Below, one piece after another: positions 1 to 64,000 of a stretch of DNA of 64,000 nucleotides. Every line of letters begins with the position of its first letter. Position 1 is the first letter of the stretch. Made by a program: the position numbers and the translations under genes. The notes beneath the pieces are model-generated. The model did not search any database. It saw only the letters and a list, made by a program, of their open reading frames with translations, and was not told the DNA's origin. The stretch is from an uncultured Gammaproteobacteria bacterium (GTDB lineage Bacteria > Patescibacteriota > Microgenomatia > Daviesbacterales > UBA10151), in assembly GCA_964504985.1 (NCBI GenBank), contig CAZDFU010000002.1:11782-75781 (forward strand). The letters are read 5' to 3'.

Positions 1-160
1 TATCTGTTGCTGAAACAATTGTTTTACCCAAACTGTCATCAATAACTTGAGCATATATATACTGGTTAGACCTGAATACAGATAACCTTGGCCTATCAGC
101 TGTCCCCATAATCCTTTTTCTGATTTTTTGATGTTTTCTTATCCTGCTTAGTTTTTTCAT
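1..160 (-). CDS. rplR: 50S ribosomal protein L18 (uL18), N-terminal part, gene runs off window start
   Basis: Reverse-complement translation from ATG at 160: [42 protein letters not shown]... matches the L18 N-terminus ([19 protein letters not shown]); directly follows rplF. Confidence 0.8.
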
Positions 161-161
161 A

Positions 162-722
162 TTACTTAGCTCCTCCCGCTGCGCCTACTTTAGCAGACTT
201 TCCTACCTTCTTTCTTATATACTCACCCTGATACCTAATTCCCTTACCCTTATATACATCCGGAGATCTAACTTTTCTGATATTTGCTGCTACTTGTCCT
301 ACCAACTGCTTGTCAATTCCAGATACTTTTATCTTTGTATTATCAGAAACCTCAAAGGTTATACCCTCGGATACTGCCATTTCCACAGGGTGAGAAAAAC
401 CCACATTCAATATAAGTTTATTGCCGGAAACTTCTGATCTAAACCCCACTCCCACCAACTCTAAGGACTTAGACCACCCTTCACTCACTCCAACAACCAT
501 ATTGAAAAGCAGATTTCTAATCAGTCCATGCAGACTTTTGGACTTTTTGAGATCATTTTTTCTTTTAACCAATACCCTCTCCCCTTCTATCTCAACTGAA
601 ACTGCTGGGTGAATATCCAATTTCAATGTCCCCTTTGGACCGTTGACCATAACAGAGTACCCCTTTTTTTCAATAATTACCCCTTGCGGTATTATAATTG
701 GTAAACTCCCCACTCTACTCAT
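162..722 (-). CDS. rplF: 50S ribosomal protein L6 (uL6)
   Basis: 186-aa ORF with two L6 alpha/beta repeats; sits between rpsH and rplR in the spc cluster. Confidence 0.93.
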
Positions 723-730
723 ATAATTTA

Positions 731-1105
731 TTACCAGACAAATGCCAGTACTTCCCCTCCTAACTTGTTTTTTCTAGCTTCTTTGTCAGTCATCAATCCT
801 TTTGGAGTTGAAACAATTGCTATACCTAAACCATTCAATACATGAGGTAAACCTTGAACTCCTTTATAAACACGCAGGGAAGGCTTCGAAATTCTTTTAA
901 TATCAGTTATGGCAGCTTTTCTGGCTGTGTATTTTAATGAAACTGTAATTTGTCTGTCCTCCTCTTTAACCCCTTGCAAAAATCCCTCTTTCTCAAGAAG
1001 TTTCATTAACTTAAGGATAAGTTTGGAATATTTTACTGAAACCGTTTGTTTGCCAACCGCATACCCATTTTTTATTCTGATTAAAGCATCTGCAACTGTA
1101 TCCAT
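731..1105 (-). CDS. rpsH: 30S ribosomal protein S8 (uS8)
   Basis: 124-aa ORF; MDTVADALIRIKNG... and C-terminal GGEVLAFVW are typical of S8. Confidence 0.93.
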   Translation of the reverse strand: MDTVADALIRIKNGYAVGKQTVSVKYSKLILKLMKLLEKEGFLQGVKEEDRQITVSLKYTARKAAITDIKRISKPSLRVYKGVQGLPHVLNGLGIAIVSTPKGLMTDKEARKNKLGGEVLAFVW

Positions 1106-1106
1106 A

Positions 1107-1286
1107 TTACCAGCTCGCTTTCTTTACTCCCGGCAACATCCCAGGATTTGCCAGTTCTCTAAAACAAAGCCTGCAAAGACCAAATTTCCCAATAAATCCG
1201 CGTGTTCTACCACAGCGCAAACATCTATTTTTCTTTTGGACTTCATATTTAAATTTTTTCTTTACAACATTACTTACTTTAGCCAT
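1107..1286 (-). CDS. rpsZ: 30S ribosomal protein S14 type Z (zinc-binding, 59 aa); not in ORF track
   Basis: Manual RC translation: [59 protein letters not shown]; CxxC...CxxC zinc motif; canonical position between rplE and rpsH. Confidence 0.88.
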
Positions 1287-1292
1287 AATTAG

Positions 1293-1829
1293 TTATGAGT
1301 ATGGTATTCCCAACTCCTCCAATAATTTCCTACCTTCTTCTTTATTTTTGGCAGTGGTGGCAATAGTTACAGCCAAACCCCTGGTTCTATCAATACTTTT
1401 ATAATCCACCTCAGGGAAGATTGTCTGCTCTCTTAGACCAATATTTAAATTACCTTTATCGTCAAAGGAGTTTGCAGATATCCCTTTGAAATCCCTTACT
1501 TTAGGCAAAACCACACTGATTAGTTTGTCCAAGAAAGTATACATTTTAACACCCCTAAGTGTTACCATCATTCCAATGGGCTGACCTTTTGTAACCTTAA
1601 AGGAAGCAATAGACTTTTTTGCCACTGTTACGACAGGTGTTTGCCCAGCCAAGGCAGATAGATATACTTTAGCTTTTTCCAAAACTGCACTATTTTCCTT
1701 AGCCTCTCCAAGTCCAATACTGATAACAATTTTGTCCAAGCGGGGGACAGCCAGCTTATTTTTTAAACCAAGCTCGTCTTGTAACTTTTTTATTACTTCA
1801 TTCATATACTTTTCCTTCAATCTATTCAT
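1293..1829 (-). CDS. rplE: 50S ribosomal protein L5 (uL5)
   Basis: 178-aa ORF with conserved L5 core; synteny. Confidence 0.93.
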   Translation of the reverse strand: MNRLKEKYMNEVIKKLQDELGLKNKLAVPRLDKIVISIGLGEAKENSAVLEKAKVYLSALAGQTPVVTVAKKSIASFKVTKGQPIGMMVTLRGVKMYTFLDKLISVVLPKVRDFKGISANSFDDKGNLNIGLREQTIFPEVDYKSIDRTRGLAVTIATTAKNKEEGRKLLEELGIPYS

Positions 1830-1835
1830 ATCTGA

Positions 1836-2201
1836 TTATTTAATCTCCTTTTGGCACTTTTTACAAATTCTTATCTTTCTATCTGCCTCCGCTTTTATCC
1901 CAACTCTTGTCAGCTTATTACAATTAGGGCAAACAAGGCTTATATTAGAAATGTCCATTGGTTTAGGAAGATCAATAATCCCTCCCTCCAACCCTTGCAT
2001 TTTTTTAACATGTCTTTTATAAAGATTTACTCCCCCGACAAAAACTTTCCTCTCTTTTGCAATAACATACTCTACCGTCCCCTGCTTACCCCTATCTTTA
2101 CCTAAAAGCACTTTCACCTTATCCCCTTTCTTAATTTTTAACTTTAAATTTGTTCTCTTACGCAAATTTTTTGTTGAAAAACGGGCTTTGAACTTTTCCA
2201 T
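1836..2201 (-). CDS. rplX: 50S ribosomal protein L24 (uL24) with C-terminal CxxC...CxxC zinc-ribbon extension
   Basis: KOW-domain core (KIKKGDKVKVLLGKDRGKQGTV); GGAGG 7 nt upstream of ATG at 2201; C-terminus LVCPNCNK...RICKKCQKEIK. Confidence 0.88.
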   Translation of the reverse strand: MEKFKARFSTKNLRKRTNLKLKIKKGDKVKVLLGKDRGKQGTVEYVIAKERKVFVGGVNLYKRHVKKMQGLEGGIIDLPKPMDISNISLVCPNCNKLTRVGIKAEADRKIRICKKCQKEIK

Positions 2202-2569
2202 TACCATACCTCCGATGCTAAAGAAACTATTTTTGAATATCCTGCATCTCTAACTTCGCGGGCTACAGGACCGAATATCCTGGTTGCCCGTAAATTTCCA
2301 TCATTATCTACCACAACCCCTGCGTTATCATCAAATTTAATATATGAACCATCGTTTCTACGGACTTCTTTCTTACACCTTACAATCACTATTTTAACCA
2401 CCTCATGATCTTTAACTTGACCGTTAGGGTCAGCGCCTTTAACAACGCCTACTGCAAGTTCAGCCAGTCCTGCCTTCCTTTTCCCAGAACCACCAAGAGG
2501 CTGAATAACCTGCAAACTTTTAGCCCCGCTATTATCTGCCACTGTTAACCTAGTCCTGTGTTGAACCAT
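2201..2569 (-). CDS. rplN: 50S ribosomal protein L14 (uL14)
   Basis: 122-aa ORF MVQHRTRLTVADNSGAK...; canonical L14. Confidence 0.95.
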   Translation of the reverse strand: MVQHRTRLTVADNSGAKSLQVIQPLGGSGKRKAGLAELAVGVVKGADPNGQVKDHEVVKIVIVRCKKEVRRNDGSYIKFDDNAGVVVDNDGNLRATRIFGPVAREVRDAGYSKIVSLASEVW

Positions 2570-2574
2570 AAATT

Positions 2575-2680
2575 AGCTTTCAGTCTTCAGCTATCAGCTT
2601 TCAGACTCTTCCTCCTCCTTTTAGTTTTTTCCTGTTTTTCTCCAGCTGCTTCATTTATCTGAGGACTGATGGCTGATGAC
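2575..2680 (-). repeat. Hairpin-forming repeat element (arms 2575-2606 and 2658-2680) embedded in the rpsQ 3' coding end and the rpsQ-rplN spacer
   Basis: agctttcagtcttcagctatcagctttcagac matches 39405-39436 at 31/33 nt; the 3' arm tctgaggactgatggctgatgac resembles 39441-39470. Confidence 0.55.
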
Positions 2681-2988
2681 TTTTTAGTCTTTTCTTCCTC
2701 TGGCATTACTTCTGCAATTAGTTCTTCTGCCTGCTCTTTTAGTTTTTGTTCAGCAATCTCTGCCAAACTCCTTCCTAAAACTTTTGTTATTTTCCAGTGT
2801 TTATTTTTAGAAATAGGCTTACATTTAACAAATTCAACTATATCCCCATCTTTAATATCAATACTGCTATCAACCAGGTATTTTTTACTCCGGATGTAGG
2901 TTTTTTTGTATAAAGGATGCTTTGCTATCCTTTCTATGAGAACCGTTGCCGTATTTTTTAGTTTTGTAGATATAACGCGTCCAGTCAT
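2587..2988 (-). CDS. rpsQ: 30S ribosomal protein S17 (uS17) with ~50-aa charged C-terminal extension
   Basis: OB-fold S17 core (GRVISTKLKNTATVLIERIAKHPLYKK); the extension is encoded partly by a repeated hairpin element (see repeat feature 2575-2680). Confidence 0.88.
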   Translation of the reverse strand: MTGRVISTKLKNTATVLIERIAKHPLYKKTYIRSKKYLVDSSIDIKDGDIVEFVKCKPISKNKHWKITKVLGRSLAEIAEQKLKEQAEELIAEVMPEEEKTKKSSAISPQINEAAGEKQEKTKRRRKSLKADS

Positions 2989-3011
2989 AATTTATAACTA
3001 ATCTCTATAAT

Positions 3012-3281
3012 TTAGAGACTAGATTTCTCCTTTCCTTTTTCATCATCTGGCTCTGGATTCTTAACTTTAGACTCCAGTTGCTGTACTAATTCTTTTTGTC
3101 TGACAACAGTTAATATTTGAGCCAAATCCTTTTTCTTTTTTGAAATCATTCTCACATCTTTCAATTTTTTCATATTTTTATCCACTACCAGGTTTGCAAT
3201 ATCCTCCCGGATAGTTTTAGCCTTTAATTTTAGTTCTTTAATATCTAAACCTTTTATTTCTATTAAACCGTTTTTTTTCAT
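3012..3281 (-). CDS. rpmC: 50S ribosomal protein L29 (uL29) with C-terminal extension
   Basis: Helical L29-like N-terminus (LKGLDIKELKLKAKTIREDIANL); position between rplP and rpsQ. Confidence 0.8.
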   Translation of the reverse strand: MKKNGLIEIKGLDIKELKLKAKTIREDIANLVVDKNMKKLKDVRMISKKKKDLAQILTVVRQKELVQQLESKVKNPEPDDEKGKEKSSL

Positions 3282-3283
3282 AG

Positions 3284-3694
3284 CTATTTTGTTATAATTT
3301 TTGTTTCAATAGGCAGTTTATGTGAAGCCAGTCTTAATGCTTCTTTAGCAATAATTTCTGTTACTGCACCCATTTCAAAAATTAATTGCCCTCTTTTAAC
3401 AACAGCCACATACCCTTCCACATCACCTTTTCCAGACCCCATTCTACTCTCTGCAGGATGTTTTGTAACTGGTTTATCCGGAAAAATCCTGATCCAGATA
3501 CGTCCGCCTCTTTGAGTATAATGGGCCATAGCCCTTCGGGCTGATTCGATTTGTCTGGCGCTAATCCAACCTGCTTCCATTGCTTTTAGCCCGAATATTC
3601 CAAAAGCCAAACTAACACCCCTGGTGGCAACCCCATCTCTTTTTCCCCTAAAGGTTTTCCTGTGTTTATTTCTTTTTGGTTGCAAAAGTGCCAT
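3284..3694 (-). CDS. rplP: 50S ribosomal protein L16 (uL16)
   Basis: [19 protein letters not shown]... canonical L16. Confidence 0.95.
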
Positions 3695-3695
3695 A

Positions 3696-4337
3696 TTAAA
3701 TCTCCACCTCTCCTTTGTTTATCCATACCTTTACTCCAACATAACCAGACTTTGTCAAGGCTGGGTAAACTGCAAAATCTATATCTGCTCTTAAAGTATG
3801 TAAAGGCATTGTTCCCGAAGCTTTCCATTCCCTCCGCGCAATTTCTGCTCCACCAATTCTTCCTGAGATAACTACTTTCACCCCTTTTGCCCCAACCCGC
3901 ATTACCCTATCTATAGCCTGATTCATTACCCTTTGAGCTGGTAACCTTTTAGCAAGCTGCTCAGCAACTGATTGGGCAACAAGGTATGCAGAAAGATCTG
4001 CTGATTTTAACTCCATTGGCACAACTTCCAAACTATTATCGTTTTTAACCGCCAGCTCCTTAAGTAAAAGTTTCTTAACTTCAGTTAAACCACTTCCCCC
4101 TCTGCCAATTAAAACTCCTGGACGGGAAACAAAAATTATGACTTTTAACTTGTTAACTGCTCTCTCTATCTCTACAGACTGAATACCAGCAGGTCTTAAT
4201 TTCTTCATCAAAATATCCCTGATTTCTATATCTTCTTTTATAAACTGTCTGTATTTATCACCTTTTGCAAACCACCGGGATTTCCAATTAGCTCCTATAC
4301 CCATTCTGAAACCTACCGGATGTATTTTTTGTCCCAT
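3696..4337 (-). CDS. rpsC: 30S ribosomal protein S3 (uS3)
   Basis: [13 protein letters not shown]... KH domain; canonical S3. Confidence 0.95.
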
Positions 4338-4341
4338 ATAA

Positions 4342-4725
4342 TTAGTGATTTTTGCTAATCACTTGCTTATCTCCTTTCTCTTTACTATTAACTAATAACT
4401 CATCACTTATAACTATTTTTATATGGCTCATTCTTTTTTTGTAAGGCTTCACTCTTCCTCTTGTTCCTGCCCGGAAACGTCTCATTTTCATACTTTCATC
4501 AATTTCAATCTTTTTAAAACCAACTTTTCCCAAATCCATGCCTTTTTGTTTTGCATTTGCCAAAACTGTTTCCAAAGCCTTTGTTAGATCCTTTGCTGCG
4601 TATTTTGGAGTCACACGCAAAATATCCAATGCTTTCGAAGGTTCCATTTTCCTCACCATATCAGCCACCAGCCTCAGTTTTCTAGGTGAAGTATGTATAT
4701 ATTTTTGTATAGTTTGTATTTCCAT
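4342..4725 (-). CDS. rplV: 50S ribosomal protein L22 (uL22)
   Basis: 127-aa ORF with conserved L22 core; synteny. Confidence 0.93.
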   Translation of the reverse strand: MEIQTIQKYIHTSPRKLRLVADMVRKMEPSKALDILRVTPKYAAKDLTKALETVLANAKQKGMDLGKVGFKKIEIDESMKMRRFRAGTRGRVKPYKKRMSHIKIVISDELLVNSKEKGDKQVISKNH

Positions 4726-4728
4726 ATA

Positions 4729-5013
4729 TTACGTCTTAGACGTGGATTTTTCTGTCACCTTTCCGTGAGTTCTAAATAACCTAGTCGGCGCAAATTCACC
4801 TAAGTAATGACCTACCATTGACTCAGTCACAAACACGCTCACAAAATTTTTACCCTGATGCACTAAAAAAGTGTGTCCCACAAATTCAGGTGGAATCTGT
4901 GATCTTCTGGCCCATGTCTTAATAGGTTGTTTTGTCCCGCCGGATTTTTGAGTCATTACTTTCTTTAATAATTTCTCATCAATAAACGGGCCTTTTTTAG
5001 TTGATCTTGCCAT
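4729..5013 (-). CDS. rpsS: 30S ribosomal protein S19 (uS19)
   Basis: [19 protein letters not shown]... canonical S19. Confidence 0.95.
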
Positions 5014-5109
5014 ATTTTTTCTTGGACTTTTCTGATTACCCTTATTCTTTTATTTAGTTAATCTCAGAAAAAGTCCGGTTCTTCCTTTCTTGTTATTCAG
5101 ATTCATAAG

Positions 5110-5874
5110 TTATTTTCTTCTCCTTACAATAAATTTATTAGAATATTTTCCTTTATACCTGGTTTTTCCCACAGCGCTTCTGCCATATTTAGTCATTGGC
5201 CTCTTTCTTCCAATACCTGATCTTCCTTCACCACCACCGTGGGGGTGAGAATCAGGATCCTGTGCTACGCCCCGGACTGTAGGCCTTATACCCATATGCC
5301 TGGATCTTCCAGCCTTACCGATCACCTGCTGTTTATTATCTTCATTTCCTAATACTCCAAGTGTTGCAAAAGACTCAAGACTAATCATTCTAACCTCACC
5401 AGACGGCATTTTCAAATGGGCAAAACCGCCTTCTTTGGCCAAAAGCTGCAAAGAAACTCCTGCACTTCTGCCAACTTGCCCCCCTTTTCCCGGCACAAGC
5501 TCCACATTATGCACTAAACTGCCAATTGGCATATTTTTTAATTTCATAGCATTGCCTGTTTTAGATTCAGCTTTATCAGCAGAAATAACTTTTTCCTCTA
5601 AATTTAAGCCTTTCGGGGCTAAAATATATCTATATTCCCCGTCTGTATATTTTATAAGAGCAACCTCAACATTCCTGTTTGGATCATACTCAATAGCAGC
5701 AACCTCACCCGCTACACCAAATTTATCCCGTTTAAAATCTATTTCCCTGTACTGTCTTTTATGTCTCCCACCCTGACCCCTAACAGTTACCATACCGCCA
5801 GATGACCTGCCAGAATGCTTTTTTAATAAATGTTTTAATTTTTTTGCGCTTTTAATATTTAATTGCTTTTTCAT
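5110..5874 (-). CDS. rplB: 50S ribosomal protein L2 (uL2)
   Basis: 254-aa ORF; GRNxxGxIT/RHRGGGHKRxYRxIDFKR-like segment; C-terminal GGGEG motif. Confidence 0.95.
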   Translation of the reverse strand: MKKQLNIKSAKKLKHLLKKHSGRSSGGMVTVRGQGGRHKRQYREIDFKRDKFGVAGEVAAIEYDPNRNVEVALIKYTDGEYRYILAPKGLNLEEKVISADKAESKTGNAMKLKNMPIGSLVHNVELVPGKGGQVGRSAGVSLQLLAKEGGFAHLKMPSGEVRMISLESFATLGVLGNEDNKQQVIGKAGRSRHMGIRPTVRGVAQDPDSHPHGGGEGRSGIGRKRPMTKYGRSAVGKTRYKGKYSNKFIVRRRK

Positions 5875-5880
5875 TTAGTT

Positions 5881-6309
5881 CTACTTTCCTGTTATTACTT
5901 TTCTCTGAGTTGTAGGAGCTGCTCCTACTGAGCTTTTCTCTACTTTCACCTTAGTTCTTCCCAAAATATCTTTCTTCTCCCTTAACTTAACCGGCTCACC
6001 TTCTGCTGTTGTCACCACTACCTCTTCTTTTGGTGTTTCAAACAGGGCAATCCTTACACCCTTTCCCAGCTGGACCATAGCTTTCTTTAAAGGAGCGGAT
6101 TTATAAAGTTTTCTTACTTTTCTTTGCTGTTTAAGCTGTCCCTTTATATTGACCGTTCTTACAGCAATAACTTTAACATTAAATTTCTCACTTACTGCTT
6201 TGGCAATTAAAGGCTTGCTTGCTTTCTTATCCACCTCAAAAGTATATAAATTAGAAGCAGCAAGTTTCATTGATTTTTCTGATACCACCGGCCTTTTAAG
6301 TACGATCAT
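5881..6309 (-). CDS. rplW: 50S ribosomal protein L23 (uL23) with ~45-aa C-terminal extension
   Basis: L23 core (VLKRPVVSEKS...YTFEVDKKASKPLIAKAVSEKFNVKV); ATGA overlap with rplD. Confidence 0.88.
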   Translation of the reverse strand: MIVLKRPVVSEKSMKLAASNLYTFEVDKKASKPLIAKAVSEKFNVKVIAVRTVNIKGQLKQQRKVRKLYKSAPLKKAMVQLGKGVRIALFETPKEEVVVTTAEGEPVKLREKKDILGRTKVKVEKSSVGAAPTTQRKVITGK

Positions 6310-7064
6310 ATTTTCCCTTCTCTTTTAACGTTTGTTCCTACTCCACCGGAGGTTTTCACTTCTTCACTAGATTCTTTTTTGCCTAATTTATCAATTGTTT
6401 CTTTTGTTAAAAGTAATATTTCATGTTTTAATACTTCATAAGCATTTAATCCGCCTGCCGGTAAAACATTAATATTGGGAATATTTCTAGCAGCTCTAAC
6501 TATATTATCCATTTTGTCAGCTGTTACAATTAAGGTACTCCTTTGTTTCTTTTCTGTGATTGATGAGATTAACTTAAGTATTTCTTTTGTTTTGCCGGTA
6601 ATTTTTTCTAAGCCTGTTAATCCTAAAACATTTTTGTCTGAAGCCTTAGAAGAGAGAGCAGATATTAAAGCTGATCTTCTCATCTTTTTTGGTAAAATTA
6701 ATCTGACCTTTCTTGGTTTTGGTCCAAAAACAATTCCTCCGCCCACAAAAATCGGAGCCCTGATACTTCCATGTCTTGCCCTGCCAGTTCCTTTTTGTCT
6801 AAATATTTTGACTGTTGATCCTTCTACCTCTCCTCTGCCTTTGGTGGAAGCTGTAAAAGTTTTTTGGTTGGTTGTATAAACCCTAACAGCCTGAGTCAAT
6901 AAACTTTTATTAATCTCAGCACCAAAAATTTCCTTTGGCAAGCTTAAGGTTCCGCTGGTTCTCCCGGCCGGAGAATAAACAGGCACTGTTAAACCACCCG
7001 TTCCGCGAGCACGGGAAGCTGCTGGTTTACTAGTCTTTGCAGTTACTTTTCTTTTAACTGGCAT
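6306..7064 (-). CDS. rplD: 50S ribosomal protein L4 (uL4)
   Basis: 252-aa ORF with QKGTGRARHGS L4 signature. Confidence 0.93.
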   Translation of the reverse strand: MPVKRKVTAKTSKPAASRARGTGGLTVPVYSPAGRTSGTLSLPKEIFGAEINKSLLTQAVRVYTTNQKTFTASTKGRGEVEGSTVKIFRQKGTGRARHGSIRAPIFVGGGIVFGPKPRKVRLILPKKMRRSALISALSSKASDKNVLGLTGLEKITGKTKEILKLISSITEKKQRSTLIVTADKMDNIVRAARNIPNINVLPAGGLNAYEVLKHEILLLTKETIDKLGKKESSEEVKTSGGVGTNVKREGKI

Positions 7065-7923
7065 TTTCTTTTACCTCTTCTTTCAGCTCTTGTTTTTGTT
7101 CTTGAGGGTTATCTTGATTTTGTTCTTCTGATTCACCAGCATTTTGTTCTGCTGCTTTTTCTGACTTTTCTGCTTCCTCTTCTCCTTCTTCAAGTTTTTC
7201 CTCAGGCGGGGGAGTATAACCCTTAATTCTGCCTAATTTAGTTATTACCAGCAAACTGTTAATAGGACCTGGAATCCCTCCTTTAACTATCAAATAATTT
7301 TTTACTTTATCTATTCCCACAATTTCCAGATTCTTGATACTTACTTTTTCACTGCCCATATGCCCTGCCATTTTTTTGCCTTTATAAACTCTTCCCGGAG
7401 TAGTTCCAGAACCAACCGCACCTGGAGCTCTGTGTCTGTCTGATTGACCATGAGTCTTAGGTCCACCGGCAAAACCGTGACGTCTTACCCCGCCTTGAAA
7501 ACCTTTACCTTTCGAAACTCCCTGTACTTTAACAGCATCACCTATTGAAAAAACCTGGTTCAGTTTAATTTCTGTTCCAGGTTTTAAAGTTCCGAGCGAA
7601 CCTGTGGTGAGCGTACCTGTACTGAGCGAAGTCGAAGTAGTCGAACCAGCCGGGGAATTTTGTTCATTAATTCTGACTTCCCTAAACCAACGGACAGCCT
7701 GATCAAAGCCTGCTTTTTTAGTATGACCAAGTTGAGGCTTTCTAACTGACTTTTTGGATCCATACCCAAGCTGGATAGCATCATACCCATCTTTGCCATC
7801 TTGTGTTTTGGCTTGAGTGACTAAATTTGGTTGAATTTCCACCACAGTAGCCCCAACCCTTCTGCCCCGTGAGTCATAAGTTGAGGTCATATTTTTCTTA
7901 ATTCCAAGTAATGTATTAGTCAT
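7054..7923 (-). CDS. rplC: 50S ribosomal protein L3 (uL3) with an internal Ser/Thr-rich insertion and ~60-aa acidic C-terminal tail
   Basis: Start chosen at MTNTLLGIKKNMTSTYD (AGGA Shine-Dalgarno 6 nt upstream); the ORF-track N-terminal extension would begin inside a terminator U-tract; conserved L3 blocks present. Confidence 0.88.
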   Translation of the reverse strand: MTNTLLGIKKNMTSTYDSRGRRVGATVVEIQPNLVTQAKTQDGKDGYDAIQLGYGSKKSVRKPQLGHTKKAGFDQAVRWFREVRINEQNSPAGSTTSTSLSTGTLTTGSLGTLKPGTEIKLNQVFSIGDAVKVQGVSKGKGFQGGVRRHGFAGGPKTHGQSDRHRAPGAVGSGTTPGRVYKGKKMAGHMGSEKVSIKNLEIVGIDKVKNYLIVKGGIPGPINSLLVITKLGRIKGYTPPPEEKLEEGEEEAEKSEKAAEQNAGESEEQNQDNPQEQKQELKEEVKENAS

Positions 7924-7948
7924 TTTTGTCCTAGACAATTCAAGCATT

Positions 7949-7990
7949 AAAAAGAGTGAGTCCTTCGGTAAACTCAGGATCTCACTCAGT
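7949..7990 (-). terminator. Rho-independent terminator-like hairpin (GAGTGAG-TCC / GGATCTCACTC, then U5 on minus-strand RNA) 25 nt upstream of the rplC start
   Basis: Read directly from sequence. It sits downstream of the metalloprotease gene and inside the leader from the predicted rplC promoter, so it could be an attenuator. Confidence 0.6.
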
Positions 7991-8086
7991 ATCTCGCCTT
8001 CAATCGTCGTATCGTTTTCCGACGCACGATCTACTGAAATTTTCTTACGTTTTGACGCTAATCAAAAGGCAAAATTTTCTTATAGG

Positions 8087-8116
8087 ATTTTAACACGAAC
8101 GGCGCACAAATTGCAA
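8087..8116 (-). promoter_or_regulatory. Predicted sigma70-type promoter for rplC and downstream ribosomal genes: TTGCAA-N18-TGtTAAAAT
   Basis: -35 at 8116-8111, extended -10 TGnTAAAAT at 8095-8087 on minus strand. Confidence 0.45.
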
Positions 8117-8139
8117 GCAACAAGGAAAAAATTGATGTT

Positions 8140-8991
8140 TTAATAGAGTTTGTTTATTCCCAAAATATCACCGTTTCCTAGATCTCTTTTTTTGGTTTCA
8201 CCCTCTGTTGCATAACCGTACATAGTTTCATCAATGCAACTGTTATATAGATCCCCCATACCCACACTATGACCAAGTTCATGGGTGGCAATATTATCAA
8301 AATCCATCTTCCCAGCTACCCCGCTGCTGTCAACTGACCAATCATAGCTTACATCATCATAAACCTGATCCCATTCCACCAGTTGTCTTTGCCAAACGGG
8401 CCCCCCAAAAATTCCCCAAATAATAGTCACTGCAATAGTATTTGAGTCTGCAACATCTGCAAAATAGACCTCATTTTGACCATCAGGTGAAACTGTATCA
8501 GCAACTAATTCTGCTGAGGTAGTAGCAGCCTGTCCTAATACATCAACGCCTAAATCATTTCCCACTACCCCATCTGTGGCATCTTCCCATTTGGATACTC
8601 CATTGCTTAATACAGCTGAAGCTGAGGCATAATCTATATTTCTCAAATTAGAAGGATTAAATACCCAAGGCTCAACAACCCTCCATTTTGCTCCACTGCT
8701 TAAATATGTATAACAGCTGCTAGATCCGCCTTTACCGCTGCCTGGTTTGGCTAAGTTTTGTTTAGGATGTACAATAGCCAAACCCTCAACCTGCTTACCG
8801 CTCACTGGGTCAATTGCATTACCCAAAGAGATCACATTAGAATGATTTGCAGAAGAAGGAAGCGTTAATGTTCTATTTGTACCAGGCGTGGAAAGTATAG
8901 CTGTCTGAAACGGAGTGGCTGCTAATGCTGAACTTACCAAAAACAGAAGGGAAGCACCTATTATAACACCACTCATCAATTTAACGGGCAT
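8140..8991 (-). CDS. Secreted zinc metalloprotease, metzincin-like (HELGHSVGMGD = HExxHxxGxxD, followed by a Met-turn ETMYGY); N-terminal signal peptide
   Basis: Hydrophobic N-terminus VIIGASLLFLVSSALAA; the HExxHxxGxxD motif with an Asp third ligand resembles snapalysin/matrixin-type zincins; inserted between rpsJ and rplC. Confidence 0.7.
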   Translation of the reverse strand: MPVKLMSGVIIGASLLFLVSSALAATPFQTAILSTPGTNRTLTLPSSANHSNVISLGNAIDPVSGKQVEGLAIVHPKQNLAKPGSGKGGSSSCYTYLSSGAKWRVVEPWVFNPSNLRNIDYASASAVLSNGVSKWEDATDGVVGNDLGVDVLGQAATTSAELVADTVSPDGQNEVYFADVADSNTIAVTIIWGIFGGPVWQRQLVEWDQVYDDVSYDWSVDSSGVAGKMDFDNIATHELGHSVGMGDLYNSCIDETMYGYATEGETKKRDLGNGDILGINKLY

Positions 8992-9059
8992 ATAAAATAT
9001 ATATCATAAATCTTTTCCAGGGTCAACCAAATGAAATTAAACAGATATGACACCACCTG

Positions 9060-9368
9060 TCACATCTTAACTTCAATGTCAACGCCTGCAGGGATTTCTA
9101 AATGCATTAAAGAATCAATTGTTTTTTGAGTAGGCTCAACAATGTCAACCATTCTTTTGTGTGTTTTTATTTCAAATGCTTCTCTGGAATCTTTATCTGT
9201 GTGTGGAGATCTTAAAACAGTAATTCTTTCTATTTTTGTGGGAAGGGGGATAGGACCAACAATTTTAGCACCGGTTCTTAAGGCTGTATCCAATAAGGAC
9301 TCACAGGTATTATCTAATACCCGGTGATCGTAACTTTTCAGTTTTACTCTGATCCGTCCTCTTGGCAT
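9060..9368 (-). CDS. rpsJ: 30S ribosomal protein S10 (uS10)
   Basis: [19 protein letters not shown]... canonical S10. Confidence 0.95.
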
Positions 9369-9427
9369 ATTTATAATCCTTTAGGGATCTCAACCTTTTA
9401 ATGTGCATTATAAGCTACTTAAGTAAC

Positions 9428-10612
9428 TTAGGCTATTATTTTGGTAATAACACCTGCTCCAACTGTTTTACCACCTTCACGGACTGCAAACCTTAAACCT
9501 TCTTCCATAGCAACGGGGGTAATTAATTTTCCGACAATTTTAACAGTATCTCCAGGCATAGCCATTTCAACACCCTCAGGTAATTGCACTTCACCAGTCA
9601 CATCAGTGGTTCTGACATAAAACTGTGGCCTGTAGCCTTTGAAAAATGGGGTATGTCTTCCGCCTTCTTCTTTGGAAAGAATGTATACTTCTGCTTCAAA
9701 TTCAGAGTGAGGAGTTATAGAACCCGGCTTTGCTAAAACCTGACCACGCTCAACATCATCTTTCTCAATACCCCGGAGTAAAATTCCAGCATTATCTCCT
9801 GCCTGACCTTCATCCAATAATTTATGGAACATTTCAATTCCTGTAACCACGCTCTTTTTAGTAGGCCTTATTCCAACAATTTCAATTTCCTCATTAACTT
9901 TAACTTTACCTCTCTCAATTCTTCCAGTCACCACTGTTCCACGTCCTTTAATAGAAAATACATCTTCAACTGCCATCAGGAATGGCTTATCCACATCTCT
10001 TACCGGAGTTGGAATCCATTCATCAACTTTAGCCATAAGTTCTTCAATAGCTTTAACTGACTCCGGATCACCTTCCAAAGCTTTTTTAGCAGAACCCCGG
10101 ATTATTGGAGATTGTGAGTCATATTCATATTTTTTAAGCAAATCCCTGACTTCTTCTTCTACAAGATCCAAAAGCTCAGGATCATCCACCTGATCAACTT
10201 TATTAAGGAAAACTACAATAGCAGGAACACCTACCTGGCGGGCTAAAAGCAAATGTTCTCTGGTTTGCGGCATTGGACCATCCGGTGCAGAAACTACCAA
10301 AATTGCTCCATCTGTTTGAGCAGCACCGGTAATCATGTTTTTGATATAGTCTGCATGACCAGGCATGTCAATATGGGCATAGTGTCTTTTTTCTGTTTCA
10401 TATTCCTGATGGGAAATATTAATGGTAATACCGCGGGCTTTTTCTTCTGGAGCGTTGTCTATTTGGTCAACAGAGCGGGCCTCTGCCAGACCTTTATCAG
10501 ATAATACTTTGGTAATAGCAGCAGTTAGGGTTGTTTTACCGTGGTCAACATGACCCATGGTTCCAACATTAACATGCGGTTTTGATCTATCAAATTTTTT
10601 TGCGTCAGCCAT
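9428..10612 (-). CDS. tuf: Elongation factor Tu
   Basis: Start placed at [29 protein letters not shown]; G1-G4 motifs present; 394 aa. Confidence 0.95.
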
Positions 10613-10718
10613 ATTTAAGTAATTAAACCAAAAAATACAGTCCCCTGTCAAGTTCATCCTGAGCCTGTCGAAGGACTGATACTAAAAATATACCTGATTT
10701 CTTCCTAAAATGCAAGGG

Positions 10719-11825
10719 TTAAATTAAGCTAGCGAAAGCACCTCTTAATTTATACCATACTCTTGTACTTAAACTTCCAACCGCTGTTCTCGGGTTAAAC
10801 CTTATATCTTCCTTCGTCAATTTTCTATCCATTAGCTGCCGGATGCATTCTTTAACATCTTTACCTCGAAGTAAATTGAATAATTCACTAACTATCGGTG
10901 CATCAATTCTTCGTTCTCTTGCAAAAGCATATGCTCCTGGTATAGTAGAGAAAGCTTCTATCTCTTTGTCTCTAGATATCTGTTCTATTGTTTTACCTTT
11001 AGCAAATTCTTCGCCAGCCCTTCTATTTCTGGTTCCTTCTTGTATGCAAGATAAATATAAGTCTCCAGTGCCAGCAAGCCCTCTAACAGTTTCCTCGCTT
11101 GCTGCTCCCATGGCTATTACTAACCTGGACATTTCTGCCAATGCCCTAGTATAAAATAATGCCTCGCTGTTTCCAGCTACACCTAATCCTCTAGCAACTC
11201 CAATTCCAAAAGCATAGACATTTTTTAATGCTCCACATGCTTCCACCCCAACAGGATCATCTGATGCATAAATCCTCAGAAAAGAAGCACTAAATGACCG
11301 TTGCAGTTGTTCAATAAGAAAAGGGTTATAGGCAGCAATTACAGTCCCTGTTACCTTTCTTTTAACAAGCTCTTCCGCTTTATTTGGACCTGACCAAATA
11401 GCTATTCTATCTACCAAATCAGGGCTTGGATACCTTTTTAATATAAAAGTGGAAATTGTTGAGTTAACTTCTTTAATTAACCCTTTTGTCCCTATAACAA
11501 GGTTACTGTTACTGCTTAAAAGAGGCCTTTCTCCACCAAGCATCTGTTCTAGGACTAGATGAACTACCCTTGATGGAACAGCTACAATAACTATATCTTT
11601 ACCTGCTACTGCCTCTTCTAAATTATCAGTCGCTCTAATATCTTTTGATAATTTTATACCACCCAACCTTTTACTTACTCTGGTTCTCTGAAATTCTCTT
11701 AAGGCATCAGGATCAGGAAAGAAAGCTGTTGTGTCATGGCCTAAGCCTGCTGATATATCAGCAACAGCACTACCTAAAGCTCCAGCACTCACCACACCTA
11801 CACTTATTAAATGTTCTTTGAACAT
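10719..11825 (-). CDS. gpsA: NAD(P)H-dependent glycerol-3-phosphate dehydrogenase
   Basis: N-terminal Rossmann segment ISVGVVSAGALGSAVA; GDLYLSC...NRRAG segment typical of GpsA; ~368 aa. Confidence 0.8.
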   Translation of the reverse strand: MFKEHLISVGVVSAGALGSAVADISAGLGHDTTAFFPDPDALREFQRTRVSKRLGGIKLSKDIRATDNLEEAVAGKDIVIVAVPSRVVHLVLEQMLGGERPLLSSNSNLVIGTKGLIKEVNSTISTFILKRYPSPDLVDRIAIWSGPNKAEELVKRKVTGTVIAAYNPFLIEQLQRSFSASFLRIYASDDPVGVEACGALKNVYAFGIGVARGLGVAGNSEALFYTRALAEMSRLVIAMGAASEETVRGLAGTGDLYLSCIQEGTRNRRAGEEFAKGKTIEQISRDKEIEAFSTIPGAYAFARERRIDAPIVSELFNLLRGKDVKECIRQLMDRKLTKEDIRFNPRTAVGSLSTRVWYKLRGAFASLI

Positions 11826-11829
11826 GAAA

Positions 11830-13974
11830 TTAATGTTCTACTCTGCCTGTGAAGCCTGAGGATTCAATGATCTTTTGGGTGATGTTAGAAGGCACTGTTT
11901 CATAATGATCTGCCTCCATATAGTATGTTGCCCTGCCTTGAGACATACTTCTTATGGCTGTAGCATAACCATGCATTTCTGCCAAAGGTACTAATGCGAC
12001 TACTACTCTGGCAGTTCCTCTTGTTTCAGATGATAAAATTTGAGCTCTTTTTGCAGACAAGTCACCAATAATTTCTCCTAAAAATTCATCAGGAGTGGTT
12101 ACTTCTACCTTCATAATAGGCTCAAGTAAGATCAAGTCAGCTTTTTTGGCTGCCTCAGAGAGCCCTAATGAGGCAGCAATCTTAAATGCCACCTCTGATG
12201 AGTCAACATCATGAAAAGACCCATCATAAACCACCACTTTAATATCAGTCACAGGGTATCCTGCTAAAATACCTGTATCCTCTTTTTCGGTTACTCCTTT
12301 TTCAATAGGAGGAATAAACTCCCTTGGGATAGCTCCGCCCACAATTTCTGAGGCAAATTCCCTGCCGCTGCCTCTTGGGAGTGGTTCAATTCTTAGCAGA
12401 CAATGACCATATTGGCCACGGCCTCCTGTTTGGCGGATATATTTACCCTCACCCTCAGCTATTTTTGTAATGGTTTCTTTATAGGCAACCTGGGGCTGAC
12501 CAACATTGGCTTCAACTTTAAATTCTCTTTTCATTCTGTCAACCAGAACCTCCAACTGAAGCTCTCCCATGCCAGCAATTATTGTTTGTCCTGTTTCAGC
12601 ATCAGATTTTACTCTAAAAGTGGGGTCTTCCTCAGATAAACGGTTTAAAGCATAGCCTAATTTTTCCTGATCACTCTTTGTTTTTGGTTCTATTGCCAAA
12701 GAAATAACCGGTTCGGGGAATGAAATATTTTCCAAAATTATAGGAGCAGTCTCATCGCAAAGAGTATCTCCAGTTATAGTATCTTTAAGTCCCACTGCTG
12801 CTACAATTTCTCCTGCATATGCTTCCTCGATTTCTTCCCTATCGTTAGCGTGCATCAATAGAAGCCTTCCTACTCTTTCTTTTATTTGTTTTGTAGCATT
12901 ATAAACATATGAACCGCTTTTCAAAGTTCCTGAATAAACTCTGATATAGGTTAATTTACCAACATGAGGATCAACCTGAATTTTAAAAGCTAGAGCTGAT
13001 AAAGGCTGGGTGGAATCTGCTTTCCTTATCTCTTGTTCCTCAGTTCCTGGTTTAAACCCATAAACTTCAGAAATATCTTGCGGGGAGGGTAAATACTCCA
13101 CCACACAATCAAGCATTAACTGAACCCCTTTATTCCTTAAAGAAGACCCTGCTAAAACAGGTACAATTTTATTGTCTATAACTGCTTTCCTTAAAGCCTT
13201 TTTAAGCTCTTCTACTGAGATTTCTTCACCACCAAGATATTTTTCCATTAAGACATCGTCTGTTCCAGAAATTTCTTCCACCAGTTTTTCCCTGTGTTCT
13301 TCTACCTGGGAAACCATATCCGCAGGGATTTCTACCTCATTAAATTTTGCTCCTGTTTGATCACCCTCCCAAATAAAAGCTTTTTTTGTTAAAAGATCAA
13401 CAACACCTTTAAAATCATTTTCTTTACCAATAGGCAGGTTATAGGGCAGTGCATTTGCTCCCAATCTATCCCTGGCAGACTGAATCGTGCCTAGAAAATC
13501 TGCTCCCACCACATCCATTTTGTTGGAAAAAGCAATGAGCGGAACTTTGTATTTATTAGCCTGTCTCCAAACTGTTTCTGTCTGTGATTGAACACCAGAT
13601 GATGAATCCAAAACAATAACTCCACCATCCAAAACCCTCAAGGACCTTTCAACTTCTGCTGTAAAATCAACATGGCCCGGGGTATCAATTAAATTAATTC
13701 TTACTTCAGCATCCTTAAATAGAGCTTCATCCCTTTTGGCTACCCAAAAAGTGGTGATAGCAGCAGAAACAATAGTAATTCCTCTTTCTTTTTCCTGCTC
13801 CATCCAGTCAGTGGTAGTAGTGCCTTCATCAATATCTCCAATTTTATAGGTTCTGCCAGTATAAAATAGGATTCTCTCTGTAGTGGTAGTTTTACCTGCA
13901 TCAATATGGGCAATAATACCAATGTTTCTGATCCTATCTAATGGGAAATCTCTTTTTGTTTTTTGAACAGCCAT
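11830..13974 (-). CDS. fusA: Elongation factor G
   Basis: 714 aa; [20 protein letters not shown]-domain; EF-G domains II-V. Confidence 0.95.
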
Positions 13975-14033
13975 AACTGGGGTTAAGCGTCAAGGGGAAA
14001 GTTTTTCACTCTTTACCCTTTGCGGTTTCTGCT

Positions 14034-14255
14034 TTAGCCTTCCTCCAATTCTTTAATAATCTTTTTTACTTGATCAATCTGTACCCTGAAAGTTTCTGAA
14101 TCCTCAATAGCCATAGTATAGGCTGCGTTTTCAGACAGGTCACCTTCTTGGGCTGCAGCACCTTTTTTGTGTTGAGTTTCTACAAGCTGATCCTCAAGTT
14201 TTTTGAGGTTCTCTTTCCACATCTTAAGTTTTTCTTGCTTTAATTTATCATCCAT
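14034..14255 (-). CDS. Gre-factor N-terminal coiled-coil domain protein (GreA/GreB NTD only, 73 aa)
   Basis: Contains the Gre signature EGDLSENAAY within a predicted coiled coil; no C-terminal FKBP-like domain is encoded in the 60 nt before the fusA start. Confidence 0.6.
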   Translation of the reverse strand: MDDKLKQEKLKMWKENLKKLEDQLVETQHKKGAAAQEGDLSENAAYTMAIEDSETFRVQIDQVKKIIKELEEG

Positions 14256-14284
14256 AATTTTATTTTAGATTGTTACTTACTAAC

Positions 14285-14309
14285 AAAAAACCTCCCTCAA
14301 ACTGGGAGG
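14285..14309 (-). terminator. Rho-independent terminator (CCTCCC-N7-GGGAGG followed by U6 on minus-strand RNA)
   Basis: Plus strand aaaaaaCCTCCCtcaaactGGGAGG; downstream of ORF 14362-14580. Confidence 0.6.
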
Positions 14310-14361
14310 CAACAAGTAAATACTAATGAATTTGATCCTAAAAGTCAACAACAGATCAGTC

Positions 14362-14580
14362 TTAGGCAGCTGGAGGAAGGGGATCAGAATCTGGTGGGTT
14401 TGAATTACGATTTATATTAATAGGCGGTCTAAGTCTAGTTAAAACCTCCTGTGTTGAGCGAGGCATACGTGCAAGTGCTTCAATTGCTTCAGGCTTTCTT
14501 GTGATATCTAACACTCTGAATGTTCCAATAGAGATTATTTTTCTTCCTTCCCCACATCCATTTGATTCAACTGAACGCAT
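14362..14580 (-). CDS. Hypothetical protein (72 aa), possibly a gene remnant
   Basis: ORF with no recognisable motif; lies in a decayed 1-kb spacer between rpsG and fusA. Confidence 0.25.
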   Translation of the reverse strand: MRSVESNGCGEGRKIISIGTFRVLDITRKPEAIEALARMPRSTQEVLTRLRPPININRNSNPPDSDPLPPAA

Positions 14581-14659
14581 AAGTTTATCTTAACAGATAA
14601 CTTTTTCTTTTCAAGATAGAATCTTTTTATAAAAGATAGCTCGATCACCATACTGATTT

Positions 14660-14750
14660 AGGCCCTTTTTAATCTCTTTATAAACTTCCGCGGACTCTTG
14701 CAATTGCAAAGCAATTGGGTGTATTGTCCGGGGTTTTCTGCTAGTGATAA
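14660..14750 (+). repeat. Partial duplicate of the nadK 3' end plus downstream spacer (taatct..ataaacttccgcgga ... cggGgttttctgctagtgat) with a 35-nt insert carrying the palindrome TTGCAATTGCAA
   Basis: DNA-level match to 54795-54841 (15-nt and 18-nt identical blocks in the same order and orientation); the plus-strand frame reads ..INFRG.. like the NadK C-terminus. Confidence 0.6.
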
Positions 14751-14999
14751 TAATCCAATCCATATTGAGTAGCTCTGTTTGAATAGCTCTGTGGCCAATG
14801 ATTAATACATTAATATCACGATCGTAGTATTTTTGTCACAACTCATCCAAAAAATTTTTCCTCCTTTTTGCGTTGCTGGTATTTTATTTCTTTCTTAGAT
14901 CTTTTAAGTAAATCGGACCAACATTTTTTACTGCAATAAAACCCGGATCCTTTCCACATCTCAATTATTGACGGATGAAAACCGGATATTAATATTGAC

Positions 15000-15476
15000 T
15001 CACCAGCGGAAATGACTAAATGCGCGGTTGGCAGCTGCAACCTTTTGAGTATCCTCTTTTTTCTTAATGGCTAAACCAGTACTATTGGCAGCATCCTGCA
15101 GTTCTGCTGCTAATTTAGCTGCAAATGAATGAAACTGTTTATTTGATTTGGACTTTGCTCCAGCTATTATCCACCTGATTGCCAAAGCTTCTTTCCTGTC
15201 TCCCCTTACCTCAATTGGTACCTGGTATGATGCCCCACCCACTCTTCTGGGCTTTACTTCCATTTTTGGGGAAACATTTTGAATAGCTTTCTCAAAAATA
15301 GCCACAGGATCTTGCTTTGTCTGCTCTTTGATAGAATCCAGTGCCTGATAAACCACCTTTTGGGCAGTAGATTTTTTACCATCCGCTGTAATCTTATTTA
15401 TAAAACGGGTTACCAATTTCGACCCAAAAATAGGGTCTGGTTGTAATATCCGCTTGGTGACTTTTCCACTTCTCAT
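15000..15476 (-). CDS. rpsG: 30S ribosomal protein S7 (uS7)
   Basis: 158 aa, ends ...SHFRW; canonical S7. Confidence 0.95.
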   Translation of the reverse strand: MRSGKVTKRILQPDPIFGSKLVTRFINKITADGKKSTAQKVVYQALDSIKEQTKQDPVAIFEKAIQNVSPKMEVKPRRVGGASYQVPIEVRGDRKEALAIRWIIAGAKSKSNKQFHSFAAKLAAELQDAANSTGLAIKKKEDTQKVAAANRAFSHFRW

Positions 15477-15490
15477 AACTCAATACTCTT

Positions 15491-15949
15491 TCACGCTGGA
15501 GCAGGCTGAGCAACTGCAGCTCTTGGAGCAACTGCGCCTCTCCCGCCTTTCTTGGTGCCGTATTTAGACCTGCCCTTTTTTCTATTAACAACTCCTGCCA
15601 AATCAAGCTTACCTCTTACTAAATGATATTTAACACCTGGAAGATCTTTAACCCTTCCTCCCCTGACTAAAACTATTCCATGTTCTGCTAACGCGTGACC
15701 CTCACCCTGGATGTAAGCTGTCACCTCTGTCCTGTTGGATAATCTGACCCTAGCTACTTTTCTTAAGGCAGAATTTGGCTTTTTAGGAGTCATTGTTTTC
15801 ACCAAAGTCACTACACCCCTTTTTTGAGGGCTAAAATCAGCTGTGTAACGCCTATCTTTAGCATTAAACCCACGCCTTAGAGCCGTTGCTTTAATCTTTT
15901 TTGCGACCTTTTTCCGGCCTTTTCTCACTAATTGATTAATTGTTGGCAT
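15491..15949 (-). CDS. rpsL: 30S ribosomal protein S12 (uS12) with ~25-aa C-terminal extension
   Basis: [14 protein letters not shown]...; PNSALRKV segment; extension [20 protein letters not shown]. Confidence 0.93.
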
Positions 15950-15963
15950 ATGTTATCTGGTGT

Positions 15964-18900
15964 TTAATTATCAACTTTAGCCCTTTCGGAGCTAGTTGGT
16001 ATTAAACGCCCTATTATAACATTTTCCTTAAGCCCTATCAGCTTATCAAGCTTACCAGATATGGCAGCTTCAGCCAGCACGGAAGTTGTTTCCTGGAAGG
16101 ATGCAGATGATAAGAAACTCTCGGTTTGCAAAGAAGCCCGGGTAATACCTAAAATTACCACCTCAGCAGTTGCAGGCTCTCCGCCCTCTACCAGAACCCT
16201 TTTATTTTCGTCTTCAAACCGCAGCTTATCAATAATCTCACCAGGTAATAAGTTAGTATCACCTTGTGACTCAACTTTAACCTTATCAGACATCTTTCTG
16301 ACAATTACCTCAAAATGTTTCTCGTTTATTGGAACACCCTGGGATTCATAAACAGAACGTACCTCATCAACTATATATCTTTGAGCTGCCCTTAAACCCT
16401 GAATCCGTAATGTTTCTTTTACGTCTATATGCCCTGTTGCCAAAACAGTCCCTGCATCTATTAATTGTCCTTCCTCAACTGACAAAGCAGAGGTTGCAGG
16501 AACAATATATTCTCTTTCCTCATGGGGTTTTTGGGTTGTCCTGACCCTTACCCTTGTTCCCAGTTCTGTCTCAATTATGGAAACTTTACCTGCAATTTCA
16601 GACATTGGGGCCACAATCTTGGGAGTTCTAGCCTCATATAATTCTTCAACTCTTGGTAAACCCTGGGTAATATCCAAACCTACAATTCCTCCGGTGTGGA
16701 AAGTACGCATGGTTAGTTGTGTCCCAGGCTCACCTATAGCCTGGGCAGCTACTACTCCAACAGGCGTCCCGATTGCTACCAGTTCTCTGGTTGTTAAATC
16801 AGCTCCATAGCAGCTCTTACAAATCCCATATTTTGCCTCGCAAGTTAAAGGAGAACGGGCTAAAACCTTAGTTACTAAAGCTTGGAGTATCTTAAGAATA
16901 ATCTCTTCTGTTAGAAGAGTTCCTGCTTTAACTATAACTTTACGGCTGCCTGGCTCATTAATATTTTCCGAAAGTATGCGCCCTAATAACTTTTCTCTGG
17001 CATTACTAAAAGCGTTTTTCGATATTTCATATTCTAAGCTGGCAGTAGTCCCGCAGTCATCCATCCTAACAATCACATCATGTGCTACATCTACCAACCT
17101 TCTGGTCAAATACCCTGCATCTGCAGTTTTCAAGGCTTTATCAGCTACTCCTTTTCTGGCACCTCTGGCTGATGTAAAGTACTCAAAAACAGAAAGACCT
17201 TGTCTGTAATTTGATTTGGTTGGGAGTTCCACAATCTTTCCTGTTGGATCAGTTGATAAACCTCTCATAGCAGAAAGCTGCTTTGCCTGATCACGGGACC
17301 CTCTTGCACCAGCCTCCACCATCATTCTAATAGGATTATCTGTTTCCAGATAATCCCAGGTGGCTGAGGCTAAATCTTCTGTTATTTTGATCCAAACCAT
17401 TTGAGAAAGTTGTGATTTTTCCTGCGGAGTAATCAACCCCTTTGCCACGTTTCCTTCAATCTTAGCAATCTCTGCCTCTGCCTCATCCAGATATTTCTGT
17501 TTATCAGGCACAATTTTAGCATCAAAGATGGAAATAGATACTCCAGCAATAGTTGCTCCCCAAAATCCTATTGACTTGATATTATCAATAAGACCGGCGA
17601 CAGCTTCCTTATCCAAAACCTGGGTAGCTTTAAGGATGATATCACGAATAGTAATTCCTTTAATAACTGAGTTTAGAAATCTCATATGGGGAGGGAGAGC
17701 CTCATTGAATAAAATCCTTCCAACTGATGTCTCAATAACTTCCTTATCAATTCTGACTTTAACTTTCTCTCTAACAGAAACTTTTCCTATTTGGTAAGCC
17801 CTAATTGCATCTTCCCCGCTAAGAAAAAACTTGGCATCTTCCCCTTCTTTTGGATTATCAAGCATGGTAATGTAGTAACAACCCAAGGCCATTTCCCTGT
17901 TTGGAACAGTTATTGGCTGAGCATTAGCCGGGCCAAAGATATTTTCCTTTGCCATCATCAAATCCTTTGCTTCTTCCTGGGCTTTAGCTGATAAGGGCAC
18001 ATGAACTGCCATTTGATCCCCGTCAAAATCAGCATTAAAACCAGCACAAATACAAGGATGGATCTGAATTGCATTACCATCAACTAAAACAGGGAAAAAC
18101 GCCTGGATACCTAATCTGTGCAGGGTAGGAGCACGGTTTATTAAGATTGGATGGCCGTCAATAATTTCTTCTAAAATATCCCAAACCTCTGGTGGTCTTC
18201 CCTCTAAAACATTCTTTGCGCCTTTGACATTTGAGGACAGCCCTCTTGCTATCATTTCCCTTAAAACAAAAGGCTTAAACATCTCCAAAGCCATTTCCTT
18301 GGGTAAACCTACTTGATCAAGCCTCAGTTTAGGACCCACTACAATTACAGACCTTCCTGAATAATCAACACGCTTACCGAGTAAGTTTTGTCTAAACCTG
18401 CCTTGTTTTCCCCGCAACATATCAGAAAGGGATCTTAAGACATGTGATGTAACAGGACCTCCTCTTCTGGAGGTTCTGGAAGATGCATCAATCAAGCTAT
18501 CAACTGCTTCCTGAAGCATTCTTTTTTCGTTACGCAAAATTATTTCAGGAGCACCCAAGTTTATCAATCTATTCAAACGGTTATTTCTATTTATAACCCT
18601 TCTATATAAATCGTTTAAATCCGAGGTGGCAAAACGGCCTCCTGGGAGTTGTACCATTGGACGAAGGTCAGGAGGTAAAACTGGTAAAACCCTCAAAACC
18701 AGCCAATCTGATGAGATACCTGAACCGCGCATTCCCTCGACTACCCTCAATCTTTTGGTGGCCTTGATATGTTTTTGGCCTGTGGATTTTCTAACTTCTT
18801 CCCTAAGAGATGCTGATAATTTATCTAAATCCAGTTTTTGTAATACTTCAAGAATACTTTCTGCTCCCATTCCTAAAGCGACAAAGCCGGAAACCCCATA

Positions 18901-19656
18901 TTCTGATAGTTTGTAATATTCTTCCTCAGACAATAATTTCAAAGGAGCAACACTTTTTACTAAATCAGACACAACCTTGTAAATGCTTTCCAGTTGGCCT
19001 GCTTCTACTACCTGGGCATCTCTTAATTTTTGTTTTTCCGCTCTGCTTTTTATTTCTCTCTCTTGTGCTTCAAGCTCAAACTTTTCTTTTTCTGATCCCT
19101 TTTTTAAAGTAGTCAGGTTTTTTTTCAATTCATCTTCCAAACCTTTAATATTTTTTTCCATATTGGCACGCGATTCTTCCACTTTTTGAGCCAAGTCTTT
19201 TTCCAATTTTTCTAGTGCAGCAGTTTTTTGAGCAGGATCAATGCTAATTACCAAATATGCAGCAAAATAAACAACTGCCTCCAAATTCTTAGGAGAAATG
19301 TCTAAAATTAGGGATAACTTAGAAGGAGCCCCTTTCACAAACCAGGAGTGGGCAACAGGGGAAGCTAAGGTGATATGTCCCATCCTTTCACGCCTTACTT
19401 TAGATTGGGTTACTTCAACACCACATTTATCACAAATTACCCCTCTAAATCTGATCCTTTTATACTTTCCGCAATAACACTCATAATCTTTGGTTGGACC
19501 AAAGATATTCTCAGAAAATAGACCATCTTTTTCAGCTTTCAAGGTCCGGTAATTAATGGTTTCAGGCTTTGTCACCTCACCAAAAGACCAGCTCCTGATT
19601 TGCTCAGGTGATGCAACTGTTAATCTTAAACTTTCAAAATCTAAAAGATCATTCAT
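15964..19656 (-). CDS. rpoC: DNA-directed RNA polymerase subunit beta'
   Basis: 1230 aa; NADFDGDQMAVH catalytic motif; zinc-binding CxxC N-terminus; PETINYRTLK. Confidence 0.97.
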   Translation of the reverse strand: MNDLLDFESLRLTVASPEQIRSWSFGEVTKPETINYRTLKAEKDGLFSENIFGPTKDYECYCGKYKRIRFRGVICDKCGVEVTQSKVRRERMGHITLASPVAHSWFVKGAPSKLSLILDISPKNLEAVVYFAAYLVISIDPAQKTAALEKLEKDLAQKVEESRANMEKNIKGLEDELKKNLTTLKKGSEKEKFELEAQEREIKSRAEKQKLRDAQVVEAGQLESIYKVVSDLVKSVAPLKLLSEEEYYKLSEYGVSGFVALGMGAESILEVLQKLDLDKLSASLREEVRKSTGQKHIKATKRLRVVEGMRGSGISSDWLVLRVLPVLPPDLRPMVQLPGGRFATSDLNDLYRRVINRNNRLNRLINLGAPEIILRNEKRMLQEAVDSLIDASSRTSRRGGPVTSHVLRSLSDMLRGKQGRFRQNLLGKRVDYSGRSVIVVGPKLRLDQVGLPKEMALEMFKPFVLREMIARGLSSNVKGAKNVLEGRPPEVWDILEEIIDGHPILINRAPTLHRLGIQAFFPVLVDGNAIQIHPCICAGFNADFDGDQMAVHVPLSAKAQEEAKDLMMAKENIFGPANAQPITVPNREMALGCYYITMLDNPKEGEDAKFFLSGEDAIRAYQIGKVSVREKVKVRIDKEVIETSVGRILFNEALPPHMRFLNSVIKGITIRDIILKATQVLDKEAVAGLIDNIKSIGFWGATIAGVSISIFDAKIVPDKQKYLDEAEAEIAKIEGNVAKGLITPQEKSQLSQMVWIKITEDLASATWDYLETDNPIRMMVEAGARGSRDQAKQLSAMRGLSTDPTGKIVELPTKSNYRQGLSVFEYFTSARGARKGVADKALKTADAGYLTRRLVDVAHDVIVRMDDCGTTASLEYEISKNAFSNAREKLLGRILSENINEPGSRKVIVKAGTLLTEEIILKILQALVTKVLARSPLTCEAKYGICKSCYGADLTTRELVAIGTPVGVVAAQAIGEPGTQLTMRTFHTGGIVGLDITQGLPRVEELYEARTPKIVAPMSEIAGKVSIIETELGTRVRVRTTQKPHEEREYIVPATSALSVEEGQLIDAGTVLATGHIDVKETLRIQGLRAAQRYIVDEVRSVYESQGVPINEKHFEVIVRKMSDKVKVESQGDTNLLPGEIIDKLRFEDENKRVLVEGGEPATAEVVILGITRASLQTESFLSSASFQETTSVLAEAAISGKLDKLIGLKENVIIGRLIPTSSERAKVDN

Positions 19657-19671
19657 AATTTCACTACGGGC

Positions 19672-22600
19672 TTATTCTTCCTCCTTTTTTATTTCACTCA
19701 AATCCACTACTTCAAAAGAACTATTTTCACCTTCCAGGTCCTGCCCTGCAGTAGGCTTCATTTCTAAGGCTTCTTCAAGCTGAGCCACCTCTTGTACAAT
19801 TTCCGGCGTTTCTTCAACTTCCGGAGCTTGAATGATTTTAGCCCCTAGTGTTTCTACTGCCAACCCCAGTGCCTGGAGTTCTTTAACTAATACCTTAAAC
19901 GATTCGGGGATTAAAGCCTGAGGAATATCAATTCCTTTAACAATAGCCTCAAAAGCCTTAGCCCGCCCAACCACATCATCTGATTTGATAGTTAACATTT
20001 CCTGTAAAATGTGAGCTGCGCCATACGCTTCCAGCGCCCAAACTTCCATCTCCCCCAAACGCTGACCTCCCATCTGAGCTTTACCGCCTAACGGCTGTTG
20101 AGTCACCAAAGAATAAGGACCTGTAGAGCGGGCATGAATCTTTTCCTCAACCATGTGGATTAACTTCAAAATATAGTTTTTACCAACTACAATGGTTCTA
20201 TCAAAAGGCTGACCAGTCCTGCCATCAATCAGTCTAACCTTGCCATCAGAAGGCAAACCCGCTTTTTTTAATTCCTCAATCAGCTTATCTTCAGCAATCT
20301 TTTCAAAAACTGGTGCAGCAACTTTATATCCGAGTTTTTTAGCTGCAAATCCCCAATGAGTTTCTAGAAGCTGGCCTAAATTCATTCTGGACAACACTGA
20401 CAAAGGAGAAATAATAATATCTACAGGGGTTCCATCTTCAAGATACGGCATATCTGCTTGAGGCACAATCCTGGAGATAACACCTTTGTTGCCATGTCTG
20501 CCTGCTAACTTATCACCTTCAGTAACTTTACGGATTTGGGCAACTTTAACCTTAATTCTCATCAAAGTTCCGGTATCAAGCTCATCCCCTTCTTCTCTTG
20601 ATAAAATTTGTATTCCGATAACAGTTCCGCGTTCTCCATGCGGGATACGAAGAGAGGTGTCCCTGACTTCTTTTGCTTTTTCTCCGAAAATTGCCCTTAG
20701 CAGTCTTTCCTCAGCAGTAAGCTCTGTTTCACCTTTTGGTTGAACCTTACCAACCAAAATATCATTTGGCCCAACCTCTGCTCCAATCCTGATCAATCCT
20801 TTCTCGTCCAAATTAGCCAAAGCCTCTTCGGAAACATTTGGGATATCACGGGTTAATTCCTCAGGCCCAAGTTTTGTTTCTACTACATCAATCTCATATT
20901 CTTCAATATGTATTGAAGTCAAAAGATCCTCTTTCACCAATTTGTCCGAAATCACAATGGCATCTTCATAACCCAATCCCTCAAAACTCATATAGGCAAT
21001 AAGTAAGTTCTGCCCCAGGGCCAACTCTCCATTTTGAGTAGCCACACCATCTACTAAAAGATCTCCCTTTTTAACCTTAACCCCCACCCCTGCAACTGGT
21101 CTTTGAGAATAGCAAGTGCCTTGCGGGGTATGAACGAATTTTCTAATTTCGTATTTATGTTCAGCTTTGGAAGTTTTAAGAACTAACTCTTTACCATCTA
21201 CTTTGGTAACTATGCCATCTTCAGGTGCCCGGACAATCCTGCCCATATTTTCTGCCACGATTTTTTCCATGCCTGTGCCTACAATCGGAGCAGAAGGGAT
21301 AAGCAAAGGTACTGCCTGACACTGCATTTGAGTACCCATTAAAGCCCTGTTTGCATCATCATTTGCCAAAAATGGAATTAAAGAAGCAGAAGTTCCAAAA
21401 ATTTGCTGAGGAGAAATATCAATAAGTGATATTTCAGAGGATTTTCCTTCATAAAAAGTTCCCTGATAACGGGTTGGTACCCGCTCGTCTACAATATAAC
21501 CGTTGCTGTCAATTGCTACTGTAGCCTCAGTAATATGAGCATCCTCCTCATCATCAGCAGAAAGATATATTATTTCATCTGTAACCTTAGGTTTACCTTT
21601 GTGTGAAACTACTTTCCTATAAGGAGTTTCCAAAAATCCATACTCATTAATACGGACATAAAGAGCAAGATAAGTGACCAAACCAATATTTTGCCCTTCA
21701 GGAGATCTTATAGGATCAATCCTCCCGTATTGAGAATGATTAATGTCACGGACTGAAAATGAGGCTCTGTCACGGGTTATCCCCCCTGCTCCCATAACAG
21801 ACAATCTTCTTAAATGGTCCAGTTCTGATAAAGGATTAACCTGATCCAAAATACTGGACAACTGTGAGGAACGGAAAAATTCATTGATAGCAGCTATCAC
21901 CGGCTTGGCATTGATCAATCCGCCTGGGGTAACTTCCTGATCAGCAGCAGTTAAACTCATCCGTTCTTTAATAATCCTCTCAAGCCTTAAGACACCAATC
22001 CTGAAAGCATTTTGCTGTACCAATTCACCGGCACATCTTACTCTTCTGTTTGCCAAATGATCTATATCATCAACTCTTCCTTCACCTTTACTTAGTTTAA
22101 TCAGGTATTTTAAGGCAGCAATAATATCTGTGTTAGTTAAAATCCAGTTTTCTTCTGTATTAGGAAGATCTAAGCCTAATCTTTTGTTGATCTTGAAACG
22201 GCCTACCTTAGTCAAGTTATACCGTCTGGCATTAAAAAACATTCCTTCAAGCAGTGCTTTGGCAGTATCTAAAACTACGGGGTCGCCTGGACGCATCTTC
22301 CGGAAAATTTCCAGCAAAGCCTCATCAGTATTGTTGGTTTGATCTTTAGATAAAGTGCTTTCAATAAATTTATTTTCAGGATCAACGTCTTTAAAAAGCT
22401 CTATGATATCTTTATTTTCTGAAAAACCTAAGGCTCTGAGAAAAGTTGTAGCAGCAAACTTTCTTCTTCTGTCAATCTTGGCAGTTAAAACCCCGCCTCT
22501 TGTGACTGAGAATTCCAGCCAGGAACCTCTATAAGGACGGATTTCTGCTGAATATAACCTTTTTCCTGTTATTGGATCATCTATCGCTTGAAAAAATACC

Positions 22601-23022
22601 CCGGGTGAGCGTACAAGTTGGTTAATAATAACCCTCTCCACCCCGTTAATAACAAAAGTGCCCTTCCCAGTCATCTGAGGAATATCACCTAAAAAGACCT
22701 CCTGTTTGCCTCTTTCTCCAGTTTGTTTATTAATTAAGATGGCCTCAATTTTTAAAGGGGCATCAAATGTTACACCTTTTTCCCGGGCTTGCTGTTCAGA
22801 ATATTTGGGTTTGCCAAAATAAAAGGACCCAAGTTCCAGGGTCCAGTTTTTTCCTGTAAAGTCCTCAACAGGAGAAATTTCCATAAGGACTTCTTTAATT
22901 CCTTCTTTAATAAACCAATGATAAGAATCTAGTTGGATTTGGATTAAATTTAGCTCTGGTACTTCAAATGGGACCTTACTCCAATATTTACGTTGGTTTT
23001 CCAAAATTTGTGTTGTTAACAT
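19672..23022 (-). CDS. rpoB: DNA-directed RNA polymerase subunit beta
   Basis: 1116 aa with conserved beta-subunit blocks. Confidence 0.97.
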   Translation of the reverse strand: MLTTQILENQRKYWSKVPFEVPELNLIQIQLDSYHWFIKEGIKEVLMEISPVEDFTGKNWTLELGSFYFGKPKYSEQQAREKGVTFDAPLKIEAILINKQTGERGKQEVFLGDIPQMTGKGTFVINGVERVIINQLVRSPGVFFQAIDDPITGKRLYSAEIRPYRGSWLEFSVTRGGVLTAKIDRRRKFAATTFLRALGFSENKDIIELFKDVDPENKFIESTLSKDQTNNTDEALLEIFRKMRPGDPVVLDTAKALLEGMFFNARRYNLTKVGRFKINKRLGLDLPNTEENWILTNTDIIAALKYLIKLSKGEGRVDDIDHLANRRVRCAGELVQQNAFRIGVLRLERIIKERMSLTAADQEVTPGGLINAKPVIAAINEFFRSSQLSSILDQVNPLSELDHLRRLSVMGAGGITRDRASFSVRDINHSQYGRIDPIRSPEGQNIGLVTYLALYVRINEYGFLETPYRKVVSHKGKPKVTDEIIYLSADDEEDAHITEATVAIDSNGYIVDERVPTRYQGTFYEGKSSEISLIDISPQQIFGTSASLIPFLANDDANRALMGTQMQCQAVPLLIPSAPIVGTGMEKIVAENMGRIVRAPEDGIVTKVDGKELVLKTSKAEHKYEIRKFVHTPQGTCYSQRPVAGVGVKVKKGDLLVDGVATQNGELALGQNLLIAYMSFEGLGYEDAIVISDKLVKEDLLTSIHIEEYEIDVVETKLGPEELTRDIPNVSEEALANLDEKGLIRIGAEVGPNDILVGKVQPKGETELTAEERLLRAIFGEKAKEVRDTSLRIPHGERGTVIGIQILSREEGDELDTGTLMRIKVKVAQIRKVTEGDKLAGRHGNKGVISRIVPQADMPYLEDGTPVDIIISPLSVLSRMNLGQLLETHWGFAAKKLGYKVAAPVFEKIAEDKLIEELKKAGLPSDGKVRLIDGRTGQPFDRTIVVGKNYILKLIHMVEEKIHARSTGPYSLVTQQPLGGKAQMGGQRLGEMEVWALEAYGAAHILQEMLTIKSDDVVGRAKAFEAIVKGIDIPQALIPESFKVLVKELQALGLAVETLGAKIIQAPEVEETPEIVQEVAQLEEALEMKPTAGQDLEGENSSFEVVDLSEIKKEEE

Positions 23023-23129
23023 TATTAGTAGATGGCTTTTGGACAGAAGACTTTACACTTACAGTGCAGAGTCAACAAAAATAAGCATACGTACTCGTAC
23101 GCCTACTTTTTAAATATTAAACTGGAGTC

Positions 23130-23159
23130 AATTTACCATAGAATATACTTATAAGTCAA
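23130..23159 (-). promoter_or_regulatory. Candidate sigma70 promoter upstream of rpoB (TTGACT-N18-TGgTAAATT)
   Basis: Read on minus strand in the 140-nt gap between the riboflavin kinase gene and rpoB. Confidence 0.3.
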
Positions 23160-23162
23160 GGG

Positions 23163-23525
23163 TCAGTTTAATTTAAAATATTGTCTTGCCAGCTCTTTAT
23201 CTTTTTTCATTTCTTTAATCAAGCTTTCCTGGGAATTAAATTTTTTATTCTCCCTAATTATTTTTAAAAGTTTTGTGGAAATCCAGGTTCCATATATATT
23301 TTTATTAAAATCCAGGATATATATTTCTGCCTGATATTTAAAATTTTTAAAAGTTTTGGCTTCTCCGATAAAAGTTAAAGAGGGGTATACTTTTTTCCCT
23401 ATTTTAGTTTTAGAAATATAGATTCCTTCTGGAATTTTTCTTGTTAAATTAACATTAGCAGTTGGAAAACCCAACTTCCTACCCCTTTTATTATCTGTTC
23501 TAACCTTGCCCCAAAATATATTCAT
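23163..23525 (-). CDS. Monofunctional riboflavin kinase (RibF C-terminal-domain homologue)
   Basis: GRKLGFPTANV motif and ...EIYILDFNKNIYG... match the riboflavin kinase domain; no FAD synthetase domain. Confidence 0.75.
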   Translation of the reverse strand: MNIFWGKVRTDNKRGRKLGFPTANVNLTRKIPEGIYISKTKIGKKVYPSLTFIGEAKTFKNFKYQAEIYILDFNKNIYGTWISTKLLKIIRENKKFNSQESLIKEMKKDKELARQYFKLN

Positions 23526-23533
23526 CTCACCTC

Positions 23534-23737
23534 TTACTTTCTTGCTTTAGCAGCTAATACGGGAGGTTTTAATGATAAAAATTCTGGTAGTTTTTTTGTA
23601 TCAGCATCTTCGTATTCTGTAGGCAGAGCTGTTAAACCGTATTTCCCGGTTGCTAGCATTTCCAAAACCATTGCTCTCTCTTCAGGAGTAAGTTTCATAT
23701 ATTTTATTGAGCTGCCTGGTACTTCCCTTATTGACAT
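23534..23737 (-). CDS. Hypothetical small protein (67 aa)
   Basis: ORF only; tightly packed between mltG and the riboflavin kinase gene. Confidence 0.35.
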   Translation of the reverse strand: MSIREVPGSSIKYMKLTPEERAMVLEMLATGKYGLTALPTEYEDADTKKLPEFLSLKPPVLAAKARK

Positions 23738-23746
23738 ACCTTTATA

Positions 23747-24739
23747 TTATGGATTATTGGCCACGTTTTGATTATGTTCTTCCAAAGTCTTTGCATAATA
23801 TGAATTCCCTTTGGAATCATGATAATAATAAAGATATTGGGTATTTGGATTTGCATTGGCAACAGCCTGAAGAGAAGACAAGGAAGGATTACAAATTGGT
23901 TTAGGAGGCAAACCTCTATACATATAAGTGTTATAAGGGGAATCTACTTTTTTATCTTCACTGCTAAGATGTCTTTTCCACCAACTCTTCTCAGCAGGCT
24001 GGTACCCCAAAATATATTGCAAAGTAGCGTCAGCATTCAATCCCATCCCAATTCTAAATCTTTTAAGCAAAATACTTGCTACCTCCTCCCGTACTTTCTG
24101 CGACCTGGCTTCCCTCTCCACAATTGAGGCTAAAATAACCCCCTCCTTTTCAGTAAGTCCTTTTGAACGGATCTTTGTTTTTAAATCCTCATTAAACTTA
24201 CTGTCAAATGTTTTTCTTAAAGTATCAATAATATAACTTGCTGTAGCATCTTTGGGGAATAGGTAGGTGTCAGGAAAAAGATAGCCTTCCAGGCCCTTTG
24301 CCTCTTCCAGAAACTTTGAACTTTGAATTTGTTGGCTTGCGCCATTTTTCTCTTGAAAAACAAATTTTGAACTCAGTGCCTCTGCCATTTCTTCTACGCG
24401 CCAACCTTCTATTAAGGTTATCCATATATCTTCACTGCCTGTTTGTAAGTTTCCAACTAACTCTGCAACAGACATGCTGGAAGAAAGTTTATATGAACCA
24501 GCTTGCAGTTTATCTTTTAATTTATTTTGGTTGATATATATTTTAAAAGCTAATTCTGATTTTATTAAATTTTCCTCTTTTAATTTTTTGGCAATTTCAG
24601 ATACTCCTGCTCCTTTAGGTATGACGAAAACTTTAGTTTTTGTATCAGATGAAACACCTTTAAGCTGAGTATTCCACCAGAGGCTGCCGATAATTACTGC
24701 AAATATTAATCCAATTGTAATGGTTATGAATTTCTTCAT
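23747..24739 (-). CDS. mltG: Endolytic murein transglycosylase MltG (YceG family)
   Basis: N-terminal TM; signature GYLFPDTY; ~330 aa. Confidence 0.85.
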   Translation of the reverse strand: MKKFITITIGLIFAVIIGSLWWNTQLKGVSSDTKTKVFVIPKGAGVSEIAKKLKEENLIKSELAFKIYINQNKLKDKLQAGSYKLSSSMSVAELVGNLQTGSEDIWITLIEGWRVEEMAEALSSKFVFQEKNGASQQIQSSKFLEEAKGLEGYLFPDTYLFPKDATASYIIDTLRKTFDSKFNEDLKTKIRSKGLTEKEGVILASIVEREARSQKVREEVASILLKRFRIGMGLNADATLQYILGYQPAEKSWWKRHLSSEDKKVDSPYNTYMYRGLPPKPICNPSLSSLQAVANANPNTQYLYYYHDSKGNSYYAKTLEEHNQNVANNP

Positions 24740-25113
24740 GTAGAATCCAGATAATCCTGCAGGATTAGAGCAGCTGCAGTATCATCCAAGATGCGCCTTT
24801 TTTTCTGAGGAATTCCAGTCTCAATCATTTTTTCCATTGCTTTTTGAGAAGAAAGTGTTTCATCATATGTCTGGATATTTAAACCGCTTTTTTTTAGCTC
24901 TGTCACCAATTTCAAAACAATCCTGCTAATTTTTCCCTCAGGTAAACCAATAATAATCTTATCAAACTTTTCTTTTTTTGAAACTTCAATCACTTTTTGC
25001 AAAGCATCTTTAAAGCTGGAAACTGAAATAACTTTATAAGGGGCAGCTAATTCCCCTGCAGAGGTTGCAAAACCAATTCTTTTTAAACCATAATCTATCC
25101 CCAAATATCTCAT
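24736..25113 (-). CDS. ruvX: Putative pre-16S rRNA nuclease / Holliday-junction resolvase-like YqgF (RuvX)
   Basis: LGIDYGLKRIGFA N-terminus; 125 aa. Confidence 0.85.
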   Translation of the reverse strand: MRYLGIDYGLKRIGFATSAGELAAPYKVISVSSFKDALQKVIEVSKKEKFDKIIIGLPEGKISRIVLKLVTELKKSGLNIQTYDETLSSQKAMEKMIETGIPQKKRRILDDTAAALILQDYLDST

Positions 25114-25209
25114 CTTAAGTATAATACATTATTCACCATTAAACGTTAAATCTAAAGATTATCGCTTCGCCAAGTCAGAGTTGGCTTCGCTCGGAATGAC
25201 AAGGGGAGA

Positions 25210-25851
25210 TCAAATCATTTTACCCAAAACAATAAGTCTTTTAAAATTTAATCCAGGAGGCACACAAGTCATCAAAGTTATATACCTGCCTTGTATTTCA
25301 GGAGCATTAATAACTGATATATCAGAAGGGTCAATTGCCTTCAAAGAAACAACCTGATATTTATACTTAGCCCCACTGGCCTCAATTATTATCTCATCAC
25401 CCTTTTTGAGATCTGTCAGGTTGGCAAAGAAAGCGGTTTTTAAACTAAAAAATTTGCTAAGGGCAGAATGGCCTGATATGAACACATTCCCTTTCTCGCC
25501 AGGCAAAGACGAACCTGGAAGATGAACCAATCCAGCTGATAAATCATTGCTGTCAACGAGAACTTGTACCTTATCTATCTTTAGCTTGGGAACTGATAAA
25601 ACAAATTCCTCATAGTTAGCTTTTGTTTCTCTTCTTAAACTTGAGATAATTGCTGGAAAGTTATTTTGTGTTTGGATGGATACGCCCAAAACCTGGGTAT
25701 CTTTTGTTTGCTTCGGACTAAAAAGTATCTGATTATTATAACCTTGTCCAATTAACCAAATTTGATATGAAATAATTGGCATAATTATCTGAATTAACAA
25801 AAATACTCCAATGAATAAAAAAGCAAGCGGTATTGCCTTCCCGAAAATCAT
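25210..25851 (-). CDS. Sortase family transpeptidase
   Basis: N-terminal TM; catalytic His in FISGHS; TLMTCVP active-site Cys motif; ATGA-coupled to the upstream 733-aa ORF. Confidence 0.8.
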   Translation of the reverse strand: MIFGKAIPLAFLFIGVFLLIQIIMPIISYQIWLIGQGYNNQILFSPKQTKDTQVLGVSIQTQNNFPAIISSLRRETKANYEEFVLSVPKLKIDKVQVLVDSNDLSAGLVHLPGSSLPGEKGNVFISGHSALSKFFSLKTAFFANLTDLKKGDEIIIEASGAKYKYQVVSLKAIDPSDISVINAPEIQGRYITLMTCVPPGLNFKRLIVLGKMI

Positions 25852-28052
25852 TACTTTAGCCCTACCCCAACCTTGATATTTTGACTCAGAATAGGAAGTC
25901 TTTGTAAAAATTTTGGCAGAGCAGGGGTAATCTTGATCTCAGATCCTAAAACATTCTCCATTCCCTTAAGGATATTTTCTGCTTCCGTTACCCCCTTACC
26001 TTGTATTTGGCTTTTTACTTTTGCCTCATCTATTTTAGGTAAAAGTTTTGCTTTAAACCGGGCCAAAAATATTAACTTACCATCCTTTTCTACCTTAGAA
26101 ACATCTGCCTGTGTTTCTGTATCTTCTAAATTGAGTTCAAAATCATTTGGAACATCAGTTGTTACAAGTTTTGATACAATTAATTTTAAGTCTTTATCTT
26201 CAAAAGCTGTCCCTTTATATTTGGTTGTTAAATTAAGAGAAAACTCTGATGCCTGATCATTGATATTTTTACTGAAAGTTTTTTTGACAATTTCCTCATT
26301 TAGGGCTTCTTCCAAAATCTTTTTATCAGATTCTGTTTCTTGTAATTTCTGTTGCGCTTGTTTTCTAAGTTTTGAACTCAATTCAGCAAGAAGCCTGTTT
26401 TGATCATCGCTTGAGACAACCACCACAGACTTTGAGGTTCCACCTGAAAAATTACCCTCTGCTTTAGCAGAAACCTGATTTGAAGAAAAACTACCCACGC
26501 TAAACTCTGAACCTGAGGGTAAGTTACCATCAGCACCCACAGCAGACGCTGTGACAGTAGCATTACTTTTACCATAAGTTATACCGCTGTCTGCAGCTGA
26601 TTGAGAAGCAATGGTGGCAGAGACATCAAGAGTAAATTTTAGACCTTTTGAAACAGTCAGGGTAGTTCCTTTACTTATTGACTTACTCTCGTTTGTTTTA
26701 TTATAAATAATCACTGTTCCTTTGGCTGGATCCCCAATTAGCTTACTGCCCGTTGCCTTATCCTTTAAAGAGTCTGAAACTTCTGTATTAACAATTTGCC
26801 CTGGAATTATTTTGGCCATTTCATCAACCAATTTTTGATTTGGGTCTGCCACCACGGTAGTATCTTTTTCCACCACCTTGGGTTCAACAAAGATTTTAAC
26901 TTCAGCTTTTGGCAACAGCACATATGCTGCAAAAGTTATAAGTAAGCCTAGAAAAACAATAACCAATAGAGCAAAACTCCCCCTCTTTCTTGGGATAAAC
27001 CTATTTAAAGTAAACAGTTTCTTCCCAGGCTTTTCTTCAAACTTTTCCGGTACAGTTAAATTTGTTTCTTGCGGGTCGGGCAACTCCTTTTCTTCTGCAA
27101 AATCTTCTTCCGGATTTACCAAATCTTCAGGCTCCTCTTCCTGAAGTTGTCCGGAGATGTCTCCTGCTACAAAACCAGAAAAATCCTGCTGGTTACTTTC
27201 TAACTTTTCCTTATCAACTTCTTCCTCATCCGCAAGTAAGGAGGATTTAACCGGATTTTGATCAATACCGGAGTTCTTTTCTTCCGTAATAGCTGAATCT
27301 GTATATAAAACATTACTTTCTAGTTCAGAAGCTCCTGCTAAACAAACGCTTTTTATTTCAATATCATCCTGAAGAGTATCTATCTTTGGAAAATGCAAAA
27401 AAGAGAGTTTAGACATCCAGGGAAACGACAGAAGCTGATTTTTTAATTCAGGAGCATTATCACCATAGATCAAAATTTTTGAGGGCAAGGTTTCAACAGC
27501 CGTAAAAACAAGCAATGCTTTCTCAATATCTGCTGCGCTGTTGTCTCCTCTGGAAACGGTTTTAACTCCATCAAGTTTTCCTGCCCTCACAACTGTTACT
27601 GTTAAATGGTGCGGTTCAAACCCCACTAAAATAGCAGTAGGGGGAACTCCATCAGTTTTTTCCAGTAAATGAATCAGGGCATTAGCACTTTCCACATATG
27701 CCATAGGAGTAAGCTCCAGCTCCTTAACTAAATCCCTTAACGCCTTTAAGCTGTCTTCCTTCAAATTTTCATCCTTAAGCCACGTGCTTGGGACACCAAA
27801 AAGGATTTTTTGCGGATCAACATCCCTTATTCCTAATACTGAATCTAAAAGTTTATCCGTAACTTTACTAAGCTCACTTAAAGAAGAATAGGTACCAGAG
27901 GCTGTTTCTAAAATTTTAAGCTGTTTTCCTTCAATCTGCCAAAGAGCAGCAATTAATTTCTCGTTGGAGATATTTACGGCAAAAAAATATTCTAAAACCT
28001 CTTCCTTTTTTGCAAAGGGCAGAAAGGCAGTTAATTTATCAGCAAAACTCAT
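25851..28052 (-). CDS. Bitopic membrane protein (733 aa): ~350-aa cytoplasmic N-domain, acidic linker, single TM, ~370-aa Ser/Thr-rich extracellular domain
   Basis: TM segment SFALLVIVFLGLLITFAAYVLL mid-protein; no signal peptide; stop overlaps the sortase start. Confidence 0.5.
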   Translation of the reverse strand: MSFADKLTAFLPFAKKEEVLEYFFAVNISNEKLIAALWQIEGKQLKILETASGTYSSLSELSKVTDKLLDSVLGIRDVDPQKILFGVPSTWLKDENLKEDSLKALRDLVKELELTPMAYVESANALIHLLEKTDGVPPTAILVGFEPHHLTVTVVRAGKLDGVKTVSRGDNSAADIEKALLVFTAVETLPSKILIYGDNAPELKNQLLSFPWMSKLSFLHFPKIDTLQDDIEIKSVCLAGASELESNVLYTDSAITEEKNSGIDQNPVKSSLLADEEEVDKEKLESNQQDFSGFVAGDISGQLQEEEPEDLVNPEEDFAEEKELPDPQETNLTVPEKFEEKPGKKLFTLNRFIPRKRGSFALLVIVFLGLLITFAAYVLLPKAEVKIFVEPKVVEKDTTVVADPNQKLVDEMAKIIPGQIVNTEVSDSLKDKATGSKLIGDPAKGTVIIYNKTNESKSISKGTTLTVSKGLKFTLDVSATIASQSAADSGITYGKSNATVTASAVGADGNLPSGSEFSVGSFSSNQVSAKAEGNFSGGTSKSVVVVSSDDQNRLLAELSSKLRKQAQQKLQETESDKKILEEALNEEIVKKTFSKNINDQASEFSLNLTTKYKGTAFEDKDLKLIVSKLVTTDVPNDFELNLEDTETQADVSKVEKDGKLIFLARFKAKLLPKIDEAKVKSQIQGKGVTEAENILKGMENVLGSEIKITPALPKFLQRLPILSQNIKVGVGLK

Positions 28053-28061
28053 GGGTCAACC

Positions 28062-29858
28062 TTAGTTTAACACAATTTCTGCTCTAATTCGACGTATGCC
28101 AGCTGAAACAGCTTCTTCTTTTGTTATCTTTATACCACCAATTATACCTGTATGTCCAACATGCGGTCCCCCGCAAAATTCTAAGGAATAATATCCTCCC
28201 CGTACTCTTGTATCCTTGGCATTTTTTTTCAATTCAAAATTTGGGCCCACTCCATAAACCGAAACTTTCAGAGCATATTTTTCATTAAATAAACCAATTG
28301 CATTCATGCTTTTAGCTTTTTCTAAATCTACTATCATATGATCAACTTTTAGATCTTCTTTTATCCTTTTATTGATAATCTCTTCAGTTTTTTTTATTTC
28401 TTCATCAGTCATTTTCCGCTCATATGAAAAATCAAATCTTAGTCTTTCAGATGTTATGTTAGAACCTTTTTGGAAAACCTGTGCTCCTAAAACATCCCTT
28501 AAGGCCTGATGCAATAAATGGGTAGCTGTATGGTATTTAATTACTATGTCAGAATGATCTGCCAAACCGCCTTTAAACATTCCTGATGAGGCTGCCCTGG
28601 AAAGTTCCCTGTGTTTTTCAAACTCTGCCTTAAATTGTTCTCTGCTAATATCTTGGCCCTTTTGTCTAAGGAGCTCTTCAGTAACCTCATATGGAAATCC
28701 AAAGGTCTGATATAAATCAAAAGCTATTTTGCCATCAATTTTTTCTATTTTTTCAATTTCTTTTAACCCTTTTTTTAAGGTTTGCTTAAACCTTTTCATC
28801 TCCTCTTCTACAACCACTCTTATCCCATCCCGGTCATCTGTTTGAAAATAATCAGTTTCCCCATATATACCGATAACTGGGTCAACAAGTTCCGGTAAAA
28901 CTTCAGGGGATCCGCCTATTTGATGTAACTTTACAGCAGCTCTTCTCAGCAGTCTTCTTAGAATATAACCCTGTAATTTATTAGATGGCATTGCTCCATC
29001 TTTGATTAAGAATGTGGCTGCTTTAATATGATCTACAATAATTCTGAATGAAACCTTATTGTCTTGATAAGATTTACTTGTTTGCTCTTCCAGTCTTTCA
29101 ATTATTGGTAAAAATAAATCTGTTTGATAATCATCATTTAATCCACCTAAAACAGAAACAGTTCTCTCAAGCCCCATTCCTGTATCAACATTTTGTTGTT
29201 TTAATTTTTCAAAACTACCATCTTCTTTTTTAAAAAACTGCATAAAAACATTATTCCAAATTTCAACCCAACTAGAATCGTCCGGATCAAAGCTATCCGG
29301 AGGATTCCCTGCAGATGCCCAGTAAAACATTTCTGTATCAGGACCACACGGACCAGTCTTTCCAGCTGGCCCCCACCAATTATTTTTTTTGGGAAGTTTA
29401 ACTATTCTCCCAGAAGCTATTCCTAATTTAAGCCAGGTATCATAAGACTCACTATCAAAAGGAGCATCACTGTCACCAGCAAATACAGAAATTGCCAGCT
29501 TTTCTTTTGGAATATTTAACCATTTAGAAGAGGTCAAAAATTCATAACTCCAGCTTATTGCTTCTTTTTTAAAATAATCACCTAAACTCCAATTACCAAG
29601 CATTTCAAAAAAGGTATGATGAACTTCATCCCCAACCTCATCAATATCATCTGTACGTAAACATTTTTGAACATCAACTAATCTTTTCCCTTCAGGGTAA
29701 GTTCCGCCTAAAAGATACGGTATTAAAGGCTGCATTCCTGCTGTTATAAAAAGGGTTGTTGGATCATTTTCAGGAATTAAAGGAGCTGAGGGAATTTCCT
29801 TGTGGTTTTTTTCAATAAAAAACTTTATATATTTTTCTCTGATTATTTTAGAATCCAT
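28062..29858 (-). CDS. alaS: Alanine--tRNA ligase, short form (catalytic, tRNA-recognition and editing domains; no C-Ala domain)
   Basis: KFFIEKNHKEIPSAPLIPENDPTTLFITAGMQP; editing-site HxxxH...CGGPHV present; 598 aa versus ~870 typical. Confidence 0.9.
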   Translation of the reverse strand: MDSKIIREKYIKFFIEKNHKEIPSAPLIPENDPTTLFITAGMQPLIPYLLGGTYPEGKRLVDVQKCLRTDDIDEVGDEVHHTFFEMLGNWSLGDYFKKEAISWSYEFLTSSKWLNIPKEKLAISVFAGDSDAPFDSESYDTWLKLGIASGRIVKLPKKNNWWGPAGKTGPCGPDTEMFYWASAGNPPDSFDPDDSSWVEIWNNVFMQFFKKEDGSFEKLKQQNVDTGMGLERTVSVLGGLNDDYQTDLFLPIIERLEEQTSKSYQDNKVSFRIIVDHIKAATFLIKDGAMPSNKLQGYILRRLLRRAAVKLHQIGGSPEVLPELVDPVIGIYGETDYFQTDDRDGIRVVVEEEMKRFKQTLKKGLKEIEKIEKIDGKIAFDLYQTFGFPYEVTEELLRQKGQDISREQFKAEFEKHRELSRAASSGMFKGGLADHSDIVIKYHTATHLLHQALRDVLGAQVFQKGSNITSERLRFDFSYERKMTDEEIKKTEEIINKRIKEDLKVDHMIVDLEKAKSMNAIGLFNEKYALKVSVYGVGPNFELKKNAKDTRVRGGYYSLEFCGGPHVGHTGIIGGIKITKEEAVSAGIRRIRAEIVLN

Positions 29859-29987
29859 GAAGGTATTATAGCCTAAAGGACCTTTTTGTAGAATCTTTTT
29901 GTTTTTAGTTTTGGAGATTCAAAAATCCGCAGCAAGAAATTCGCTGGGAAGACATAAATTCATGCACAAGGCACAGGTAATTTCTTG

Positions 29988-30632
29988 TTACTTGTCACTT
30001 TTTAAAAACACCGTTCTTTCTATTTTTGTCTGCTTGCCACCTTTTGAACTAGCTATTATTACAATTTTACTGACATTTTCTGAGATTTTAATTTGTTGAG
30101 AGAACTTTCCATCTTCTTCAACACCTATCTCCTGGTCATTAATACTAACCTTTGCCTCCGGATCAGTTTTCCCTGAGATAATAATTTCATTGGAAGTTGC
30201 ATTAAATTGATCAACTGGTTGATCTACTTCTAAAAGCGGGGATCCCACCAAAGATCTGTATTGAAACCAAAGATAGACAAAAAAAATTATTACCAGGGCA
30301 ATAACCACACTCACTAAAACATTAGTGGGAGTTATCCGAAACCTTTTTTTATCCATAGGGTTACTAAAAGATTCTAAAACCCTTGGAGGATTCTTATTCT
30401 CGGAAAATTCCCTTCTAAAAATTGCCAAAAGTTTCTCTGTATTTAACCCTAAAAATTTCCCATAGTTTTTAATAAAACCCTGAATAAAAGTAGTTGGGGG
30501 GAGTTTTTGATACTGGCCTTGCTCTAAGGCTTCCAGCAATTCCTTTCTGATTTTGGTGGCTTTTTCTATCTCATCAAGAGTATAAAACTTTTTTTCCCTC
30601 TCTTGTTTTAGAACATCACCCACAGTTCTCAT
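29988..30632 (-). CDS. rodZ: Cytoskeleton protein RodZ (HTH plus TM)
   Basis: Xre-type HTH DVLKQEREKKFYTLDEIEKATKIRKELLEALE...FIQGFIKNYGKFLGL, then a TM helix. Confidence 0.75.
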   Translation of the reverse strand: MRTVGDVLKQEREKKFYTLDEIEKATKIRKELLEALEQGQYQKLPPTTFIQGFIKNYGKFLGLNTEKLLAIFRREFSENKNPPRVLESFSNPMDKKRFRITPTNVLVSVVIALVIIFFVYLWFQYRSLVGSPLLEVDQPVDQFNATSNEIIISGKTDPEAKVSINDQEIGVEEDGKFSQQIKISENVSKIVIIASSKGGKQTKIERTVFLKSDK

Positions 30633-30636
30633 ACTT

Positions 30637-31443
30637 TCAATGGGTATTATATATACTCTCAACCAAAGTTACCAATCCGTTGTTTGAAACATCCGGAATT
30701 ACTAAATCTGCAATTTTCTTGAGCTCCTTTGGAGCATTTTCCATAGCAACTTTATAACCACAAACAGATAGCAAAGGATAGTCATTATACCCATCCCCCA
30801 CCCCTATCATATTTTCAGGGTGAATTTTAAGTATTTTAGATAATTCTAAAACCGCTAAGTGTTTGGTGGCTTTTTGGGAAGTAATATCCAATACTGTAGC
30901 AGTGCCGATACCGCTTCTAATAAAATGAAGGTCTTTATATAACTTTGTCAGCCTTTTTTCTAAGATTTTTGGGGCATCAATTTTAGTAATTTCTGATAAA
31001 ACTAATTTTGCAACTTTGTGATAATTTAATTCTTTTAAATCTTTAAAATTTATTCCTGGACCATAACCTAATGCTTTATGCCCGGCATTTTTTATGTAAA
31101 CTGCTCCTTCGCTTTCAACTGAAAAATCATAAATTTTCTCTAAAAAATAGTTGATTATTTTTTTTGCAGTACCGGCTGGAAAATGTTCATACCAAAGCAC
31201 CTTCTCAAATTGAGGATCAATTATTTCTGCCCCTCCTGAAACAATTTGAGGGGATAATAAATTTAAATCCTTACATATTTTTTTAACAATCCCCTTAAAG
31301 GGTCTGCCTGTAGCAAGGGAGATAATAATCCCTTTTTTTTCTAAATTAGATACTGCATCTTTTACCTCAGGTGTGATATAAAAATTAGCATCTACTAATG
31401 TCCCATCAAAATCCAAAATTAAAGCCTTAAACTTTTTACCCAT
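30637..31443 (-). CDS. HAD-superfamily hydrolase, Cof-like (subfamily IIB)
   Basis: LILDFDGTLVD motif I; GDGYND motif. Confidence 0.75.
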   Translation of the reverse strand: MGKKFKALILDFDGTLVDANFYITPEVKDAVSNLEKKGIIISLATGRPFKGIVKKICKDLNLLSPQIVSGGAEIIDPQFEKVLWYEHFPAGTAKKIINYFLEKIYDFSVESEGAVYIKNAGHKALGYGPGINFKDLKELNYHKVAKLVLSEITKIDAPKILEKRLTKLYKDLHFIRSGIGTATVLDITSQKATKHLAVLELSKILKIHPENMIGVGDGYNDYPLLSVCGYKVAMENAPKELKKIADLVIPDVSNNGLVTLVESIYNTH

Positions 31444-31456
31444 AATAAAATTCCTC

Positions 31457-32044
31457 TTATCTAACTTTGAATATCCCCTTTCTTAATATTTTGTATGATC
31501 CCTCACCATTTAACTGGATAATGGTAGAGGGCTCAGATTTTATTACTCCTTTGTCAATATAAAAATCCACATTATCCTCAAAATATTTTTTTGCCTCATC
31601 TATATCTTCAGCATACTTTCCCCCCTCAAAGTTTGCGGATGGCGCTACCAACGGTCCTGTTTCTTTTAAAACCGTTAAAAGCTCTTTATCCTTAGGCATT
31701 CTAAAAGCCAAATTATTTTGTCCTCTGTGAAGATATTTTAATTTATCAGATAATACAGGCAAAACCACAGAAACCGGGTTAGGCCACAGTTTCTTTAAAA
31801 ATTTTTTCTGGGCAATAGTCAGCGCAATATTAAAATTATTCAGATCATTTAACGAAGAAATTAAAATAATAAACGGTTTATTTTCCGATCTTTCCCTTAA
31901 TTTGTAAATTCTTTCTACAGTTTCCGGTTTTAGCGCAGAACCAACAATTCCATATATAGTATCAGTTGGCATTACTCCAACTGCATTGTTTTTAAGTAAT
32001 TCAATAATTTTATCTGCTTGCATATTTAAATATTGAGCTTTCAT
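31457..32044 (-). CDS. tsaC: L-threonylcarbamoyladenylate synthase (YrdC/Sua5 family)
   Basis: GVMPTDTIYGIVGSAL; ...VAPSAN... segment typical of YrdC. Confidence 0.8.
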   Translation of the reverse strand: MKAQYLNMQADKIIELLKNNAVGVMPTDTIYGIVGSALKPETVERIYKLRERSENKPFIILISSLNDLNNFNIALTIAQKKFLKKLWPNPVSVVLPVLSDKLKYLHRGQNNLAFRMPKDKELLTVLKETGPLVAPSANFEGGKYAEDIDEAKKYFEDNVDFYIDKGVIKSEPSTIIQLNGEGSYKILRKGIFKVR

Positions 32045-32058
32045 AACGGAAAGGGTTA

Positions 32059-34155
32059 TCAGCTTGCTGGGGTTACAGCACTTTGGGCAAAATATTCATC
32101 TGGATTTTTTACTAAAACATCCCTTGGCTTTGATCCTTCACCTGTTCCTACAATACCAGCCTCTTCCAACTCATCCAAAATCCTGGCTGCTCTGGCATAC
32201 CCTACTTTAAGCCTTCTCTGCAATAAAGATGCCGAAGCCCTGTCATATTGACAAACAGTTCTGACTGCTTCTTCAAAAAGATCATCCCTATCCCCGCTAT
32301 CGCCTTTTCCCCCTACCCTTCCCAACGGCATCTCTGTTACCTCAGCAGTATATTGTGGTGCAATACCAGTTGCCTTAAGATATTTTATTAAATTATTAAT
32401 TTCAGTATCCTGCAAAAATACTCCTTGTATACGTAACGGTTTTGAAGCATCAGGAGGCAAAAACAACATATCTCCTCTTCCCAAAAGTTTCTCAGCTCCT
32501 GGTCCATCTAAAATTACCCTTGAATCAACCATAGAGGAAACGTTAAAAGCAATCCTGCAGGGAATATTGGCCTTAATAAGACCTGTGATAACATCCACTG
32601 ACGGCCTTTGTGTAGCCACAACTAAATGAATTCCTGTTGCCCTGGCCAATTGAGCAATTCTGGTAATGGCATCCTCAATTTCAACTGGTGCAAACATCAT
32701 CAAATCTGCCAACTCATCAATAACAATTACAATATAGGGCAAAGCCTGAAAACCAGACATTTCATTAAACCCGACAATATTTCTTACCCCTGCTGATTGA
32801 AATAACTTATATCTCCTATCCATTTCTGCCATTGCCCATTTTAGGGATGAGAGGATTTTTTCCGGCTCAGTAATAACTGGAGTTAACAGATGGGGGATAC
32901 CGTTATAATTTGTTAACTCCACTCTTTTTGGATCAATCAAGATTAATTTTAATTCATCTGGTGAGTTTCTAAATAGAAGAGAGGTAATAATAGCATTTAA
33001 CATGATTGATTTTCCAGAACCTGTTGTTCCGGCAATCAGAACATGGGGCATTCTGTCTAAATCTACAACAATGGGTTTGGAAGAGGTGTCTCTGCCTAAA
33101 GTCACAGCCAGTTTTGATTTATGTTTAGCCATATCCTCTGAGGCTAAAATATGTTTTAAGCCGACTATTTCCAGGGAACGGTTAGGCACCTCAATCCCCA
33201 CTAAAGATTTTCCAGGAATGGGAGCTTCAATTCTTACTGTACCTGTAGGCGTGGCTAAAGCCAAGGCCAAATCATGTTGTAAATTGGCAATCTTTGATAT
33301 TTTCGTGCCTGCTGATATTTCTAAAGCATATTGAGTGACTGCAGGACCGCCATTAACCTCGGCAACCCTGGCTTGTATTCCAAATGAGTCCAAAGTCTTT
33401 TCGATAATTGACGCACTCTTTTTAACATCCCCCCTGTCTGCTGGGTGGCCGACTTTATCAGAAAGCAGTGAAAGTGTGGGATATTTCCAAACTTTTGACT
33501 GCCCCGCTACATTTTGCACCAGCGCATCAGCAATAACCGGCTCTTTATCTTTAACTGGACTAATCGGCGCTGGGGTAACAGAAACTTTTATTGGAATGTG
33601 CTTTGCCTCAAAGGTCTTTGGTTTATTAAATATTGGTTGCCAAATTTTATCCTTTAACACTACAAATAATTTAAATATCCAAATGAATATTTGGAAAATT
33701 TGACCCAGTGAGGTATTAAAAAGAACTACCAAACCAACCAAAGAGAGAAGTATAAGTAAAGCAACAGCACCGAAGACGCTGACAAAAGAAGAAAGTTCTG
33801 TCCATAACATTTGTCCTATTGAACCTGCTTTTTCAGGCGTTATTGAGGCAGTTAAACCAACAAGCGCCAGTATTACTAAGATAAAACCAAGCAAAACATT
33901 AGTTTGCGCAAACCGCCATTTAGACTTTGTTAACACTAAACCTGACAACAGGAATACTATTGGGGAGGCAATACTAACCCATCCCAATAAATTCTTTAAA
34001 AAATCTTTCCAAAACAGTAAAGGATTAGAATTAGTAAATAACGCAGCTGCTGAGACAACACCCAAAATAAAAGCAATAAGCGATCCAATGGCAGTAATTG
34101 TTTTATGTCTTAATTTGAGTTTTGGTAGTTTGTAAATAGATCTTCTACGGGACAT
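32059..34155 (-). CDS. ftsK: DNA translocase FtsK/SpoIIIE
   Basis: N-terminal TM helices; Walker A GTTGSGKS; gamma domain at the C-terminus. Confidence 0.9.
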   Translation of the reverse strand: MSRRRSIYKLPKLKLRHKTITAIGSLIAFILGVVSAAALFTNSNPLLFWKDFLKNLLGWVSIASPIVFLLSGLVLTKSKWRFAQTNVLLGFILVILALVGLTASITPEKAGSIGQMLWTELSSFVSVFGAVALLILLSLVGLVVLFNTSLGQIFQIFIWIFKLFVVLKDKIWQPIFNKPKTFEAKHIPIKVSVTPAPISPVKDKEPVIADALVQNVAGQSKVWKYPTLSLLSDKVGHPADRGDVKKSASIIEKTLDSFGIQARVAEVNGGPAVTQYALEISAGTKISKIANLQHDLALALATPTGTVRIEAPIPGKSLVGIEVPNRSLEIVGLKHILASEDMAKHKSKLAVTLGRDTSSKPIVVDLDRMPHVLIAGTTGSGKSIMLNAIITSLLFRNSPDELKLILIDPKRVELTNYNGIPHLLTPVITEPEKILSSLKWAMAEMDRRYKLFQSAGVRNIVGFNEMSGFQALPYIVIVIDELADLMMFAPVEIEDAITRIAQLARATGIHLVVATQRPSVDVITGLIKANIPCRIAFNVSSMVDSRVILDGPGAEKLLGRGDMLFLPPDASKPLRIQGVFLQDTEINNLIKYLKATGIAPQYTAEVTEMPLGRVGGKGDSGDRDDLFEEAVRTVCQYDRASASLLQRRLKVGYARAARILDELEEAGIVGTGEGSKPRDVLVKNPDEYFAQSAVTPAS

Positions 34156-34182
34156 ATAAGTATTATATCATAATACTATAGG

Positions 34183-35880
34183 TTATACTTCAACTATAAC
34201 TGGGAGTATCAGAGGCCTCCTTTCAGTTGCATCATAGAAAAATTTTTCCAGTGCATCTTCAATTGTTTTTCTGACAAATCTCCAGTCTGGAGATTTATGA
34301 GCATGGCTTTCTAAAGAAGATCTGACAACTTCTTTTGCTGTATCAAGTATTTCTTTGGCCATATCCTCAAATACAAACCCTCTTGAGATAATATCAACTT
34401 CAGAAGACAGCTTTCCAGTATGTTGATCAACTGAAACCACCACAACTACAACCCCTTCTTCACTCATTTTTTGTCTGTCCCGCAAAATTACATGTCCAAC
34501 ATCACCTATACCCAACCCATCAACATACACGTTTTGTACATCCACCCTGCCAGACAGCTTAATATCATCCTTGCTTATCTGCAGGATATCTCCGTTTTCT
34601 ATCTCATCCAGCACTTTACGTTTTTCAAAACCTAAATCTTGTACCATTTTAGAAAATGCCCTCACATGCTTGAAAGTTCCGCCAATTGGAAAGACAAATT
34701 TTGGTTTGGCCAAATTCACCATTAACCTCAGTTCCTCTAAAGCTCCATGTCCTGAAACATGCAAATCATCATTCACAGCAGAATAATAAACAGTAACACC
34801 AAGCCTTGATAGAGCATCTATTAAAGCATTCTGGGCAGATTCCGTTGAAGGAATGGGGTCTGCGGAAAAGATGACACTATCTCCCATCTTTAATTTAACC
34901 TGTTTATGGCTTTCGTTAGCAACCCTTGCTAAAGAAGAACTTGGCTGACCTTGCGATCCGGCGATTAAAACTAAAACTTTTTGCGGTGCAAAGGAACTGA
35001 TAGCATCAGGAGCGATTACTATTCCATGAGGGATATGTAAATAGCCTAAGTCACGGGCTACTTGAAAATTATTTTCAAATGAACGTCCCACAATTGCTAT
35101 TTTCCTGCCAATTCGCTGCGCCACATTTATAGCCTGCTGCATTCTGGAAACATTAGATGAGGTCATAGTTATGAGCATTTTTCCCGCAGTCTCAAGAGCA
35201 GCTTTTTCAAACGTAGTCTCTATAGATTTTTCAGATTTATTAAATCCCGGCTTTTCCACTCTTAAACAATCAATCAACATAAGGAGTACTCCTTCTGCTC
35301 CAAGAGAGGCAACTGCTCCCACATCTGTTACTTGTCCTGAAACAGGAGTCCAATCAATCTTAAAGTCTGCCTGATGGATAATTGTACCAACAGGAGTCCT
35401 TATAACTATCCCCATTGAATCAGGTACAGAATGAGAGACTTGATAAAAAGATACCTTAAATACTCCAAGGTCTAATTTTTGATCAATTTTAACCTCAATA
35501 ATTTTATTTTTTTCTAAATTATGTTCGGTAAATTTATTTCTAATAAACCCTGCTGTTAATTTCTGAGTATAAATTGGCACCTGCAGTTCGGGCCACAAAT
35601 AAGGAAGACTGCCGATATGATCTTCATGCCCATGAGTGATTAATATTCCCCGTATTTTGTCTTTTTTATCCCTTAAGTAGGACATATCCGGGATTACCAA
35701 ATCCACCCCTGGCATCAACTCATCCGGGAAACCCACCCCGCAATCTACAATGATAATATCATCACCATATTCATACACATACATATTTTTGGTAACATCA
35801 CCGACACCTCCAAGAGGGATTAACTTCAAAGGCTGGTTGTTATTTAGACTAAGCGTTGGTTTAAACTGTTTTGTTTCCAT
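34183..35880 (-). CDS. rnj: Ribonuclease J (metallo-beta-lactamase / beta-CASP)
   Basis: ITHGHEDHIG motif; 565 aa. Confidence 0.9.
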   Translation of the reverse strand: METKQFKPTLSLNNNQPLKLIPLGGVGDVTKNMYVYEYGDDIIIVDCGVGFPDELMPGVDLVIPDMSYLRDKKDKIRGILITHGHEDHIGSLPYLWPELQVPIYTQKLTAGFIRNKFTEHNLEKNKIIEVKIDQKLDLGVFKVSFYQVSHSVPDSMGIVIRTPVGTIIHQADFKIDWTPVSGQVTDVGAVASLGAEGVLLMLIDCLRVEKPGFNKSEKSIETTFEKAALETAGKMLITMTSSNVSRMQQAINVAQRIGRKIAIVGRSFENNFQVARDLGYLHIPHGIVIAPDAISSFAPQKVLVLIAGSQGQPSSSLARVANESHKQVKLKMGDSVIFSADPIPSTESAQNALIDALSRLGVTVYYSAVNDDLHVSGHGALEELRLMVNLAKPKFVFPIGGTFKHVRAFSKMVQDLGFEKRKVLDEIENGDILQISKDDIKLSGRVDVQNVYVDGLGIGDVGHVILRDRQKMSEEGVVVVVVSVDQHTGKLSSEVDIISRGFVFEDMAKEILDTAKEVVRSSLESHAHKSPDWRFVRKTIEDALEKFFYDATERRPLILPVIVEV

Positions 35881-35942
35881 GTATTATTAAATTTTCAAGC
35901 CTTTCAGCAAATAGTCCCGGTCTATTTTCATTCAATTTAAGA

Positions 35943-36983
35943 TTATCCTGATAAGTATTCCCCAAGATTATCCTGAGAAATTTTAAATGGTCCAATTTCC
36001 CCTTCAACTACTTTTCTGGCAACTTTACGGCATAGTGTTTGTAAAGCACGGGATAATGACCTGATCCCACCATCATAACCCAAAGGCCTGATAATATGGG
36101 GCCAGATAGCTTCATCTATTTCCAGCAACCCAGCCTCCACTCCTGCCTCTTCCAAAGCTTTTGGCAAGAGATAATCTCTTCCTATTTTAATCTTCTCCCC
36201 ATCAGAGTAAGAAGGCATCTGGATTGGTTCTAACCTGTCCATTACTGCTGTTGCTATATTGCCCGTGTTATTGGCAGTTGCTATAAATAAAACCTGTGAT
36301 AAATCATAAGGAAAATCCAGGTAATGATCTACAAAATTCTGATTTTGCGCAGGGTCTAAAAGCTCAACCAATACTCCCATAATATCAACTCTTGTCTCTG
36401 CTGCCACCCTGTCTATTTCATCCAGAAGTATCACCGGGTTTGATACTTGCACCGCTTTTATTGCTTTTATAATTTGACCAGGTTCACTTTCTTCCCTGAT
36501 ATGAGATTGTCCTCTTAAAACCGCTGTATCACCCAGGCCTCCAAAAGGAATTCTAATTATTGGTCTACCTAAAGCCTCTGCAATTGAATAAGCAAGCGAG
36601 GTTTTGCCAGTACCAACCAAACCCACAAACAATAAAATTGGGGCATGCCCTGCTGTCTTCCCGTCTGCAAAAGAGGCAGAGTTATTTCTTTTCTTCAGTA
36701 TCAGAACTGCCAAATACTCTAAAATCCTATCTTTAACTGCTTGTAACCCAAAATGGTTTTTATCCAAAATCTCTTTAGCCCGGTTTATATCTAAAATATC
36801 TTGAGAGAATTTCCCAAAGGGCAGGGAAGTCACAAAGTCTATATAAGCAGAAAACACCCCAAACTCCGAAACCGAAACCTTAAATCTTAATAAATTATTA
36901 AGTTTCTCGGAAATTTCTTGGGGTAACTTAGCCCGGGTAATTTTTGCTTTTAACTCTAAGGTAGTATCTTGGGCAGAATCCAT
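35943..36983 (-). CDS. Lon-like AAA+ ATPase module lacking both the LON N-domain and the S16 protease domain
   Basis: HFGLQAVKDRILEYLAV (Lon linker); Walker A GLVGTGKTS; Walker B ILLDEID; ends right after the AAA+ alpha-subdomain (...NLGEYLSG); no protease domain in flanking DNA. Confidence 0.7.
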   Translation of the reverse strand: MDSAQDTTLELKAKITRAKLPQEISEKLNNLLRFKVSVSEFGVFSAYIDFVTSLPFGKFSQDILDINRAKEILDKNHFGLQAVKDRILEYLAVLILKKRNNSASFADGKTAGHAPILLFVGLVGTGKTSLAYSIAEALGRPIIRIPFGGLGDTAVLRGQSHIREESEPGQIIKAIKAVQVSNPVILLDEIDRVAAETRVDIMGVLVELLDPAQNQNFVDHYLDFPYDLSQVLFIATANNTGNIATAVMDRLEPIQMPSYSDGEKIKIGRDYLLPKALEEAGVEAGLLEIDEAIWPHIIRPLGYDGGIRSLSRALQTLCRKVARKVVEGEIGPFKISQDNLGEYLSG

Positions 36984-37037
36984 ATGTCATTAATTTTACC
37001 TTAAACTCACAACTTTCCCAACTATCTTGTAGCAAGT

Positions 37038-39362
37038 TTATCTATTAAATCCGCCCCTACCGCCTCTGTCCCGTCCGCCACCCCGGTCTCTAAACCCTCC
37101 GCTTGGCCTATCTCCAAAATTTCTGCGGGGCCTATCTCCGAATCTTGGTCTAGCGCCTTCACGGAATGAGTCAGTAAAACCTCTTCTTTCTCTGGGTCTG
37201 AATCCACTGCCTGCTGGTCTAAACCCACCTGAAGATTCACCCTGCCCTCTGCCAAAGGGCCTGCCTTCTGATTCTGGTTTAATATCTGCTCCAAAAAGCA
37301 TTGACAAACCAATTTTTCCCTCAGGGGATACCTCAGTCACTCTAACTTTAACGTCTTGCCCCTCAGAAACTACATCTTCTACTTTTTCAACACGGCCTGG
37401 CGCCATTTGTGAAATATGAACCAAACCATCTTTACCAGGCAAAATATTAACAAAAGCCCCAAAAGGAGCCAGCCTGACAACTTTTCCCGTAAATTCCTCT
37501 CCCACTTTAACTTCTTTGAATTGACCCTCGATTGATTCCAGGGCTGCTTTTATTGAATCTGGGTTTGTGGCTGAAACCATCACAGTCCCATCATCTTCAA
37601 TATCAATCTGTGCTCCTGTTTTAGCGATGATTGCATTGATATTTTTGCCTCCTGGACCGATCAAGGCCCCTATTTCTTCTGGTTTGATATGAATAATTTC
37701 TACACGGGGCGCATGCGGTGACATTTCTCCAGGTGCAGGAATTGCCTTTGCCATCTCTGCCAAGATAAAATCACGGGCTTTTTTACCCATATTTAGTGCC
37801 TCTTGTATAATTTCAAAACTAATGCCTTCAAGTTTAGTATCCATTTGTATAGCAGTAACGCCGTTTTTGGTACCCGCCACCTTAAAGTCCATTTCACCGT
37901 AAAAATCTTCCACTGCCCGCATATCAGTAATCACCTGAAACTTTTTATCATTAGATATCAAACCTAAAGCTATACCGGCCACTGGTTCAATCGGAACACC
38001 AGCATCAAATAAAGCTAAACTGGAAGCACAAATTGCTGCTTGTGAAGTAGAGGCATTGGCTCCTAAAACTTCGGAGACAATTCTGATAGCATATGGGAAT
38101 TGACTTTCCTTAGGTATGACTGGTTCAAGGGCTTTTTCTCCTAAAGCCCCATGACCAACATCCCGTCTTGAGGGAGCACCGAGTCTTTTAACCTCCCCTG
38201 TTGCAAAAGGATTAATACTCATATTGTAATAATGCATAAAGCGCTTAATCCGCTCACCCTCCATTCCTTCAATTGTTTGTCCTAAAGAGGGAGCTCCTAG
38301 AGTAACTACTGATAATAATTGTGAATCGCCTCTGGAAAATAGAGCTGAGCCATGTGTCCTGGGCAATACCCCAACTTCTATATTAATTGGCCTAACTTCA
38401 TCCATAGCTCTGCCGTCAACCCTTTTACCCTGATTTAAAATTAAATCATGCATAATTTCCTTGGCAGCCTTGTCAAATACACCAGAGATTATTAAAGGGG
38501 TTAAAATGTCTGTATATTTTGTGGTAAGTTCTGCTTTTATCTGATCTGCCATTGAATCATGCCAGGCGGTTTTTTCATCAAATAAAGCTTTTTCAATCCG
38601 CTCCCTGGTAATTTGCTTAACTTCAACCAGCAAGGCTTCTTCAACTTCCTCAGCTATTGTTGAATAAGATTGTTTTTCTTTACCTGCCTCAGAAACAAAT
38701 TCCTCAATTAAAGATATTATTGGCTGAGAATGCTGATGAGCTTCTTTAATTGCATTAAAAACAATCTCATCTGAAACTTGATTTCCTTTAGTTTCAATCA
38801 TGGCCACTTTATCTTTTGTAGAAGCCACGAATAGATCTAAGTTAGAATTTTCCAGCTCTTCTATAGTGGGATTAATCATCAATTTTCCTTCTGCCTCTCC
38901 AATCCTGGCCACACCCAGAGGACCATGCCAGGGGATAGAGGATACAGATAAAGCTGCTGAGGCTGCAATTAAACCTAAAATATCCGGATCATTGGATTGA
39001 TCAATTGATAAAACAGTAATAATTACCTGTACTTCGTTATGATATTCCTTAGGAAAAAGGGGTCTGATGGAACGGTCAATCAGTCTGCCTGTTAAAACAG
39101 CCTCATCTGAAGGCCTGGTTTCCCGCTTAATAAATCTGGAAGAAGAAATCCTGCCTCCTGCGTAATGTTTCTCTACAAATTCAACTGAGAGGGGAAAATA
39201 ACCTATATCTTCAACCAGAGGCTTGCTGACTACTGTTGCTAGTACCACAGTTTCACCCCAAGACACCAAAACAGAAGCATCTGCCTGACTGGCCAGTCTG
39301 CCTGTTTCTAAACGTAATTTACGACCATTTAGGTCTAGTTCTTTTGTAACAATTTTTGACAT
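37038..39362 (-). CDS. pnp: Polynucleotide phosphorylase with C-terminal Arg/Gly-rich (RGG-like) tail
   Basis: Two RNase PH domains, KH and S1; tail ...GFRDRGGGRDRGGRGGFNR. Confidence 0.95.
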   Translation of the reverse strand: MSKIVTKELDLNGRKLRLETGRLASQADASVLVSWGETVVLATVVSKPLVEDIGYFPLSVEFVEKHYAGGRISSSRFIKRETRPSDEAVLTGRLIDRSIRPLFPKEYHNEVQVIITVLSIDQSNDPDILGLIAASAALSVSSIPWHGPLGVARIGEAEGKLMINPTIEELENSNLDLFVASTKDKVAMIETKGNQVSDEIVFNAIKEAHQHSQPIISLIEEFVSEAGKEKQSYSTIAEEVEEALLVEVKQITRERIEKALFDEKTAWHDSMADQIKAELTTKYTDILTPLIISGVFDKAAKEIMHDLILNQGKRVDGRAMDEVRPINIEVGVLPRTHGSALFSRGDSQLLSVVTLGAPSLGQTIEGMEGERIKRFMHYYNMSINPFATGEVKRLGAPSRRDVGHGALGEKALEPVIPKESQFPYAIRIVSEVLGANASTSQAAICASSLALFDAGVPIEPVAGIALGLISNDKKFQVITDMRAVEDFYGEMDFKVAGTKNGVTAIQMDTKLEGISFEIIQEALNMGKKARDFILAEMAKAIPAPGEMSPHAPRVEIIHIKPEEIGALIGPGGKNINAIIAKTGAQIDIEDDGTVMVSATNPDSIKAALESIEGQFKEVKVGEEFTGKVVRLAPFGAFVNILPGKDGLVHISQMAPGRVEKVEDVVSEGQDVKVRVTEVSPEGKIGLSMLFGADIKPESEGRPFGRGQGESSGGFRPAGSGFRPRERRGFTDSFREGARPRFGDRPRRNFGDRPSGGFRDRGGGRDRGGRGGFNR

Positions 39363-39404
39363 TAAATTTTTTTGGAGGATTTGGAAACTGGATAAGAGGT
39401 AACT

Positions 39405-39470
39405 AGCTGTCAGTCTTCAGCTTTCAGCTTTCAGACAAAATCTGAAAACTGAGAACTGATATCTGATGAC
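39405..39470 (-). promoter_or_regulatory. Long imperfect hairpin in the rpsO-pnp intergenic leader (candidate RNase III / autoregulatory site)
   Basis: Arms agctgtcagtcttcagctttcagctttcagac and tctgaaaactgagaactgatatctgatgac; 33/35-nt match to the element at 2575-2607. Confidence 0.5.
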
Positions 39471-39527
39471 TACATAACTCTTTGCAATCCCCAAACCCTA
39501 AACTTTTTTAATTATATCACAAAGTTA

Positions 39528-39797
39528 TCATTTAGACAATCCTAATTTATCTATGACAACTTTATATCTTTCTTCATCTTTTTTAACTAAATATTGAAGC
39601 AGCCTTCTTCTTTTATTAACCATAGACAAAAGCCCTCTTCTTGAATGTATGTCGTGAGTATGTTCTTTCAAATGACTGGTAAGATTTTTAATTTGTTCTG
39701 TTAAAAGAGCAACCTGAACTTCAGGAGAACCTGTATCACCAGATTTTGTGGCAAATTCTTTTATTATTTTCTGCTTAATTTTTGGATCAAGTGGCAT
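39528..39797 (-). CDS. rpsO: 30S ribosomal protein S15 (uS15)
   Basis: Start at [12 protein letters not shown] with AGGAGG 5 nt upstream; the ORF-track N-terminal extension is unlikely. Confidence 0.9.
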
Positions 39798-39892
39798 GGC
39801 ATCCTCCTTATTTTGGAATAACCTCGGTGCCAAGAAGTAATTCCTTAAACTTGTAGGCGTAGTTTATCAGAAAGGACTGGAATATGCAATAT

Positions 39893-42800
39893 CTACTTTA
39901 TTATTAAACGGAAGAGAACGAAACCACCCAGAAGCAGCACTACGATCACCATCACTACCTTAACATTAAAAGGCAAACCTTCTCCTGCTTTTTTTTGAGC
40001 TTGGGCTGCAGGCTGAGAACTTTCTGTTGCTTCACCTTGTACCTGACCCTGTTCACCAACACCAATATTACCCTGCTGATTTTCACCAGACACACCTAAC
40101 ACTCCAGAAGCAAATCCAACGGCTGTTGGTTGTATCGAGACTCCCAAAACCTGATTTTGCGGGGAGGTACTTCTAACGGAACAGTCATGGACTGCACAAC
40201 CTAATCCATCTCCACCATCACCTCCACTGCTTGAACTTGTGGAAGAAGTTGAGGTAGAAGTGGAACCAGTATGAGTAGTAGCATAGTATGAAGCCTTGGT
40301 GGCTTGGAATATACATAAACCATTACTTACTACACAGGTGGCAGGAGCTACAATCCCGTCAGATGTCCAGCCTGATGAAGTGCTGGAAGAACGGACTACA
40401 TTAAGTGTTTGTCCATTTAAAGCTGTTCCCACATAAATGTTTATAGTGATGGGACTGCTAAAACTTAACCCCAAATTAGGTATCCCCCATTGCATGGCCC
40501 CGTCAACCACCACTCCTGTCCCAAGTCCTGATAATGATCCTGTGGTGACATTTTGCGCGCTTAACAAAGACGTATCAATTAATCCCCCATCAGTTCTGGT
40601 AATAATAGTATTGGCTGGCAAAGATACGCTGCTTGTTCCGCCATTAACGCTGACGTTAATTGTGGAATCTCCCAAGACTACAATGGAAGAGGTTGAGCTC
40701 CCATCCCCGCTGGTGGGCACAAACTTGGCATCACTAAGCTGTTGGAAAGGAGCATTTCCAAACCTTAAAGGCTGGTCATTTTTATCCTTGGTAATTGAGG
40801 TTTCACCTTCCGTGGTCTGGCCACCAACTTCCACAAAAATATCAAAGAAGGAATCCACCTGAGGGTGGGTTCTTTGGAAATTATCCTGTGTGCTCTCAGT
40901 CATTCTATAAGTTCCCGGTTTATCTACCTCAAAAGAAGCTTTCCCATCATCATTGGTGGGAAGGATCCTTAGCCCCCCGTAGATAATTTCCTCGGTCATT
41001 ACCGGAGGTTGACCCTCAACCGGGTTAGGGGTTGAGGCGAGTGTTTTAATTGCTTCCTCTATCCTCATATCCCAGCCACCAATACCTAACTCACCTTTAT
41101 CCCATTCCCCATCTGCATTCAAATCTTTCCACTTAAAGATATCAATAATCACCTTCTTAAAATTACCAAAATCAATACCACTTACATCATTGCCTGATTG
41201 AGCCTCAATATCCGAAGGATTAGTAGTAGTCTGTATCCAGCCACTTTGTGAAGCTTCTCTCACTCTGTAAGTGCCGGGACGCAGATTATCAAGGCTGTAA
41301 CTGCCGTCTTCGCCTGTGGTAGCGGATTTCTCACCCTCATCAAAAACCCCGTTACTGTTTCCGTCGATAAAAATAGTCCAGCCGGACAATCTTTGGTCAG
41401 GATGATTAGGATCATTTGGATTATAAGAACCGTCAGCTATCATGTCCTCAAATTTCCAACCAGAGATAGTAATCTTTTTGAAATTTCCAAAATCATTATT
41501 TTCAGAATTCTCCCCTGCAGATAATGTTATCTCATATCCGTTTGTGCCATCCGGACAAATGGGGTTATTCAATGGGGTAGTTTGTGTCCAACCATCGAAG
41601 TTATCTGTACTGGTAGCGATATCCTCACAGACCCGATAAGTACCAGGTAAAAGATTTTCAAACAGATACTGTCCTGTATCTGCATCACCTGTCCAGGATT
41701 CCAAAGTTGTGTCATTATTTGGTCCACCGCTTAGGGTAATCCGCCAGCTATCTTCCTCCCACTCATTTTCTCTATCCCAGACCCCGTCTCCATTAGTGTC
41801 TATAAATTTATAGCCACTGATTGAGCCCCGCTTGGTGTTAGTAAAAGTACAGGTGATCGTTTCTCCGGTATTAGGTGTAATACTGTCGGGAGTATTGGTA
41901 CCGGTACAGGATGAACTGGTTAAATCCCAGCCCTCAGGAACATTCTCAGAAATACTGTAAGTATCGTCCGGATCAATATCAGTGAATGTTTGACTACCGC
42001 TGTTCGCTAATGTGGTTATCTGGGAAGAAGAAGCAGGCAGATTTTGACTGCTCATCTCAAAATCAAAAGTGTCATCACCTCCCAGAGTATTCTTCACTAA
42101 GACGATAGTGGCTAACTCTTTGTTGGTAAAAGTACAGGTAACAGTCTCACCGGCGCTGACATCAATTGCATCAACTGAGCTACCATCGCTACAAACGGCG
42201 CTGCTCAATTTCCATCCCGGCACTTCATCTTCTGAAACAGCATAGTTGCCGGGGAAAACTTCGGAGTCCTGGCTCTTTTTAAGCGTATTGGTTTCACTAC
42301 CGTCATCATCGAGCTGGAAGGTATCGGGGTTGCCGTTGCCAAAATTATTATGGAAGGTAAAATCCTGAGCGTTATTGGAAATGGCATCTTTGACAATAAC
42401 GACATGGCCATTAGGAATGACTGTAATGTCGAAGGTACGGGAGAAGAAGAGATCTAGGCTGTCAGTAGCTGTCACTGTAATAGTGGCTGTGCCACTGGAA
42501 TTGGCAACCGGCGTATAGGTCAGCGTTCGGGTAGCGCCGGAGCCGGAAACAGTCGGGTTTGGCACAACTGAAGCATCATTTGAGGTTGCAGACAAAATTA
42601 CTGTTTGATCAGATTCATCTGAGGGACCAGGGGAAATATTGGTGATGGTAATATTTTGTGCACCAACATCTTCATTAACTGTCTGGTTGGCAATTGCATC
42701 AAAAGACGGAGGGCGGTTATAGTTAACAGTGACATCTTGTAAAGTTGGAGTGGTATTAACAGTACCGGAAGTAGTTGCCCGCCACTGAAAATATTGATAC

Positions 42801-44200
42801 GTATCAGGCAAGGCGCTGCTTAAGTCTATTGGAGAGTTGGCTGATCCTAAAGATACCCAGGATGGACTAGTATCACCTTTGGCAAAAGCGGTATTTGATG
42901 CCCTAACTTCAAAAGTAATATCAGTTCCGGCAGCAAGACTTTCATTCCAGGATAAGGTTGAGTAAATAGTTGAGGTAGAGTTTGTATCTTTAACCTCTGA
43001 TATTTGAGTACCGCTGGTTCCGTATGTTTTATATTTTTCTGTAAAAATAAAATCATCCCCAAAATTAGTTGGCCAAGTAGAACCGCTATTGGTTGATTTA
43101 TATCCCCCTCCGCCAGTATAATCCGTGCTGCTGTTTTCACGGTACCAATCATAATCATCAGTGTCTGAGGTATTTGCCCGATGTACTACAATAGCGTATT
43201 GTGTGCCTGTGGTAACCGGGGCAGGTGAGGAAAAAACAAAGTTCACATTTCCCTTTGCGGTGGGAAGAGATGTAGGACTAACTGAGGCTGTTGCCAGGGG
43301 AGATGATGCGGTAGGTAAACCGCTGCTGGTGTTTCTAATTTCAACTGTCACATCTCCTGAACCATCATCGCTATTTTGTTTTCTTAGGCTTAAAGTTAAG
43401 CCAGTCAGCATTCCGTTTTGGGCAGGGGTGAAAGTTTGAGCTAACCATTTGGCACTGTCGAAAGTTTCTGCCGTTGTCCCTGTTGTTTGCAATTGATCAA
43501 CTATCTCTGAACCCAAGGCATTAGTCACACTGCCATCGCCACCTCCCACATCAGTGACAGTAGTTCCCGAAGAGGTTCCATTATTAAAATCTGTGACGGT
43601 GGTTACCACAAAGATAGTAAAATGGTTTAAACCTGTAATAGTGAGAGTATCTGTTTGGGCTGTTACTCCTCCTAAAGTAACAAAGGTCTGGTTATCTTCT
43701 GAGGCTTTAACCTCTACCTGTTCAGTTTTTGGGGTAGGCAAAGTTAAGGTATATTCAAAGGTACCATTTTCCATAGTAGAAGTGATATCATAAGCTTTGT
43801 CTGTCACAGGGTTTAAATTGTCATCTCCCAGGGAATTTACAGGTACTTCTTTAATTGAGATTTTGCCCGGGTTGGAAGGAAGTTTATTGAATTTTAATGT
43901 TACTTTATCATTTTGCGGAGCTTTGTATAATTGGTCAATCCTGACGTTTTCATGGGTGATGGCTATACCGCCGGGCCCATTATCCCAATCCAATACAGAT
44001 AAGGAAGCTGGCTCAACTGCTACAGCAGGAGAAACTGTTGCCGAAGCTGTAGACTCAAAAGATGTGTCTAAAACAACCTGACTATTTAACTGAGCAGAAG
44101 TAGTGGCTTCCTGGGCCAGAACCGGGAAAGTATATTGCCCAAACAATAATAAAAAGACAGTAATTAAACTAAACGCCTTTTTTAAACCTTTAAAAAACAT
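39893..44200 (-). CDS. Giant cell-surface repeat protein (1435 aa): signal peptide, Ser/Thr-rich regions, paired ...GETxTCTFTN prealbumin-like modules, several SdrD-B-type repeats (PGTYRVxE), C-terminal TM anchor
   Basis: N-terminal signal LITVFLLLFGQYTFPVLAQE; repeats GYKFIDTNGDGVWD...PGTYRVCE and GWKFEDMIADGSYN...PGTYRVRE; C-terminus VVMVIVVLLLGGFVLFRLIIK. Confidence 0.75.
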   Translation of the reverse strand: MFFKGLKKAFSLITVFLLLFGQYTFPVLAQEATTSAQLNSQVVLDTSFESTASATVSPAVAVEPASLSVLDWDNGPGGIAITHENVRIDQLYKAPQNDKVTLKFNKLPSNPGKISIKEVPVNSLGDDNLNPVTDKAYDITSTMENGTFEYTLTLPTPKTEQVEVKASEDNQTFVTLGGVTAQTDTLTITGLNHFTIFVVTTVTDFNNGTSSGTTVTDVGGGDGSVTNALGSEIVDQLQTTGTTAETFDSAKWLAQTFTPAQNGMLTGLTLSLRKQNSDDGSGDVTVEIRNTSSGLPTASSPLATASVSPTSLPTAKGNVNFVFSSPAPVTTGTQYAIVVHRANTSDTDDYDWYRENSSTDYTGGGGYKSTNSGSTWPTNFGDDFIFTEKYKTYGTSGTQISEVKDTNSTSTIYSTLSWNESLAAGTDITFEVRASNTAFAKGDTSPSWVSLGSANSPIDLSSALPDTYQYFQWRATTSGTVNTTPTLQDVTVNYNRPPSFDAIANQTVNEDVGAQNITITNISPGPSDESDQTVILSATSNDASVVPNPTVSGSGATRTLTYTPVANSSGTATITVTATDSLDLFFSRTFDITVIPNGHVVIVKDAISNNAQDFTFHNNFGNGNPDTFQLDDDGSETNTLKKSQDSEVFPGNYAVSEDEVPGWKLSSAVCSDGSSVDAIDVSAGETVTCTFTNKELATIVLVKNTLGGDDTFDFEMSSQNLPASSSQITTLANSGSQTFTDIDPDDTYSISENVPEGWDLTSSSCTGTNTPDSITPNTGETITCTFTNTKRGSISGYKFIDTNGDGVWDRENEWEEDSWRITLSGGPNNDTTLESWTGDADTGQYLFENLLPGTYRVCEDIATSTDNFDGWTQTTPLNNPICPDGTNGYEITLSAGENSENNDFGNFKKITISGWKFEDMIADGSYNPNDPNHPDQRLSGWTIFIDGNSNGVFDEGEKSATTGEDGSYSLDNLRPGTYRVREASQSGWIQTTTNPSDIEAQSGNDVSGIDFGNFKKVIIDIFKWKDLNADGEWDKGELGIGGWDMRIEEAIKTLASTPNPVEGQPPVMTEEIIYGGLRILPTNDDGKASFEVDKPGTYRMTESTQDNFQRTHPQVDSFFDIFVEVGGQTTEGETSITKDKNDQPLRFGNAPFQQLSDAKFVPTSGDGSSTSSIVVLGDSTINVSVNGGTSSVSLPANTIITRTDGGLIDTSLLSAQNVTTGSLSGLGTGVVVDGAMQWGIPNLGLSFSSPITINIYVGTALNGQTLNVVRSSSTSSGWTSDGIVAPATCVVSNGLCIFQATKASYYATTHTGSTSTSTSSTSSSSGGDGGDGLGCAVHDCSVRSTSPQNQVLGVSIQPTAVGFASGVLGVSGENQQGNIGVGEQGQVQGEATESSQPAAQAQKKAGEGLPFNVKVVMVIVVLLLGGFVLFRLIIK

Positions 44201-44274
44201 TTTATCTGACTAATAGCCAGATATTATCCTATAAAGAGGAGATAAAGCAATAAGGGATTTCTGGGATAACAAAA

Positions 44275-45348
44275 TTATCCTAAAGATGACCCTTTGAAGA
44301 TTTTGGGGGTCAACCATTCTGGTTCAACTGTCTCGGAAATCACCCCTTCTTCTGCTGGTCTTTCTTCAGGAGAAGGTTGCGCTGAAAATGAAGGCTGTGA
44401 TTGTGTAACAGTTTCATGGTCACCTGCATCAGCCACAGGCTGAGAAGGAGCAGTTGAAGCAAGTGAAGAAGCTGCAAAGTCAGGAATGCTTTGTACTTGC
44501 CCTTGAGACTGATTTTTTGGCATTAAGGCACTCCAATCATAAGCTTGGGTAACTGGTTGCGGTTGAGACACTGGAGTTGTAAATGTTTGCGAACCTGGTT
44601 TCCTGCTGCCAACTCTTAACAAAGTTGCAACAGCCATATAAGCTTCAGGTCCCAGATTGGGATTTGTTAAATTACTTGTAGCTTCAAAGATTCCTGCTAA
44701 TAAGTTACTTCCTGCATCTGCGTCTAAAGTAAAACCCAAGTCAGAAATCACATTAGTCATTACCTCAGAAACAGAAGAAGCATTGTTATCCGCTACATTA
44801 GTTTGACCAAAATTGGTGTTAGCAGGTTGAATATCAATATTCACAATATGAGAACCGGAGAAAGCTTGACTATTGTTCTGATAAATTTGACCCAAAGCAT
44901 TTAAATTGGCAGCACCTATTACAAAAATTAAATTAAAACCACTGCCTTGATAGTGCGGGACAATCCTTCTTGGCTGGAAAGTCTGACCAGGTAAAACATG
45001 AAAGACTAAATTTAAGTTACTGTTTTCTGCATACCAGTCTAATTTTTCTAAAGCAGGTACAGTATTATCTGAAGCAGCTACCCCTTCTAAAGTTAGGGTT
45101 AAATTTCCACCCTCTGTAACAGGCAAAGTTTTTTGTATATGATCTATTCCAAAAAGATGAGACTGGCCAACTGTTATATCTGTCTCACAAACAACGCTTA
45201 CTTGCTTACCTGAGGCTTCTGATACCAAAAATAAAGCAAGTCCTGAAGCTAAGGTATCAATTGAAGCATTAGAAGGTAAAGCAATTAAGATGCTTTTGGC
45301 AGTTGGGAGTAAATTCTTAAGCTCAACAAGCTGTGAGTCGTATTTCAT
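44275..45348 (-). CDS. DHH-family (NrnA-like) paralogue with degenerate catalytic motifs (IDHH replaced by IDIQ) and a low-complexity C-terminus in place of DHHA1
   Basis: SHIVNIDIQPANTNFG aligns to NrnA motif III vvIDHHxsNxxFG; motif I region LPSNASIDTLASGLAL; conserved post-infB position. Confidence 0.55.
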   Translation of the reverse strand: MKYDSQLVELKNLLPTAKSILIALPSNASIDTLASGLALFLVSEASGKQVSVVCETDITVGQSHLFGIDHIQKTLPVTEGGNLTLTLEGVAASDNTVPALEKLDWYAENSNLNLVFHVLPGQTFQPRRIVPHYQGSGFNLIFVIGAANLNALGQIYQNNSQAFSGSHIVNIDIQPANTNFGQTNVADNNASSVSEVMTNVISDLGFTLDADAGSNLLAGIFEATSNLTNPNLGPEAYMAVATLLRVGSRKPGSQTFTTPVSQPQPVTQAYDWSALMPKNQSQGQVQSIPDFAASSLASTAPSQPVADAGDHETVTQSQPSFSAQPSPEERPAEEGVISETVEPEWLTPKIFKGSSLG

Positions 45349-45449
45349 TGAGTTTTGAAGCAGTTAACCGGATTTTACCACAAATATCCCATAATTTCAA
45401 GCGTAAGCGAAGAAATTACAGTCTTCAAGTACTTACAGTCCGCAGAAGT

Positions 45450-46913
45450 TTATATCACCCTAAAGGATTCCACCATATCCCCTGTTTGAAAATCTATGAC
45501 TGGGTCAAAAAGCATTCCACAATCATTACCTTTTTCCACCTTATTTACTTCTTCTTTAACCTTTTTTAAGGATTTGAGTTTAGGTTCACCAATTATTTGG
45601 CCATCTCTTACAACCCTTAATCTTTGTCCTTTGGCAATAGTGCCCTCAAGCATTCTGCAGCCTGCAATCCGCTCATTTTTACCATATGGAAACTCAGCTA
45701 TGATTTCTGCCTTACCTAAAACTTCTTCCAGTTGCCCTACCTCAAGCAAAGTGTTTACTACCTCTTCTATATCTTCCAAAAGTTCATAAATAATATTGTA
45801 ATTTCTAATTAAAACATGTTCATTTTCTGCTAATTTCTGGGCTGTTGGGGCAATTTTAACATTAAACCCAACCACAATAGCTCCTACAGCTTGGGCCAAT
45901 TTTATATTTTCCTCTCCAATTTCTCCTGTGCCAGAGAAGATAACCTTAACAACATCACCACCTTTATTTTGGTCTGGGGCCAACTTCTCAAGCGATGCTT
46001 GAATCGCTTCTAAAGAACCTTGCTTATCAGCTTTAATAATAATCTTTAAACTCTTAGTTTCACCCTGTTTTAATCTATCTACCAAAGAAGTACCCAGTAG
46101 TTGGTAGTCAGCAGTTGGTACTTCTTCACCTAGGGTTGCCCCAACTGCTGGAACAGCTTCCAAGCCTAAAACCTCAATAGGCACAGATGGACCAGCCGAA
46201 TCTACGCTCTTACCAGTTGAATCAACTAATCCACGCACCTTACCTTTTACACCTCCAATTAAAACCGGATCCCCTTTTTTTAGCGTACCATTTCTTATAA
46301 GTAAGGTGGCTATGGGCCCTTTAAATTTATCTAAATTAGCCTCAATAACAACTCCTGCAGGGGAAACTGCTGGATCCCCTTTTAGCTCATTTAGTTCAGC
46401 TACCAAAAGGATTGTTTCGAGCAGCTTATCCACCCCTTCTCCTATTTTGGCTGACAAAGGCACCAGGGGAACATCTCCTCCATATTCTTCTAAATTTATT
46501 TCCCTGTCTGACAATTGTTTTTTTATTTTATTTAATTGAACATTCTTATCTACTCCTGGCAAATCTATTTTATTAACAGCCACAATCATAGGCACTTTGG
46601 CAGACTGGATATGTTTTATGGCCTCAACTGTCTGTGGCATTATCCCATCATCTGCTGCCACTACCAAAACAGCTATATCTGCCACTTTAGCACCCCTTGA
46701 TCTCATTTTTTCAAAAGCAGCATGACCAGGAGTATCAATAAAAGTTATTAGTTTTGAGTTATGAGTTACTTGGTAAGCACCAATATGTTGGGTAATCCCC
46801 CCATGCTCTTTAGCAGCCACTGAAGATTTTCTTATAAAGTCTAACAATGTGGTTTTACCGTGGTCTACGTGGCCAAGTATAGTTACTATTGGCGGTCTGA
46901 TAATTTGACTCAT
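45450..46913 (-). CDS. infB: Translation initiation factor IF-2, short form (G2 domain to C-terminus, no N-terminal region)
   Basis: Starts directly at the G domain [17 protein letters not shown]; 487 aa. Confidence 0.9.
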
Positions 46914-46930
46914 ACTTAATCCTCCCCATA

Positions 46931-48142
46931 CTACACTTTTTTATCTTCATTTTCTTTCAATGCTTCTTCTAATTGTTCTTTTTCTTCTTTCTCATTTTCT
47001 TCATCAACTGCTCTTTCCAAAACTTCCCCTGCTTCCTCAGCTTTTTGCTTTTCCTCCCCAGTTGTTGCATTTTCTTCTGCTTCTTTCACTTCCTCTTCTA
47101 TTTGTTGCTTTTCTTCTTCCTTGGTTTCTGCCTGAGGCTCAGAGCCGGGGGCCTTTACGCTTTCGCTCTCTATTTCCGGTTCTTCTGCTCCTTCAATATC
47201 AATCTTCCAACCTGTTAATTTGGCAGCCAGCCTGACATTTTGCCCTTTTTTTCCTATGGCCAAAGACAATTGGGATTGAGGTACAGTGACTGTTGCCACC
47301 CTATTATCCTCATCTAACCTAACCTGGATATCTTTGGCAGGAGACAGGGCTCCAGCAATAAATCTGGCAGGATCATCCGAATAGGAAATAATATCAATCT
47401 TTTCATCCCCCAGCTCACTCATCACAGCTTGAACCCTGACTCCTTTTTGTCCTACTAGCGAACCTACCGGGTCAACACCTTCTTGGGTGGAAACCGCTGC
47501 AATCTTAGATCTGGAACCAGCCTCCCTGGCAATCACCTTAATCTCAACTGCACCTGATTGAATTTCAGGAACCTCTAAAGCAAATAGGGCTTTTACTAAA
47601 GCTGGATCTGAGCGGGAAACTACCACTTCTGATCCTCTGCCTCCTTCTTTTATTTCTTTAACCAAAAACTTTAATCTTTGATTTTGAATATAAGTTTCAT
47701 TGTGAACTTGCTCAGATGGAGGTAATACCCCTTCAGCACGGCCTAAATCTATAAAATAAGTATTGCCTTCCTGCCTTTGAATACTGCCTGAGATAACAGT
47801 CCCTACTTTGCTTTCATATTCTGCCAGAATAGCCCCTCTTTCAGCTTCATTTAATTTTTGCATAATTACCTGCTTTGCAATTGAGGCAGCAATTCTGGCA
47901 AATCCAGGAGGAGTAATATTTTTATCCTTGTCAAAAATAGAAATCTCACCAGTTACAGGGTCTACCTTAGAGGTAAATTGCTCAAAATCTTCTGGAATTA
48001 CCTCATTCCTCAAAGTTAAATCTTTTTTATAGGCAGCTAAGGCAGCCTGACGGATGGCATCTAACACCACCTCTACATCTACCCCTTTTTCAGAGGCTAT
48101 TTGATTTAATGCTGCAGCAAATTCTGTTCTAGCTTGAGCCAT
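46931..48142 (-). CDS. nusA: Transcription termination/antitermination factor NusA with acidic C-terminal tail
   Basis: NusA N-terminal, S1 and KH1/KH2 domains; ~90-aa E/K-rich tail. Confidence 0.9.
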   Translation of the reverse strand: MAQARTEFAAALNQIASEKGVDVEVVLDAIRQAALAAYKKDLTLRNEVIPEDFEQFTSKVDPVTGEISIFDKDKNITPPGFARIAASIAKQVIMQKLNEAERGAILAEYESKVGTVISGSIQRQEGNTYFIDLGRAEGVLPPSEQVHNETYIQNQRLKFLVKEIKEGGRGSEVVVSRSDPALVKALFALEVPEIQSGAVEIKVIAREAGSRSKIAAVSTQEGVDPVGSLVGQKGVRVQAVMSELGDEKIDIISYSDDPARFIAGALSPAKDIQVRLDEDNRVATVTVPQSQLSLAIGKKGQNVRLAAKLTGWKIDIEGAEEPEIESESVKAPGSEPQAETKEEEKQQIEEEVKEAEENATTGEEKQKAEEAGEVLERAVDEENEKEEKEQLEEALKENEDKKV

Positions 48143-48183
48143 AATTTAGTTATTAGTTGGTAGTTATTAGTCCGTACTTAATT

Positions 48184-48208
48184 AAAAAGGTGGGACTAGC
48201 CCACCTTT
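48184..48208 (-). terminator. Rho-independent terminator (GGTGGG-acta-GCCCACC flanked by A-run and T-run) after dnaJ
   Basis: Read directly; U-tract follows the hairpin on minus-strand RNA. Confidence 0.7.
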
Positions 48209-48306
48209 CAGGTCCCCTGACTATTAACAAAGGTATTTTAATCTTATCTTAAATTGAAGTCAAGCTATTAAGCGTCTAAGTAAAGGGGGACTAAATCATG
48301 CTGATA

Positions 48307-49227
48307 TTAAAACCAACCCTTTTTCTTACCCTGAAGGTTATATAATTCTTCATATAATTGTCTTTCCTGTTTTGAGGGGTTTTTGGGAACCTCCAAATTT
48401 ACCCTGACATAGTGATCCCCGTGACCTGCAGAACCTAAACGCGGAGCACCTTTGCCTTTAAGTTTTACCAAAGACCCTGGTTGAGTACCAGGAGGAACCT
48501 TTACTTTAACTTTTCCATGTACAGTATTTACTTCAAATATATCTCCTAAGACCAGCTGAGGAATATTGACTGTAATTTCAGAAAAAATATCAGACCCTTC
48601 TCTTAGAAACTCAGGGTGGCGGCTGACTTGAAAAATAATATCCAGCCCGTCAGATGAGGAACCAAACCTCATTTTCGTACCAGAATCCACCCCTGCCGGC
48701 ACTTTAATCTTCATCCTCTTTCTCTCCAGTCTTCCCTGGCTGCCTCTTGATTCAACTTCAACTTCTTTGGTAACCCCTTTTATTGCCTCATCAAAACTTA
48801 AGTTCAACTGATAAGTTGGTCTTCTTCTATAAGTTTCTCCAAACCCACCCATGCCAAAAATTTGTTCAAACAGCTCAAATGGATCCTCAAATCCCCCAAA
48901 ATCCCCTCCAAAAGCAGATCCCCCTGAAGATGACCAGCTATAAGTTCTAAAACCACCCTGACCCCCAAACGGACCGCCTCCACCAAAGCCCCCTCCTGAA
49001 GAAGAGGTAAAGGCAGAATGGCCAAGCTGATCATATTGTTTTCTTTTTGAAGAATCAGACAAAACCTGATAGGCCTCAGATACTTCTTTAAATTTCTCGC
49101 CAGCCCCGGCATTTTTGTCTACATCCGGATGATGTTTTCTGGCCAATTTACGGTAAGCAGATTTTATCTCATCCTCAGAAGCTGATTTGGGTACACCAAG
49201 TATTTCGTAATAATCTCTTTTTGTCAT
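48307..49227 (-). CDS. dnaJ: DnaJ-family co-chaperone, type II (J-domain, G/F-rich region, C-terminal substrate-binding domains; no CxxCxGxG zinc-finger domain)
   Basis: DYYEILGV...HPD motif; G/F-rich linker; 306 aa. Confidence 0.85.
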
Positions 49228-49287
49228 AATACCTTCCTCTCATCCGCGTCTATTATACGATAGATCTGTTAATTAGCACACCGAATT

Positions 49288-49314
49288 AAAAAGCCTCGGT
49301 TGCCCGAGGCGTTT
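49288..49314 (-). terminator. Rho-independent terminator (GCCTCGG-ttgc-CCGAGGC plus U-tract) between the small ORF and dnaJ
   Basis: Read directly from sequence. Confidence 0.7.
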
Positions 49315-49339
49315 AAAAATTTTATCCCCGCCGGTTTAT

Positions 49340-49573
49340 CTATCCAGGCGGTAAATTTTTCCGGAATCTGCGTGTAGTCCCATTGTAAAAACTTAGGCTT
49401 GTTATAACTCTAGGTTTCCTTGGTGGTTTACCCTTCTTTTGTTCCCTTCTGATTCTCTCGTAAGTTGTGTGCATAGATTCCTCAGGAGGGAAAATAGGCC
49501 CGGAAGGAAGATCAATAATTGGCGCTCCCCCTATATCATCTATCCTGCAGTTTACTCTTTCTTGATTACCCAT
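49340..49573 (-). CDS. Small basic hypothetical protein (77 aa) translationally coupled to dnaK (TAATG stop/start overlap)
   Basis: Start codon overlaps the dnaK stop; Lys/Arg/Pro-rich; followed by a terminator. Confidence 0.4.
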   Translation of the reverse strand: MGNQERVNCRIDDIGGAPIIDLPSGPIFPPEESMHTTYERIRREQKKGKPPRKPRVITSLSFYNGTTRRFRKNLPPG

Positions 49574-51474
49574 TATTTTTTTTCTTCCTCAACAACCTCA
49601 CCTTCCACAGCCTCTTCTGTTTTAGGAGCTTCTCCACTTTGTTCTGGTTGAGGTTGTTCTGCTCCACCAGGTTGCCCTTGTTGACCTTGGTACATGGCAG
49701 ATCCTACTTTTTGCAGCACCTCACCTAAGGCATCACCTTTTTTCTTAATATCATCAACATTATCACCTTTTAAGGCTTCCTTTAATTCATTTAACTTCTG
49801 TTCAACTTCAGTCCTAACATCTGCAGGCACCTTATCACCTTGGTCTTTTAAGGTTTTTTCTGTTTGGTAAACTAAGCCATCCGCTATATTTTTTGTTTCA
49901 ATCCCCTCTTTTTTCTTTTTATCTTCCTCAGCATGAGCTTCTGCCTCTTTGGTCATTTTCTCAACTTCATCTTTATCCAAACCTGTTGAACCCTGAATGG
50001 TAATCTTTTGTTCTTTATTTGTGGCCTTATCTTTAGCAGATACATTTAAGATACCATTGGCATCGATATCAAATGTTACTTCAATTTGAGGTACACCTCT
50101 GGGCGCCGGTGGAATACCATCTAAGATAAACTTACCCAAAGATTTGTTGTCAGCTGCCATCTCTCTTTCGCCCTGTAAAACATTAATTTCCACTCCTGGT
50201 TGGTTATCAGCAGCTGTTGAAAAAGTTTCTGATTTGGAAGTTGGAATAGTGGTATTTCTGGAAATCAAAGGTGTTCTGACTCCACCCAATGTTTCTATGC
50301 CCAAAGTTAAAGGAGTAACGTCTAAAAGCAAGACATCTTTAACTTCCCCGCCTAATACTCCACCCTGGATAGCTGCCCCAACAGCCACCACTTCATCCGG
50401 GTTAATACCTTTATGAGGCTCTTTGCCAAAAAATTCCTGTACAGCTTTTTGAACTGCCGGCATCCTGGTCATACCTCCAACCAGAACCACCTCATCAACT
50501 TCTTTTGGATCATGTTTCGAGTCCTTCAGGGAAGCTTTAACAGCCTCAAATGTTTTATCAATCAAAGGCTTAACCATAGCTTCAAGTTTTGCCCTTGATA
50601 ATTTCATCTCCAAATGTTTCGGACCTTCTGAACCAGCTGTGATAAATGGGATTGAAATTTCTGCTTCCATTGAAGAAGAAAGCTCAATTTTGGCCTTTTC
50701 TGCTGCATCTCTTAGTCTTTGCAAAGCCTGTCTGTCACTTTTAAGATCTATTCCTTCGGTCTTTTTGAATTCATCGCTCAACCAGTCAATAATAACTTGG
50801 TCAAAATCATCTCCGCCCAAATGAGTATCACCATTTGTGGACTTTACCTCAATTACTCCATCACCCAGTTCTAATACAGAGATATCAAAAGTTCCACCGC
50901 CAAGGTCATATACAGCAATTGTATGAGCATGGGATTTGTCTAAACCATAAGCTAGCGCAGCTGCAGTTGGCTCATTGATGATTCTTTGCACATTAAGCCC
51001 TGCAATTTCTCCTGCTTGCTTGGTAGCCTGCCTTTGGGCATCATCAAAATAGGCCGGTACTGTAATCACAGCATCTGTAACTTTTTCTCCTAAATAAGAT
51101 TCAGCATCTGTTTTGATTTTTTGTAAAATTTGAGCTGAAATTTCCTGCGGGGTATATTCATGGCCTTCAACTTCCACAACAGCCATATTATTTTTGCCTG
51201 ATTTTATGGTATAAGGCAGCCATTCTTTATCTCTTTTAACTTCAGGATCATCAAACTTTCTTCCCATTAATCTTTTGACAGAAAAAATTGTTTCTTTGGG
51301 GTTAACTATAGATTGTCTTTTAGCAACCCTTCCTACAATGTTTTTAATAGGATTAACAACAGAAGGAATTGTATTCTCCCCTTCAGCGCTATGAATAACT
51401 TTGGGTTTTCCACCCTCCATTACTGCCACACAAGAATTTGTTGTACCTAAATCAATACCAATGATCTTAGCCAT
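49573..51474 (-). CDS. dnaK: Chaperone DnaK (Hsp70)
   Basis: Start placed at [18 protein letters not shown]; full Hsp70 signatures. Confidence 0.95.
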
Positions 51475-51949
51475 TTTGTTGTTCCTTTCTTCCAACTACC
51501 ACCTGCACTGGTCTTAAAACTTTACCATTTAAAGTATACCCTTTTCTTACGACTTCTAATATTTTATTATCTTCACCCTCCCTTGTGTCAACTGCTTCAT
51601 GAAAGGAAGGATCAAATTGTCCCTCTGCTGCAATTTCATCCAACCCTTCAGATTGCAAAATTTGCTTAAATTCCTTAACTGCCAACTCTACTCCCTGAAA
51701 CCAAGCCTTTGACTCATTCTGTCCACTCAGGGTGGATCCACCATGATCAACTACCTGCTCCAGATGATCTAGAACTGGCAATAACCTTTTTAAAAGCTGC
51801 GCCCCTACAAAACTTGTTAACTCTGATCTGCCTTCACTAACCCTTTTTTCTAAATTCTGGTAATCAGCCACAGCTCTTTTAAGCTGACTCTCCAACTCTA
51901 TAACTTTCTGCTCTAATTGTTCTACTTTGTTTTCTTGTTTTTTGCCCAT
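51467..51949 (-). CDS. grpE: Nucleotide exchange factor GrpE
   Basis: 160 aa; coiled coil plus beta domain; position between hrcA and dnaK. Confidence 0.85.
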
Positions 51950-51979
51950 ATTTTTAGTACTTAGATACTATAATCTCCT

Positions 51980-52708
51980 TTAAGCTCTCATAGCTTCTAC
52001 TAATAAATTCCTCACATATTTAACATAAGGCAGGACTAAGGCAAAATTCATCCTGGCAGGCCCTATTACTCCGATTACTCCTTCTTTTTCAGGATCCAGC
52101 TCATATCTGGTAAATACAAACCCTGTTGAATGCAAATTCTCAAACTCCATATCTTCTCCAAATAAGATATGAATTAGATCAGCCCCCTGGGCCCGGCCGA
52201 TGATATTTTGCAGTCTGGGGAATTCATCAAACAACCCCAATACATACCTAGTTACATCAATATCATAAAACTCCGGCCAATCCAAGATATTGGCTGCTCC
52301 TGCATAATAAACCTGTCCCCCGCTATCCACAGCCAAACCCAGCATATCGCAGCGCTTTGCCAAAGCCTTAACAGCTTCTTTTAAAAGCTGCTCGTGTTTA
52401 TGTCTTTGTGACATAAGAGCGTCTTTAATTGAGACTTCTGCTGTAACAGGCAGCTGTTTTTCCTTCATCAGCTCTGAAACATACAGCCTAAAACCCATTG
52501 ATGTAGGTACCCTGCCTGCAGAAGTATGAGGCTGGCGCAGATACCCGGACTCAGTTAAACGGACCATCTCAATTCTGATAGTGGCAGGGGAAACCCCCAA
52601 ATTATACTTGCGCTCAATCACTTCAGAACTGACCGGCTCTGCTGTCTCAATATATTCCTCAATAATTGCTTTTAAAAGTGCTTTTTGCCTGTCTGTTAAG
52701 ACTATCAT
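51980..52708 (-). CDS. hrcA: Heat-inducible transcription repressor HrcA
   Basis: Start placed at MIVLTDRQKALLKAIIEEYIETAEPVSS; winged-helix N-domain; 243 aa. Confidence 0.88.
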   Translation of the reverse strand: MIVLTDRQKALLKAIIEEYIETAEPVSSEVIERKYNLGVSPATIRIEMVRLTESGYLRQPHTSAGRVPTSMGFRLYVSELMKEKQLPVTAEVSIKDALMSQRHKHEQLLKEAVKALAKRCDMLGLAVDSGGQVYYAGAANILDWPEFYDIDVTRYVLGLFDEFPRLQNIIGRAQGADLIHILFGEDMEFENLHSTGFVFTRYELDPEKEGVIGVIGPARMNFALVLPYVKYVRNLLVEAMRA

Positions 52709-52734
52709 TAGCACTAAGATACCATGAGTGCTAA
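52708..52734 (-). promoter_or_regulatory. CIRCE operator (TTAGCACTC-N9-TAGTGCTAA on the minus strand) overlapping the hrcA start codon
   Basis: Left half 9/9 and right half 8/9 match to the CIRCE consensus; -35 TTGACA at 52744-52739 immediately upstream. Confidence 0.8.
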
Positions 52735-52747
52735 CTCTTGTCAAGGA

Positions 52748-53986
52748 CTAAACAACCAGTTCTTTGCCCTGATATTGCCTTAAACTTTTACTTTTCCAGG
52801 CGATAATTGAAGTAATGGCAATTACTCCTACTCCTCCAACTACTACTGTGGCTGGTCCTCCAATCAACTTCGTTAAAAAGCCAGCTTCAATTTCCCCAAG
52901 CTGGGGTCCCCCCTGAAAGAAAATCCTGGTGACTGAGGACATCCTGCCCCTTAGATGATCAGGAGTAACCATCTGCCTGATAGTATTTCTAATAATAGTT
53001 GAAATCATATCCCCAAATCCTACCAAAGTTAGAAATATTAGAGAAAGAGGCAATGTTTTAGACAAACCAAAGGCCACAGTTGAAACACCATATAAAATTA
53101 TTGATCCGATAATGAGTTGACCCTGATGTTTCAGCTTATGATGTAAAGCTGCAATAAGCAAACCTGCCAGAATTCCACCAATTGCAGGCGCTGCGTACAA
53201 AAGCCCTAACCCCGAAGGCCCTACATGCAAAACTTCTTTGGCAAATACAGGCAAAAGTATTGTTGCTTCGCCAAAAAAGGTAGCTAAAAAATCCAGAATC
53301 ATAGTTGAATAAAGGATAGGGCTGGATAAAACAAATTTAATACCTTCCCATACAGAAGACAGGCTAAATTCAACTTCTTCTTGATCATGCTTTTGTAAAC
53401 TAACCTTAATGGATAAAATTGAGACAACAAAAAATATAAAAGAGAAAGCATTAAGGAGGTATATGACAGATACCCCTGTCAGGCCAATTAAAAACCCCGC
53501 AATGGCTGGGCCAATCATGATGGTAGTTTGCCACTGCAGGCTAGCCAATGAAACTGCATTCATAAATAACCTTTTTGGCACCAGATGAGGCAAAAGAGCC
53601 TGTCTGGCTGGAATGGAGAAGGACTGAGCTGTTGCTATAAAAAATAGGATAATATAGATCAGCCAAGGGTTAATCAGATGATAAAAACTTAAGGTAAAAA
53701 GGATACCGGCTAAGATAGCCTGGGCTATCTGGCTTGTTATTAAAAGCTTTTTCCTATCTACCTTATCAGCTACCAGTCCTCCTATCAGGGAAAAAAGTAA
53801 AATCGGCAGAAGGTTTGCTACCCCTATTAATCCCAATGAAATAGGGTTTCTGGTTAATTCATAAACTTGCCATGCAACAGCCACAATCTGCATCTGATTG
53901 CCTATTTCCGAAAGAAACGCTCCTAGCAAATAGTTTCTATAAGGGGTTATTTTAAGAGCAAGAAAAGGAGAAATTTTATCATTCAT
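52748..53986 (-). CDS. MFS transporter
   Basis: 12 predicted TM helices; 412 aa. Confidence 0.75.
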   Translation of the reverse strand: MNDKISPFLALKITPYRNYLLGAFLSEIGNQMQIVAVAWQVYELTRNPISLGLIGVANLLPILLFSLIGGLVADKVDRKKLLITSQIAQAILAGILFTLSFYHLINPWLIYIILFFIATAQSFSIPARQALLPHLVPKRLFMNAVSLASLQWQTTIMIGPAIAGFLIGLTGVSVIYLLNAFSFIFFVVSILSIKVSLQKHDQEEVEFSLSSVWEGIKFVLSSPILYSTMILDFLATFFGEATILLPVFAKEVLHVGPSGLGLLYAAPAIGGILAGLLIAALHHKLKHQGQLIIGSIILYGVSTVAFGLSKTLPLSLIFLTLVGFGDMISTIIRNTIRQMVTPDHLRGRMSSVTRIFFQGGPQLGEIEAGFLTKLIGGPATVVVGGVGVIAITSIIAWKSKSLRQYQGKELVV

Positions 53987-54061
53987 TTTAAAGGACTTAA
54001 GTATACAAAAAAATTGTACCTAATTGTATACCAAACGCATCCTTAAATTATTGTCCGTTTG

Positions 54062-54082
54062 TACTATAACTGACATATAGTA
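54062..54082 (+). promoter_or_regulatory. Inverted repeat TACTATA-N7-TATAGTA just before the nadK start (candidate operator)
   Basis: Seen in sequence in the divergent MFS/nadK intergenic region. Confidence 0.3.
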
Positions 54083-54092
54083 TCATTTGCTT

Positions 54093-54815
54093 ATGAAAGT
54101 TGTAATTGTTGGTAAAGACACCTCTGAGATTGAAAAGAAAGTTAGAAATGCGGGTTTTGAAGTAGTAAAAGAAAACCCTGAAATAACCATAAGTTACGGA
54201 GGAGACGGTACATTATTGCATGCAGAAAGACAGTTCCCAGGTATTCCCAAACTGCCAATAAGAAATAGTAATATTTGTAAAAAATGTTCCAATCATGAAG
54301 ATGAGGTATTATTAAAAGACTTACTGGAAGGAAAGCTGCAGCTTAAAGAATATCAAAAACTGGAAACAACAATTTATTATAAAAAGTTTTTTGCCCTAAA
54401 TGATTTTGTCATCAGAAATATTGAACCTATTCATGCTATCCGTTTTAAAATTCTTCAAAATAATATATCCGGATGGCAGTTGTATATTGGTGATGGAATT
54501 GTTTTATCCACCTCTTTTGGTTCAACCGGCTATTTTAAAAGTATTACCGGTGAATCTTTTGAAAAACCTCAAAAGTGGGGTTTAACCTTTAATAACATCA
54601 CTGAAAAGAGAAATCCTATCTATCCGGGAGATGGTGGCCAAATTGGATTTAAATTAGTCCGGGGTAAAGCCACTTTGTCTTTTGATAACAGTCCCAATAT
54701 ACTTACCCTTGATGAAAACTCAGAAGTTAGCTTCAAACTCTCAGATCAAGTTGCCAAAATATATGCAGCTGAAAGCTTACGCTGCCTAATCTGCCAAATA
54801 AACTTCCGCGGATAG
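54093..54815 (+). CDS. nadK: NAD+ kinase
   Basis: GGDGTLL motif, NDFVI, DGIVLSTSFGSTGY; start taken at ATG 54093 (MKVVIVGKD). Confidence 0.8.
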   Translation: MKVVIVGKDTSEIEKKVRNAGFEVVKENPEITISYGGDGTLLHAERQFPGIPKLPIRNSNICKKCSNHEDEVLLKDLLEGKLQLKEYQKLETTIYYKKFFALNDFVIRNIEPIHAIRFKILQNNISGWQLYIGDGIVLSTSFGSTGYFKSITGESFEKPQKWGLTFNNITEKRNPIYPGDGGQIGFKLVRGKATLSFDNSPNILTLDENSEVSFKLSDQVAKIYAAESLRCLICQINFRG

Positions 54816-54841
54816 AAACCTCCGGTTTTCTGCTAGTGATT
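54795..54841 (+). repeat. Parent copy of the duplicated segment (nadK 3' end plus convergent intergenic spacer) matching 14660-14750
   Basis: ataaacttccgcgga and cggttttctgctagtgat blocks are shared. Confidence 0.6.
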
Positions 54842-54857
54842 GTGAGCTGAGGTCAGG

Positions 54858-55829
54858 CTAAATAACTGTTGATTCCAAAAAATTCAGTTCTTTTTTGGAG
54901 GTATCAAAAGAAACCTTAATACCAACTGGCATGGGAATATTAACAGTAAAATGTCCAAAATCTAAGTTAGCCATAATGGGAAAATCAAAATCTTTTAAAA
55001 GGTCTAAAACCATCTCTTTTAAAGTAGGTTCTATAATTTCTTTTTCCCTGGCAGGTTTGATATAAGTCACCTTTCCAATTAAAAGACCGGAAATTTTATT
55101 AAAAATTCCTAAATATTTAAGTTGAGTAAGGTAACGTACTATATTGTATAGCTGTTCTCCAACCTCCTCCAGGTATAAAATATTTCCTTCAAAAGCATTA
55201 ATTGGCGGGAAATATTCTGTTCCAGCCAGCTGGCACATTAAATGCAAATTTCCACCAATAAGATGACCTGAGGCTTTCCCTTTTTGCCACTGCTCCCAAT
55301 CAGTTAAAGGATTTATGATCCCCGGTGGATCTGGCTTGGTTAAAAAATTCAGAAAAAATTGTTTATCTACTTCCAGCAAGCTTTCTTCCTCTGGTTTTAT
55401 TCCACCAAATCCAAAGGTAATATCATCCATATGAAATCCCACTATCTGACATTTTGTCAAAAAAGCCATATGAAAATTTGTGATATCACTCATGCCTATA
55501 AATGGTTTTGGGTTACTGCTTATCAGCTTATAGTCAAGATATTCCAAAACAGTAATGGCAGAATAACCTCCTGTCTGAGCCATAATTGCCTTAATGCTTT
55601 TATCAGAAAACATATTATTGATATCTTCTGCCACCTCTTTTGGGTTACCTGCCATCCACCATTTTTGTTTGCCTATTGTCTTACCCTCTTTAATCTTAAA
55701 TCCCAACTGCCGGATTACTCTTTTCCCTCTTTCATAATTTTCTTTAAAAGAAGGCAGCACAGGCAAAGACGGAGCCATAATTCCAATAGTTTCACCTATA
55801 TTCAGCTTAGGGGGTTTTACTATATTCAT
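54858..55829 (-). CDS. LD-carboxypeptidase (peptidase S66, LdcA/MccF family)
   Basis: GxMAPS, GMSDIT (Ser nucleophile) and DFGH motifs. Confidence 0.8.
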   Translation of the reverse strand: MNIVKPPKLNIGETIGIMAPSLPVLPSFKENYERGKRVIRQLGFKIKEGKTIGKQKWWMAGNPKEVAEDINNMFSDKSIKAIMAQTGGYSAITVLEYLDYKLISSNPKPFIGMSDITNFHMAFLTKCQIVGFHMDDITFGFGGIKPEEESLLEVDKQFFLNFLTKPDPPGIINPLTDWEQWQKGKASGHLIGGNLHLMCQLAGTEYFPPINAFEGNILYLEEVGEQLYNIVRYLTQLKYLGIFNKISGLLIGKVTYIKPAREKEIIEPTLKEMVLDLLKDFDFPIMANLDFGHFTVNIPMPVGIKVSFDTSKKELNFLESTVI

Positions 55830-55841
55830 GTATATATTCTA

Positions 55842-57614
55842 CTAACTTTTCAGAATGGCTAAAAATGCCTCTTGGGGGATTTCAACACGTCCTACCATCT
55901 TCATTTTTTTCTTGCCCTTTTTTTGCTTCTCAAGCAGTTTATCTTTTCTGGTTCTATCCCCGCCATATAACTTAGCAGTAACATCTTTTCTAAAAGAAGA
56001 CAATGTTTCCCTGGCTATGATTTTACCCCCAATAGCAGCCTGTACAGATATTTCAAAGTTCTGCCTTGGTAAAACTTCTTTTAACTTTTCAACCATATTT
56101 CTTCCAAAACTCTCAGCTTTTTGCCTGATCACAATTTGAGACAGCGCATCCACCTTTTCCCCGCCAACTAGGATATCAACCCTAACACAGCCTGCTTCCC
56201 TAAATTCCAAAAATTCCCAATCAAGCGAGGCAAACCCCGAAGATACTGATTTTAACCTATCGTAAAAATTGCTTACCATTTCAGATAATGGCATTTCATA
56301 AATCATTTCAACTTGAATCCCAAAATGCTCCATGGTAACAAATTTACCTCTTTTATCCTGAACCAATTCCATAACCGGACCAATATATGTTTGGGGTACA
56401 AAGATTCTTAATTTTACCCAGGGTTCTGAAATTTGGGAGAATTGCTCCAAAGAAGAAGGGCTGGAAAGAGGTTTACCGTCAACTAAATACTCAACTGAGG
56501 GTGCTGTTGCTAAAAGATCCACATTAAATTCTGTCAAAAGTCTTTCCTGAACAACTTCAGCATGCAAGAGTCCTAAAAATCCACACCTAAACCCAGCACC
56601 TAAAGCATCAGAGTGTTCGGGTAAATAAGAAAAAGCAGGGTCAGTCAATCTAAATTTAGCCAAAGCTTCTTTTAATTCAAAATAGTCTCCTGATTCAATA
56701 GGGTAAAGTCCAACATACACCATAGGCTTTACTTCTTTATAGCCAGGTAAAGGTTCCGTATCTAGCGTGGAACTAATGGTATCTCCCACTTTGACTAGAT
56801 CAGGCTCTTTTATACCGGTAGCTATATAGCCTATTTCTCCAGCTGTAAGTGAATCAGTTGCAACCAATTGAGGATTAAAATATCCTTTTTCCAATACCTG
56901 TCCTTCTGCTTTGGTTGCCAGAAACTTGATGAGGGAGCCACTTTTTGGCACTTCCCCTTCAAAAACTCTCACTTGGGCAACCACCCCTTTATATGAATCA
57001 AAAAAAGAATCAAATATCAAAGCTCTAAATGTCCACCTCGGGGGTGGAAGTGTAGCTGCACCTCGGGATTCTGAGGAAGGAATACATTCAATAATGGTTT
57101 TTAATAAATTTTCCACCCCCAACCCTGTTTTTCCAGAAACCAGCAGAATTTCAGATTCATCAAATCCGAATGTTTCAACTAGTTGTTTTTTTACTGATGC
57201 TATATCAGCTTGAGGCAAATCAACTTTGTTGATAACTGGTATTAAAGTTAAATTCTGCTCTAAGGCAGCCAAACCATGGGCCAAAGTTTGAGCCTGAATT
57301 CCCTGAGTAGCATCAACTAATAAAACCGCTCCCTCAACAGCAGCTAAAGCTCGGGACACCTCATAAGAAAAATCAACGTGACCTGGAGTATCAATCAAGT
57401 TTAGAATATAGGGTATAGCATTTAGAGTATAGTTCATTCTTACTGGCGCCAGTTTAATGGTGATACCGCGCTCGCGCTCCAAAGCCAGTGAGTCCAGAAT
57501 CTGCGGTTTTAACTTATCTTTTGGAATAGCTCCTGTTATTTCTAAAAGCCTGTCTGCCAAGGTGGATTTGCCATGATCAACATGGGCAATGATTGAAAAA
57601 TTCCTAATATTCAT
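55842..57614 (-). CDS. lepA: Elongation factor 4 (LepA)
   Basis: IIAHVDHGKSTLADRLL G-domain; LepA C-terminal domain; 590 aa. Confidence 0.95.
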   Translation of the reverse strand: MNIRNFSIIAHVDHGKSTLADRLLEITGAIPKDKLKPQILDSLALERERGITIKLAPVRMNYTLNAIPYILNLIDTPGHVDFSYEVSRALAAVEGAVLLVDATQGIQAQTLAHGLAALEQNLTLIPVINKVDLPQADIASVKKQLVETFGFDESEILLVSGKTGLGVENLLKTIIECIPSSESRGAATLPPPRWTFRALIFDSFFDSYKGVVAQVRVFEGEVPKSGSLIKFLATKAEGQVLEKGYFNPQLVATDSLTAGEIGYIATGIKEPDLVKVGDTISSTLDTEPLPGYKEVKPMVYVGLYPIESGDYFELKEALAKFRLTDPAFSYLPEHSDALGAGFRCGFLGLLHAEVVQERLLTEFNVDLLATAPSVEYLVDGKPLSSPSSLEQFSQISEPWVKLRIFVPQTYIGPVMELVQDKRGKFVTMEHFGIQVEMIYEMPLSEMVSNFYDRLKSVSSGFASLDWEFLEFREAGCVRVDILVGGEKVDALSQIVIRQKAESFGRNMVEKLKEVLPRQNFEISVQAAIGGKIIARETLSSFRKDVTAKLYGGDRTRKDKLLEKQKKGKKKMKMVGRVEIPQEAFLAILKS

Positions 57615-57622
57615 GGAGATTA

Positions 57623-59263
57623 TTATACAGTGCCTGTCTCTGGGAGCATCTCTTTTGATTTAATTTTAGTTTGAAATTTGGCAACCCCCATAATTAAATC
57701 TGCATAAGTTTTAAGCTCTCCCACCTTTAAAAACCATACCAGCAAAACATAAACAGACAAGGCAAAGATTGCTGATAATCCTGTCATGACTAAAAGGTTT
57801 ATAGTTCTTGTGGTATCAAAAATTACCTGGTCTAAAAGTTTAATAGGAATGTATAATGCCATACCCATAATAATTGTTGCCATAAGCATCTTTAAGAAAG
57901 GAATTAGCACTATGGTTAAATTAAACTTTCCTACTTTGATATGAAGTGTCCAAAAAAGCATTATTCCTGACATCAGAGCAGAAACCGAGTTGGCCAAACC
58001 AATACTCCAAATAGGAAGTTTCAAAACCCATATAAAATAAATACTGAGCACAATGTTTGTCAGAACCACCCCCAAAGATACCAGAACAGGTGTTTTTGTG
58101 TCTTTCAAAGCATAAAACCCCCTGACAAAAAGCAAAGACACTGCCTGAGAAGCAAGGCCAATAGAGAGAAATGCTAAAGTTGCCCCTGTTAAAACAGTTG
58201 CCTGCCAGTCAAATTGGCTCGCCCCAAAAACAAGTCTAACCACAGGAATCCTTATTACAATTAAAATGGCTGTTGCGGGCAGAGCTAAAAATAGGATCTG
58301 ATGCATGGTTGTCAAAAGTGTCACTTTAAATTCCTCAATTTTTCCTCTGGCTCTTTCTGATGAAAGTACTGGCAAGGCTGCCTGGGCAAGCGTTGCCCCA
58401 AACAGGCCTATTGGCACAACCTGTAAGTGCGAAGCAAAAGTCAGATAAGTTAAAGATCCGATAGCAGATATTGATGCTAAAGCTACTCCGACTGTTTCAT
58501 TAATCTGTTCAGCAGCTAAACCTATGGTTCTCATGCTCATTAGTTTTATTATTTCTTTTACACCCGGATGAAATAGTTTTAGAGGAAACTTAAACCTAAA
58601 CCCCATCGACCAAACTAGAGGCAGTTGGATTAAAGTGTGCAAAATTGCCCCTATTAACACCCCCATTGCTGCACCTTTAATACCTAAAGACCCGGATAGA
58701 AATAGTATCCCCAAAATCATCCCTGAGTTGTAAAAGACAGATGCAAAGGCAGGAATTATAAATCTTTGGAAAGATTGTAATATTCCAATAAAAAATGAAC
58801 CCACAGCCAAAACTATTTGGCCAAACAGTATTATTCTTGTCAATTCTACAACCTGTGCTTGTCTGCTTTCGGTAAAACCCGGAACTATTACCGAAGCTGT
58901 GAGAACAGGAGCAAAGATATAAATAAAAACAGTTACAAAAATAAAGATTACAAGAGCCATGTTTAACACTGACCTTGCCATCTCAAAAGCTGCATCTTTA
59001 CCTTTTTCTTCTAAGTGCTCTGTGAAAACAGGGATAAAAGCTACTGATAACGCCCCTAGAATAAGCAGTTGAAAAATTAGATCAGGCAGTCTTAGGGCTG
59101 CAAAAAATATTTCTGTTTTATCAGGGGTAAAAAGATGGGCAAGGAGCCGGTCGCGGACTAGTCCCAGGATTTTTGACAAAATAACTGTCATCATAATAAT
59201 TAATGCCCCGGAAAGAATAGAGGTTTGTCTTGAATACAGGAGGGAAAAAAGATTTTTTACCAT
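57623..59263 (-). CDS. murJ: Lipid II flippase MurJ (MviN)
   Basis: LSKILGLVRDRLLAHLFT N-terminal motif; ~14 TM helices; start taken at MVKNLF. Confidence 0.85.
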   Translation of the reverse strand: MVKNLFSLLYSRQTSILSGALIIMMTVILSKILGLVRDRLLAHLFTPDKTEIFFAALRLPDLIFQLLILGALSVAFIPVFTEHLEEKGKDAAFEMARSVLNMALVIFIFVTVFIYIFAPVLTASVIVPGFTESRQAQVVELTRIILFGQIVLAVGSFFIGILQSFQRFIIPAFASVFYNSGMILGILFLSGSLGIKGAAMGVLIGAILHTLIQLPLVWSMGFRFKFPLKLFHPGVKEIIKLMSMRTIGLAAEQINETVGVALASISAIGSLTYLTFASHLQVVPIGLFGATLAQAALPVLSSERARGKIEEFKVTLLTTMHQILFLALPATAILIVIRIPVVRLVFGASQFDWQATVLTGATLAFLSIGLASQAVSLLFVRGFYALKDTKTPVLVSLGVVLTNIVLSIYFIWVLKLPIWSIGLANSVSALMSGIMLFWTLHIKVGKFNLTIVLIPFLKMLMATIIMGMALYIPIKLLDQVIFDTTRTINLLVMTGLSAIFALSVYVLLVWFLKVGELKTYADLIMGVAKFQTKIKSKEMLPETGTV

Positions 59264-59347
59264 AAAATCAGTGTAGCATTCTTGCTTGCGCAAAGGTAGA
59301 GGCTATGATACCATATCGGAATCCTGATCCGTCGGGATAAAAAAAGT

Positions 59348-59578
59348 ATGCCAATTATCAAATCAGCAATAAAAAAGGTCAGAAAAGATAAGGTAAGAAC
59401 AGCCCGTAATAAAAAAAGGGGGGGTGTTTTAAAATCTTTAGTAAAGAAAGCCCGGGAATCAAAAACAACCAAGAATTTACAATTGGCATTTTCCGCTTTG
59501 GATAAAGCTGCCAAAGTAAAATTAATCCACCCAAACAAGGCTGCGCGCTTAAAATCAAGACTGTCAAAGAAATCTTAA
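59348..59578 (+). CDS. rpsT: 30S ribosomal protein S20 (bS20)
   Basis: MPIIKSAIKKVRKDKVRTARNKKR...LIHPNKAARLKSRL. Confidence 0.9.
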   Translation: MPIIKSAIKKVRKDKVRTARNKKRGGVLKSLVKKARESKTTKNLQLAFSALDKAAKVKLIHPNKAARLKSRLSKKS

Positions 59579-59622
59579 CTACCCACTACAACCTACCACC
59601 AGCAACCTAGTATAATGTACTC

Positions 59623-60207
59623 ATGCCCAAACAAAAGAGCCTTAAACTTGGTATACACCTGGATTTACTAAGGCCTCAAAGTAATCCTGAACAACTTTTA
59701 ACAAAACTTTTGCGTTGGTTGCTCTCTACCGGTCGCTACATATTTGTCTTTGTGGAAGCTCTGGTTTTAATAGTTTTTATTGCCAGGTTCAAATTAGATG
59801 AGGAGTTAGCTTTAAAAAAAGAAACAATTGAGAGCCAGATTCCCTATATTGAGAGTCTAAAACCTTTTGAACTCTTGGCAAGGCAGACCCAGCTTAAGCT
59901 AACAACTATTTCCTCCCTCCGTAGATCTGGTGCTGACTATCCTCTGGTTTTAAAAAACATTGCCGATCAAACTCCCATGGGGATAACAATCGGCAGTATC
60001 AGGATGGAAAAAACCGCCCAGCAGGTAATTATCCAATTAAATGGCATTGCTCCAAATAATGGCGATTTGGCTAACTTCTTAAGCGGATTAAAACAAGAAC
60101 CGCTCCTTTCAGATGTTAGTATTACCAGTGTTGGTTTTGATAAAGGCAGTTTAAATTTCAGCATAACAGCCAAGTCAAAGGCCTCTGCTGCGGGGAGCAA
60201 TCTATGA
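59623..60207 (+). CDS. pilN: Type IV pilus assembly protein PilN-like
   Basis: Short cytoplasmic N-terminus with an INLLP-like motif (IHLDLLRP), one TM, coiled coil, ~110-aa C-domain; ATGA-coupled to the next gene. Confidence 0.55.
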   Translation: MPKQKSLKLGIHLDLLRPQSNPEQLLTKLLRWLLSTGRYIFVFVEALVLIVFIARFKLDEELALKKETIESQIPYIESLKPFELLARQTQLKLTTISSLRRSGADYPLVLKNIADQTPMGITIGSIRMEKTAQQVIIQLNGIAPNNGDLANFLSGLKQEPLLSDVSITSVGFDKGSLNFSITAKSKASAAGSNL

Positions 60208-60809
60208 GAAGTCAATCTCAAATCTACTCCAGGTATTTTACTTATATAAAACCCTTTATTAGACACCCTTTTGTTAGAACTTACGGCTCAACGGTTTTTA
60301 CGCTTTTGGTTATGAGCATCCTCATAGTGTATGCCATCAAACCAACTGTGGAAACTATTTTAGTTTTGCAAAAGAAACTGGCTGACTCGAATGAAGTTGC
60401 GGAAAAGATTACCCAGAAGACAAACAACTTATCAAAAGCTCAAGAAAATTATGCCAATTTGGATCCAGATATTAAATCTAAAATTGAGACAGCCATACCT
60501 GATAGCGTTTCACTTAAATCGCTTATGCAGACACTTGAACAAACTGCCAAAAAATATGAGGCTTCAGTTTCTGCGTTGCAAATCCAGCCATTAGTTTTGG
60601 AGGCTAAAACAGATGAAAAAGTGGGCAGTCTTTCGGATGTTTCTTTTACCCTCAGCGCTGAGGGAGAGTATCAAAAAATAATTTCTATATTGCAGGATTT
60701 GATGGTTAGTGATAGGTTAATTTCGATAGACAATGTATCCTTATCAAAGCTAAGCGAAGGATCAGGGATCGCTATATCCCTTTCCGGAAAAGCCTATTAT
60801 ATTAAATAA
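60204..60809 (+). CDS. pilO: Type IV pilus assembly protein PilO-like
   Basis: TM plus coiled coil plus C-terminal domain (FTLSAEGEYQKIISILQDLMVSDRLISIDNVSL, PilO-like). Confidence 0.55.
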   Translation: MRSQSQIYSRYFTYIKPFIRHPFVRTYGSTVFTLLVMSILIVYAIKPTVETILVLQKKLADSNEVAEKITQKTNNLSKAQENYANLDPDIKSKIETAIPDSVSLKSLMQTLEQTAKKYEASVSALQIQPLVLEAKTDEKVGSLSDVSFTLSAEGEYQKIISILQDLMVSDRLISIDNVSLSKLSEGSGIAISLSGKAYYIK

Positions 60810-60816
60810 TTTCAAT

Positions 60817-60993
60817 ATGATAAAAAAAGAATGGTTGATTTTGGCAATTATAACTTTTATCACAATCTCTGCCTGGGTGATATTTGATATATTCCACGCC
60901 CGCGCCCGCGTTGAAATCTCTCCGAAAGTACAGGAGGCAATTGAACCCTTAAACCCAGAGTTTGATATTTCAGGGCTTAAGACTGCACCATGA
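60817..60993 (+). CDS. Small single-TM protein (58 aa), not in ORF track; stop overlaps the next start (ATGA)
   Basis: Manual translation MIKKEWLILAIITFITISAWVIFDIFHARARVEISPKVQEAIEPLNPEFDISGLKTAP. Confidence 0.4.
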   Translation: MIKKEWLILAIITFITISAWVIFDIFHARARVEISPKVQEAIEPLNPEFDISGLKTAP

Positions 60994-61940
60994 ATGATTT
61001 TCTAAGCAAGTTCAGGATCCCCACTCTTTTAGGACTTGGTATTATAATTTCTGCAATAACAGCAGGTGTATTCTTAGTTTTAAAAGAACAAACTATTACC
61101 TCTCAGGCCTCACCTAACCTGACGGTTCAAAATATCACCCTGACCAACCTTTCGGATGACTCAGCAACCATTTTTTGGCAAACTTCTGCTGCCCTGCCTT
61201 CTTTTATAACCTTAGGTTCTCAAAATCCCAGTGAAACCACCATTTTAGATGACAGAGACACCATTCCCGCCTCAGACAATGCAGGACCAAAGGCCCGTTT
61301 ATTACACTATGCCACCATAAAAAATCTTCTTCCTAAAACAACTTACCGCTATAAAATTACCTCTGGAAACTCATCTTCAGATACTTTTGAGTTTACCACT
61401 GCTGCGCCGCTTAACTTTCAAACAGGACAAAGACCGGTTATAGGGTCTGTGCTTGATGGAGACAAACCGCTTGCAGAGGCTGTAGCTATTCTTTCTATCA
61501 CTAACGCAGCTACGCAATCTGCTTTAATCAAAGAGGATGGTAATTTTTTAATACCTATATCTCAAGTCAGGAAAGCAGATCTTTCCGAAGGCATATCTTT
61601 AACAGAAAACACCACTGCCAAATTAACTATTTTGTCTACAAAAGGACAGGCTGCTGCCATTTTTAGGCTAGCTGACTTTGAAAACGGACTGCCTCCTATT
61701 GTTTTGGGAGAAAATCTGGATCTTACTTCTTTGAAGGAGAATTTAACTAAGTATGATTTAAATGCGGATGGCGGAATAAACTCAACAGATTATTCAATTG
61801 TTTTTCAAAATCTAGGCCCTTTGCGTGAAGCCTTTCCACAACGTAAACAAGTAGGTAAAAATCCTAAAGCTGATTTAAACTCGGACGGAGTTGTTGATCA
61901 GAAAGATTTGGATCTGATTTCAAAACAAATTAACAAGTGA
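60990..61940 (+). CDS. Membrane-anchored protein with fibronectin type III-like domain and C-terminal type I dockerin repeats
   Basis: N-terminal TM; Fn3-like segment SDDSATIFWQTS...TYRYKITSGNSSSDTFEFTTA; Ca-binding loops DLNADGGINSTD and DLNSDGVVDQKD. Confidence 0.65.
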   Translation: MNDFLSKFRIPTLLGLGIIISAITAGVFLVLKEQTITSQASPNLTVQNITLTNLSDDSATIFWQTSAALPSFITLGSQNPSETTILDDRDTIPASDNAGPKARLLHYATIKNLLPKTTYRYKITSGNSSSDTFEFTTAAPLNFQTGQRPVIGSVLDGDKPLAEAVAILSITNAATQSALIKEDGNFLIPISQVRKADLSEGISLTENTTAKLTILSTKGQAAAIFRLADFENGLPPIVLGENLDLTSLKENLTKYDLNADGGINSTDYSIVFQNLGPLREAFPQRKQVGKNPKADLNSDGVVDQKDLDLISKQINK

Positions 61941-62570
61941 AAATTCAGCATGATCTTTTTCCATGAGCCCGCTTTTAAGTTTAAAATCTATTTCTAAAAC
62001 ATTCCTGTAAAGATTTATTACTTTATTCTGGGTAAAACTTTTTCTTTGTTTTTCAAGTTTATCTTTGACAAATTGAGGGGCATTTTTGGGGGTGGCTATT
62101 AAATTTCTTAAAAGATAAAAGGTCATAGTAATTAAATAGTGAATATCAAATCCTGCCTTTTTAAGTTTTTCTATTTCTAAAAATGCCTTTTTATCGCCCA
62201 TTACCAGATAATCTAAAAACGGAAAAACTGATACTTCTTTTCCCTCCGGAAAAAATAACATCTGACCCTTTGATTTTTTCAACCACTCAAAGACAGGTTT
62301 TTTCTCTGACACCTCATGATCAAACCAAAGAACCAGGCTATAGGTTGCATAAGCTAAGGGGTAATTAGTGAAGTCTTCCGGAGGGTTTTCCAATATCACC
62401 AATCTCTCTCCATCAAAAATAGACTGAGAAGACAAACATGTTAAAATTACTCCCAAGTCCTGGCCTTTTTCAAATACTGTTACATTATCAGCCAAAAATT
62501 TGCTGCGCAGCTGCCAAAGTTTATTCCTGGAAGAGTTAATTGCTGGCCCGTGCAGAAGATGTAGCATCAT
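61920..62570 (-). CDS. holA: DNA polymerase III delta subunit-like protein (short, 216 aa)
   Basis: Weak resemblance to the HolA C-terminal helical region (...AGFDIHYLITMTFYLLRNLI...); assignment tentative. Confidence 0.4.
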   Translation of the reverse strand: MMLHLLHGPAINSSRNKLWQLRSKFLADNVTVFEKGQDLGVILTCLSSQSIFDGERLVILENPPEDFTNYPLAYATYSLVLWFDHEVSEKKPVFEWLKKSKGQMLFFPEGKEVSVFPFLDYLVMGDKKAFLEIEKLKKAGFDIHYLITMTFYLLRNLIATPKNAPQFVKDKLEKQRKSFTQNKVINLYRNVLEIDFKLKSGLMEKDHAEFSLVNLF

Positions 62571-63789
62571 ATTCGGTTATCTCCCCTGAAAGTATCTTTT
62601 TAACATAATTATGAATTATAGAAAAGTCATCATCCTGAGAAATTAGAACATAAGCTCCCCCATAATCTTGAACCGGCGGATGTATTAATAAGCGGTTTCT
62701 CCCGTCTGACAAAAGCCCTGTTTTTAAAGAGTCATCCAGAGTAAAGTTGTGTGTTTCTTCTAATTTTTTAGATAATTTATAGAATTCCAATCCGTCTTTT
62801 ATAGAAATATCAGTATCTACACTTTTACCTAAAGCATTTACCAACTCACTTAGTCTGCCGGGATTAAAAAGAGTATCAGTTGATAATATTTTACTTCTTA
62901 CTGCCTGTAAAACCTTTTCCTGCCTGATTGAGCGGGCAAAATCAGATCCCTCACCATTTGTGCCATGCCTTGATCTAACATATTTTAAGGCCGTTGCCCC
63001 ATCCATTTCCGTTTTTCCTTTTTTAAAACTTAGATGTTCATATCTGCAGGAAAAGTATTTAACCCCTTTATCTTCTTCTGCCGAGTCAGTGGCAATAGCC
63101 CCATCAGGCGCAATAAAAACCTTTCTCTTGCCTGGATCAATATTTAACTTTTTTGCCTCTTCATCTGAAAAATCTATCTCTTTTTCCTCAAAGGAGCAAA
63201 GATCATTTTCTTTGCCGGTAATTGGATAAAGGTAATCATCAAAAGATCTTGCCACTTCTACCTCGATCCCTTCAAGCGCATCAACCGCTTGTATGAAACC
63301 GCGGAAATCAATTCTCAAACCATAATGAATGGGTATACCCAATATATTTCCCATCACAGTTTTAGCAAAATCTAGGCCATTATTTTGCAAAAGACCAAGC
63401 TGATAAGCAGCATTCACTTTGCTGCGCAGCTCTGGTAACCATAGATCTCTGGGTATTGAGAAAAGATAAACCTGATTAGTCTTTAAATTATAGGAGGCCA
63501 CCATAATTGTGTCTGTCAGGGAAGCTCCATCATGCGCTCCTCCTGCAATCCCTAAAAATAAAATATTCACTTTATTGTCAGCATTTTTAAATGGGCTTCC
63601 TCCTAAAAGAGGAATATTAACAACAGTTGTGGAGCCTGAAAACGTGGCTAAAAATAAAGCTAAAATAGATAGGACGCCTATAATTAATATAACGGGTATT
63701 AATTTTTTTAGTACGTTTTTAACTCTTCTTGCTTTGCTCCTGTTGTCCTTACTGCCTGTAGACAAATTAATTCTCTTCACAGTCAACAC
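62536..63789 (-). CDS. LytR-CpsA-Psr (LCP) family cell-envelope polymer transferase
   Basis: N-terminal TM; ILFLGIAGG...DTIMVASY...FSIPRDLW...DFRGFIQAVDALEGIEV. Confidence 0.8.
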   Translation of the reverse strand: MLTVKRINLSTGSKDNRSKARRVKNVLKKLIPVILIIGVLSILALFLATFSGSTTVVNIPLLGGSPFKNADNKVNILFLGIAGGAHDGASLTDTIMVASYNLKTNQVYLFSIPRDLWLPELRSKVNAAYQLGLLQNNGLDFAKTVMGNILGIPIHYGLRIDFRGFIQAVDALEGIEVEVARSFDDYLYPITGKENDLCSFEEKEIDFSDEEAKKLNIDPGKRKVFIAPDGAIATDSAEEDKGVKYFSCRYEHLSFKKGKTEMDGATALKYVRSRHGTNGEGSDFARSIRQEKVLQAVRSKILSTDTLFNPGRLSELVNALGKSVDTDISIKDGLEFYKLSKKLEETHNFTLDDSLKTGLLSDGRNRLLIHPPVQDYGGAYVLISQDDDFSIIHNYVKKILSGEITEYDATSSARASN

Positions 63790-64000
63790 TCCTTAACAGT
63801 CTTTATAAACTCTCCTGCATCTAAAGAAGATTTACCAATTAATACTCCGCTGATATTTTCTTGTAAAATAAACTCCCTGATATTTTGGGAAGTCACACTG
63901 CCACCATATAGCACTCCCAAATCCTGGCCATATTTCTCCTTTAAACTTCCTGCTATTTGGTTTGCATTTTCAGGAGTGTCAGGATTACCAGTGCCTATAG
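63783..64000 (-). CDS. tpiA: Triosephosphate isomerase, C-terminal part (runs off window end)
   Basis: RC translation ...IGTGNPDTPENANQIAGSLKEKYGQDLGVLYGGSVTSQNIREFILQENISGVLIGKSSLDAGEFIKTVKEC*; YGGSV signature. Confidence 0.8.
   Translation of the reverse strand, partial: IGTGNPDTPENANQIAGSLKEKYGQDLGVLYGGSVTSQNIREFILQENISGVLIGKSSLDAGEFIKTVKEC

Follow-up and report, generated by a model that had tools for sequence, protein, structure and literature searches.

The locus raises the question of what a dockerin is doing at the end of a pilN/pilO operon. Cohesin–dockerin pairs are connectors of extracellular enzyme complexes, and in type IV pili and type II secretion PilN and PilO make up the alignment platform in the membrane. 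A sequence-only reading of this DNA had placed the two side by side, describing a membrane-anchored Fn3 protein with a C-terminal dockerin pair, co-operonic with pilN and pilO, and proposing a cohesin–dockerin scaffold attached to a pilus-assembly-like module. Below, the window denotes the whole 64-kb stretch that was analyzed, which comes from an uncultured CPR bacterium of the Daviesbacteria, and FnDoc is a name coined here for the ORF at 60990–61940 on the forward strand. Our tentative answer, to which we give slightly less than an even chance, is that FnDoc is a stalk-like component of a membrane platform formed by PilN and PilO, its tip docked to a cell-anchored cohesin. The argument is built on the following features.

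59623–60207, forward strand: pilN-like gene, 194 aa, bitopic product; PF05137 at 35.6 bits (cut-off 22.8)
60204–60809, forward strand: pilO-like gene, 201 aa; PF04350 at 30.6 bits (cut-off 22) and T2SSM_b at 29.3 bits
60817–60993, forward strand: gene for a 58-aa bitopic membrane protein with one TM helix and a short external EP[IL]xPxF[DN] motif
60990–61940, forward strand: FnDoc, the reported gene, an ATG-initiated ORF of 316 aa in the ORF listing
61017–61088, forward strand: N-terminal hydrophobic helix of FnDoc, residues 10–33, beginning with the invariant [KR]IPT[LI]LGL; AlphaFold helix over residues 10–39
61125–61403, forward strand: Fn3-like beta-sandwich, residues 46–138; PF16656, strands predicted over residues 47–136 with a pLDDT of 85–92
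61434–61724, forward strand: second beta-sandwich, residues 149–245; seven predicted strands, ending in a conserved LG[EQ][ND]LDL
61752–61937, forward strand: dockerin, residues 255–316; PF00404, two calcium loops with a helix after each
61755–61790, forward strand: calcium loop 1, D256–D267, in dockerin repeat 1
61872–61907, forward strand: calcium loop 2, D295–D306, in dockerin repeat 2

From the N- to the C-terminus, Pfam and AlphaFold resolve FnDoc into a TM helix, an Fn3-like beta-sandwich, a second beta-sandwich, and a dockerin. The strings on which the sequence-only reading had drawn (IFWQTS, TYRYKITS, FEFTTA, DLNADGGINSTDYSIVFQNL, and DLNSDGVVDQKDLDLISKQI) all lie inside the translation, and the architecture that it had proposed, namely a TM anchor, an Fn3-like domain, and a genuine dockerin, is borne out jointly by Pfam, AlphaFold, conservation, and Foldseek. 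FnDoc is not a chance product, since 545 full-length homologs of identical architecture, falling into more than 100 clusters at 50% identity, were identified and its calcium loops are conserved in 46 species. Across these 46 species, the most conserved segments are the N-terminal helix and the dockerin repeats, with a mean top-residue frequency of 0.71 for the helix versus 0.60 for the Fn3 domain. In a 32-sequence alignment, P11 and T12 are invariant, and distant members retain the [KR]IPT[LI]LGL motif. A TM helix that is more conserved than the ectodomains is expected if the helix packs against membrane partners. It is likely an uncleaved membrane anchor. Signal peptidase could, judging by an S-x-A motif after the helix (S-Q-A, conserved in the core Daviesbacteria group of FnDoc proteins), cleave there and release the protein from the membrane.

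The Fn3-like assignment is sound, under a different family from the one expected: PF16656 (Pur_ac_phosph_N, an Fn3-like family) matches residues 48–137 at 42.3 bits (cut-off 30), whereas PF00041 (fn3) itself gives 18 bits, under its cut-off of 25. A sandwich is predicted for this region, and its Foldseek matches in the PDB are tandem Fn3 structures (best E 2e-6). The second beta-sandwich, not described in the sequence-only reading, matched no Pfam family when searched alone; over the equivalent region, the ortholog in the sister-lineage locus L053 gives a sub-threshold CarboxypepD_reg match. This domain was also considered as a cohesin in cis and rejected, because at about 95 aa, with seven strands, it is too small; it matched neither PF00963 nor a lineage-specific cohesin HMM. 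NCBIfam returned nothing for FnDoc, PilN, or the 58-aa protein.

The dockerin is well defined. Dockerin_1 (PF00404) matches residues 255–315 over profile positions 2–57 of 57 (E 5.6e-11, 42.9 bits, cut-off 22.9), so that the match spans both repeats above the curated threshold. Ligand positions 1, 3, 5, 9, and 12 of the loop are filled with D or N in both repeats; among the 46 species, D256, N258, D260, N264, D267, D295, N297, D299, and D306 are 96%–100% conserved and D303 is 83% conserved. Judged by this conservation, both calcium loops are under purifying selection. AlphaFold places one helix behind each loop (residues 265–273 and 304–315), rather than the disorder that would have spoken against a dockerin. 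In a Foldseek search of the PDB with the C-terminal model, ranks 1–18 were all dockerins from cohesin–dockerin complexes, headed by 2ozn_B, and calmodulin-type proteins ranked lower; the probabilities were 0.57–0.99 and the query TM-scores 0.45–0.60, with E-values (at least 0.1) that are weak because the domain is small. A family-profile search of PDB sequences likewise placed a dockerin first (2y3n_B, E 5e-9), with calmodulins at about 1e-5. Thus, the dockerin pair is genuine, its profile score, conserved loops, and fold all agreeing. The label "type I" reflects nothing more than the naming of PF00404; dockerins of type II complexes, too, are among the best structural matches. Family members in general have a short inter-repeat linker, in which this copy of FnDoc carries a 10-aa insertion.

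An EF-hand-like pair might also bind Ca2+ and regulate the PilN/PilO machine with no cohesin involved, much as pilus dynamics in Pseudomonas are modulated through the calcium site of PilY1. The calcium ligands are indeed the most strictly conserved residues of FnDoc, and the family profile reaches calmodulin EF-hand pairs as well as dockerins. However, dockerins outrank EF-hand proteins in both the sequence and the fold searches, and conservation extends to residues of the repeat 2 helix that are not calcium ligands: Q304 (76%), K305 (89%), D308 (78%), and L309 (93%) in the 46 species, with Q304, D308, and L309 at 90% or above in the 32-sequence alignment. Such conserved residues on one helix indicate a protein-binding face. 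Although the absence of cohesin genes near the operon in Daviesbacteria, described below, would suit a calcium sensor, cohesins are co-encoded in sister lineages, and we consider this explanation improbable.

FnDoc closes a tightly packed unit consisting of pilN, pilO, the gene for the 58-aa TM protein, and FnDoc, with 4-bp overlaps between pilN and pilO and between the 58-aa ORF and FnDoc. The 58-aa ORF between pilO and FnDoc went unmentioned in the sequence-only reading. Its product occurs in every locus at 48%–69% identity, remains recognizable in the sister lineages L053, L055, and L056, takes longer forms in L048, L050, L051, and L054, and matches no family in Pfam or NCBIfam. PilO identity is 39%–67% across Daviesbacteria loci and 25%–31% in the four sister-lineage loci with a complete pilO. 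The cytoplasmic N-terminus of PilN carries L[ND]LL[KR]P, which resembles the PilM-binding INLLP motif and is conserved in 45 loci.

Because unrelated genes here often overlap, the overlaps within the unit alone are weak evidence, and promoter and terminator scans of 59200–62200 gave nothing better than shuffled sequence. The stronger argument is comparative. The four-gene unit is intact in approximately 50 Daviesbacteria and other Microgenomates loci, most of which are closely syntenic Daviesbacteria and phylogenetically non-independent, and its internal junctions are mostly 4-bp overlaps (approximately 45 loci). It might therefore be asked whether the arrangement reflects only inherited gene order in a small, slowly rearranging genome, with no shared function; synteny across Daviesbacteria covers everything from lepA to FemAB, and overlaps between unrelated genes are common in the window's compact genome. 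However, the insertions of at least 0.8 kb, found in twelve loci, leave the unit whole, six lying between rpsT and pilN, six between FnDoc and holA, and none inside it. The unit also persists in L053, L055, and L056 and survives changed flanks in the latter two, as it does in L054, where both sides have been replaced (MurJ upstream on the same strand, Bac_transf and Wzy downstream). In addition, the C-terminal module of FnDoc co-varies with the presence of adjacent cohesins. We give mere neighborhood little probability: the four genes behave as a single unit, and the proposed co-operonic arrangement with pilN and pilO stands on tight packing, overlaps, and conservation across loci.

A dockerin calls for a cohesin, and the search for one gave different results in Daviesbacteria and in sister lineages. 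In the window, no cohesin was found among the Pfam-scanned ORFs, and a lineage-specific cohesin HMM matched none of the ORFs of at least 60 aa and nothing in approximately 45 Daviesbacteria loci; with Pfam and this HMM combined, those loci contained no cohesin within 6–10 kb of the operon. In contrast, sister lineages place cohesin genes directly before pilN. In L055, pilN is preceded by three cohesin-like genes, of which the one overlapping pilN scores 39.3 bits against PF00963 (cut-off 24.1), and L056 has three cohesins there (28.4, 35.5, and 47.5 bits). The gene order is the same in L057 and L058, with cohesins immediately before pilN and overlapping it, in loci that end before the FnDoc ortholog. 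A metagenome scan with a two-sequence cohesin alignment yielded only two short loci, both arranged Coh-Coh-Coh-PilN-PilO. Hence, the suggested cohesin–dockerin link on a PilN/PilO module is strongly, if indirectly, supported by the sister lineages, with cohesin genes above the PF00963 cut-off before pilN in L055–L058, but found no counterpart in the window or the Daviesbacteria loci. For the present organism, we infer a candidate cohesin partner of FnDoc placed elsewhere in the genome. A cohesin search based on L053, which required shared 5-mers, recovered six close relatives, none named Daviesbacteria.

The C-termini in these lineages suggest what the pair might do. The FnDoc orthologs of L055 and L056 score 35.9 and 38.8 bits on Dockerin_1, and the upstream cohesin proteins each carry one cohesin and a membrane anchor. 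In the dockerin-less orthologs of L053 and L054, a linker is followed by a hydrophobic segment with a basic tail, L053 adding an Ig-like Big_13 domain; two of the three cohesins bear a C-terminal anchor of the same type. Since the dockerin-less orthologs thus have their own C-terminal anchor, the dockerin–cohesin pair looks like a non-covalent stand-in for a direct distal anchor. In a few family members (P0157, P0249), the dockerin is absent with no obvious replacement. Repeat 2 of FnDoc and of the L056 ortholog is alike at 15 of 17 positions (ADLNxDGVVDQKDLxLI), a likeness suggesting that the partner surface is conserved. The cohesin encoded next to pilN in L056 is nearest, weakly (E 2e-3), to the type I cohesins of CipA.

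The variation in these tips (a dockerin, Big_13 in L053, neither in L054) is of a kind typical of adhesins, and together with the lack of a cohesin near the Daviesbacteria operon it could mean that FnDoc is a host- or substrate-attachment adaptor, its dockerin binding a ligand outside the PilN/PilO machine, such as a secreted or host protein or a glycan, and the protein being merely co-expressed with that machine. An adhesin role has been suggested for non-cellulosomal dockerins of other ultra-small bacteria (PMC10066038), and Saccharibacteria possess an essential dockerin-domain envelope protein (PMC10633639). Nevertheless, the dockerin repeats are not fast-evolving but rank with the best conserved segments of FnDoc, repeat 2 is nearly identical in a sister lineage with adjoining cohesin genes, the cohesins of the sister-lineage loci are anchored to their own cell, and the non-dockerin orthologs end in a membrane or wall anchor rather than a free tip. 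An adaptor of this sort is therefore unlikely in our view, albeit less so than a calcium sensor.

Cohesins and dockerins also invite a cellulosome-like explanation, in which the protein would belong to a polysaccharide- or protein-degrading complex and its pilN/pilO neighbors would be incidental. This is the published reading of cohesin/dockerin proteins in other Microgenomates, the Shapirobacterales (PMC9123182). The L053 cohesin operon includes a GH39 gene, and an S8 protease gene upstream in L056 has one dockerin-like repeat match of 27 residues. However, the GH39 protein has no dockerin, and the two-repeat dockerin proteins of these loci (FnDoc, 513-aa proteins, and a 430-aa protein) have no catalytic domain, leaving the single repeat-like match of the S8 protease as the sole exception. 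Each cohesin protein has one cohesin and an anchor, and neither a multi-cohesin scaffoldin nor a CBM occurs in these loci. Pfam detected no catalytic domain in FnDoc, which is the only dockerin-like ORF of the window, and the window has no dockerin-bearing glycoside hydrolase. Because the dockerin-bearing proteins in these loci are without a catalytic module, FnDoc is not part of a cellulosome, and a degradative complex of this kind appears very unlikely.

The pilus side of the argument is narrower. Pfam identified no pilM, pilB, pilC, or pilin among 35 of the 57 window ORFs of at least 120 aa and the 58-aa ORF, and neither these genes nor pilT are linked to the unit in any related locus. The pilus-assembly-like character of the module therefore stands for PilN and PilO, which belong to the expected families and are adjacent with a 4-bp overlap, but does not extend to other pil genes in the scanned ORFs; a pilus role is based solely on the PilN/PilO assignments and the INLLP-like motif. 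FnDoc gave no PilP match in Pfam, and its N-terminus has neither a cysteine nor a lipobox. The envelope appears monoderm-like: the window encodes a sortase, an LCP ligase, MurJ, and a surface protein with a sorting-signal-like C-terminus, and its scanned ORFs included no gene for a secretin or an outer membrane.

On these grounds, we envisage the platform-and-stalk arrangement introduced at the outset as a four-protein membrane module of PilN, PilO, the small TM protein, and FnDoc that would be common to Daviesbacteria and related Microgenomates. The conserved N-terminal helix would keep FnDoc in the cytoplasmic membrane beside single-pass PilN, PilO, and the small protein, and the two beta-sandwiches are predicted to form an extracytoplasmic stalk of roughly 8–10 nm. 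The Ca2+-loaded C-terminal dockerin would then insert into a cell-anchored protein bearing a single cohesin. In this way, a PilM/N/O-type platform would be fastened to the outer layer of a monoderm-type envelope, a tethering task that in diderms falls to PilP–PilQ or to GspC and its secretin; here, there would be no secretin. The physical association of FnDoc with PilN and PilO, the binding of dockerin to cohesin, and a role in a type IV pilus are all inferred. As a variant, the PilN/PilO-like proteins may have been recruited to form the foot of a surface scaffold other than a pilus, for example a host-attachment structure.

Because sister lineages place cohesin genes directly before pilN, the locus points to an undescribed cohesin–dockerin link in a pilus-platform-like complex, and a literature search found no paper joining a dockerin or cohesin to pilN/pilO in CPR bacteria. 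The larger proposal, that Microgenomates possess an undescribed envelope-spanning machine in which a PilN/PilO platform is coupled to the outer layer by a cohesin–dockerin plug, is rather doubtful, with about one chance in four by our own estimate. If it were true, a cellulosome connector would for the first time be found at work inside a pilus- or secretion-type nanomachine, replacing the PilP- or GspC-secretin link that is absent from monoderm-like CPR bacteria, and cohesin–dockerin and PilN/PilO would be genetically joined in one conserved operon across a whole CPR lineage. Non-cellulosomal dockerins would then have a definite structural role, there would be a hint as to how ultra-small, host-dependent bacteria fix pilus-type machines across their unusual envelope, which has no secretin, and cohesin and dockerin matches in CPR genomes and proteomes would call for caution before being taken as cellulose degradation. 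Dockerin and cohesin modules generally express well, and their binding is easily assayed.

Southlakia epibionticum offers a parallel. Its clusters SEML1_0104-0107 and SEML1_0760-0764 each have a small ORF immediately after pilO; the one after the first pilMNO cluster is essential, and in the second cluster a beta-rich PRC-barrel protein comes next (PMC10633639). In these Saccharibacteria PilM-PilN-PilO clusters, unlike here, pilM and ATPase/platform genes are linked and no dockerin or cohesin is present. SEML1_0315, an essential dockerin protein of Southlakia, was considered as an FnDoc ortholog and rejected, being flanked by hydrolase and tRNA genes and not by pil genes (PMC10633639). In Candidatus Shapirobacterales, which shares the Microgenomates superphylum with the FnDoc host, cohesin-domain proteins are abundant in situ by metaproteomics and were read by the authors as a cellulosome; the portion of that source covered here makes no mention of a pilN/pilO link (PMC9123182).

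Compared with cellulosomal dockerins, such as those of Clostridium thermocellum Xyn10B/CipA (1OHZ, 2CCL) and Pseudobacteroides cellulosolvens Cel48 (2Y3N), FnDoc likewise has two F-hand repeats of approximately 22 residues, but it carries no enzyme module, is itself membrane-anchored, and is encoded in the pilN/pilO operon of a CPR bacterium whose genome measures approximately 0.8 Mb. The cohesins of its relatives differ from cellulosomal ones in being single, membrane-anchored, and free of a scaffoldin or CBM. Clostridium perfringens NagH–NagJ (PDB 2OZN), a non-cellulosomal cohesin–dockerin pair, likewise employs the module outside plant cell-wall degradation, and Peer et al. reportedly surveyed non-cellulosomal cohesin–dockerin modules in 2009. 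Pairs of the NagH–NagJ type join secreted glycosidases or toxins, whereas the pair proposed here would join two envelope-anchored, non-catalytic proteins.

The diderm PilM-PilN-PilO-PilP(-PilQ) system likewise has adjacent, translationally coupled pilN and pilO and an INLLP-like motif in PilN, and FnDoc, an extracytoplasmic beta-sandwich protein encoded after pilO, occupies the position held by pilP in the diderm alignment subcomplex. The present locus differs in having neither pilM nor pilQ and in the extra small TM protein between pilO and FnDoc. Unlike PilP, FnDoc has a TM helix as its anchor and, at its distal end, would be partnered by a cohesin instead of the N0 domain of a secretin. GspC of type II secretion has an N-terminal TM helix, a periplasmic beta-sandwich, and a C-terminal interaction module (a PDZ domain or coiled coil). 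Although it has no sequence similarity to GspC and no secretin to bind, FnDoc shares this design logic and is encoded alongside GspL/M relatives, PilO also matching T2SSM_b.

FnDoc, a 316-aa protein with a transmembrane (TM) helix, an Fn3-like domain, a second beta-sandwich and a dockerin, is encoded by the last gene of a four-gene unit:

59623-60207, plus strand: pilN, above the curated Pfam cut-off for PilN
60204-60809, plus strand: pilO, above the curated Pfam cut-off for PilO
60817-60993, plus strand: small protein gene, a 58-aa ORF, unannotated-looking and unmentioned in the sequence-only reading
60990-61940, plus strand: FnDoc gene, ATG start, 316 aa (ORF listing)

The FnDoc translation in the ORF listing includes all peptides quoted earlier, and as far as its overlap with holA the gene has no competing opposite-strand ORF of at least 50 aa. 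The dockerin pair proposed at the C-terminus was borne out, as residues 255-315 match Dockerin_1 (PF00404) over profile positions 2-57 of 57 (E 5.6e-11, 42.9 bits; cut-off 22.9 bits). Of the proposed Fn3 domain, an Fn3-like fold stands, with residues 48-137 matching Pur_ac_phosph_N (PF16656; 42.3 bits, cut-off 30 bits), whereas PF00041 itself, with 18 bits, stays below its threshold. The second beta-sandwich has no family when scanned against Pfam.

The AlphaFold model of FnDoc (32 homologues in the alignment, mean pLDDT 79) comprises a long N-terminal helix (residues 10-39), two beta-sandwiches (47-136 and 150-244) and helices at 265-273 and 304-315. Disorder of the dockerin segments, raised in the sequence-only reading, is not predicted, since one of these last two helices follows each Ca loop. 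Tandem Fn3 proteins were the sole structure matches of the whole model. When residues 238-316 were modelled separately, ranks 1-18 of the PDB structure search were all dockerins from cohesin-dockerin complexes, led by the non-cellulosomal NagH dockerin 2ozn_B, with E-values that are weak because the domain is very small. Calmodulin-type EF-hand proteins ranked lower than the dockerins, and the FnDoc family profile matched dockerin 2y3n_B at 5e-9 versus about 1e-5 for calmodulins; that FnDoc is a Ca sensor acting without a cohesin seems improbable. The earlier label "type I" reflects only the PF00404 family name and does not assign a type, as the structural matches include dockerins taken from type II complexes.

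In an alignment of 46 species, the dockerin keeps its ten Ca-ligand positions at 83-100% (nine at 96-100%, D303 at 83%), and the helix of repeat 2 shows good conservation at several residues that are not ligands (Q304 76%, K305 89%, D308 78%, L309 93%). Conservation of the TM segment equals that of the dockerin repeats and exceeds that of both sandwiches. The linker between the repeats carries an insertion of about ten residues, LREAFPQRKQ (61824-61853, residues ~279-288), absent from most family members and partly shared by just ~10% of the 46 species.

The proposal that FnDoc is co-operonic with pilN and pilO is upheld by gene order, which is intact from pilN through pilO and the small ORF to FnDoc in all Daviesbacteria-type loci. 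Junctions inside the unit are mostly 4-bp overlaps in these loci; in the window this applies to pilN/pilO and to the small protein gene/FnDoc gene. Overlaps alone are weak evidence for a unit, as unrelated genes in the window genome also commonly overlap. Stronger evidence comes from insertions of 0.8-4.5 kb in twelve loci, none of which falls inside the four genes:

Between rpsT (44 bp upstream of pilN in the window) and pilN: L014, L017, L018, L036, L043, L050
Between the FnDoc gene and holA (convergent with the FnDoc 3' end in the window, 21-bp overlap): L009, L010, L013, L016, L026, L047

The inserted cargo is unrelated, consisting of toxin-antitoxin modules, a reverse-transcriptase-like ORF, activase genes and amino-acid metabolism genes. 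Merely inherited synteny would account for the shared order without a joint function, and we give it little credence. Each of the two boundaries is a hot spot for insertions elsewhere in the family (L014:3487-4566; L017:1970-2635, 3240-3914; L010:6907-7920; L026:6994-11194; L047:6839-10783), where the cargo includes PIN-type toxin-antitoxin genes, the reverse-transcriptase-like ORF and activase genes of the BadF/BcrA type, along with small membrane proteins that start QKG[LF]xPILI.

The small protein gene is real; its product is 48-69% identical between loci, with a conserved TM helix and external EP[IL]xPxF[DN] motif. This bitopic protein, with the TM motif TFITI.AW[IV].F[DE]..H, occurs in every related locus and is lengthened by Pro/Thr-rich tails in distant ones. 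PilN retains an L[ND]LL[KR]P motif similar to the INLLP peptide that binds PilM; no pilM is linked to the unit.

The family comprises 545 full-length homologues with identical architecture, and the few that bear names belong to Candidatus Daviesbacteria or Microgenomates. Exhaustive searching with HMMER returned 573 proteins below 1e-30, of which more than 100 clusters (50% identity) are about 300 aa long and matched full-length; the remainder are giant multi-Fn3/multi-dockerin proteins matched by domain only. These metagenomic giants (P0126, P0140, P0152 and others; 2,000-6,300 aa, 12-32 repeated Fn3-like/dockerin-like stretches matching the family profile) have an architecture unrelated to that of the ~300-aa family; one carries the annotation Ca-binding EF-hand superfamily protein. 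Scanning a single genome for each species gave 43 loci, all in Daviesbacteria-type MAGs, some with a mistaken "uncultured Gammaproteobacteria" label, which makes the window's own organism a CPR bacterium of the Daviesbacteria lineage. The organisms are uncultured, and most of the loci compared are phylogenetically near each other. Many public MAG records (CAZ..., CAY...; L005, L006, L008, L010, L011 and others) are labelled "uncultured Gammaproteobacteria"; their loci have plainly Daviesbacteria-type gene content (50-60% protein identity), and the labels look wrong.

FnDoc is the window's only dockerin-like ORF. Pfam found no cohesin in the window proteins scanned, and a cohesin HMM built from sister-lineage sequences matched neither any window ORF of at least 60 aa nor the Daviesbacteria loci examined around the operon. 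A cohesin partner, if Daviesbacteria have one, is unlinked to the unit. Such a partner seems likely, since the residues that would face it are conserved and repeat 2 is nearly identical to that of L056, a cohesin-linked lineage (15 of 17 positions match).

Querying with P0236, which diverges most within the family, led to sister-lineage loci. The FnDoc orthologues of L055 and L056 carry a dockerin (35.9 and 38.8 bits), and in both loci pilN is immediately preceded by three single-cohesin genes, the last overlapping it. The pilN-adjacent cohesins score 39.3 (L055) and 47.5 bits (L056) against PF00963 (cut-off 24.1 bits), that of L056 being weakly closest to CipA type I cohesins; the others score 35.5, 28.4, 23.2 and 22.7 bits, the latter two under the cut-off. 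One of the three cohesin types is anchored N-terminally; the other two consist of a signal peptide, cohesin, Pro/Thr linker and C-terminal hydrophobic anchor. The cluster is headed by a 513-aa protein:

L055:738-2276 and L056:3219-4757: weak cohesin-like N-terminal region, Ig/PKD domain, Fn3-like domain and dockerin, preceding the cohesin genes

Metagenome contigs L057 and L058 repeat the order 513-aa protein, three cohesins, PilN, PilO; no counterpart of the 513-aa protein was seen in the window. Expressed cohesin/dockerin proteins of Shapirobacterales have been read as cellulosomal in PMC9123182. A cellulosome-like enzyme complex fits poorly here and is quite unlikely, since no two-repeat dockerin protein in the examined loci has a catalytic module and each cohesin protein bears a single cohesin and an anchor.

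Other sister lineages dispense with the dockerin. L054 keeps PilN, PilO, a 163-aa small-protein homologue and a 561-aa dockerin-less FnDoc orthologue, with both flanks changed (rpsT inverted and MurJ co-directional upstream, Bac_transf and Wzy downstream). In the 449-aa orthologue of L053 the dockerin gives way to a linker followed by an Ig-like domain (Big_13/Big_6) and a hydrophobic C-terminal anchor that has a basic tail; an operon 5 kb upstream encodes a cohesin with a TM anchor (39.5 bits against PF00963) and a near-threshold dockerin protein. A P-T-[LI]-L motif, which might serve as helix N-cap or as sorting/processing signal, recurs where membrane helices of the system begin: [KR]IPT[LI]LGL at FnDoc residues 10-17 (61017-61040; P and T invariant in the family), RPTILWL at the N-terminus of one cohesin (L055:2280-2320), and LTPTLLL, NPTFLF and FLPTILI at C-terminal anchors of other cohesins and the dockerin-less orthologue:

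L055:2888-3547
L056:5652-6281
L056:6319-6975
L053:9001-10350

We tentatively favor, at somewhat under even probability, FnDoc as a dockerin-docked stalk subunit of the PilN/PilO/small-protein membrane module. As its fourth subunit, FnDoc would place its TM helix beside those of the other three, its two sandwiches would form the stalk, and the Ca-loaded dockerin would dock onto a single cell-anchored cohesin. In lineages lacking the dockerin, the orthologue would be anchored distally via its own C-terminal segment, which makes the two solutions look equivalent. An adhesin for an external ligand, in which FnDoc would bind outside the cell instead, is an unlikely alternative. We infer a pilus function of the module from family membership only.

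The remainder of the window holds housekeeping genes and Gram-positive-type wall markers, namely a sortase, LCP, MurJ and a SpaA-like surface protein:

39893-44200, minus strand: 1435-aa SpaA/SdrD-like protein with signal peptide and a C-terminal GEGLPFNV, hydrophobic segment and basic tail, a non-canonical sorting-signal look-alike
25210-25851, minus strand: sortase gene, apart from the former, adjoining the gene of a 733-aa protein that matches Baseplate_J marginally
29988-30662, minus strand: 224-aa protein with an unusual pairing of an HTH_25 (RodZ-like) N-terminus and a C-terminal Glucodextran_B-type beta-sandwich

GC skew (1-64000) is strongly negative in all 2-kb windows but one, down to -0.33; genes up to 54 kb are nearly all minus-strand, and the rpsT-pilN operon is among the few plus-strand units. 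This bias is reminiscent of the strand disparity reportedly present in another Microgenomates genome.

Among known systems, the FnDoc link would be functionally similar to PilP-PilQ or GspC-secretin of diderm machines, set in an envelope with a wall and sortase and, among the ORFs scanned, no secretin. With no family match and no lipobox, FnDoc belongs to neither the PilP nor the GspC family. In the PilM-N-O clusters of Saccharibacteria, every pilO is followed by a small ORF, essential in one case, and in one cluster a gene for a beta-rich protein comes next (PMC10633639); unlike the FnDoc system, these clusters have no dockerin or cohesin. The literature searched describes no genetic integration of a cohesin or dockerin with pilN/pilO. 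All modules of the system are known; their combination is new.
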